From NCBI RefSeq assembly GCF_035594765.1, contig NC_085847.1:6510392-6574000 (forward strand): a stretch of 63,609 nt of DNA, in the 5' to 3' direction. Numbering within the stretch: the first letter of the stretch is position 1; each line of letters starts with the position of its first letter. The stretch comes from Anolis carolinensis (taxonomy: Eukaryota). This document shows, piece by piece, positions 1 through 63,609 of this stretch. The notes below the pieces were generated by a model. It was not told the DNA's origin. It made no database searches and saw only the letters and a list, made by a program, of their open reading frames with translations. The translations under genes were made by a program, and so were the position numbers.

Positions 1-9578: not shown

Positions 9579-11914
9579 GCATTTCTAATACCACTTTTCT
9601 CACCCCTGGGGGGACTCAAACATAATAAATGGCAAAATTCAATGCCTCACATACGTATAGAAAAATATATCACATATTTAAATGTTGGAGGAGCTAGGCA
9701 TTCCTAGAGAAGGCTTCTCTCTGTGGATCTCTTTGGGATATATATATACAGGATATACCTGGAGGTCTTTTGGGATCTCCCCCTTTATTTGTCTCCCCGT
9801 TTTTTTTCTAGGTGGTCCAAAAGTGTCTCGATTTGGGCGCCAGCTCTGCTCAGTTCGTCGCGGCGGACATGAGCAATATGACGGAAGCCCAGAGAGTGAT
9901 CAAGGAAACCAAGGACGCAATGGGTAAAGCGCCAACCTTGCCCCACGCCCCACACCCAGACGCGACCCTCTAGCCTGGCAGTTTGCTTTTGCCCAAATGT
10001 ACTGGTGACAAATCAAGGGTGGCTTTGGGGCTGATGTCCTGCTCTTGGGCTGCCCTGAGTGCCTCTTGTGCCCTTTTCTCGCCGGCCAGGCGGCCTGGAC
10101 CACCTGATCTTGAACCACGTGGGCAAAACCTCTCTGTTTGGCCCCTTCCAATGGGACCTGGAGCCTGTGATCAAGACCATGACGGTCAACTTCTTCAGCT
10201 ACGTCCAGCTCACCCTTTCGGCCCGGGACATGTTGCGGGAGTCGCAGGGGAGCATCGTCGTCGTCTCTTCCGTGGCCGGTAGGAAAAAGCTCCTCCAGCC
10301 CGTTAAACGGGGGGCTCGATCCCAACATAATCGGGATGGAGAGAAGGAAGTCCCATCACAGGGATGGCAAGCCGGAGAAGGTTCCTTAGTCAAGTAGATC
10401 TAGAATACATCCTGCCACGGCTACCATGGTCACTAAGGACCTTATCACATCAACCGTTTATATCAGGATGCATCCTGTCTTTTTGGGGACTAGATACATT
10501 CTGTCACACCTCATTAGGATGATGTTTACAATTAGAATCCCCTGTGCAACGTTTTGCGGACAGATTCTGACAGATTCGTGAGGGAACATCATGTGACAGA
10601 ACCTGTTCGGAATCATGTCCAGAGTCTCAGAAATGGCGTACATCCCAATGTGATAAGATCCTAGACCTCTCTCTAGGAGTTGCACTGATTCCTCGATTCT
10701 CAGACACAATCCAAACCATTGATGGTCCCCAATGCCAACTGAGAACTGCTCCATGGAGGAACAGGACACATTGAGGTGGGCTCTCCATCTCCGGAGGTCT
10801 TTGAGTCGAGGTGGGGTGGGCACCTCGCTTGGGTGCTTCAGTTGTGCACTTTGGCCAAGTGGGTGGTTGGACTAGAGCAGTGGTTCCCAAACTTATTTGG
10901 CCTGCCGCCCCCTTTCCAGAAAAAATATGACTCAGCGGCCCCTGGAAAAGAGGGCGTGGCTTAGAGGGGTGGGCGTGGCTCCTGTTCAAGGGGTGGGGCT
11001 GAGCCTCTCCCCAGTCCAAGATGCAGGGAGGGGGAGGTGGGCGGGGCCACAAATGGGCAGCCAGGACTGGGAGTTCTGAGCTCTGAGGCAGGGCTGAGCT
11101 TCTATCAGGACACAGGGGGCGGGGCTAGTGGAGGGGGCGGGGCCTCTTCCCAAGTGCCTGACGGGACTGAACCTCTCTACCACACCCCCGTGTTCTAACA
11201 AGCGCCTCAGGGGAGGATGCAGAGACTCTTGGGAAGAGGCCCCGCCCCTGCCCCTAGCCCCGCCCTTTAGTCCTAAAAGGCCTCTCAGGAGAAATAGAGG
11301 CTCAGCCCTGTCTCGGGCTGTTGAAAGGAGGCCCCGCCCCTCCCCTGGCCCCGCCCCGCTGGATCGCTGCAGTGCCCACCAGGGGGCGGTAGCGCCCACT
11401 TTGGGAATCACTGGACTAGACGTTCCAAAGCAGCCAATTCTGCAAAATCCACGTGGCATCCTCTCTGTCCTAGGCCGTGTCCCGTCCCCGTTCTCCGTCC
11501 CGTACGTGGCGAGTAAATTTGCGCTGGAGGGTTTCTACAGCAGCCTGCGCTCCGAGCTCCGGCTCCTGAATGCCGAGCTGCCCATCACCGTGGCGGTTTT
11601 GGGGTACATCGACACAGGTAAGACCGAGGCCAAAGCGCCCACCTTGCAACAGCACCCAGAGCTGTCCTCACCTCAGCCTGCCTGCCTTCTTCCCTCCAGA
11701 CACGGCTGTGAACTGCCTGAAGGGCAAAATGTTGGGGTCGCCGAGTCCGAAAGCGGAATGCGCCCGGGCCATTGTGAAGGGCGGCATGCTGAGAGAGCGG
11801 GAGGTTTTCTATCCTTACTGGTCCGTCAGACCCATCATCTTCCTCCGGGATTGGATGCCCGAACTCGTGGACTATCTCGTCAGCAGAGCCTACCTGGTGG
11901 AGAATATCGCCTAG
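8462..11914 (+). CDS. 11beta-hydroxysteroid dehydrogenase 1-like SDR (HSD11B1/HSD11B1L family paralog); exons 8462-8543, 8624-8754, 9812-9923, 10090-10278, 11474-11617, 11700-11914 (290 aa)
   Basis: N-terminal signal anchor MAARRILFSLLVALCAYHFY; Rossmann motif TGSSMGIG; TARR (basic, NADP(H)-type); GGLDHLILNH; catalytic SS...YVASK; VLGYIDT. Exon sizes 82/131/112/189/144 follow the HSD11B1 pattern as I recall it. All introns are GT-AG and in frame (873 nt). Confidence 0.92.
8757..9575. repeat. Composite VNTR: about 7 copies of a ~65 bp LINE-tail-like unit separated by (ATT)n/(AAT)n
   Basis: atgtatttatatgttgtacgccactttgaatcccacccatgggagaaaagcgggatagaaatgaat starts at ~8811, 8929, 9041, 9141, 9241, 9356 and (partial) 9465. 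Confidence 0.92.
10878..11413. mobile_element. Non-autonomous hAT MITE (536 bp), GC-box-rich, with an internal inverted repeat
   Basis: TIRs CAGTGGTTCCCAAA and TTTGGGAATCACTG; TSD GACTAGAG (10870-10877) / GACTAGAC (11414-11421). Confidence 0.88.
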
Positions 11915-12097
11915 AAAAGGGACTCGGCATAATTTTCGAAACCCTTCCAGCCTCAAACTTTGCCAGAAGGGACCCGAAAAAAGTAAACTTGGCCTAAAAA
12001 TGTCCTTCCTTTTGCTGAGATGAGGCTTCCTTTCTCATTTCATGATGGCAAGTATCTTTACCCCAGGTGCTGATCTGGAATGCCAACATCCAAAATA

Positions 12098-12420
12098 CAG
12101 TAGAGTCTCACTTATCCAACACTCGCTTATCCAACGTTCTGGATTATTCAACGCATTTTTGAAGTCAATGTTTTCAATACATCGTGATATTTTGGTGCTA
12201 AATTCATAAATACAGTAATTACTACATAGCATTACTGCGTATTGATCTACTTTTTCGGTCAAAGTTTTTATATAACATGATGTTTTGGTGCTTAATTTGT
12301 CAAATCATAACCTAATTTGATGTTTAATAGGATTTTCCTTAATCCTTCCTTATTATCCAACATATTTGCTTATCCAACGTTCTGCCGGCCCATTTATGTT
12401 GGATAAGTGAGACTCTACTG
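12098..12420. mobile_element. Tc1/mariner-type MITE, full length (323 bp)
   Basis: Perfect TIRs CAGTAGAGTCTCACTTATCCAAC, with a TA target duplication on both sides. Confidence 0.93.
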
Positions 12421-12439
12421 TACTCACAAATCCAAGATG

Positions 12440-12443
12440 ATAA

Positions 12444-12488
<45 letters not shown>

Positions 12489-12630
12489 CTGACGTGTGAT
12501 CCAATACAACAGCCAGCAGAGTGTCTGCTGTGGACTCATCTTGTGTTAATAATAATAATAATAATAATAATAATCTGATGTGTGATCCAATACAACAGCC
12601 AGCAGAGTGTCTGCTGTGGCCTCACCTTGT

Positions 12631-12688
<58 letters not shown>

Positions 12689-12690
12689 GG
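12440..12690 (+). mobile_element. Two R4/Dong-like 3'-end fragments inside (AAT)n
   Basis: gtgtgatccaatacaacagccagcagagtgtctgctgtgg occurs twice, each flanked by (AAT)n; same unit as 5735-5790. Confidence 0.65.
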
Positions 12691-12897
12691 TTGCTTTCTG
12701 ATGGGTTGATGTTGTTCTGTGCACAATATTATTAAAAATATTGCCTAAAAGGACCTTTAAACTACAACTCCCAGAATTGCATTACATTGTTCAAGGGGAG
12801 GGGGAGCAGAGGTGTAGCCAGAGAAAGACGCCGAGACGGATTAGAGCATGCATTGCACTTTAATGCGCGTTGCTTCTTCCTGCACATGGGAAGGAAG

Positions 12898-13934
12898 TTA
12901 GGCCCCAGGTGGGTTCTTGTCGGGCCCCTTGCCGTCGTTGTCGTTCTCATCCTCTTTGTTGCCTTTGAATCTGGCCCGCATGGGGGTGTTGAAGGCCCCG
13001 GTGCTGCTGGAGGAACTTGCAGGTGGAGAAGACAGACCACCGGGAGGGAACCTGGAGACCAGGAAAGACAAGGCAGGAATCAGCAAGAGCAAAGGCATGA
13101 ATTGCGCAGACACTACGTTGCCACATCCATGTCTTTTGGCCCCAATGGATCGCCATGGCTCAAGGCTATGGGGTCTTAAGAGTTGCAGTCTGACAAGCTC
13201 TTGTAAAAGAGTGCCGGCGCCAAACTACAACTCTCATAACCCAGATACCCCTTGATATGCCCCAAAATTCCCAGGACCCTCTGACGGAAGCCAGACCTTG
13301 GAGGATTGGCGCATCTCATCCGGCCGACGACGGAGCCGCCGCCCAAGGTGGAAGGACGGAAGCCGCTGGGGTTGAGAATGAAAGGGCGCAGGTCGACCAT
13401 GCTGTCGGGAAGAGAGAGGGAGTGGGGGTCTGGATTTGGCTGGGGTACCAAATTGGGGGGAGTGCCCCCTCTACCCTTCCCGCTCCCTCGTCTGCTTTTC
13501 AAATGTCCCAGTTTCCTTCTCCTCCCCCGCTTTTCATGCCTTGCTCAGCTAACTCTTAACTGCTGCCAACTGAACGACAATACGGCTGGCACTCCAGTGA
13601 TCTCAACGGAAGGGAAAGGAGACTGTCGAGAGACCTGCCACTCACCTCTTTTGATTGACAGAGGACATGCCAGCCCAGAGCTGTTTCAGGTCAATGTTGG
13701 AGGTGCCGCTTCTCTCCGTCTGGTGGGGAGCCAAAAGGAAAAACTTAGAATCTGTCGCAAGAAAGGGCTCCAATCTCCTAAGAACTTCCCAAGGGGTCTA
13801 AAGAAGCAACATTTCTTTATTTTTAATGTCTTTAGCTTGAGTTTAGGGCTAGGTCCTGGGGAGTCTAAGGACCAAATCCTCACTTGGAAACCTTAGTCAA
13901 GTCACACCATCATGGGATATGCAGTTTGAAAACA

Positions 13935-13984
<50 letters not shown>

Positions 13985-14231
13985 TAATATTATTATTCCT
14001 ATTTATTTTATTATGACACAGCAAACAAGATAGATATGCTGGATTTCGTATCACAAAATCACAAGTCGAACACTTCCCAAGTGTTGTTGTATGTCTTTCG
14101 GGCTGTGTGGCCATGTTCCAGAAGTATTCTCTCCTGACTTCCCAAGTGTCTAGGACTGTGTGATGTATTTTCGGATGATGTGTGCAGATCCCAGTAGGGT
14201 GGCCTTTTGCAGTTGGCAGATCGTGATTTCC

Positions 14232-14271
<40 letters not shown>

Positions 14272-15098
14272 TTGTTATTATTTGACTACTGTCCTCTCTT
14301 AAAAGACACTCAAAGCAGCTGGAGTTCTCTGGGAGTTCTACCTTCTCTTCCCTTGAACTGCAAATCCCAGGATGCTGTGACAGTTAAAGTGGAATAATAC
14401 CACTACAATTGCATAGTTTGAAAGGTTCCCAGGCAGAAATCTGAACGACTGAAGGAGCTGTTCCCAGATTGAGGAAAAGCAAATGGAAGACTTCTTCTCA
14501 CGGTGACTTAGAGATGGGATAAAGTTTAACCTCAGCGGCTTCCTTCTAGTTGGACACGGGGGGCAAAGCAGAGTGGAGGGTGAGCCCTGGCAACACAAGA
14601 ACTGGAAGGAAGAAGAAAGCAAAGACCTGCCGGAGCCTTGGGCAACAAAGCCACCCCCGCCGGAGCCCTTTCTATCCCCCAGTGGAAACGCCAACTGGCA
14701 AGGGGGTTTAGCACAAACCTGTTTGGGAAAAGCAGCCAAGGCTTGGGCCACGTCCGGCATGGGTGGCAAGGCCCGGAGCCGGTTCTGGCGGGGGCTGAAG
14801 CCTCCCAACATGAAGGCTCTCCGGGTCCGTCTCTCGGGGGGTCTCCAGGTGGTCCTCTTGGCCGCTGCAAAGCAAGAGCGCTCACTGATAGCCCCCTGGG
14901 CCCCACCCAAGGCTGGCATCAGGGCCAGGGACCACCACAGTCGGCACCCGCCGGCCAGGCTTACCACGAGCATAGCTGTTGGCCTTCTTCATCTCCCGTT
15001 TCAGTTGCTCCACTCGCTCTTCCATCTCCATCTCTTCCAAGGCGTTGACATAGTTGGAATCTCCCTGAAGCAGGGCAAAGAACTTGGCCTGGGGAGGA

Positions 15099-15148
<50 letters not shown>

Positions 15149-15332
15149 GGACCCAAAGACACAGTATGACACAGCAAACAAGATATATATGCTGGATTTC
15201 ATACCACAAAATCACAAGTCAAACACTTCCCTATTATTATTATTATTATTGACACAAAGACACAGTATGACACACCAAACGAGATATATATGCTGGATTT
15301 CATATCACAAAATCACAAGTCAAACACTTCCC

Positions 15333-15375
<43 letters not shown>

Positions 15376-15558
15376 GACACAAAGACACAGTATGACACAC
15401 CAAACGAGATATATATGCTGGATTTCATACCACAAAATCACAAGTCAAACACTTCCCTATTATTATTATTATTATTGACACAAAGACACAGTATGACACA
15501 CCAAACGAGATATATATGCTGGATTTCATACCACAAAATCACAAGTTGAACACTTCCC

Positions 15559-15604
<46 letters not shown>

Positions 15605-15697
15605 GACACAAAGACACAGTATGACACAGCAAACAAGATATATATGCTGGATTTCGTATCACAAAATCACAAGTCAAACACATCATCATCATCATCA

Positions 15698-15729
<32 letters not shown>

Positions 15730-15915
15730 GGGCTGTTTCTGGAACTACACAACACCCCATTGATTCCGTCTGTTAAAGCCTTCAACAATTTATTACTATT
15801 ATTATTATTATTGACACAACGACATAGTATGATACAGCAAACGAGATCTATATGCTGTATTTTATATCACAAAATCACAAGTCGAACACTTCCCAAGCGT
15901 TTAGGACTGTGTGAT

Positions 15916-15968
<53 letters not shown>

Positions 15969-16057
15969 GTATGACACAGCAAACAAGATAGATATGCTGG
16001 ATTTCATATCACAAAATTACAAGTCAAACACTTCCCAAGTGTTTAGGACTGTGTGAT

Positions 16058-16112
<55 letters not shown>

Positions 16113-16810
16113 GAGAGCAATGACTGGGTCGGGAATAGTAAACAAGTATGACCCCTGTATCCATGGAAGAGATTCCTGGATTTCGCACTGAGAGTTGGAG
16201 ACCCAAAAACAAATCATCGCAAGCCCTATTGAATGAAGGACCATAGAGATGCACTGGAGGACCCACAAAATGCCTAGAGGGGGTGCATTTTGTCAGACAT
16301 GGCTAAAGGAAACTACATGGAATGGCGAGCCCAATTAAAACAAAGGACTTCCGGCCCAAGAAGACCATACGGTTATCCTGGAGGACTTGGAAAATGCCTG
16401 TAGAGGGCATATGGATAAATTACACCTATGGATGCTCATGGGTATGTGGGATTGTGTTATACTTGCACAGTCAGGGATACGGATAGAGGGGGGAAACACC
16501 CCGCAAGAAGAAAACTAGCACCTCAAGGGAGGTTTCCGCCGAGGTGCTAGATTTCTCCTTGCAAGGAGAGGCTTTCCTTGGGCCTTGCCTTGAGGTAGTC
16601 CAGCAGGCTGGCGTTCTCGGCCTCCTCCTGCTTGCGCTTGCGCACCACGCGCTCGCAGATGCCCGGGTTCTGCTCCATTTGGGCGTAAAGGTCCTGCAGG
16701 GCTTTCTGGGTGTAGTTCAAGGCTTGCCCTTCAAAGTCCTGGGGGGTGATCCGCTCACAGAAGGAAATGATGAGCGGATATTCGTTGTCAAATTCATCCA
16801 GGATCTCCAT
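12898..16810 (-). CDS. Uncharacterised protein (274 aa) with a NEMP/TMEM194-C-terminal-like helical domain; coding exons 16810-16589, 15088-14965, 14864-14719, 13719-13646, 13401-13297, 13051-12898
   Basis: Six exons with polypyrimidine acceptors join in phase (0,1,0,2,2) into an 825-nt ORF; GC-rich coding-like islands inside AT-rich repeat DNA; ATTAAA at 12859-12864 just after the stop; upstream exon and promoter near 18648-18780. The first two exons are more certain than the last four. Confidence 0.78.
13985..14230 (-). mobile_element. R4/Dong-like 3' fragments in (ATT)n
   Basis: Reverse complement of the 5840-5990 element, including ggccttttgcagttggcagatcgtgat. Confidence 0.7.
15100..16110 (-). 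mobile_element. Array of about 7 R4/Dong-like 3'-end units alternating with (ATT)n
   Basis: Repeated gacacaaagacacagtatgacacagcaaacaagatatatatgctggatttcatatcacaaaatcacaagtcaaacacttccc units. Confidence 0.75.
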
Positions 16811-16849
16811 CTTGTGTCCTAGGCAAAGCAGGGGGAAATCAAGAAATAT

Positions 16850-18440
16850 GATTATTATTACGTATTATTAGATTATATTATTATTAGTAGTAGTACTATA
16901 TTGTATTATATTATAATATTGTTATCAATATTATATGTCTATACAATATATTACATTATGAGCATAGTACAATATTATTATACATAATTATTGTGTATTA
17001 TTATTAGTATTATATATTATTATATTGTATTATTAGTATGATATTGTATTACATAATATTACTATTAATATTATATATATATAATGTGCCTAGCACATTA
17101 GCGTTATATATTATATTGTATTATTATTAGTATGATATTGTATTACATAATAATATTACATTAATATTATATACAATATATTATTTTATGAGCCTAGCAC
17201 AATACTAGTATTATATATTATTATATTGTATTATTAGGAGTATATTGAATTACATAATAATATTACTATTCATATTATATACAATATATTATATTATCAG
17301 CCTAGCACATAATTATGTATTACATAATAATATTACTATTCATATTATATACAATATATTATATTATGAGCCTAGCACAACATTAGTATTATTAGTATCA
17401 TATTGAATTAGATAATAATATTACTATTAATATTCTATATATTATATTATGAGCCTCGCACGATATTAGTATTATTAGTATCATATTGAATTACATAATC
17501 ATATTACTATATTATATATATTATATTATGAGCCTAGCACAATATTAGTATTATTAGTATCATATTGAATTACATAATAATATTACTATTAATATTATAT
17601 ATTATATTATGAGCCTAGCACAGTATTAGTATTATTAGTATCATATTGAATTACATCATAATATTACTATTAATATTCTATATTATGAGCCTAGCACAAT
17701 ATTAGTATTATTAGTATCATATTGAATTACATAATAATATTACTATTAATATTATATATTATATTATGAGCCTAGCACAGTATTAGTATTATTAGTATCA
17801 TATTGAATTACATAATAATATTACTATTAATATTATATATTATATTATGAGCCTAGCACAGTATTAGTATTATTAGTATCATATTGAATTACATAATAAT
17901 ATTACTATTAATATTATATATTATATTATGAGCCTAGCACAGTATTAGTATTATTAGTATCATATTGAATTACATAATCATATTACAGTAGAGTCTCACT
18001 AATCCAAGCTAAACGGGCCAGCAGAAGCTTGGATAAGCGAATATCTTGGATAATAAGGAGGGATTAAGGAAAAGCCTATTAAACATCAAATTAGGTTATG
18101 ATTTTACAAATTCAGCACCAAAACATCATGTTATGCAACAAATTGGACAGAAAAAGTAGTTCAATATGCAGTAATGTTATGTTGTAATTACTGTATTTAC
18201 GAATTTAGCACCAAAATATCATGATATATTGAAAACATTGACTACAAAAATGGCTTGGATAATCCAGAAGCTTGGATAAGCGAGGCTTGGATAAGTGAGA
18301 CTCTACAGTACTATTACTATTCTATATTATATTATGAGCATAGCACAATATTAGTATCATATATTACTAGATTGTCCTATACCACTAGACTGCAATATTG
18401 TTATTATTATATTATAGTATGATATTATAATAATATGGAT
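16850..18440. repeat. AT-rich minisatellite (~80 bp unit) interrupted by a MITE
   Basis: gagcctagcacagtattagtattattagtatcatattgaattacataataatattactattaat recurs with a period of about 81 (e.g. 17768, 17849, 17930). Confidence 0.9.
17986..18308. mobile_element. Tc1/mariner-type MITE
   Basis: TIR CAGTAGAGTCTCACT..., TA flanks; same family as 12098-12420. Confidence 0.9.
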
Positions 18441-18479
18441 AAATAGGGCTGAGTCTATGTATTATTTATTTCAAGTTTG

Positions 18480-18780
18480 GGCAGTGGGCGGGGCCTTGTC
18501 CTGCTCAGGGGCGGGGCTTTTCCAGAACCCCGCCCTGCCCTCAAGCCTCATTTTCCCTGGGCCAGTGGGCGGGGCCTTCCCCTGCCCGTGGGGCGTGGCT
18601 TCCCTCCCCAAACCCCACCCCTTCTCCCCTCCGGGGGCGGGGCTTACCTCTCCCCCTAGGCTCAGTTGTTGCTTGGTGGAGTGTCGGGCTTCTTCTGCGC
18701 CTGTGCGCAGCTGCTTGGCCGGCTTGGCCCGTTGGCCCCATTGTGACGCAAGAGGTCACGTGGCCGCCTAGGAGCAGGCC
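18480..18780 (-). promoter_or_regulatory. Promoter and first exon (donor after 18648) of the uncharacterised gene
   Basis: Minus-strand GAG|GTAAGC donor; E-box GTCACGTG (~18755-18762), CRE half-site TGACGCA, an NRF1-like GCGC repeat and several GGGCGGGG boxes. Confidence 0.65.
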
Positions 18781-19139
18781 TCAGCTGGGACTGCAAAGCC
18801 CAGCAGGCACCTAATGTTATGTATTTGATTTAGATGGGATTTCTTAAAGGGCCAGCCTTGGGGAGGGGGATATATCTTAGTCAAGGGGTGTATCTTATAA
18901 GAATCTTATGGATTCGTATACTGAATCCACCTTAACCCTACTTTCCCTGCCACAGCTTAATGCTATAGAAAACTGGGAGTTTTAGTTTAGCAGACTACAA
19001 CTCCCATGATGCCATAGCACTCAGCCCTGGCAGTTCAAGTATGCGGGATCAAAGGACATTCATTCTGCATTGCAGGTGCACCCTATCTCCCTTCTCAGGC
19101 ATCCTGGGAGTTGTAGTTCTGTGAGGTCCACATTGATGG

Positions 19140-19290
19140 TGGGAGCTATAGCACACCCTGCGGATCGGAAAGTTGGCAGTTCAAGCCCGGGTCGGGGTGA
19201 GCTCCCGCCGTCAGCCCAGCCTCTGCTCGACTTGCAGTTTGAAAACAACAATGTAAGTAGATAAATAGGTACCGCGTTGGCGGGGAGGAA
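19140..19290 (+). mobile_element. Degenerate Sauria SINE 5' fragment
   Basis: tRNA-like head ggttcaagccc-like, then ggggtgagctcccgccgtcagcccagc ... aataggtaccgc, matching the 54951-55281 copy. Confidence 0.7.
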
Positions 19291-19664
19291 AAACATGCCG
19301 ACCAGGAAAGGCACCCATGGACGACGGGCTCCGGGTGATCGTTCCAAGGAAGGCAAGGCGCACAAGAAGGAACCAAAGAGACGGGTTTGGAGGCGCCACA
19401 CATTCATTGCACACCGCGATTGTCATGCTAATTTGTTTTATTTATTCCAAATGTTTTCCACATACACAGTCGCCCTGAATGAGAAAGCAACCGCTACAGA
19501 ACTCGAAAATCCCGCCCAAGGCTACCGTATGAAGACAGCAGAGGGCTCCTGTGCCTTGAATGAAAAGCTCCCTCCTCCGGGCGACTCTTAAAGGTACAGG
19601 AGCCCCATCCTGTCTTTCCACAGGGCCACCCGACCTGCTGAAATCGTGCGCTTCCGTGTAGCCT

Positions 19665-21133
19665 TCACTTGCAGTGTTTGCTGGTGTCCAGGTTCTTGTA
19701 ATCTTTGTTGTACGGGGCGCCCGAAAAGCAAATGGCGGCGTTGCGGTCGCAATTGCAGATAAACGCCTCACATTCATTATTCTTTTCTGGAGAGAGAGAA
19801 ACAGGAAGAAGGCGGGGTGGGAGATACACTCAGCCCCTTGGACATCGATTAAGAAAAAGCAAAATACTTCCCATAGATCCCCCCCTCTAAACAGCATTTT
19901 GAAACAATCCAGGCATCCTGTTGTTTAGAGACTCGTGGTGCTTTATAATTAAAAGCTTCCTGTTTGCATTTGATTCTATTTTTATTTTCGTGCTCCCCAA
20001 GAACATGGCCACTGTTCATGTTCCATAGCTGCAAGCAGAGCATTGGGGCAATCATGGACTCATACATTCTTTCCTTATGGAAAATCGTTTAACTAAAGGT
20101 ACAGTAGCCCTGTCTCCTTCCATGGGAGCGCCTCAAGTTGGCAATGGATTAGCAGTCATACATGACTCTTTTAACTAAAGGTACAATGGTCCTGTCTCCT
20201 TTCATGGGAGCTCCCCAGGTGGACAATGGATTAGCAGTCATTCATCAATCCTTTAACTAAAGATACAGTAACCCCATCCTCTTGTAATAGGGACCACCCC
20301 AAGCAAACCATGGATGGATTCGGTAGTTCTAAGTGTATTTACCACTGCAAGTGATCTCGGTGTCTGAACAGCTGTAAGCGTAGGTCTTGGTGTATGGGTT
20401 GTCCAAGATGAATTTGCAGTTTGGGTGCTTCTTGGCTGCCGAGTAGCACTCATCGTGGATTTGGCAGCACCTGCTCAAGAAGCAAAAACATACAGAACGA
20501 TTTTGTCAAACTCGACATTCCTTCCAGGCAAGACCAGGGAAAGAAAGCTTGGAAGCGTTGGGCAGAATATTCCGCCATGGTGTGCATCAGTATAGATAAA
20601 CACTGAGAAACCTGGCTAGTAAATGGGGAAGATGGGGCCGTGTTGGAGCTGAAGAGCAAGTGTCCTCGCCGGCCCTTTTTGAGCAACAAGGAATGCATTG
20701 CTTTCCGCAGGGGACCATGCTTCAGAGACAGGTGCCCTAGGGAAGGCCCCAGCTTACGTGTCCAGGTAATCGACGGGGGTCCCGCTGCCCCCCAAGCCAC
20801 AGTAGCAGCCGTAGTTGTTGTAGTCCTTCAGCGGGTCGCTGCTGGGCATGGTGCACTTGATCATGTTGCGGAATTGCCACAGGTTGCGGGGGAGGGCACT
20901 GTGGGCCATGCCAACTGGAAGAGAAGGAGGGGGGAATGGGTAGAGGGCAACATGCGGGCAGGGGTTGGCTTGGCCGTCACCCTGAAAGCATCTCCTTCCA
21001 ACTCTTGGAGGGTGACGGGCACGTCTTTCCAGATACTTGTATTTTTGAAAAATATCTGTTGGCTTTCTATGCTCTTTTAACTGGTGTTATGTGTTGTTTT
21101 TAGTTGATGTTATACCTATTGGTACCTCCCCAA

Positions 21134-21201
<68 letters not shown>

Positions 21202-21516
21202 AATTCAATTGGTATTATTTTGAACCTTCAAACGGGCCAAATACAGGCATTTGCCATGTTGTGGACTTTGTTGTCTCCTTAGAGACATTTTCTACTTTCT
21301 CAAGCTTCCCTCACCCTTTCCAGGCTCATAACTTGTCTCCTTATAGAAAGACCATTGGATCTCTCCCTCCCACCCCAAGAGGAAACGTCCTAAATTGCCC
21401 AAATCCCTTTGGGGTCTCTCTGGAGTGCCACCCAAATGTGGGCAAGCCTCCGCTCTGCCAGGCTTAGTGGACCTCAACTCACCTGTGGCCAACGCGAAGA
21501 GGATCAGGAGGTTCAT
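19665..21516 (-). CDS. PLA2G1B: Group IB (pancreatic) secretory phospholipase A2; exons 21516-21483, 20914-20758, 20470-20343, 19786-19665 (146 aa)
   Basis: Signal [15 protein letters not shown]; propeptide HSALPR; mature [11 protein letters not shown]; Ca loop [11 protein letters not shown]; active site CCQIHDECY; pancreatic loop KFILDNPYT; ICNCDR; AATAAA at ~19437-19446; sits between SIRT4 and MSI1 as in human. Confidence 0.96.
20088..20320. repeat. Three diverged tandem copies of an ~82 bp unit in PLA2G1B intron 3
   Basis: tttaactaaag(g/a)taca... starts at 20088, 20170 and 20252. Confidence 0.8.
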
Positions 21517-21554
21517 GGTGTGGGCAGCCCTGGTGCCACCTCAGGACTTCTCGG

Positions 21555-21620
21555 CCCCTTTTATAGCCCGGCCTCACCTTGGCACCGCCACCCAAGATAA
21601 GAGCGCCCTGTTTGCTTTTC
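21555..21620 (-). promoter_or_regulatory. PLA2G1B: PLA2G1B core promoter (TATA box, GATA and forkhead-like sites)
   Basis: CTATAAAA on the minus strand at 21559-21566, about 45 nt upstream of the ATG; AGATAAG at ~21595 and TGTTTGC at ~21609. Confidence 0.7.
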
Positions 21621-24049
21621 TAAAAGCATCTTTCTGCCGTCAGAACAAGGCAGCCTTGTTCAAAAAGGAACGCCCAACTGGTTTCCTTTCCAGGAATGAG
21701 TGGGTCTGGTTTGACTTTGGAAACTCCTGTGGATTTGAGGAAATCCCTTTTCCCAGCTTGAACTGGGCCAGGGAAGAGAAATACAGAGGGTAGCGGTGGA
21801 CGGTTCCTCATTGGAGATCTGGGCATCTTTCTGGGGGCGTCTTTAGTTGTGTCTTTCTGCCTGGCAGGATGGGGTTGGACTAAATGGCCCTTGGGGTCCC
21901 TTCCAATGCTTGGATGTGGTGGGAGACAATTTACGAGTCCAATTTTTGAAAAGCAACTCAGACCAAGGAGAGTGAAACCATTTCGGGTTCCTTGGTCCCT
22001 GGGTACTGGAGGCCATATGAAAAAGGGGGCATTTGTGCCAGAATGCCTACTCTTGAGTTTCTTGACCGTGAGGGTGCCAACTGTGCCAAAACATGTTTCT
22101 GAACTCATGTGTTTTACAGCAATGACCTCCGTAATCTCTAGATGGCTTTGGGATGGGCCATGCCAACCCCCAGGTATGCCAACCTCCACCTGAAGGGCCT
22201 GTTTGTTGGAAAAAGTGCCACTCATAAATCACCCCGCCACCCGCAACAGGTGGCCAAGCACCCACAGGTGGAAGGAGAGGGCCCTCGGGTCCCCAGGGGA
22301 AATGTTCCCATGCCAAGGGCAGGGCTTTGCCCGGAACGAGTGTCACTGCCCTCCCCATCAGCGATTAGGGCCCAGTTCTCCAAATGTTTTTCTTCCCTCT
22401 TGTGAGGACTTGGTCAGGCGGGCCCACTCTCAGGACGTTGGCACCTGCCCATGTTTCCATGGCGGTGAAAAAAAGCTGAAGTGGAGCCCTGGCATCCGCC
22501 CAGCTCAGTCCTTGCCGCCCGTTTGCCAGGCACCTGTTCTCCTGGGAGGGAGGAAGCCAACGGTCTTGGGAGGAGCGGGGTCGGGGACTACAAGTGCGCC
22601 TTCCGTCGTGTGCCTTCAAGACACTTCCGACCCACAGCAAGGCCAGAGCGACCCTCTCGCAGGCCAGATTTGCACCAGAGTAAGTGAAATCTCTTTAAGG
22701 GGCTGAGGGGGGAAAGGAAAGGGCCCGAGACTGTGAGGAATGGTGGGAATTGAAGTCCAAAACACCTGAAGGGAGGGCCCAAGTTTGCCCATGCATGCAC
22801 TAAAGGGACGTCTAAGATTTGGGTCCTGCCGTCGGATGTCCCCTGGAAAACAGACGGGTCCCTTTCTCTGCCTTTTCCCTTTGGGCCAGAGTCCCAAATG
22901 CACGAGCCACAAACAACCACTGAAGCCAGAAGGCCATTTTTCAAATAATTTATTAGGAATTTAAAACCGAAAATCTGGAAAAAGGGGTTACAGGTCTGGA
23001 GAGAACAAATGTCAGCGTGTAATAAAACTGGCTTCATAAAAACCACAGCTTTATTATTACTTTTTATTATTTTTTTCTTTGTTTTTATTTTTTAGAAAAA
23101 AAGGACCCCCCCTCCCTCCCCAACGCAAGAAGTCGCTCCCCGAGGGGACGATGCCCAAGAGGCGGGCAAAGAAAGCAGCTTCGCCTGTATGCGTGTGCCA
23201 AGGAGGTGGCACGGCGGTGCCCTCCTTCGCCTTGGCACACCCCAAGCCCACCCTCCTTAGGCCAAAGGAAAAGGAACTCCGGAATAAAAATAAACCCCAT
23301 TAAGCTGCAGCTGCTCTTTCACTCCTTTTCTTCAAAAATTAAAAAAATGACAGACAAGATTCAGCTCAGTAACAAAAAAATTATTGCTTTTTTGTGTGAG
23401 TTTCCGGTACTGATTTGCTCGGCTCCTCTCTGCCGAACTCTCCCAATATTTATCAAGCTGCTTTTGGGGGCGATCTGGGGACAAGATCAGAGAAGAGGAG
23501 GAAGGAAGGTAGAAGGAAAGCGTGCGAGAGAAAGAAAGAGAGAGAGTCAAAGGGGGCATGGATGGAGAGACACTGCTGTCGAGGGAAGATCTGATGCTGT
23601 TGGCTGAATCTAGTCAAATAAAGGAATGTAAGATGCCTTCGCCTGAGAGGTGTCCCTATCTTCCAAGCTTCGAACATCTACCAATGGAGAGATGCCCTCT
23701 TTCAGAGATCCGCAGCCCAAACCCACCTTGGTGTTAGGCCCACCGCTTGTCTCAACCAGTGCACACCCATGGGCGCAACTGGATTGACCTCCATGTTGAC
23801 TCATTGTTCAAATGATGGAGTTGTTGTTGAGAGGAACCAAGAGAATCCCAACACTTGAGATGTTGCCCCAAAAGTAGGACAAGGTCAGAGCAGTGAAGGA
23901 GTTGACTTGGTCCCTCCCAACACCCCTTATCCCCTCTTCCTTTCTACTTGACATGGGATCAGATATTGGGAGTCAAATGAGGACTATCACAGCCCTCTCT
24001 CTCTAACCAGGATTTTCCTAGCTATACTTGGAAATGTTTGCTTTTCCCT

Positions 24050-24270
24050 TCTGGAGACCAAACCAGGTCCAAATTAAGCCCAAATTCTCCCTGGAAGCCA
24101 AGATGCCGAGGCTGTCATACTTTGGCCAGATCATGAGAAGACAGGACTCACTAGGAAAGACAAGGAGCTGTAAGGAAGCCATAAGAAACAAAGGAAGACA
24201 GAGATGGAGAGACTCAGTCAAGGAAGTTACAACGGCCCTGAGTTTGCAAGACCCAAACAGGGAGGCATGG
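24050..24270 (+). mobile_element. RTE/BovB-like LINE fragment
   Basis: Translates as QIKPKFSLEAKMPRLSYFGQIMRRQDSLGK, resembling the RTE-BovB ORF C-terminus. Confidence 0.65.
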
Positions 24271-26151
24271 AAGCCTTTCATCTGCAAGAACAGGAAGAAA
24301 CTACATTAGGAGCAGTCAGGGGATATCTAGAAGCCTGCATTCGACAAAGACCTGTTTCAAAGCTAAGATACAAGGGAAGCCAGTCGTATGCATCACAGAT
24401 ATAGTGGGGGCCCATATCAATCCAGGGACCCCGTCAATACCAATCTGGATGCTCAAGTGGGTAGTAAAGAGGCACCCCTTATGTAAAATGGCAAAATCAA
24501 GGTTGGCTTTTGGGGATTTTGATAAATATTTGCAAGCTATGGATGGTGGGATCCATGGAGGCAAAATCCGTGGATACGGCAGGCCAACTGTATGAATGGG
24601 AAGAGCTCTTGAGACAAGAAGCACAATGGCTAGTGTCCCTCCACTCCCGGAAAACAGTTTGCTACCGTTTGAGGAAAGCATCATAACTCAATTCAGCCAA
24701 AGAGAATCAACCAATCCTCCTGGCTTTTATCTCCTTGCAATTGCTGGTCAAATAGGTTTTGAGGGTTTTCTGGCAAAGCCTGCTTGGCAAGAGATAACCG
24801 CAGGATTAAAAAGATTACTAATGGGTCTGTAGGATGGTGCCGAGAATGCCTGGAGGAAGGGTGAGAAGTGGGTATTCTTCCCGCAAAAGTACCAAGCGAT
24901 TCTACCTCTCCCCACATGGCTTTGGTGGCCACAGCCAGCCAATAGCACCCCCACCCCAGACACAAGCACAGGGGACACCCAGTTTGCCAACAGCTCAAAC
25001 CCTAACCCTCGCGTTGCCACCCTGGCAGAGGAGAAGTGGCAGGAAGTGGCACCCGCTCCGCCACTCCCGACATCCCTGAGAAGATCCAGGATCCCCCTTC
25101 CTCGCCATACTTGGTCCAGATCAGGGGTGCAGCTATGGGGTGGGGGCAAAATGAGGACACGGCCTCCCTCTGACAGAGAAAAGGTTTCCTCCAGTCCCGA
25201 AATCTCTCAAATTGCGGTGGCCAAAAACTTCAGCCAAGCCTTTGGAAATAGAAGTTGGGATCCTGTGCAGCAGTTACAAGGCTGGACTTAGGCTTGCTTG
25301 TGGCCATGAGCAACCCAATGGGAGCTCCCAAAACGGGCTTTGCAATATGGCTGCAACTCAACAGAAGCAGGTTTGAATCAGGGCCCAAGGAAAGGATGTC
25401 TGCAGCGCTATCCCAGTTGTGGGGTGCCCTGAGGCAAACAGTGACATTGAGAGGGCTGAGGGAAGGAGGAGGAGAAGGGTGAAAGGGAGGAGGAATGGAA
25501 AAGAGGAAGGAAGGAAGGGTTAGGATTCAACCCCACACAGCCCAAGTCTCAAGTCCTCAATGAGGAACAGTTTAGTTAGCTTAGTATAGGCTAAGGGTTT
25601 CCCTTCCTCCGTGTCTCCTGTATGACAGTTGATGTGTCACTGTGTTTTCAGGCACAGTCCCACCGTTCCATGAAAAAGGATAAACACAGCAGAAGGGAGA
25701 CTTCTGCGTTTTCCAATGACTCCCTCCCTTGCAAGACAAGACACTTGGGGACTGAAGGAGAACTTTGCACAGAGGGCAGGATTCTCATGAGGTTGCCATG
25801 CTCTCATTTTGTCCACCAATAGCAACACCTTAGCCCCAGACCCATTGAGCAGGAAATGAGAAATATTAGGAGAGTTGTAGCCATTCCAAGCCTGAATGGA
25901 GACCAAGCCCTTGGTGTACCAGACGCCGCTCGGCAAAATCGCCCCCCATCCAAGTCAGTAGCATTCATCCGGCCCCCTTGCCCTCCCCAAAAAGCCAGCC
26001 ACCCTCCCACCCAGCCCTCCCTCCCCACAAAAGGCCCCTCTCCCCTCCCCGCTGCACATCTCGCCAGAGGTCTTCAAAATCTTACAGTAAAAGATATATA
26101 TTTTTAAAAAGAAAGGAGGTTCGTCATGGTCCAACCAGAGTATTGCTCGTG

Positions 26152-26279
26152 NNNNNNNNNNNNNNNNNNNNNNNNNNNNNNNNNNNNNNNNNNNNNNNNN
26201 NNNNNNNNNNNNNNNNNNNNNNNNNNNNNNNNNNNNNNNNNNNNNNNNNNNNNNNNNNNNNNNNNNNNNNNNNNNNNNN
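26152..26279. other. Assembly gap (128 N)
   Basis: Run of N. Confidence 1.
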
Positions 26280-28042
26280 AATTGCTCTCTCGTGGAAACA
26301 AGGCCCAAGAGTACCTTGCAGTATTTACATAGGATAGGGGGACACTGAGGAAAGGGGGGAACATAATAACAATAATAAACCCACAATAACCTAAAACCTA
26401 GAAAACAAAAGGGGGGGGCACATCAGTCATTAGGAATAGTGTTTTCTTTTTCGCAAAATATACAGTTTGTCTCTGTTCTGCAGCAATGCCCTCGAGTGTC
26501 TGTTTCGCCCTTGTCCAAAGGCCCAAGAAACTTATTATTTGCTTTAAAAGGAAAGCCAGAGAGAGAGGCAAACGCTGACAAGCCCCCCCCCCTCTCTGCT
26601 TCCCTGCTTCCCTTCTGAACTGCCTTTGTTTGACTCAACCGGTCCTTTGAAAAGACTGTTTTTTTCTGTCCCTTCCCCTGCCCCCCCCCAAATATATATA
26701 TTTATATATATATATATTTCTAAAAAAACAAACAAACAAAAAGATTTCAAAAAAAAAGCCAATAAAAATTATTCCTCAAGAAAGGCTAGCTACGCACAAT
26801 CACAAAACAACCCCAAAGTCGTATGGAGGTTCGTTGCGGCGCTCCGAGAAAAAGAGACCCGGAGCGAAAAGAGAACCGGAACCCGTCCCCGCCCCTCCCT
26901 CGCCCCTCCCCCCAAAGACTACAAAATAAAAACTAACCCGCTAACAAAATAAATAAAAGAAGAAGAAGAAATCAAGGGGTGGGAGGGGGTCAGGGGAGAA
27001 GTGTAAACGGTCTGCGGTTACTACGATGAGGAGACGAGAGCTCCTCAGGGTTCGAATCCAGTGCTTTCTGGTCAACGGGAGGCAGCAGGGCTGGTCAAGA
27101 GCCGCCCGGCTGCCCGCCCCAAAGTGTGCAGTTTTCGTGACTCAAATGAAATCCTGGCTCATCACTCAAGTTGTTGCCGGATCCTCCAGCCCACCGTCGT
27201 TGCTTCGCTCGCTGGGGGATCTGTGGGGAGAAAAGAGAGGGGGGGGGGGCAAAGGGACCGTTCAGTAGGAAACGGGGACCAAAGACTGCTCTTGACTTCA
27301 GGCCCTTGGTACCCACGTGGGCTTGGTGCCAGGACCCTCCCAAATCCCTCGATGCTAAAGTCCCATGATGGACTAAGAAGGTCAAACGTTTATGCTGTGG
27401 CAAAATCAAAACTTGAAAAAAAAATTTTTTTCAAGCACTGGCAGGTAGAATCCATGCATGCAAGCTCTGTGGACAAAGACATTTAACTATACTTGAAAGA
27501 ATAGGCCGACATTTGGGGCGGATGGCAAGTAAGGGTCCCCTTCTTCTAAATCACATCCAACCAGATCAAATCGGACAATAAAAGACTCGCAAGATCAATG
27601 TTAGCATCTTGAATTGTCCCTCCGGACAGAATATAAATAAAATTGTCCCTCCAGGCAGAATATAAATAAAGTTTCATTATTATTACTATTATTATTAACA
27701 TTATTATTATTATTATTAAGTCCTTAGTTCCTATGCCCTTGAAACGTAAGTGCTGAATGCACTGGGTAGCTACCAGACAGTGATTTCCACATGCTTCTAG
27801 GAAGCCCTCAATCGGGCCAGGCCAACAGGCCTAGTCCTCCACAATACAAGGCAACTTTCTCCAACTCAGTACTCTCCAGATGTTCTGGACTATATATCCA
27901 AGCATGGTCAGCACAATGGGAGTGGTAATCCAACACATTTGGAGCATGTCAGGAAAAGCTACAGTTTCTGAGCAGTCTTCAAGGGCAGAGCTTATCACAG
28001 TAGTCAAGTAGACCTTACCAACATTATTCTTGGTCCTCAGCT

Positions 28043-29589
28043 TCAGTGGTACCCATTAGTAAAAGCTGTTGCAATCAAAGGTCCCTGCAAGAGAGCAACG
28101 TTTCACCCACAGGGGAAATAATCTTGCGATACACTGTCAAGTCTCTGGTTTGTGAACATTCAGGGAAAGACCTGTCGACACCCACTTCCTTGGGTGAGAC
28201 CCTCGGCTTGGCACCTGCCCCACGCCCTCCCGTCATCCCCACTCACCCCTAGGCTGTGGCCAAAGCCAGTACTCGGGGCGGGACTTGCCGCGCTGATGTA
28301 ACTGCTGACTCCTGAATCCTGATTGGCTGCCCCGTAGAGCTCCGCCATCGGCCCGGGGCTGGTAGTGCCCAGGAAACCCCCGGTGCGGCTCGGGGTGGAA
28401 CCTGCCGGAAGAAGCAGACCTAGCCAGCCACGACCCCCAAAATGAGGAGCCCTGTCCCCCGCCCCGCACCCACAACCCCAGGGAAAGAACACTTCCCGCG
28501 CTCGCAATCCATTCCCACTGGGAGGGCAGCGTGCCAGTTACCTGTCCCCCGCACCACAGCTGCTGCTGCCGCCGCCGCTGCCATTGGTCCATATGCAGTG
28601 AGGGGGATGGCTGGAAGGGAAGAGAAGGAAAACATCAGAGCAAACCCAGGATGGCTGGCATCCAGGTAGCATTAAAAGGGTGAGTTGGACAAGTTCCCAA
28701 CCCAAGAGCTTATACCGGGGTCTCAAAACCAATAGCCTCAGCTTCCCTCCCGCAAGCTGCAGGACAAAACAAAGGAGGATAAGGATCAGGGGCCAGGACC
28801 TCCTGCCCATCCCTGCCCCATCCAAACTATTGAAGAAAGAGAGAGGCAGTGTGAGGGGATGTTATGAAGGGTGGCAAGGGGGCCTCCAGAACCAGTCAGT
28901 CTATTAGCTCAGAACGAGAGAGAGAGAGAGAGAGAGAGAGAGGAAGAGAGCATGGTGTCTACAAGCTTGGCGAAACAGCAGCAGCGGGAAATGCCCTCAA
29001 GCACTAGGCCAGGCCAAAGGGGACAGGACCAAAGGGGAGGCAGCAGCGGGCTTCAGGCTCGGGAGGAACGGGGAAAGAACACCGGCCCAAATGTGTCCAA
29101 GGTTTCTGCCTGCACAGGCCTCAAGCAGGGATAGGAATCGACACCCTTCCATCTCCGGAAAATCTGGAGGGGCTTTGGGACTCAAAAGCAGCTCTCCCTA
29201 GTGGGTCCCAGTTAAGGCGCAGAACCGAGATCATATATAGTGTCAATCGGTAGCTTCAGCTGTGGGCACGGACTGGCAACCTCCCGCCTGCCAAGCATTG
29301 GCTCTTTTCAGCCTTGACAAGCTCCACGGGAACAAAACAGTAAAGAGCAGGGAATAACATGTGTTTTGTGGGATGGGAGCTCTGTCTGCATACATAATGT
29401 GGGGATGAGGCAGTGTGTGAAGATGGGATGGGGCACGTTTCCCTGAAAAAAGAAACCATGGCAGGGCAGACGGGCACTTCAACTACTAACCACGGCAGGG
29501 CAGATGGGCACTACGAGGACACTGAATGTTTGCCTATATTGTAATCCGCTCTGAGTCCCCTGGGGAGAAGGGCGGAATATAAATAAAGT

Positions 29590-29629
<40 letters not shown>

Positions 29630-32600
29630 CATTATTATTATTGTTGTTATTATTATTATTCAAGTGGGGAGGTGATCCTATGCCTACCAGTTCCCACTTC
29701 CTCGCCCTCAACTCTCATGGGAGGGATAAATGGGGGGGGGGGGGGGACTGCAATGTCTGAGAACTCCCCCTTCCCCAAGCTGCCCCCAGCTTTCCCTTCC
29801 GGCTTCGGCTTCGGTTGGAGGCAATCGGCAGGACTGACCTGTGAGCTCGGGGAGGACTGGGGCACTCGGGAGAGGGGTCCGCTCTACCCGGAATTCTAAA
29901 AACAAAAGGCAAGACATCTTAGGACACGTGGTCAGTTCCGCCTCCCGCTCCCCAGACAAGAGAGGGTCCGGCCAAAGAGGGCGGGGAGGGGGCAGGAAGG
30001 AAACATGAGGGCAGAGACAAAAACATGGCAGGAAAGAGGGCATCCTCAGAGCTGCGGCCAGTCGGAGAAGGCCGGAAGAATGTCAGCGTCAAGGCCTACC
30101 CTGAAAGAAAGCGCTGCTCAGTGCCAGTCTTGACTTCATCCCTATCCCAGTGTCAATGGGAAGCAATACAAGCTTATTGTGAAGCACTTTGCCAATGAAA
30201 ACACTGATGGAAGCAACCAGGAGTATGACAGGGCAAGCAGCCCAACGCTGTCCCATTTAACTGCCATTAGAAATCCACTCCCGGTTGCCATTTCTAAAGG
30301 TGTTAAAGCAGTTTGGAGAATCTAGTGAGCGCTGCCGTTGTTGATTCATTTCTATCTTGACGGATCTGCTTTTATAAAAGGAATGCGAAGCCATCCAACC
30401 TGAGCCCAATCCTAGAGAGCAGAAAGTCTGGGGGAAAAACAGCCTGAGGCCATTCTCTGCTCCTCTGCCCCTTCTGTAAAGAGGTCGAGCAACAACAGCA
30501 AAAAACACTGGCCTTACTGACAGAGCGAAATCCAGAGCCTGGCCGATGACAGCTCTATCTCTCACCGGCAGCGGGAGACAAACAGCCTTCCCCTTTCAAC
30601 TTCTCATCTTGGCTGCCACAGCCAGATGGGATGCGATGAAAGGAAAGGCCGATGCCGCCTGAAAGGAGGACGACCTTGAGGAAACAGGAGGGCTCCAGAG
30701 AGGAGGAGGATTTCACTCCTGGCTCTGCTCATCCGATTCAGATCCCAGCTCAGGAGTTACACCTTTCAAGGAATGAGATTACCTACAAGGCATTGCTTTG
30801 CCAGACAGGGCTCAAAGAGAACCTATTGGCCATTGTGTTTTTCTGCTTTGGGACTTAACAAGTCCAGGTTGAGCACCCTTGCTGTGGAATTTCAAACTCC
30901 AAAACTCTTCACCCAGGGAACTAAGAGTGACACCTTCACTTTCAATATACACAAGCTTTGTTTTGTGCCCTTGTGTCAACCTGTTTCCAGCCTTGTATCA
31001 GCTAAAATAGCAACCAGAAGTCATTCTTTACTGCTGAAAACAGAAGCATTGTCTTCTGTTGTGAAGCACAACTAAATACAGATATACAGCTGGCAACAGA
31101 GGTCGTTTCTGACCCACAGGAAGGCAGTGCCCACTGCTCTTAGAAACCAACCAGGAGGGCCTTTTCTTTTTTTTCAAGCTCAAATTTGGAAAAAGCTGAG
31201 AGCCAAGTTTTCCTAGGCTGGCAAACCCCTCTTTCTATCAGATCTGCTTGTCCTCAGCCCTTTCTAGTTCTCAGGGTGATCAGTCCTGCCAGAAACCTGC
31301 CCTTGGATTGCGGGAAGTGGTTCACAAGCTGCATATGATTCATCAGGACTCAGAATACCAGCAAAGGTGTTTGTCCTCTGCTCTGCTTTCAGAAAGGCAG
31401 CAGCTCTGGGAAAGGTCTGAGGCTGAAGGTTGGGGAGCAAAGGCGGCAAGAAAGGGAAGGGAGGGAGAGCGAGTGAGCGAGAGAGAGGCGCTTGCCAAGG
31501 GGCCATTTTTAGAGGCCAAGGGAGAATCAAAGCCGCTCCGTTGACTCCGTCTGCTCCTGAAAAGGAAGGCTCTCAACCCTTGGGTTTCAACCCCATATCA
31601 TGCGCATCTCGCTGTCGGGGAGGTGAGGCAAGTGACAAAGAGTGGAGAAGACCAGAGCAGGCACACCCCCTCCCCATCAAGCACGCACGGAGCAGGACCT
31701 ACCGGGGAACTGGTAAGTATAGCCAGGAGCAATGCCCGTGTAACTCCGGCTGGCGTAGGTGGCCGCCTGAAACCCCGGGTAGCCTACAGAAAAGGAAAAA
31801 AAAGGCAGGCTCATCAGTGGTTTCACAGCAAGAGACATGGAAAAGGGGGCTTTGTTTCGTGGGACCTCTTATTCTCCAGTACACAAGCAACTGGATTAAG
31901 AGGGGAAGAGATCACTCTGAATACACCAAGAATCCTCACTAAGTAGGTTTTGATTATTTTGCCCGTTACAGCAACCGAGGGACAAGCAACCAGTCTTTGA
32001 TTGTATCTTTTAAATTAATTGGGGTTTTATTGCTGTTTTAAGTAAAATTGGCTTAATTTTATTGTTATTAATTTGTATCATTTTGAATAATACTAATACT
32101 AATAATAATAATAAACAACTGCTCTATCTCCTTGAAGGGACTCAGGGTGGTTTCCAAACATTTGGCAACCATTCAATGCCCAAAGAAAACTATACACAAC
32201 AATTTACATCAAGACAAAGCACATTAAACAATATAAACAACTAAATTGTAACTTAATAAATAAAATGAGGACCAACAAAATAATACTAACAATGAAAAAA
32301 GAAATAAATTTTTTGTTGCATTTGTATAGTGTTGCACTTTTGAGTGCTTTCTCTGAGCCACCCAAGTCCCTTCGGGGAGATCATGGCGGGATACAAATAA
32401 AGAAGTGTTGTTGTTGTTGTTGTACAATTTATAGCCCTACACTTTTCAAAATGGTGTCAGAGCAATGTGAGATTTTTAATTCAAGTGTGCCTTAGCTATG
32501 GTGATATGCGGAACCACTGCTCCGGCAACAAAACTGTCCGCAATTGTCTCCTCTGCCGGAAGAGGGCATTGCAAGACGCCAAACAGACTTTCCCTGCCAT

Positions 32601-35600
32601 CATAAAACCTGCGCCAGGAAGGCTTCCTCCTTCCTGCCCTCCCACAATCCAACAGAGAGAAGGTGGCAGGGCAAAGGGGGGCAAGGGAGCTCCTCTGCCA
32701 GCCTTACCCAACATGCCGATCCCAAGCATGAAGGCGTCCATCCCGTAAGGCATCACCCGGGACCGCCCTCTCGCCGAGCCAGTGGGGGACATCACTTCCT
32801 TTGGCTGAGCCTTTTTACATTCCACCTGGCACCGGAGGCAAAAAGAGTCCGTTCTCAGCATCCGGACAAAGGGCCCCAGACAGACCAGTAAGAGACATTG
32901 GTCTGATAATAAGCCACACATTTTTGAGAAAGTGGCATGTGACGACAGTGGTCAATAAATAAAGTCTGGAGCCCCACTGGCTTTCCCCCTCGCCACCCCG
33001 TCCCAGCCCTCACCATTTTGTTGTTGATCTCATGGAAGTGGATCTCGCAAACCTTCTCCACAATGTCCTCACTCTCAAAGGTGACAAATCCAAACCCTAA
33101 AAGAAAGAAAGAGAGAGACTCGAGGTTGTTAAGGCAAAGCTCAGAAAGAATCCAGGCAGCAAAGCCACACAGACTCTGGCAGAATGGCGCCTAGACACTC
33201 GCACAGGAGCGGCCTCTTTCTCCGCAGAAGCCTATCGAGGATTAGGATGCTTCCCCTCCCCTCTGTAGCCAAACTCCCCAAATGGGACTCTGAGAGAAAG
33301 TGGCCTGGGAGCAGAGTCCGCCCTCTGAGCTGGGCAGAGGCAAGGAGGAGAGGCAGCTTTCATGTCGGCTTCTCCCAGGCTCAAATTTCCCTGGTAAGAC
33401 AGACACGGCCTCGGAGCTGTCAGGAAAAAGCTGCCCTCCCATCATCATCGGAAGCAGGCAGACAAAAGCCTTCTGTGCTGGGGCAGAGGGGACGCAGGTA
33501 AAAGGACACAGCCGATGAAGGAATGAGGGCTGGTGCCGAGAAATAAAGGGGAGACGCGACCCAAGTAAGCCACAGTGGCACAGGGTTCCCACAGAATGTC
33601 CTCCATAGGCACGTGTCATGCGTCCTGGAGTTGGGCCTCACCTCTGTGTCTGTTAGTCGTCTTGTCAAACATGAGCATGGCATCGTCCACCTGGAGGAGA
33701 CAAAAGAGGTGAGCAGTTGGGGAGAAGCAGCATCGCATTTGGGGACGCGGTGAAAGGGGCACCCACAAATCACTTGGCCCTCCTTCACTGATGGGGATGG
33801 AGGGACATTATCAACAGGCAGCCAGCTACCAAGCTGTTTTAATGAGATGGCATATTCTTATGTGGAAGAGGGGGACTAGCCAGGTGCCAAGAGGTGACTC
33901 CAATCGTTGGCTCTCCAACCAGCCTGGCCTACCAAATGTTGCTGAAGATCGGAACTTAACCAAGGCCACCACTCAACAAGAATGGAAAATGGTGGTGGCC
34001 ATGTCTTGCCACCAGCTGCCACTGCTATACAGGTGATGGGGTGTTGATGCTTTGCCTCCAGAGAAAAGGCTTTGGCCCAAGTCTCTGATTTGCGTTCTTG
34101 TTATGGGCTTTCCCATTGACTCCACGTAATGGCAACCTTGCCCCTGTCTCCCTCTCAGGCTGAAAGTGCCTGACTTTGCCCAAGGTCACCCAGTGGGTTT
34201 CATGGCTGAGCAAGAATTTGGTTTCCCAAAGTCCTCTTCCAATCCCTGGGTACATATGGACCATCACTTATACTAGTGGTAAGTTACAGTTTAGGAATGT
34301 GATCCCTTGCTAAGCCACACAGGAGGGCAATCGTACCATAGCCGGAAATCTGGAGGTGGGGTAAGAATCTCCTCGGCAGGGGAACACGGTGTGCCCATTG
34401 TTTTGGCATGCCCAATTATGGAGGAACAATTTTGGTAGCCTCACCTAATGGGCCCCCAACCCATCAAGTTTGCCATGATCGGGAAGGATGGTTGAAAAGC
34501 CTTTCTTAGGCATGATTTCAGTACTCACCTAACATGTGTATGTCCCAAAAACTGACCCCATTCAGCAAAGAGGTGGCTTTGGGAGAGATCCAAGATTAAA
34601 TGCTGGGGCAACAGAAAGCGGCAATGATGAGGCCAGCAGCATTGGGTCTAGCTTGCTGGGCTTCTTACTACAAACCAGTTGCCCCACAGATGGTGATGTG
34701 CAAAGAAGGTGAAAGTGGATCTCTCTGGGACCCAGCCACGTCATTCCCTTGTGTACCTTGCACGGAAACACACAGAGACTGGCCTCCCTTAGTGACGGCA
34801 AGCCGACAGGTCAGGGCTGGAGGGGGGAGAGCGGGGTGCAGCACACAATGAGCTTTCTGTCTTCAGGTCAGAGTTGGTGTCAATTGGCAGGCCTGGCCAA
34901 ACCAAGGCTTTGAGCAGAGGAAGCCAAGCGGATTGCCCCATCTCCCAACAGCCGTTCGAGGTGGAAATGGCCTGCAGCAGGACCGGGACTTTGACTAGCA
35001 GAGGGTACCTAATGTCCTAGCCATTAAAAGGCCTCAGCCAGCACTTCCCTGGTACCCCAGATCCCAGCTTACTAAGAGCCTGGGGTTGTCTCACTTGCGT
35101 CCCACAATTTCTATAATATTGGTGGTCTTGGACAGAATGCACCTCATGCCATAAATGTATCAGGTGTCCTTAGTCAAATCGATATTATATGAGTTACCAA
35201 CATGATGTGATGCAACCTCTTTAGAAAACACCAATATGTGTGCGCATCAGCAGTCAATGTGCATGGCTGACAATCCCTTGGGCAACCACAATGCACAAAA
35301 ACAACGCCCAGAACCAAGGCACTAATCTGTGTACTGTAATGTGCAATGGTTCCATGTGTGTGCCTCCATTTATGACGAATGCACACTATCCAAAAAAAAG
35401 AAACCACTCTCCATGCCTAATGCCATGATTCCAATCCTATCAGATCTATGGAATTGTCCTTCTGTCCTCACATTTCTAGCCTTCCAGGGAGGGAAGAACC
35501 GAAAATTATTAAAACCTGGAGCTCTTCTGTTTGATAGGTGAGAATTCCCTGGTTTACTGCACTTGGGCCTTTGCTTGCACTGTCTCTCCAAAGGTTCAAC

Positions 35601-38600
35601 TGAACTGTTAGACAAGCTGAGGCTGCCCATGGACACTTGTGCAGGAAGGGAATGTGCATCCAACACCTTCTTATGAGGAGCTGAATCAAATGTAATGTCT
35701 AAATTACAAACCAATATTGTAGGATTTCTCACAAGGAAAGAAAATGCAACCGGTTTACAGGAGAAGGACTTGGTGGGGGCCAAAGGATCAGAAAGGAGGT
35801 GGCCCCTGTACTAAAGGAGTGGCCAATTGCTGGAGAATTTCAGAGTGGCCAAAAAGCACCATCAGGCAGAGCTGAGCTACCATGGGAATGCACTTTCTGC
35901 AATTACGTTCTGAAGGCTCTTATTAGGGAAACCACAAGGCTTTGAGGCTGCTGGCCCAGGAGGTTGAAGGCCTCGGGGAAAGGAGGCTCACAAGAGTCCC
36001 TGCTAAGCAACGGCCGGGCCTGGCGCAAGAAGCCAGGGGGAAATGGTGGACGGGGCCTCTCTGGGAACAGCCAGACCGCCAGCTGGCACGGTCCCCTGAG
36101 CTCTCCACACACGTCCCCAACCTCCAGAATCCTCCAGGAGAAAATGTGTGTCCTCAATAGGCGCCCGTGGCCATGGAAACCCAGGGCAGGGGAGGTGGGA
36201 TAAGCGGTCCCGGTCAGCCGTCAAGTTCAGGCAGCCGAGGGCTAAGCGTGAGTGGCAGCCCTTGGCGGGCGGCTATTGTTGGGGCCGCCCGTTGGGTGCC
36301 GTGTGGGGCCGAGCCCCTGCTGCCGGGTTGGGGGGGGGGGGCAAGAGACCCCCTGCCACTCCCCCGGCTGGCCCTCGGGTGCCTTTCTTCTCAAGAGGCA
36401 GCCCCGGCTTTGCCAACGCCCAAGCCAGGCCTGAACAAAAGAGGCTGCTGGGGATGGCTTCTCTTGGGGCCGGGTTGCTGTGGCAACCCTGGCCCCTCCA
36501 ATCCCCGGCGCTGGCGCAGATTAGCGTGAGCACTAATGCGCTCTCGGGCAAAAACGGACACACCAAACAGGCACCCGGCAGGGGTGAGGCCTCCTCTCAG
36601 GAGGGGACGAGGGCCACCATTTCCGCGTCTCTGTCTCCGTCCTCCTTCTCCCAGAGGCCGACAAAATGATGGAGAAAAATCAGAGAGGGGCCAGGGCCTC
36701 CCCAGGGGTCTTGCCTGGGCTGCAGCGCAGTCACAAAAGGCCCAATTAAGTCCCTGCGCATCCACTTCGATAAGCTACAGGCAAAGGGAGGGAAGGGAAG
36801 ACAAGAGGAAACATGCTTCCTTTCAATAGCCCAAGGGCCTCTCCTACCACCCAGTTCGAGTGCTGCACTTCCACTTTAACTGCTACAGCTTCATTTTGCA
36901 GAATCCCTGGATTTGTAGTTAAGGAAGGCTCTAGCGCTCTCTGGCTCAGATGTCCAGATACCCTTCTCGAAATAGTAAACAGCAAGCCAAAATACCCTGA
37001 AGGCACCGATCCTGCCTGAACTCAGAAGCTAAACAAGTATCTGCATGGGCTACAAATCCCACCTGGTCTTGCAAGTTAAGCAGGGGCAGCCCTGGTTAGG
37101 ACTTGGATGGGGACCACCAATGGATACTAGGTGCTGTAGGCTCTACGTCTGGGGAAGGCACTGGCAAAGCCACCTCTGAGGATTCATGGCCTAAAAAGGC
37201 CCCCTGAAGTTCATGGGGTCACCACACATTCAAAGCATACACACACATTGCCAATTTCTGGATTTCACTGCCAAGACAGCTAAAGTGGAATCACAGTGCT
37301 ATCATTACATAGGGTGGAAGATGCCCAAAACAGTTGGAGATTCAATGGAACAAGCAGCAGAGCCCAAACTTCCGTCAACTAATGCTTGCTGGCCTTCCAC
37401 ATTTTGGGGACTTCCATCCACCTTGCATCTCAATCTCCCCACTATCCAGGTTCTCAAAAGCTCTGTAGGGTCCAAGATCACCTGTCCTTGCTGTGAATTC
37501 CAGTTCCTTGCTTTACAAAACCCACTCCTCGGCCAAGTTCTAGCCAGGCCTCCAACTGCTCATCTCTCAAACCACGAGGAGCACAACATGATCAAATCCA
37601 GCTACAATCCCAAAACCCTTCATGTCATCCTTCTACCCTCAATGAAACATTGATCACTCAGTGAAAGCAAAGAGCAGCTCATGATCTACATCCTTCTAAC
37701 CCAGGATCTACTGGCTTCAATGCCAGCGAGGTGATTCTGCTCCGTGTTTTCATACAAACTCCAGGAGGCTGAAGCTAACCTGGAGATAGGACTCAGCACC
37801 TTGGACAGCTCAAATGGAGCCACCACAGCCAGTATTGTGGGACAACAACATGGCCACTCCAATGTTCAGACCCCCAAGAACCCAATAAATGGATTGAGAA
37901 AGCCCAAACATGGAAGCCTCATACACAGCTACTCAAAATACCAGTTGGGTGACCCAGAAAGCCCCTCGCCAGGTTGAAAGGAGGAACAAACTTTGTCATC
38001 TAATCAAGCAGAGCCAGGCTGCCGCCTGCTGACGTCTGCAGCTAGCATGTTGTATAGTTATTAGATGATGCAACTTGGGGGAGACTGTTTACTAACAGTG
38101 ACTCGACTCTTCCATATAATCTATCTCGGCCACGCTTTGCCACTGGCAGCCAAAAGCCTTCCTGAAGGAACCTGCCACTTTGGTGCGTGGGCACAAGGCT
38201 CTTCCTTGAGCTCTAGGTTTCGAGACAGCTGGTATAAATAGCAGACTCCCCCACAATCACTTTGCCTTTCAGTCTTCAGACATCCTATACGGAGGTGGAC
38301 TCTGACCCAGAGGAAAATGCGTTCTGGATTTTATTTTTAAATAAAGGCAGGAGGAAAGAGGGAGGTCTCACCACCAACCCCAGAAGAGGCCTAGGACTGG
38401 CAAAGGTGCCCGGCCTGCGTCTGGACCACAGGGTCAGGACTGGCACAAATGGAAACCTCCTCCTCTGTTCAAAAATCCAGAAACCATTCAAGCTCAGGAC
38501 CAGAACAGGCACATGGACGTACAATCATCCTAAGGGTCATTTTTCAGTAAAAAGAAACTGTCTTGGGACTTTAGGTACAGACTGTTTTGTTGCCAAAAGG

Positions 38601-41600
38601 GCCAGCAAGTCAACCAGGTCTCCAACAAAGGAGATGTGGATGATCTCATGCTCATAATGGACTGTACTGACCCCCATGTCAACTGCTGAATGATAAGCAG
38701 AGGGTGGGAAATTGAATTAGTCTCTTGATAGGACTTGATGGGCCCCACCAGACCCCTTGTCTTGCTGTATTTTGGAGTCTGATGCCACATGGACTTGGGA
38801 AATGGTGAGACAAGATGGGCTTTGGCTTCCCCTCCAGTGCCATGTGTCTTGCCCAGCCCCATTCACACACAAAGGTTCCACAGGCCAAGAAAGAGTTCCT
38901 CAGAGGAAATCCGGTCGCATCCTGACACCATCTGCGGGGACGAGTTCCGGAATCTGTTCGCTGGAGCATGTTGAGGAGAGGGACATGCACAGACCATTTC
39001 TCTTTTTTTTTTCACTAACCCTACTTAAATATTCTACGTTCATTCGCTAGGCGCTACGATCTGGAGATATGCAAATGGAAAACGGCTGCTAAACACATTG
39101 CTACCGCGATTGTCTACACTGTGACCTTCAAAACTACAAACAGAGAATTAACACAACAGTGAAGAGAAAGGGGGGAAGAGAAAAATAAAAACACTAAACA
39201 GCTGAAATGTATATATAAATATTTTTGGTCCTAAATCTAGGTCTAGCTATACAGAGAATGATCATCTATCTACTAAAAAGTCTTTGGGCACACTACATGA
39301 GTAGAAAAAGAAAAAAGGGGGTGAGGCTGGTTGTGTGATTTCTCAAGCCGGAAGACAGAAGAGGAGGTGGGGGAACTACACATTTGGAGTTGTACCTTGG
39401 ATCTAGGAAAGGCTGGGACACGAACTTCGTGCCCCCTTCACTTGGCCACTAGTGATCAAAGAGCATCCATGACCACATAGGAAGGGGCTCTGTGGAAGCA
39501 ACGTCATAGAAGAGAGCTTAGGAACATGGCACAGCGAGGCTGGTACAGAGTGAGGGGCTGTTCAGGTGGGGCGGAAAGGGACCAAACGGCCGCACGTCTT
39601 CAAATGGCATTCGACAGGACAGAACGGGCCTTCATTTCCTGGGCAGACCACTAGTGAAGCAAACAGCACTTGGCACATGCAGCCGGCCTGGGGCAAATGC
39701 ATGTTTCTTTGCCCAGGGGACGCTTCTGAGAAATCGTGGCACTCCTCTCCAAGTAAAGAAGGGTCTCAAATGCTACACCAGACCATACACAATGCTTCCT
39801 CCATGCTGTTTGGATAGACCAGCTTGGGCAGTTATCCAAATGTGGTGACAGTGTGAACAGACAGGCAGGCAGGAGCAAGAAGGAGCCAAGTGGATGCCAA
39901 GAAGGCCATGCTGTCTGGGAGACCAGCCCCGTTCGAACTCCCCCCCCCCCCCCCAACAAAAACCTCTCTGTCTTCCACATTTGGGCCCCAAGATCCTTCC
40001 AGCACTTGCTTAGAAGTAAGCTCCATTGATTCAAAGGGGATTATTTCCAAGCAAGCACACGGGGGATTATAGGTTTTCCCAAAGCTTGGGGGATGGGGGT
40101 GATGAAGTTGAGAGGAGGCAACGTAAGGGCAAAGAGACCCACCCTTACCACTGTTATAATTATTCTCATTTCCCTGTCTCAAATCACTGAAGGATTCCAG
40201 CAGTATGTTCTTCTCTCTCAGAGCCCCTTTCACACTGCACAAGGGACTAGATTGTGGAAACCCCACACCCCACCCCATGCAAACCTGGAAGAGAATTTCC
40301 AGGACAGGGCCACTCAAGACTTCCCATTAGAGACATATCCCAATGCCTTAGCATCAGGGAAGGCAAAGAGTCCGAAAGAGAAAATTTAGAATGGAGAAGG
40401 GGTTAAGGCAAACCGAAGGCTTAGGAATGGCTTGCTCTTGGGCCAGGATGTCTAATATAGTTCCAGATCTCGTGGCTTAAAGCTCTGACAAACCCGCCTT
40501 AAATCCAGAAGCTATTAGGGTCGCCTCTTGCGGACAAGGGTTGCACAAAAAACACTGAGCCCTGGTTACATCAGGTCTGGTGTGTTTATGCTACATCCAA
40601 AGGGCACGTGGTTCCTTTCCGTCAGCAAAACCCACACATCTTTGAACATATTGTCTTGTGCTCATAACAACAGAGAGCCATACGAACCTTTCTATCCATT
40701 TATACTGGTAGTAGATTGGCTTTATACCTGACTTTTGCAGGCCAGAACTAGACTTCCCAGATTTCCTTGGTAAAGAGGAGGTTCGTGCCTTTCAGTTGAG
40801 ATATGCTGAAAGGAAGGCTGTAGTACAGAGTTCGGCCCAGTGCCAGGCACTTACCTTCCCAAACTGCTCAAAGTACTGTTTCACGTCCTCCACTGTAGTG
40901 TTCACCGACAGGCCGCCCACAAAAATCTTCTTAGTCCGCGTCACCATCTAGAAAAGAGGACAAGGAGGCAGCAAAGACCCCTGGAAACACTCCTTTTGGG
41001 AACTACAACTCTCAGAATCCACCCAGCTTGGCTACCGCTCCCCAAAGCTGAATTCCAAGCTCTAGGACAGGGATGTACAGTTCACTTTGTCCTGAACTCA
41101 GGTGCCAAAAAATGGCTCATCCCCATAGGCTTCTCATCCCCACTTGAGCCTACAAGGGTTTATGGGCAATATTATTTGTCCTTGTGCAAAATGACTAATG
41201 CCTTTTAGTCCCCACAAATACACAGCTTCTTCGGGGGATCCATTTGTACAAAGAACCAGCCAGCTTCTTCCGGGGGACTAACATGCCCAGAATGTCTCAT
41301 TTAGTTGAAAGTCCCAAAAAGATTTTTTCCCCTTCCAGATGTTGGAAAATGTGTCTCAAACAGAAGATGATCTTGGCTGCCTGATTCATGATGCCGGCCG
41401 TGTTAAAACTATGTCCAGTAGAGGTTAGCTGCCTTCTAATGTCTGCTATTCCTGTGATTCAGAACAAGTAGGTGGAGATTATACTCCTCTTTTCCAATTT
41501 CAAACTGGGCTCAAATGATTGGCACAGAGTTTTTTTTTAAGTGCATGGAAACAGAAACATGAATCCGTCTTTTTTCCAAGGGAGCTGACGGCAAGATAGG

Positions 41601-43906
41601 AAGTGGCCCAAGTGCTGAATCAGGTTGTTGGTGTCTTTGGTTCCAGACTGTCTATGTCAGATTCTTTTATCTGAGTGTCCTCTAAAAATGTGTGCCTACA
41701 ATGCCCATCTGGCCCAACTAGCACGGCCCACGGGCATGAGAGTGGCATCGCCAAAGGTGTTTGTCCACCCTTCCAGGTAAGTTCAAGAATCGGATCTTGA
41801 AGCGGGTGGGCACTCCCTACCAGACAAGGGCAATTAAGGGGATTTTGGAAGTTGCCATCCAAAAAGAAGGAACTTTCCTGAGGTTCTTCCCTCCACACAG
41901 CCCGAATGAAACCCTGTCCACACCAGGAGAAGTACAGCCGCAGTCCCAGATTGGTTTTGCAAAACCTCCTCAGCCTTCCCTTCCTCCACCTTCAGCCCTA
42001 AGGGACCAGCTGATCCCAAGAAGGACCCTCGGGTGCCCTCTGAATCGGCTCTCCCTTCAGCTGCAACCAGAAACACATGCTCCTAATTACCCCAAGGAGC
42101 GCTGCGGCTAATCCACCACAATTCTCGGGCTTGGAAAACAGCCCGTCCCAAGGCTAAAGCCCCTTCTGTCACCCAACTGCTTAATGGAATTAACCCAATT
42201 CCAACCACGTGCTCCCAGCGCCAAGCACTTGGGATACCTGGGCACCAACTGGCTCAATCACCCAGGCCACCCTCTTCCAGGCCCTGGCTTTGCCCACTGT
42301 CTTTAGAGTTCAAGAGAGGACAGGGCTCCGACCCCTTCCGGAGTTTCTGACGGTGTTTTGGGCCCACCAAAGATAAGCAAAGGAAGACTCGTGCAATGTA
42401 CGCTGCCCTAGTGTCATTCTCGCGTCCATATCTCAACCCATTCTTCTTCGTCAAGGGTTAAGACTGGAAGTGGGCTTTGGTAAGCCAGCGTGGACCATGG
42501 GGGCGGCAAGTGACTCCCTCCTAGCCTGAAATTGCACACCCATGTGGAAAACTTCATTGTGCCTTTTTGGTTCAAGCAATTTAGACTCCCCACAGCTTGA
42601 TCTCAAAGGTATCCCTGCCCGAACTTATGACTACACAGGAAAACAGATGCAGACGTGAAACAATTGCACAAAGACACCCCAAGGCAAGGATGTATAGTAT
42701 GCAAGATGTAATAAGCTCTGCTGTCAACCCATCGTTCTTTTCAGACAGCCCCAGGGCAGGGATCTTAGTGTTCTGGCAAAACAACAGAACCTCACACCCA
42801 CTGAGTTGAAGTTGCAACCACTAAATTTCTACCCCATTTGCCCACCATCGATAATCACTGCGAGGTCCTTAAAGCATGGTGCCCAAGCTGATGCCCTCCC
42901 CGTGGTCTGGATTAAGTCCTCATCCTCCCCTTGTGGCCCATTCCAATTGCCATAGAATTGTGTTTTCGTGACACCACTTCTTGTGTTTTTCCACCCTATC
43001 TGCTTTTCCTCCGTGCTGGGAGCAACCTTATGCCCCCCGTTTTGGAAGAAAAGGCCAGATGCAAAGAAAAGAAGAAACTGAAATGACCACTGCATTTGGA
43101 ACTGTTCAAATGTCAAACGGCGGGATTCTGGCCACTTTGTGCCAGAGTCGTTTTGCGTTTTGCAACTGAAGCATTTAAGCACTTATCTACCGAGCCAGAC
43201 AAATGAAATGGCTTAATGCTTCTGGACTGGCAAAGGAGAACGGCATAACCATTTAACAATCATGTATCAGTTGTACGGTGAATGTCTCCAAAAACTAAAT
43301 GGGACCAACTCGAAAACAGTATGTACCTTGGGCTGGGCTCTGCGAGGAAATGCCACCTTTGGGTCAATCTGAAAGAGAAAAAGGGAAAGGTTACAATGGT
43401 ACCAAACTCAGTAATAACACCTATGGATGGGAGACATAGAGTCAGACAACACACCAGAAGATCCTACGAGCAAATAGTCAAGTAATGGTTTGAGCACTGG
43501 ACTCAGACTCTCGAGAAGAAGGCTGGCAACCTCACTCAGCCATGGAAACCTATTAGGCGACCTTGGGCAAGTCACGTTCTCTCAGCCTCAGAGGAAGGCC
43601 ATGGCAAACCCCATGATAGGGTCGCCATAATTCAGAAATGACTTGAAGACAGCCAAGAAGCATGAAGGACATTCATGGGCCTTCCTGGATGCCACAAACT
43701 GTCTCTACTAGAACAGAGGTCCCAGTCCACCAAGCACTCCTCCCATACAAAGGTCACTGAAATGAACTGGGACTGCATGAGGCTGTTCTGACATAGCTCC
43801 AGTTCACAACAGTTTCATATAGACTCTGTCTGTTGGCTTGTTTAGCTTCAAGGAGCAACCAAAGCTTCAACCAAGGCACCCAAAAGAGAAAACAACCTTC
43901 TCCAAC

Positions 43907-43954
<48 letters not shown>

Positions 43955-46900
43955 CCCTCTAAATGTACCACAACCTCAGCTCCATACATGCTAGGCCACG
44001 AGCCCCCCACCAAGGATAATGGAAGCTCTATACTACAAATCCACAATGACTCAAAAGACATGGGATCCTGGGATTTGTAGAGAAGGTTCCTCAAAGTGCT
44101 CACCAAAATACAAGTCCCAGAATCCCACAGGTGGCAGTGGAAGTGGTATCAAAGTCAACAGCCGGGGGGGGGGGGGGTGTAAAAATGTGCCACGTTCCTT
44201 TGAACCATGATCAGATATGGGATGGGGAAGGAAATGCAACCGTCAGAGTAATGCCGAGGGAGGTGAGAAGCTTTGGCGGCAGGCCAGTGATGCCAGGGCT
44301 GTGACAGATGTGCCAGCCAAGCGCTCTGCCACCCTAGCAATCCTGCCAGTGAAGGCATGCTGGCAGAAGGGCGAACACGGGAGCAGTCAGGCCACACTGT
44401 AGAAAGGGCACAAATTCTGCTCCCTCCATGGAAAGATCTCCCAGTTGCCAAATGCCAAGCATGTTATGCGGTGTCTTCATTTGCAGGCACAACCCAATAA
44501 AGAAACTGGCTGAAACACATCATGAGATGAAGGCCTTCCCAAAGAGGAAGGCTTTAGCCCATGCCGCCAAATGAGGATGCCAAGCAGATCCACATTTGGA
44601 AACTCAACACTAGGACTTGATGGGCCCCAAAAGACTCATTTTGAAAGTCCACAAGAAAGACAAATGTCTTCCTTTGCTTGCTTGCCTCATTGAGAAGTCC
44701 CAAATGGTACAGTGCTCCTGCCCCTGGAGGTTCCATTTCATAAAAAAAAACCTCTCCATCCGCTAATCCTTTAACAAACCATCCAGACAACCACCAAAAC
44801 CACATCCTGAAGCAATCTGGGCAAGGAAGAACTATCCACTGTATGCCTTTGATGCTAAAGCGTCAAGATTTCCAGACAAGGGGGATTTCCCTCACTTCAA
44901 TACTAGTAATTGCAGGTTCTCTCTCTTTTGTGCCCAGTCATAATTCTTCCAAAGGGAAGAATACCTTCCTCTCTCTTCAACACAAGGGGGTCAGCAAAGG
45001 CAAGCCCCCCAGATCTCTCAGGACAGTGACTCCAGGAATTTTTCCCTAGGGTTTATACTGGCAAGGATTGATGGGAGCTGCAGTCCAGCAACATTGGTGA
45101 AAGGCCAGAATCCACCAAAAGGTCTGCATTCTCAGAACGGCAGGAGGTCCCATGGGAGATAGCGAGCCCAAACAATTGTCCCCTGTATTTCCCAGCTCTC
45201 TGCCAGCCACATTCAGCTCCTGCCAAGATGAGATTCCCATCTTTCAGCCAAAGTTAACCCAGGCCTTCCTCTCTCAGCACAATTCGCCAGGAAGAAGGGG
45301 TCCATCTGCTGTGGACAGGCAGGCAGCCCTTATAAGAACAGTCTTCCCCAGAGGGAGCAACTGTTGCAAGCAAACTACAATCCCAGGGTCCATGGGAGGG
45401 TTGCGGTCCAAAAGAGTATCAGGCTGGGCAAACTGTGACCAGGTCACAGAGATGCCTGCCCTTCGGCAAGCTGTGCTCCTCTCTCCTCAGTGCCTCACCT
45501 GTCGGAAAGATGGATAGAGGCAATAAAACTGATCTACCGTGCAAGGTTGAGATCACATGCACCTGAAGCGCTGTCAACACTCGGAAGGCTACATCAACGC
45601 ATGATGATGAGTCGCCTGATAAATAATCATCGACACCTTTAAGAACCTCTTTGCTTTCATTTCCCATCATGAGGACTAGTGACCTTACAGCAAAAAGCAA
45701 GGGCACCTTAAGCCCAGTGTTCACCTGAGCCCCATGCCATGACCATTCAGGCCCACAAAGCTACATATTGCTCCCTTCTAAATCCAAAATGCCCCCTTTG
45801 CCCCACTTCTCCGGCCTCCGGAGAAAAACAAAAACCTCCAGAATCCAGATGCAACCAATGCATTGTCGAGTCAAGCCACAGTAGCCTACAGTCCCATAAA
45901 CAACTGTTGAGAAAAAGCACTTTATTTCCAGGTTCAAGCCTTTGCCATCAGTCCATCCTACCTCACAGGGCTGTTGCAAATACAAAGTGGGCAGAGAAGA
46001 AGAGGAAGAGATTGGGATATGCTGCCTTGAGCTCATAGGAATAACAAATACATCAATATATTTGGCCTTCTTGAGAGCATAGCACTACAACACAGCAGAT
46101 AAGACCCTCTTCGGGTTTGCCAGGGGACAGCTCCCATCTGCTCAAAAGAGGGACTAGTTCTAAAAGATCACGAACACTTAAAAAGAAAATCATGCCTCCC
46201 CAAAATGTTGCCAGGCCCAGATCTGACCCAGCAGAAGACAACGTTGGCAACGAGAATTTAAAAACTGATAAGAAGTTCTCATACTTCGAGTCCGCACAAA
46301 GGATCACCAAAGCCTAAGATATGCCAGTCAGAGGAAGATGAGACATGAAAATTTACAACCCAGGGGGAAGTGCAAAATTTTTAAAATTAAAAAAAATCTC
46401 CAGTCAAAAGAATGAAGGCAAAAGGTTGAAGTTCTTCCCCTACTTCCTTGGAAACTCTCCCAAGCACCTGCTTGTGAATAATTTTATACATTTCTGGAAA
46501 TGTGCTGCCATTTGAATGAGGGTTTTGTATTTAGCAGGTACAGGGATTTGCCTAGGAAAAAGGCAACTCGGCTTGTATGAGTTTTGATAGGAATTGTGTG
46601 GTGAACTATAGCTCCCACAACCCTTCTGCTTCCCCTTATGACTAACCATGCCACTTGGAGGAGTCTGGGAGTTGTAGTTCCCACCAGCCCATGGGTGTGC
46701 ATCATTGCCAAAAGGTGCTTCCTCGCAGCCAAGCAATGCTTCTCACGGAAGGCCATTAGCTCGTGTTTGGAAAGCAGCTCAAGTCCATTTTCTGGTGACT
46801 TGTTTAGGACATAATGAGCATTTTATTCTATTGGCTTCACACGGCTGTTGGCTGGTCCGCGTTGCCAAGCAGATGATTTAGAAAGGCGGCAGCAGAGCAA

Positions 46901-49900
46901 TGACAAGACAAAGTGGCCGGTGTCGCGAGTGTCCCTCAAATGTGAGCTTTTATGCTGTGGCCATGGATCCCTAAGGGTCTGTGAAGTGCAAGCAAAATAA
47001 GTCTGTCCCTCCTTCAGCATCCTTCCTGTTACTCTGAAACCTGTATAGAAGTCCTCATTTTCCCCTGGGGTCCACAGCTTTTATCAGACTCTCAGGGGAC
47101 TCCAGAAAGATTCCCTATAGGCACCTGATCCCATCTGATCTTGGAGGCTAAGTAGGGTCAGCCCTGGTTTGGACTAGGGTGGGAAACTGCCACCGAATCC
47201 CAAGTAATATTTTAGAGGAAGGCACAGGCAAAGCCATTGCATCCTCAGCAAGAACCCCTGGACTGTTTGGAGGGGAGAAGACCTCGACTTTGGCAGGACA
47301 GTTGCTACTCATTTTGCCTCCTTTCCCTATTAATTCCCACATAACTTATTCCCAAGTAAGCACATATGAGATAGGCAGTGGGCAACTTATTTTTTATTAT
47401 AATAACTCAATAACTCCCTCTGCCTGACTTGTCCTTGACCACTGAAGACACTTATAGTCAATAATACCAGAAGAGGCTCCACTACGTAAGATTTTGGTGG
47501 TCCACTTTGACCACAATAATTTCAAAAACATCTTAAGGGATGCTTAAGCCATTCCTTCCCTGGTTCCTAAGTCCAAAGTCCAGCATTGACAAATTATAGG
47601 GTTGCGTTGGATCTTAAAACATATCAAGCCGGTCAAGGGATGGGAACAAGGGAATATCCAGGAAGACAGATATATTTTAACACTCCAAACAAAAAGAGTG
47701 TCCAAGGTGCCCCCACATGCTTCCCACTTTGTTCCCTCGGTGCAGACGCATCAGAGACTTTCAATAGCCAGGGCGACCCCCGTGGTGTTATCTATAGCCT
47801 GAGACCTCATCTGTTTCCTTTCCGTTCATTTGAGCCTCCCCCTTTAAAAGCCAAGAGAGAAAAAGATCGCCAGGCAAGGAGAATGGGGGCCAGCCACCCT
47901 GAATTACATCTCATTGGTGACCCCAAAAACATGCCCATGGATTAGGGCCACCGATATGCCCACCTCTTGCTCCTTTAATTGAGGGGAGAGGACCCAACAA
48001 CCCCTTCCTATAGAGATCAGTCACAGATTTAGCTGAACCAGCACCAGAGGGAAGTTTAGAGAAGATGAAGTTGTCTCCTTTCCCCATAAACTTCTCTTCC
48101 CAGCTACAGTATAATCCTAAACAAGATTCTCAGAAGGCAAAGTCTCACCCATGGCAGTAGGATTTACTCCCAAGTGACTTATGATGGCAACTCCCATCTC
48201 GTATAGCAAAAATATACATATATAAAGCTTTAAGAGTCCAGCACCTTTCTCAAAGCAAGACCGTTCCCAGTTCCTTCATCAGATGCCAAAAACTTCAGGC
48301 CATAAAAACTAAGGTGGGAAAAGGATTGAGTTTTTTTATTTCTCTGCTTCCGAAAATCCTTGGGGCATCTGCACTGAGCAAGTTTGGGATAAGTTTAAGG
48401 GGAACTTTTTAAGGAAGGACCTCATGAAGCAAAACGCATTTTCTAGTCAAATCCCAGAGGAAAGATGTTCCCTTTTGTTCGGCTTTTGCATTTGATCAAA
48501 ACCCCACTTCAGTTCCATGCAGTGACACAGAAGCTCCTTCAAAGTTCTCTCCCACTAGCCTCAGTGAAAATAAAAGACGGCAATACATAGCTTCCCAACT
48601 TTTTTGTGCATCAAAACTTTTTGGCAGGCTGTTCCTTGGACTTTTCATTCATTCATAGTTGAACGGGGGAAAAAAACAACACATAATAATGCCCCCTTGT
48701 TTGCTCTGCACAAATCTAACCTTGAGCCCGGTATCTCAAGTCCCAAGATTTCTAACCCAAGGGAAAGCGGTTAAAAAGTATCCGCTAGAGATACTCCGCA
48801 GCCCAGTGCCATGTCTCTGCCAGGACACATACTTTCACCCTCTGTACATGCAAGCACCAACACTGCAATGCTAGATATACTACAGGACCAATTGCCATCT
48901 CCATCATGGAACACACAAGTCCGTCTGGAGAGATATGGACTCCAAACGGCTCTCAAACACAGTGCCTTATTCCCGTATCCGAACTGATCTTGCTCTGGAC
49001 ACCTGTTAGCTGTCAAGATGTTGAGGAAAACCCCAACAATGGGATGCCAGCTCAAATCATTTCAACCCAAACAAAGAATTCAAATTAAATACAGGAAAGG
49101 GGGATCGGATGAAAATCAAGTTGCCTGTCAACTTATGCCAACTCCATGGCTTTCAGAGCAGGAAGTTTGAAAGTTTGCCCTCCTCCAAATCGAGCCTTGG
49201 GAAGATTATTACTCAACAACATCTATTAGTATTATTCTTAAAAGCTTTTGGGTCGCTTGTCACCCCACCAGAATTCCCAACTGAGAGAAAACTTTCTTTT
49301 AAAGACTGTTTATATATAAAAAGGTTTCCATCTCAGGCTCTAAAGGTAGTTGAGCAAGCCACCAGTTGGACCAGCTTGAGTCGCCCGTTATTAGCCCACC
49401 AAGTGCCCACCATATGGTGAGAAAGCTGAATGGAACAGCTGCACTGGTTGTTGATCACTTGAGCTTTCCCCCCTCCTCAAGGCACGCTAGAGAGGCCCAG
49501 CCCCACAAACGTGCCCCTTTTTCCCTGGTCCCAAGGTGGGTTGGTCCCTAAGCAAGGACAGAGGTCTAATAAGGTGGAGGTGGTAGTGGCACAGGTGCCC
49601 CAATGTCAGGAAAAGCAAGTCAACAAGGCACACACTCAATAGTTTCTCCTTTGCTTCCTTCAAGAGAGGATGGGGAAAGCACTGACAGGCAGGAGACACA
49701 GCCGACAGAGGCAGGGATGCATTGAGACCACAAAATTGCCACTTTCATAATAGAGCTGAACCAAACCCTCAGACCTTCTGGATGGAGAAACCAAACCCAA
49801 CAAAGATCTCTTGGTGCTCCCAAAGCGCCAGCTACAAACAGGGACCCAAAACTTTGCAGCCCACAAAATCATTTCATCCAAAGTGATATGAAGAACATGC

Positions 49901-51438
49901 TGGGGTGCTTTGCCTGCTCAATGAGATCCAGACAACCTCCTTCTCAAGAACCTGTGGGCACCAGGAGAGCTCTCCCAGCATCTGAGCTTCCAAGGGGTCC
50001 CTTCTGAGGTGTCAGAAGGCCTACAGGCTCCCCAATTGGGACCTCCTTGATGGACCAAATCCTGCCCTCTTCTTCCTCTGACAAGGACAACAGAGGGGTG
50101 GGTGAGAGAACATGCCAAAACCTTGAGTCTCCTTCAAGATGCTTGGCCCCAAGCGCAAAGGGACAAGCTCAGAAGCCAAGGGGGGAAAGGGAGACACAGA
50201 AACAGACATCTCGGCTTCCTTTCAGCACCACACTCGCCCACAACTCAGTCGCAATCCGCATCTCTCTTGCCGTGCCACAAAAGCAAAACTTTGACCAAGC
50301 CGGTGGCCTTTCCTTCACCCCGTATGGAGCCCAAAGGGGCCGGCAACCCTTCCAACAAAAGCCCAGCGCCCGGGATCGATCTGGGCCGCGCTTGCCCATC
50401 GCCAGCGCTGTCTAATTGCAAATTAATCCCAGACCCGGCGGAAGGAAAGCCCCAAAGCCAGAAAAGCAGACTGTTTGGGGGGATGGGGGGGAGCGAGCAT
50501 CAGATCAGTGGACCCCACGACCCCTGCGACCCCACTCACCGTCTTGGAGTCCAGCTCGTGGCGGGACTGGGCCAGGACCTTGTCCACGCCGGCTTGGTCC
50601 ACGAAGGTGACAAAACCGAAGCCCCTGCAGCCACGGATGCCGCCGCCGGCAAAAGGGGAGGAAGCGGAAAAGTTGGTCAGGAAAGGGGGGCAGCGGGTTG
50701 GGAGGGAGGGGGGTCCAAGAGGAGGCACCCACTCAGGCTCCCACTCACCTGGAGCGCTTTGTCAGCGGGTCCCTCATGACCAGGCACTCCTTGACCTCGC
50801 CAAACTGGCCAAAGTACTCCCGCAGGCCTTCTGCAAAAGGACGGGAGGGGGGGAGCACAACAAAAGGAGGAGAGGGGCTGAGGAGGCCGGCTGGGCCCAA
50901 GATGGATGGAGCGGGCAGGCCTCTCCAAAATGGCTAGGGAGGGAGGGAGGGAGGGAGGGCGAGGAGGGCCTTCCTTCTCTCTCTCTCTCTCTCCCTCTCC
51001 CTCCTCCTCCCTCCGCAGCCAGGCCTGGAGCCCCTCGCCCGCCTTCCCTCCTCCTCGACAAAGGCACCTTTCAGCCCTCAGCATCCCCGGAGGCCAGGCC
51101 CGGCCAAGGGCCCCACTTGGGAAACTTTTGGGGGCCCTGGCGGGGGAGCCATCCCCTCCGAGAGCCCCCCTCCCCGTCTCCCGCTTCCTCACCTTGCGTG
51201 GTCTGCCAGCTCAAGCCTCCGATGAACATTTTGCTACAAGAGAAGAGAGAGAGAGAGAGAGAAAGGAGAGGCGATTAGAGGCGGGAAGGCGAGCGGGGAT
51301 CGGCCATGTTGGCGGGCGCCTGCCTGCCTCTCTGCCTGCCTGCCTGGCTCTCTGCTTCTCCTCAGGGCGGCCGTACCAAGGGTCGTGAGGGGAATCCGGC
51401 GGGGAGGCCAGGCCGGGCTGGGCGGCGTCGGGCTCCAT
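28043..51438 (-). CDS. MSI1: RNA-binding protein Musashi-1; coding exons 51438-51377, 51233-51193, 50830-50749, 50624-50540, 43368-43327, 40947-40855, 33690-33642, 33096-33014, 32825-32708, 31783-31703, 29895-29839, 28610-28542, 28401-28247, 28084-28043 (352 aa)
   Basis: [34 protein letters not shown]; RRM1 RGFGFVTF; [14 protein letters not shown]; RRM2 KIFVGGLS...RGFGFVTFE; [12 protein letters not shown]; poly-Ala; C-terminus [13 protein letters not shown]. All junctions are GT-AG and in frame (1059 nt). Confidence 0.98.
35990..36560. promoter_or_regulatory. Candidate MSI1 intron-6 neural enhancer (RFX X-boxes plus SOX sites)
   Basis: GTGGCCATGGAAAC at 36167-36180, GTTGCTGTGGCAAC at 36474-36487, TGCTAAGCAAC at ~36001, ATTGTT at ~36275 and AACAAAAG at ~36434, all in a CpG-enriched patch. 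Confidence 0.6.
36990..37230 (+). mobile_element. 5S-rRNA-derived SINE with a partly duplicated head
   Basis: agttaagcaggggcagccctggttaggacttggatggggaccacc...ggtgctgtaggc is a diverged 5S sequence followed by a non-5S tail. Confidence 0.7.
43484..43650 (+). mobile_element. tRNA-derived (MIR/Squam-like) SINE
   Basis: tggtttgagcactggact...gaccttgggcaagtcac..ctctcagcctcagaggaagg; similar copies at 58480-58610 and (reverse) 34150-34240. Confidence 0.6.
47120..47250 (+). mobile_element. 5S-rRNA-derived SINE fragment
   Basis: gatcccatctgatcttggaggctaagtagggtcagccctggtttggact resembles the 5S internal region. Confidence 0.6.
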
Positions 51439-52330
51439 GCGGGAGGCGGCAGCGGCGGAGTCCGAGGCGGTGGAGGAGCCGGAGCAGCAGCAGCAGGAGC
51501 CGCGGCGCCGCACTCGCGGGGCAGCCAAAGCCGAGGCGCGTGGGCAAAGGGGCCGGGCGGGCAGGCCATGCGGCCCCCTCCCCCGACCCCGCCGAGCCGG
51601 GCGGAGGGGGCGGGGCCACCGGGGGGCGGGGACACAAAGGGGGAGGGCTCTGGCGCCAGGCTCCGCCCACTCCGCTTACTCCGCCTGGCCGGCCCTCAGG
51701 CCCCTCACGACCCTCGTCCTAAGACACAAAGTCAAGCACAACCATCCCAAGACAGCCGGGGCCTGGCTCGCCCGCTCTCTCGCTCTCTCTTTCCTTCTCT
51801 CTTGCTTGCTTTCTTTCCCCTCAGGCGCCTCCAACAAAGGCCTAGCTCGCCTCCAGAGGCAGGCAGGCAGGGAGGGATTTGGGGAGAGGAGAAGCCGCGT
51901 CCCCGCTTTGTTGCTGCCCGCCTCCTCCTCCTCCTCCTCCTTCTCTACCCGCTGAGGGAGGCCAACGAAGAGGAAGAGGCCTCCTCCATGGTCAAGGCGA
52001 GCGCGAAGGACGAGGCCTCCGCCGCCGCCCCCCGCCGCTTCCCGGGCCCTTCATGGCTCTCGCAGGGAAGCGCCGGCCCGGCCAGGCGAGGGTTAACAGG
52101 CTCAGCCAGCCGGCAACAATACTCCGCATGTGACCAGGCAGGAAGGCAGGGAGGGAGGCAGGGAGGGAGGGGAAAGAAAGCAAGACGGAGCCCGCGCAGG
52201 CGCAGTCCCAGCCCTCCGGAGAAGAGGCCAAGCGCCTCACTCACTCACTCACTCACTCACGCGACGCACGCGCCTCTGGAGGCCGCCTGCCTTCCCCTCA
52301 GGAGAGGCGCCCAAAACAAAGAGAGAGGGC
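50300..52330 (-). promoter_or_regulatory. MSI1: MSI1 CpG island and promoter
   Basis: High CpG density over exons 1-4 and upstream; GC boxes at 51590-51670. Confidence 0.8.
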
Positions 52331-52428
52331 CCTTTCCACGCAGCCCTGGAGCCCGGAACATCCAGGCAGGAAAGCCCACAGGATTGGCTTCGAAGTGGGG
52401 TTCAGAGCGGAGAATGTGGGGTTTTAGT

Positions 52429-53145
52429 CAGCTGTGTGGAAGGGCCCACAATGGCCCAGAGTGGCGCCCAACTCTGAGGAGAAGGACACCTCAAGGGCCC
52501 CTCCCACACAGCTCTAGGAATCCACATTAATAATAATAATAATTTTATTCTTATGTATTCTTATATTACATTGAACTGGGTTATATGGCAGTGTGGACTC
52601 AGGGCCCTTCCACACAGCTAAAGAGCATTCCCTCAGTGTCTGCTTTGAACTGGGATATCTGGCAGTGTGGACACAGATAACCCAGGGCCCTTCCACTCAG
52701 GCACAGAACCCAGAAGATCAAGGCAGAAAACCCCACGTTATCTGAGTGTGTGTTACATAGACTCAGAAAGCAGATATTGTGGGATTATTGGCCTTGATAT
52801 TATGGGTTATATATACAGTAGAGTCTCACTTATCCAACATAAACGGGCTGGCAGAAGCTTGGATAAGCGAATATCTTGGATAATGTGGAGGAATTAAGGA
52901 AAAGCCTATTAAACATCAAATTAGGTTATGATTTTACAAATTAAGCACCAAAACATCATGTTATTCAACAGATTTGACAGAAAAAGTCGTTCAATACGCA
53001 GTAATGCTATGTAGTAATTACTGTATTTACAAATTTAGCATCAAAATATCACAATATATTGAAAACATTGACTACAAAAATGCCTTGGATAATCCAGAAC
53101 ATTGGATAAGTGAGAGACTACTGTATATAGCTGTGTGGAAGGACC
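52429..53145. mobile_element. Palindromic MITE remnants (GGGCCCTTCCACACAGC ends) with a nested Tc1-type MITE at 52816-53123
   Basis: Repeated and inverted ggcccttccacacagc / gctgtgtggaagggcc ends; the nested element has CAGTAGAGTCTCACTTATCCAA TIRs and TA flanks. Confidence 0.7.
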
Positions 53146-53346
53146 CATAGATTGGGACGCTACTGACTTCACACATCATTGAGTGATACTGAGGGGGGGG
53201 GGGGGGAACAAGAAATACAATATGAAGAAATCCTCTTTGCTGGATTTGGAACCCACTTTCCTGTCAGGGTTTTGACCATTTTCTTTTCCCCTTTGAAAAT
53301 GACCCTCGAGGGCCCATCATTTTTTCTATCTTGTCTTTTCTTTATA

Positions 53347-53679
53347 CAGTGTTCCCTCACTTAGGTTAGGTTCCAGGACCCCCCACAATAAGTGAAAATC
53401 TGCAAAGTAGGGACACTAAATTTATTTTAATATTTATACATTATTTTAGTAGTTATACACTATTTTAAGTCTTTATCAACCAATCATATGTTGATAAATC
53501 ACCTCCTTCTCCTCCCGTTGCAGCTTGGGCTCCTTTTCTCTCCCTTTGGCTTCTCCTTCCTCCCTTCCTTAGGCTGTAAATTGTATTTTTTATGATTTAT
53601 AAGTCTTTTAGAGTTTATTGAAAAATCGCAAAACAGCGAATCTGCAAAAAGTGAACTGCGAAGTAGAGAAGGAACACTG
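53347..53679. mobile_element. Tc1/pogo-type MITE, second family
   Basis: TIRs CAGTGTTCCCTC and GAAGGAACACTG with TA flanks. Confidence 0.75.
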
Positions 53680-54950
53680 TATTTCTTTATTTGTATCTAT
53701 CTCCCGCTCCCCCTTTATTCTCTGTTTTTCTCCTTTTATGAGTATGTCTACATCTACACTATGGAATGGATACAGTTTAACACAAACAGCCATGTCTCAA
53801 TGCGATGGAATTCAGAGATTTATAATGTGTTGAGGCACTTTGTAGTTACTTGGTGTAACTACAAATCCCAGAATTCCAGCGCATCTGGTCAGGACAAGGA
53901 AAGTGACGTTTCATTGGCTAGTGTCGATGCCCCTTCCGTTTTGCTTCCCTTGTTGTCCTCGATGGAAACAATCCTAACCAAATACATTTGTGAAACCTGT
54001 TGCCTGAGTTGATACACTGTCACTTCTTGGGCAACAAAACATAGTTTTTGCCCTTGTTACAATTTTGACCAAAGTAACTTGAGCTGTCTCTTTTCTCAAC
54101 AGGATGGGAAATGGATACAATTTGGTTTGCTTTTTGATCAACAGTCCTAACCTTTCACAGAGACCTGTGTAGGATGGCGTCTCAGGATTGCATGGCATCG
54201 GGGCTTGTGCCCATGGCTCCAGGATGGCTGTGAGTATGCATTACTTGCCTTTTCTAGGTACCATACCAGCCAACTTTGTCAGGGATCACCCCAGTGAATC
54301 CTTTGTTGTTCTGCTCTTTATTCACCTTCCCAGTTGGCTGGGGCAAAAACAAACTGCTGTAGCCTCTCCTCATTCATCACTTTTGCCATCTTGAAATCAC
54401 TTGAAGCACATGTCCTGAGTTTCATCCCTGAAATATTGGAGCGTTTGGGGTATCCACTTGATGGAAGAGAGTTCACCAAGTTGACATAAGGGATTGCATG
54501 CTTTGGTTACATCCCTTCCACACAGTCCTATAACCCAAGATCTGCTTTGAACTGGGTTATCTGAGTCCACACTGCCATATATTTTAGTTCAAAGCAGATA
54601 ATGTGGGATTTTATTTATCTCTGTGGAAGGGGCCCCAGACTATGGAACTCCCTCCCAAGAGAGAGTGACCAGGATGGCCCCATCCCTGCTGGCCTTCCTT
54701 CCGCAAGCAGGTCAAGACCTTCTGACAAGAGGCATTTGGGAAAGGGTAACAGGCACATTGCTATGGAGACTGGGTGTTTTAAAATGTGTTTTAATTGTAT
54801 TTATTGCATTTTAACTGTATTTTTAACCTAACACACACAGTACTGTCTCATTGCTTTTTCATTTTTGTATTTGCTTTGTTTTAAATTGGTCAAATTATGT
54901 GGCTGCTAGCTGCCTGGAGTCCCCTTGGAGATAAAGGCGAGGTATAAATA

Positions 54951-55281
54951 AGGTAAAGATTTTTCCCCTGGCATTAAATCTAGTCATGTCTAACTCTGGG
55001 GGTTGGTGGTCATCTCCATTTCTAAGCCAAAGAGCCTGCATTGTCCAAAGACACCTCTGAGGTCATGTGGCCGGCATGACTGCATGGAGCGCCGTTATCT
55101 TCCCACTGGAGAAGTATCTATTTATTGATCTACTTACATTTGCATGTTTTCGAACTGCTAGATTGATACAAACTGGGGCTAACAGCAGGAGCTCATCCCG
55201 CTCCCCGGATTCGAACCACCGACCTTTCGGTCAGCAAGTTCAGCAGCTCAAGGGTTTAACCCACTGTGCCACCGGGTGCTC
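54951..55281 (-). mobile_element. Sauria SINE, near full length
   Basis: Reverse strand has a tRNA-like head (ggttcgaatccggggagcggg), the central Sauria body and an (ACCTT)-type tail. Confidence 0.88.
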
Positions 55282-58200
55282 CAGTATAAATAAAGTTAAT
55301 AAAATAGTAATAATGGAACACAGTAGAAAAAAATCTCAGTTGTGCTCCAATTGCAAACAGTGACCCAAATCAAACACTGTGGTAAAACTATCAGAATACA
55401 TTGTTCATAGTTAGCCTGGTCGTAGTTATGGTCAAAGGTCAGCCTCTGCTTGCCCTACCTGGAAGTCCCCCCACAACCCGCCTGTGGAAATAGGATTGGC
55501 TGGTAAGTGCTAGGACAGAAATACATGCCCCAAATCTCCCTAAGCAGATCAGGGTGAGTGACAGCCGTGAGCCCACAAGGCTTTGCCAAGGTATCAAGCA
55601 CCTGAGAGGTCAAGCTCCGTTTCCCCATTGTCCACAGATACCCTGCACAGCTGGCAAACTGGCTGGGGTTTCTGGGAGGTGTAGGCCAAAACATCTGGAG
55701 ACCCACAGGTTGAGAACCAATGGTCTAGAGCAGTGGTCCTCGACCTTTTTTTGGCCATGCCCCACCGAAGCATCTCTAAAATCCTGACACTCCCCTAATG
55801 ACATATAATTATTATTATTCAACAAGTGAACTCTTTCCTATTCATGTGGAGGAAGTCTTTTTTGTTAGCAATTCGATGGCATGTTTAGTATTCGTTTGTC
55901 ATAAAGAGACACAGGCAGTGAGGGTCGGTCCAAAACAGGAGAAGACAGGAGACAGGGTCTTCTCGGTGGTTGCTCCCACCCATAAAACTTTCTCCTGGGG
56001 GCAGATTGGTCTCTTTTTGGCACTGTTTCCACTAGCAGGCCCTCTTAATTTAGAGGCCTTCTGGTTGGGGCAGAAAGTTGTACAACAGGCGAGCTGCCCC
56101 TTAACATATAATGTGTTTTTAATGTGCTTTGAATGGCTTTGGATTCCTGTTTGAATGGGAGGGATTGTTTGCTTTTTAAAATCTTGTGCCAGCCATTGGT
56201 TTGGCTATCTGGTTTGAAACTACACTGGAAGTTGCTTCTGCCTTGCTATTTCTCCTCTATTGGGAGAAAAACAAAATAGCAATCTAATCGATTGATTAAA
56301 GTGAGGAGTGAGACCCCAGAAATCTGACATGTTCAGAAAGGCTGCTTTCAAGGGCTTGTACTTGAAGGAACCAGCAGCTAGACTTCCGCCATCCAAATTG
56401 CGGCCTCCTCCTCTTTTGTGGATGTCATTGACCTTTGCCTTCCTTGAGGTGGGACCTGTTTCTCATCAGCGCAATGAACATGATGCCCTCAGTCTATTCC
56501 GTATGTGTTTGGGGGGGGGGGGGGGGGTGAGCAGGGAATGGCTTCCATCTCGTCCCAATAGCTGTTTGCTGAGAGGGAGTGTTCCGGCCTTGGCCAAAGA
56601 CAAAACTGACATCTGATCCCAAGACTCCGAGGAGGCCCCTTTGGTTCAGGGCAGAAACCAAGCCACATGCAGCCAAGCCATTTCGAGATGGTAACAATCA
56701 CTAATGAGGAGAAAAAACACACTAGGAGAGAAGCCAGAACAGTTTGCTTTTGTCTGAGCTAAGGGAAGGGCAGGATTTCTTTCTGTTTTCTCTCAACTGA
56801 GAGCAAACCATGTTTGAAGTCTTCCTGCAGCGATCAAAGGAAGCTGAGAACCAAGGAGGAACGAGAGAGAAACTGGGTCATTTGAAAAGCAGATAACAAA
56901 GTGGGACAGCAGAGGATTAAGGGGACAAATTGGGACAATCGAAGGAATTTTCTGTGTCCTCATTGCCTTAATCATCTATTTTTTGTATTTTGGATCTTAT
57001 AATGGAAGAAAGAAACTTTTGGGGAGGCAGAATCCTTGTGGGGGAGAAGCAAAACTCTTTCCTTTATCTCCTATTAACTGTGCCCCAGAACCAACTGGGC
57101 CATTTGGCAAGCCGGGCTCCAAACCAGACCCTTAGGCATGAATGCGCCTTGTCACTTGGAGGGGAAAAGCTCTGAAAAAAGAGAGGCAGAGAGGAGGGGC
57201 TCCTCTTAGGCTGGGCGCCAGGCCTGGGAACTCTGAGGAAAGCGAGCAAGTGGTGGGGACCTGAATGGGAACAAGCCGGTCTCTTGAATAACAGCTTTTC
57301 TTTCCAGCCTGTCTCAGGGCAGCAGAGGAGAGGCACAAAAGCCTCCCACTCGAATCGGTAGCTTTTTAAATTGGTTTGGGGGGCGGGGGGCGGGGGGGTA
57401 AAGGAGATGCCAGGAGCTGCAGGCAATGCAGGAGGTAGCTGGGGAGGGGAGGATAAGATTGTTGTCCCTCTCCCAAATAAGAATACCCCCCCCCCCATTA
57501 AATTTCCCTGCAGTCCACAGATTTCTAGGAGTATTGAAAATCCCTCACACCTTGACCTTTTCTGTGCACTGTGTTCCCATTCCCTGGATCCCTTTGCCTG
57601 CCCCCCCTTTTTGTGTTGGACATCTAAACTCCTAGTTCCAAAGGCTCAACCGGAGTTTGAAGTAATTGCAATGCTTGAAACGTGGAGAGTGAAGGACAAT
57701 TTCATTGCATGAGGCTGATTTCTTCTTTGGAAGGGTCAATGCCCTCCTTTTATCTTCCCAGTAGCTATGCTGCTGGTGCAGTGAGTCCCTGGAACACATG
57801 AAATTTGGGGAAGGAAAATGTCATGGTTGGGCAGAATTCTTCTATGAGGGCAATGCCGGCCCTGTGGATGCTGCCAGCTGCCTTTGATAGCAATCCTTGT
57901 TGAAGACAGATATCTAATTACCTCTCCATTTCCTCCTCCAAGCTAAACATATCCACCGCCTTTAAACCCATCTTTAATGGTAACTTGCTATCCAGGCTCC
58001 AGGTCATCTTTGCCCACTGGATGGTCAGTCCTTGCCAGAACAGCTTTACCTGCTGAGCTTTACCTGAGGAGAGGGGCATGTTACCTCCAGGATCCTTGGG
58101 TGGAAGAGGGAGTTTGGGCCGTTCATTTCCTTCCTGCCTTGGCATATAATCTGGCCCAGGCTGCCAAGGGGCCAAGTTCCACCTGCCTTTTCTGACTGAA

Positions 58201-59644
58201 AAGCCCCTCTCTCCCACTCAGCATGACCTAACCTAGACTAAAGGGATCTTCGCTAGTCCGCTTAATCCCCATCTGTTTCCTGAATGGGTCCTCAAGTTGC
58301 TCTGGGGATGACCAAAGCTGGTGTGGTACCATCTGTGCCCATGTGCTAGAAGGGGCATTGATGCAGGGTTGCCCCACAGCTCTTACTTCCTTACTTTCCC
58401 TATTTTCCCTTTAAAGTTCAGACTAATACTGGGCCCACATTCTCCACCTGATTGCTGTGCATGAAATGTTAATTTCTGGTGACCTTGGGCAAAGTCACAC
58501 TCTCTCTGCCTCAGAGGAGGGCAATGGCATACCTCTCCTTAACAAATTTTACGAAGAAAAGCCCATCAGAAGGTCACCATTTGGTCAGAAGCAACTTGAA
58601 GGTATACATCAACAGCAACAAAGTACAACTAGTCAAAGAGCCATGTATTCAGGCCAAGGTGGTCATTCCACTTGTCCCGGCATCCTGGCGTAAAAGGAGA
58701 AGTTCAAAACTCGATTGAGCATGTCCCGGTGCTCAGGATGAAGTCGGATGCATAAGAATTGTTATGCTAATCGCTGAAGCTCTGAATTTTCCTCCTGCTT
58801 CTGCAGCTCAGAAGTCTTGCCATGCAGCCTCACCTTTTTGCCCTGCCTGTGCTCCCTGGAGTCAAACATGAGTCAAGTTTTCAGATCCTGACTCTGGCAA
58901 ACCCATTCCCCATTTGGCATGATTTGGTCCTAAAAACTTTTTTCCTACTGAATTGAGAAGGGCACAGCTTCGTCATCTATCCTCCTGCATGTTTCCTAGT
59001 TCCTTTTAAGTTGATCTGCAATTTTTCCCAAATATGTGGGCTGAAGGCTTCAGGGATAGTACAGAGCTTCCCAGAAGGCATGTATTATTCTTGCATGCAA
59101 AGTGTTTGAGATATAGGGTCTTGGTTCTGGAAGGTCAGTTAGGATCCCTTAGTTTTAAAAAAGCCCCTCTCCTGATGGAGTGAAACACTGCTGAAACCAA
59201 TTTGCTGCTCAGGATCAAAGCATCTGCCTACATGTCTGGGTTCTTCTTTGGCTCTGAGGATGCACACCTGCCCTTCAACACTGACCTCTACTCTGGTGCC
59301 TTGTGGTCTGTGCTTGGTGCTAGCTGGGCATCAACCACCAGCTTGCAGCATTTCCAGGAAAGAAAGCAACAGTTGTTGCCAATGGGCACAAAAATGGCAC
59401 GATTCACTGGCACAGTGGAAAAAAAGTTGCCAGTCGTGTGGATGAAGAGGAGATGGAAACCGTCAAAGATTTTTCTATTCCTTGGCTGAGTCATTCGTCC
59501 AAATGAGACACCAGTTAAGAAATCAAAAGAAGAATAAGACTTGGAAGGGCGGTTATGAAAGAACGAGATAAGAGCCTCAAGTGGAGAGATGCGTTGTTGA
59601 ATACCAAACTCAGGAGCGTCCGTGAGATAGTATTCCCAATTTCT

Positions 59645-59865
59645 ATGTAGGAGTATAAAAGCCAGACAATGAAATAAAAGCTAGCAGGAAGAAAACCAAT
59701 GCATTTGAAATGTGGTGCTAAGGAGAGTTCTGAGGATGTCGTGGATGGCCCAAAAAGACAAAGAATGGCTCTGAAAACAAATCAAGCCTGAACTTTTGCT
59801 CAAAATCAAGATGACTAAACTGAAACTATTGTGCTTTGGACACGTCTTGAGACAGCATGACTCAT
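59645..59865 (+). mobile_element. RTE/BovB-like LINE fragment
   Basis: Degenerate ...NAFEMWC..., QIKPE..., KMTKLKLLCFGHVLRQHDS. Confidence 0.7.
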
Positions 59866-62800
59866 ATTGCCTTCAGTGTCCACATTTTGCCACCCTGGCT
59901 TCCCCATTTGTCCTTAGAAAGAAGAGCTTGTGGAAATTAATGCAGGGGGTTGCAAGTTTCAGCATCCCCCAGGCAACAGAGGGTTGGGATGCTATGACTT
60001 GCAGTGCCCAAAAGTCACATCCTCAAGCTCAGCTAGAAATCAATCATTTGAGCGCCTTTTCCTGCAGTTTAAGAAGACCTCAGAGTGGGAAACAGAGGGG
60101 TACTATTATGGCTAGTGGCTACCATGTCAAGGAGAGGAGGGCATTTAACATTTTAGTCCAAACTTTTAAGGACATGTCCAAGGTGCTGAACTCAAATCCC
60201 AACTAGGTCCAGCTTCTAGACAGGTCCGTAAAAACTTAGACTAGAAACCCAGGTGGGTGTTCATCCCCCTCCCTTGGCATTGGGGGATTGCTGATGCCAT
60301 GTTCTGAAGCAGGATGCCTCCAAGCTGAAATCTCCAGATCCACACTTTGCCAGGCAATGCTGCTTCCCTGAGATTCCTCCCTCTCGTCCCAAGGGCCCAA
60401 GACGTAGGCTCTGGACTAAAGATCTGGCAACTCTAGAGCCCTTGCAGGCCAGGGACCCCCAAGATGTGGGACTCAGGCCTGCTTGCCCTTGCCCGCCACC
60501 CTCCACCTGGATCCAGGGGTGCCCCACTCGGCCTTCCCCACCTGAGAAAGCCAAGCGGAGGGCCCCGGGGTAGGGAGGGGGATTTTGGCTGGGCCCTCCC
60601 GCCCTCGCCTGTATCCAGAGCACCGGATGGCCGGGGGTTTGGAGGAGCTGGGCTTAGCAGAGCTATTCAAGCCAAGCGCCGCTTGGCAACCGGGTTGGTG
60701 ACAATGGGCGTCCAGGAGGGAGAATGTTTCCGCATGCCTGATCAATGGGAGCGGGTGAGACAGCCGAGCAAACAGGAGCTGGGAAAGAGACCCAAAAGAG
60801 AAAAGAGACCTCTCTCCCTCTCCCTCTCTCTCTTTCTTTCTGACTCAGTTCCTTTCATTTATCACAGCGCTTTGTGGGCCTGGACAACAGAGCCTCTCTG
60901 GAGGCTTCTTGGAGGGAGCTGGGCTGGGGTGGGAGACCTCCCCTCCCCTCCCGTTTCCAGCCCCTGACAATTAAATAGGAGGCTGCCCCCTTCTTTTGTC
61001 ACTGTCAGGAAAGGGGGGCAGAACAAAACCCGTCTCCTCCTCCTCCTCCCCCAGCCCAGGCCCATCTGTGCTCCCAGGGTTGTGCCCCAAAGAATGTCCC
61101 TGACAGAGAAAGGAGCAGCCAAAGCGTCCCCCCTTTCCTCGCCCCCTTGTTTGCCGACCCAAGGAAGAGAGAAAAGGACGTTCCGGTGGAAAATGGCAGC
61201 CGTGCCCGGCGGCAGATGCTGGGCAGGACAAAACATGGGCCCTTTGGGGGGTCCCAGCTAAAGTAGACCCATCGATAGTGTGGGTTTATGTCTGCACAGA
61301 CTCACTGCATAGGTCTACAACAGTTAGGGCTGAGCATTGGATCCAAGCCAAAGGTTGGGCGAAATTCCACATTGGACTACAATGCCCAGAATCCCCCAGT
61401 TGAGGAGTCGGGAGAACTATAGGCCAAAAAGGAACTCTCCCCAGAATGTCAGTGGTTGATGCGACATGAAGGGGCTAAAAGCACATTTTTGTACAATTTC
61501 AGTATACAGATAGGATATTGATGAGTTTTATGCCATTTTCTTATCAAACTTTTCTTTAACTACCAAAAAGCCAGAGAAAAGTAACTCAACAAGTTACTTT
61601 GGATCACTGCAACACTAAAGACTCTTAACCAGTACCAGAAATGAATTTTAAAATAGCTTTCTGTATCCTAAGGAGATGTGGTTTTCATTCTGTACATTTT
61701 TAGCCACCTATGTGTCCCCAGAGGGTGCCAGGGGCTGACAAATGACTGAAGTTCCCATCCTTGCCAATAGCCTGAGGAAGGTGGGCTTTGGAGTTAGATT
61801 CCTCTGGAGGACTCTAGCCAGGGGATAGCTTGGGACAAATCTGGGGGGAAAACTTTGGAAGGACTTGACAGACTTGGGATGCAGTTTAACCTATCTGGGT
61901 GTCTCAGTTTATTCCTCCTCCCAGCAAATCGAGACCGGGCTGGCAACTCCTGCCAACTATACAAAAGAGCTTGATCAGAAGTCAAGCTTTCAAAGTCATA
62001 ATTTCAGTCTTCTCAGTGGAAGTGTTAAACACTGATCACCAACCACACCAGCTCCATGTACGGCATTCCTTAGAATTACTAATTAATAATAAATAATTCA
62101 GCATTTTGCCCAACCCCAAATTTGCTGATATCTCGGGCTATGATCCAAACAAAAAGCTCTTTGCAACCAAAAAAGACCAAACACCTGTCTAAATAACTAG
62201 AAGAGTATCTGCTAACGGAAGGCAGGATGCATAACTATTGGTATGAATAACCCTATCATTTGGGAGGATGCATATGTGGCCATTGTTTGGGGTCTAGTCC
62301 CCAGCGGCCGGCCAGGCAGTTCCTGGCTCAGATGTCTTTGGTCTGGGACTTACACAACCCAGATTGGAGATAATTGTAGGGGAAGCGGCTAGAGCTTAGT
62401 TATCTCAGGAAAGCGAGACGCAAGGAGATTATGCTGGTCTCATCTCAAAGCCGTGGATCACCAGGTTGGTGTCTCCAAGGTGAATGTCATTTAATAGTTG
62501 GCTGCTTACCGGCTTAAGGTGCTTACGGGTTCCTGTCTAATCGTTTCTTTCATTTCCCACCTCTGATGACACAAGGCTTATTTCAGGATCGGAAAGCTGG
62601 CCTGTGCCGGGAGGGACACAATCCTGTCCGAGGCTTGCGGAGCTGTGGGCAACCTGGAGTAGGCCAGCCTTCCCTGTGACAGCAACAGAACAAAGCAATA
62701 TCCTTTGAACTGCCATGGTTCAATGCTATAGGATCCTGGGACTGTAATTTTACAAATCCTTGAGCTTTGCCTACCAAAGAGTGCTGGTGCCCCATCATGC

Positions 62801-63609
62801 TACAATTCCCAGGATTCCATAGCAGTTCAAGTGGTGTAAAGCTGCATTAACGCTACAATGTCCATGCACCCAGGGAGAGGTTTCTATGGTGCAAAAAGAA
62901 TATATGTTGTATTTTACTATGTTATTTAACTATTTTAATTGTTGTATTATTTTATTGTATTATGATATACTGGTAGTGATCCTGCCAGTTGTGTAAGCCG
63001 CCCCAAGTCCCCTTGGGGAGAAGGGCGGGGTAGAAATATCAGAAATAAATAAAAAGAAGACCTGCTCAATATACATCTGCTAACCTTTCATCCAGTCCTA
63101 GCACTATGCACATGGGAAACGAAAGAATCAGCCCTGCTAAGCCTTTTGGAAGCAAAGAAAACATTGTGTACTCTTCCCATCCGTTCTGCTTTGCCCAGCC
63201 GATGGGTCCATGCCCTTGACCTAAAGAATTCCAGTGGGAGAAAAAAATACAGCATTCTTCCCCAAGGTTGACTCCAGCTTATGGGGCTTTCTTGGACAGT
63301 TCCAGTTCCAGCTTCCTGCGTTGTTAGCTGTAGATTTCAAGATGTCTTTACTTTCTTGTTCCTCCAAAATCATAGCGACAATTTTTTCAATGCTATGTGT
63401 ACAGTAGTATGTAGATGCACCTTTCAATGTTGAACCCTGTTCCGCCCCCACCACCCCTGGCAGAATAGATTCAGCACCTTGGAAAGAGACTATCAAGACA
63501 GAGGGTGCATCTACACTGTGGAATGAATAGTTTGACACCACTTGAATGTCCACAGAATACTGGGAGTTGTAGTTTTACAAGATCTTGAGCCTTTTCTATG
63601 CAATAGAAT

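Follow-up and report, generated by a model that had tools for sequence, protein, structure and literature searches.

Region B of the NEMP proteins has been described as a distinct type of Ran-binding motif, with a membrane protein as its only known carrier (PMC4422613). Direct binding to RanGTP was seen for mouse region B, and Ran is also bound by plant NEMP tails that share little similarity; the NEMP-Ran interaction is species-matched, is abolished by small deletions and requires region B in full, with the BAF-site segment included (PMC4422613). For Xenopus Nemp1, BAF was also reported as a ligand of region B, but outside vertebrate Nemp1/2 the BAF site is not conserved, and the contact with BAF may be made indirectly through DNA (PMC4422613). 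PRR11 contains APC/C motifs, is under cell-cycle regulation and acts on Arp2/3 (PMC3591657, PMC8720695). The gene compared here with these systems lies in a 63,609-nucleotide stretch of the Anolis carolinensis genome (the window; contig NC_085847.1, positions 6,510,392 to 6,574,000).

Gene structure, transcripts and family

The Anolis gene is encoded on the minus strand, with six coding exons, 274 codons and one GC-AG intron. Its features, in window coordinates, are as follows.

18740..18780, minus strand: candidate core promoter, by motifs only (E-box CACGTG at 18757-18762, CRE-like TGCGTCA at 18744-18750)
18648..18740 (5' end approximate), minus strand: probable non-coding exon 1, with a strong donor (GAG/GTAAGC) and contig extensions
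18486..18640, minus strand: cluster of five GC boxes where intron 1 begins; the Elgaria upstream region matches at blastn E 0.003
16589..16818, minus strand: exon 2, coding 16810-16589 from the ATG at 16810 and ending in a GC donor; residues 1-74, with an acidic EFD motif, an invariant Cys18, a NEMP region-B-like helix (19-55) and a basic patch (57-60)
15088-14965, minus strand: exon 3, residues 75-115; a short helix, weakly similar to the latter half of NEMP region B, followed by a long amphipathic one
14864-14719, minus strand: exon 4, disordered, with a basic patch where the ancestral RxSxRL motif sits
13719-13646, minus strand: exon 5, with the amniote-type motif L-K-x-x-W-x-G
13401-13297, minus strand: exon 6, corresponding in degenerate form to the WH2-like segment of the ancestral tail; exon position same in shark
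13051-12898, minus strand: exon 7, ending in TAA; retains the last family motif F-N-x5-[KR]-F, SPGGTP lost
12859..12864, minus strand: candidate poly(A) signal ATTAAA, by motif only, starting 33 nt past the stop

The six coding exons sum to 825 nt (274 amino acids plus stop) with zero internal stops and intron phases of 0,1,0,2,2. All acceptors were AG and four donors GT; the fifth, at exon 2, is GC in Anolis but GT in Elgaria, kiwi, shark and koala. Contigs from three studies (runs presumed to be RNA) joined four of the five coding introns exactly, with intron lengths as predicted: exons 2/3 (runs X3 and X9), 3/4 (X9), 4/5 (X4 and X9) and 6/7 (X9). The exon 5/6 junction was absent among the contig pieces listed and was backed by the Elgaria and kiwi proteins. 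The values of dN/dS against Elgaria (0.16 for exon 2, 0.25 for exon 3, 0.23 to 0.49 for the tail exons) indicated purifying selection, which together with the conserved exon structure excluded a pseudogene or artefact. Read-through of exon 2 to an in-frame stop 27 codons on was likewise excluded, as contigs spliced at the GC donor. This is a real, spliced gene, and the phase-consistent six-exon frame of the original prediction was borne out by contig joints, phases and dN/dS.

Upstream, contigs of three runs extended 23 to 28 unaligned nt past 16820, beyond exon 2, and a seventh, non-coding exon probably ends at the GTAAGC donor after 18648. The GC-box stretch adjoining it was weakly conserved in Elgaria and kiwi. 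The promoter is not a CpG island, its CpG o/e being 0.46. Of the promoter and poly(A) signal proposed for the gene, both are candidates by motif. The window also contains an N gap at 26152-26279.

By sequence similarity, the gene belongs to an unnamed animal-wide family. A search with exon 2 returned 119 clusters, from sponges to mammals, which overturned the earlier description of the gene as an orphan; the remainder of that interpretation, a soluble protein with an N-terminal domain distantly related to NEMP region B, stood. Named cluster members were all 'uncharacterized' or automatically named (MTFR-, WIP- or shootin-like for some), the family has RefSeq LOC models, and vertebrate members follow the species tree. 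As the original prediction proposed to check, the family was found in the SIRT4-PLA2G1B interval, in arowana, caecilian, kiwi and lizards, and this position is old; the koala copy adjoins TOP3B. No match was obtained in NCBIfam, nor in an Atlas feature search with exon 2 or the chiton orthologue, and no description was found in literature searches on the family, SPGGTP, DUF7179 or the locus. Mouse 2610318N02Rik, the host of miR-130b, was considered as a conjectural orthologue and set aside; mir-130 was looked for in the koala locus and not found. The match to a 3017 aa repeat protein (P0110) was a chance coiled-coil. Elgaria protein P0002 was the full-length stand-in, with Anolis exons queried one by one; the comparison set was non-human, and alignments and trees left out two degenerate matches that might be primate (P0085, P0113).

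The N-terminal domain and NEMP region B

The Anolis product is a soluble protein of 274 residues; its N-terminal domain (about residues 1-117) folds into four helices in the models, and its tail is disordered. As anticipated, hydrophobic segments were lacking: the maximum 19-residue hydropathy was at most 0.54 within any Anolis exon and 1.42 in 39 full-length relatives, whereas a NEMP membrane exon, taken as the control, reached 2.16. Foldseek and VIA-align searches against the PDB returned generic helical matches only (best Z 5.7 and 7.6), a PDB sequence search returned a PhoU helix only, and no solved relative of the domain was found by these searches.

Pfam NEMP was the commonest Pfam match in the family, with 15 of 65 members at E<0.1 (best 2.2e-4), all in a single register (family 19-60 to profile 191-232). 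The best relatives reached about 20 bits, below the gathering cut-off of 28.7 bits, and Anolis exon 2 had no NEMP match in Pfam. In the other direction, searching 5.8e9 proteins with a family profile brought up a genuine NEMP fragment (E 8e-5), which scores 37.9 bits in Pfam NEMP, above the cut-off. Word-based searches for full-length NEMP proteins found none; the comparison used this single fragment. Against it, an unbiased profile scored 29.4 bits (maximum of 13.1 in 5000 shuffles; database-wide E 0.22), and hhalign of family and NEMP gave 96.7%. About 35 residues aligned well (residues 19-55), including an ungapped 31-residue stretch ending N-P, and the most conserved family residues (E27, Q29, T34, L38, L41, P49) were identical in the NEMP piece. 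The first helix motif of region B is therefore present in the Anolis family. The second (F-x-x-F-x-x-G type) aligned weakly at residues 77-86, as predicted (p 0.036), and one Pfam hit spanned both motifs. A shape search independently listed a cluster of NEMP fragments, at a TM of 0.42, below the same-fold line. An amniote-only profile scored 15.9 bits, barely above shuffles (13.7), which suggests that the lizard branch drifted further from NEMP.

Convergence on a common acidic amphipathic helix, with an unrelated domain, could also produce a short, helical match that never reaches the Pfam cut-off; an unrelated PhoU helix scored E 0.009 against the same profile, and no intron position shared with NEMP was evident. 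It is nevertheless improbable, given reciprocal profile matches in one register, the ungapped stretch, a second motif found where it had been predicted unprompted, and the independent shape match. The first half of the domain very probably shares distant ancestry with region B. The NEMP-like domain originally claimed is supported by profile comparison, strongly for residues 19-55 and weakly for 77-86, as a distant relationship below the Pfam cut-off. The family is not a member of NEMP proper, because region A (signal peptide, membrane spans) is absent.

Ancestry leaves the ligand to be considered. Retention of Ran binding by the Anolis domain has nearly an even chance; it is weakened by the BAF-site segment, which NEMP requires for Ran and which a different, longer one replaces in the family. 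A region B homologue acting as an adaptor for a partner other than Ran, nuclear or itself through the long helix, would fit the family's insertion and those additional conserved residues that NEMP does not have (E6-F7-D8, C18, E65, Y113), which point to a family-specific surface, as well as the sensitivity of NEMP-Ran binding to species and small deletions (PMC4422613). This is rather unlikely, as the most conserved residues of the first helix are those shared with NEMP, suggesting a shared partner. The decoy role for BAF in the original prediction takes its support from Xenopus Nemp1 and is very improbable: the segment at the BAF site is about 12 residues longer in the family and unlike the one NEMP piece compared, the site being one of vertebrate Nemp1/2 with possibly DNA-mediated binding. 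BAF binding by the Anolis protein is unlikely.

The tail in amniotes and non-amniotes

Non-amniote orthologues carried a tail with an HMGN-like RxSxRL motif, poly-proline, KEN/D-box-like words and a WH2-like/SPGGTP segment. R-x-S-[KR]-R-L-A directly followed helix 4 in 33 of 37 non-amniotes (0.7 by shuffle), poly-proline and a basic-Leu-basic segment with SPGGTP after it were each seen in 26 of 37, and a final helix ending KF in 33 of 37. The combined poly-proline, WH2-like and SPGGTP tail was found in 0 of 12 amniotes, and the RRSxRL motif was absent from the Anolis protein and its 12 amniote relatives. Anolis exon 6 had no match to the tail profile and a weak match in the full alignment. Judged by these motifs, amniotes including Anolis have lost the RxSxRL, poly-proline, KEN/D-box-like and WH2-like/SPGGTP features, and an ancestral motif-rich, cell-cycle-type tail is remodelled in amniotes.

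These features presumably resemble those of PRR11: a helical region, poly-proline, a WH2-like segment, SPGGTP, a last helix ending KF and KEN/D-box-like words. With the motif counts, the MTFR-, WIP- and shootin-like database names and the known cell-cycle and Arp2/3 role of PRR11, the family might work mainly in the manner of PRR11 or MTFR, as a proline-rich, WH2-like regulator of actin or organelles, its N-terminal domain a mere targeting module. Little probability is given to this, since Anolis and other amniotes are devoid of the tail motifs, and the tail module had no Pfam WH2 or MTFR match; matches to Pfam MTFR (PF05308) were weak (E 0.018-0.5) and over poly-proline only.

Proposed role and comparison with known systems

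The best guess, held tentatively and with a chance somewhat short of even, is that the Anolis protein acts as a soluble RanGTP-binding adaptor. The N-terminal domain would bind RanGTP at the importin-beta-binding surface, like region B, without a membrane anchor. Two basic patches, one at residues 57-60 and one where exon 4 begins, would bring the protein into the nucleus, where it would be a freely diffusing Ran-sensing adaptor or buffer. In non-amniotes the tail would further allow docking on chromatin (RxSxRL), timing of the CDK/APC type and contact with actin through the WH2-like segment, making that form a cell-division protein coupling the Ran signal to chromatin or actin. As amniotes retain the domain and the final tail motif but have exchanged everything else, the Anolis protein would be a reduced, Ran-domain-centred form. 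That animals have had such a soluble effector built on region B since sponges, with nucleosome docking, CDK and APC/C timing and actin contact, reduced in amniotes to the part that binds Ran and, it seems, decayed in apes, is unlikely as a whole. If true, it would connect the chromatin Ran gradient with nuclear or spindle actin in a way so far unrecognised, and the apparent ape decay would explain why human-centred work missed it.

Given the likeness of the soluble front end to NEMP's Ran-binding tail, animals may have a free-floating Ran-binding module. A confidently modelled soluble relative of 117 residues, conserved animal-wide, gives a handle on region B folding and Ran binding. It also provides a candidate, apparently unstudied Ran effector in fish, amphibians, reptiles, birds and many mammals, with the amniote tail remodelling as a natural experiment. 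Should Ran binding fail, an unnamed, deeply conserved animal family worth a Pfam entry would still stand.

The closest counterparts are the 'uncharacterized' RefSeq models of Elgaria (LOC134410657), kiwi (XP_067163427) and koala (LOC110215282), which are orthologues with the same six coding exons, and for which no family name, Pfam model or paper was found. MTFR1/MTFR2 (PF05308) are approached through the automatic 'MTFR-like' names of non-amniote orthologues; the family differs from these and from PRR11 in its NEMP-like N-terminal domain, and Anolis in being without the tail motifs. The motif after helix 4 in non-amniotes resembles the nucleosome-binding motif RRSARLSA of HMGN and Dsup and makes these proteins candidate binders by motif, although in most members the spacing from the first Arg to Ser is greater by one residue, and amniotes are without it. 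Compared with NEMP1/NEMP2 (TMEM194A/B, PF10225), the Anolis protein has no signal peptide, region A or membrane spans and, judged against the one NEMP piece compared, no recognisable BAF site; it places the domain N-terminally and is extended by an acidic arm with EFD and Cys in front, some 12 inserted residues within and a long fourth helix behind. It shares the helix motif at 19-55 and a basic NLS-like patch nearby, with a weak alignment to the second motif at 77-86.

Gene structure and splicing

The family gene encodes a soluble protein, and its coding exons (E2 to E7) are as follows:
16810-16589, minus strand, coding exon E2
15088-14965, minus strand, coding exon E3
14864-14719, minus strand, coding exon E4
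13719-13646, minus strand, coding exon E5
13401-13297, minus strand, coding exon E6
13051-12898, minus strand, coding exon E7

The peptide of the original prediction is coded from 16810 on the minus strand, and the six exons are phase consistent throughout, as proposed, and yield 274 codons and a stop. Contigs of public runs guessed to be RNA leave out exactly the predicted 1500, 100, 999 and 245 bases. They joined E2/E3 and E4/E5 in two studies each, and E3/E4 and E6/E7 in one, an exact match to four of the five coding introns. The E5/E6 joint was absent from the listed contig pieces; the Elgaria (alligator lizard) and kiwi proteins continue across it. Run X4, which bears a different species label, skipped 180 bases at 13093-13272; the edges of this gap are not of splice type, and the last intron has probably suffered a genomic deletion there. 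Per-exon dN/dS against Elgaria ranged from 0.16 to 0.49.

The first coding exon ends in a GC donor (AAG/GCAAGG, at 16589). This intron, which follows residue 74, begins with GT in all four other vertebrates checked: Elgaria, kiwi, white shark and koala. The GC-AG intron of the window is a recent GT-to-GC change with splicing retained. A non-coding exon 1 ending at 18648, a candidate GC-box/E-box promoter and ATTAAA at 12864 as candidate poly(A) signal are plausible. Intron 1 carries an AT-rich minisatellite of eight 81-bp copies (17223-17986), and in intron 2 (15104-15681) a short piece of a repeat element, with runs of ATT, is repeated in tandem.

Family distribution and genomic context

The gene had been taken for an orphan, which it is not. 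A phmmer search with exon 2 (residues 1-74) retrieved 119 clusters at E<0.001, from sponges to mammals. Named members came from reptiles and birds (horned lizard, alligator lizard, sea krait, kiwi, emu), mammals (donkey, pig, elk, rabbit, koala, echidna), other vertebrates (caecilian, newt, coelacanth, sharks, arowana, gar, lamprey) and invertebrates (amphioxus, hemichordate, crinoid, molluscs, brachiopod, two sponges), all labelled 'uncharacterized' or automatically named. Pfam and literature searches returned no name, Pfam model or paper for the family. RefSeq gene models already exist; what is new is a known domain in a soluble setting.

Searches and trees used window exons singly, and comparisons drew, as far as could be told, on non-human sequences. 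The N-terminal-domain tree agreed with vertebrate phylogeny and clustered the window exon with Phrynosoma, Elgaria and Laticauda (support 99/95). A separate squamate clade, which includes LOC134292936 of Anolis carolinensis and a Pogona gene adjoining THOC5 (loci L006 and L007; proteins P0020 and P0008/P0120), is a paralogue that has lost 4 residues just behind helix 3. In the gibbon model (P0093) residues 57-74 are missing and unrelated sequence stands in place of the family tail, which suggests decay in apes.

Gene order in the window (SIRT4, HSD11B1-like, family gene, PLA2G1B, MSI1) is the same in kiwi and Elgaria, and SIRT4 also adjoins the caecilian and arowana copies. The koala copy adjoins TOP3B, so the gene moved in at least one mammal lineage, which may account for the original prediction knowing of no such gene between human SIRT4 and PLA2G1B. 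The HSD11B1-like neighbour was located as follows:
8453-11911, plus strand, window
L002 12427-16680, kiwi locus
L009 52249-56433, caecilian locus
L001 19040 onward, Elgaria locus

In kiwi it sits within the family-gene intron that separates coding exons 2 and 3, and it is nested in the family gene in caecilian too, whereas in both lizards it lies downstream, tail to tail, and that intron is short (100 bp in the window); squamates seem to have un-nested it. A 7SK-like sequence follows the Elgaria gene by 200 bp (L001 15536-15735) and two U4 snRNA genes flank kiwi SIRT4 (L002 28705-29392); Rfam found neither U4 snRNA nor 7SK genes in the window.

Probable relationship of the N-terminal domain to NEMP

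The original prediction proposed a NEMP-like domain without hydrophobic segments. Membrane spans are indeed absent, which places the protein outside the NEMP family. The likeness itself held for residues 19-55, which hhalign matched to a NEMP piece at 96.7%; the second stretch named in the prediction, residues 77-86, aligned weakly and unprompted with the next NEMP exon. The window exon alone gave no Pfam NEMP match, but across 65 family members no Pfam entry was matched more often than NEMP: 15 members did so at E<0.1 (best 2.2e-4), and the next family reached 7. The NEMP matches always set family residues 19-60 on profile positions 191-232; one member covered 190-246, its sequence being longer there by about 12 residues. 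In the opposite direction, a profile of the family whose rows were picked partly for NEMP likeness retrieved a single non-family protein among 5.8 billion (E 8e-5). This is a true NEMP piece (Pfam 37.9 bits, cut-off 28.7), on an AT-rich contig downstream of a NEMP membrane exon. An unselected profile scored 29.4 bits against it (E 0.22 database-wide; best of 5000 shuffles 13.1). The window exon is 38% identical to it over 29 residues, and E27, Q29, T34, L38, L41 and P49, the family's most conserved positions there, are identical in NEMP. An Atlas shape search included a NEMP-fragment cluster among its matches (TM 0.42).

Distant homology with NEMP region B, the nucleoplasmic RanGTP-binding part (PF10225), is highly probable. 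Its limits are that a single NEMP sequence was compared, that the match is helical and short, and that a profile built from amniotes alone scored scarcely above noise. Convergence appears improbable. DUF7179 (PF23804) matched several members weakly in one register on the same helix (window 16589-16810; best E 0.0015) and may be a third user of the motif.

AlphaFold placed helices at 23-47, 49-67, 69-82 and 93-118 of the Elgaria orthologue, the full-length stand-in, with a disordered tail; pLDDT was mostly 80-95, and pTM of 0.43-0.57 leaves the packing uncertain. Structure searches found no outstanding solved fold for the domain. Helix 2 contains the RKRK patch, whose basic character is kept across the family; helix 4 is amphipathic, and its residues follow a heptad-like pattern.

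Tail motifs and possible function

Tail patterns of 37 full-length non-amniote members were chosen after viewing the sequences, so their excess over shuffles (expected counts in brackets) measures conservation, not function: RxSxR[LI] in 33 (0.7), poly-proline in 26 (0.3), a basic-Leu-basic segment with SPGGTP in 26 (0), a D-box-like PL[RK][DE]xxN word in 17 (0.3) and KEN in 9 (1.1), with 371 S/T-P sites (209). None of these motifs, nor the S/T-P excess, occurred in 12 amniote proteins, which retain only the last F-N...K-F motif, present also in window exon 7. Exons 4-6 carry new motifs common to amniotes. In exon 4 (14719-14760), Anolis carolinensis departs from the M-P-[RK]-[IV]-F-G-P motif common to mammals, birds and other lizards.

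The window gene is spliced and conserved, and its soluble product has a domain resembling region B. In mouse, region B makes direct contact with RanGTP at the Ran surface that importin beta uses, and needs its whole length to do so; plant NEMP tails of low similarity retain Ran binding (PMC4422613). The N-terminal domain would act as a RanGTP-binding module free of the membrane; its ancestral form would have been a full cell-division adaptor protein, also docking on nucleosomes, timed by CDK/APC and possibly touching actin in a PRR11-like manner, and the lizard protein would be the reduced version. We hold this whole reading tentatively, at somewhat under even chances; that the domain binds a different ligand is unlikely, though a serious contender. 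The BAF decoy originally suggested is very improbable, and region B may bind BAF indirectly (PMC4422613). The gene is solid and the homology good but distant; the predicted function would be cheap to check.

Window exon 6 corresponds to the shark exon that carries a WH2-like segment. A PRR11-like actin role has a slim chance. PRR11 has been cited for an actin-linked role (PMC3591657, PMC8720695), and the non-amniote RxSxR[LI] motif resembles the nucleosome motif of HMGN, RRSARLSA (PMC12487698).
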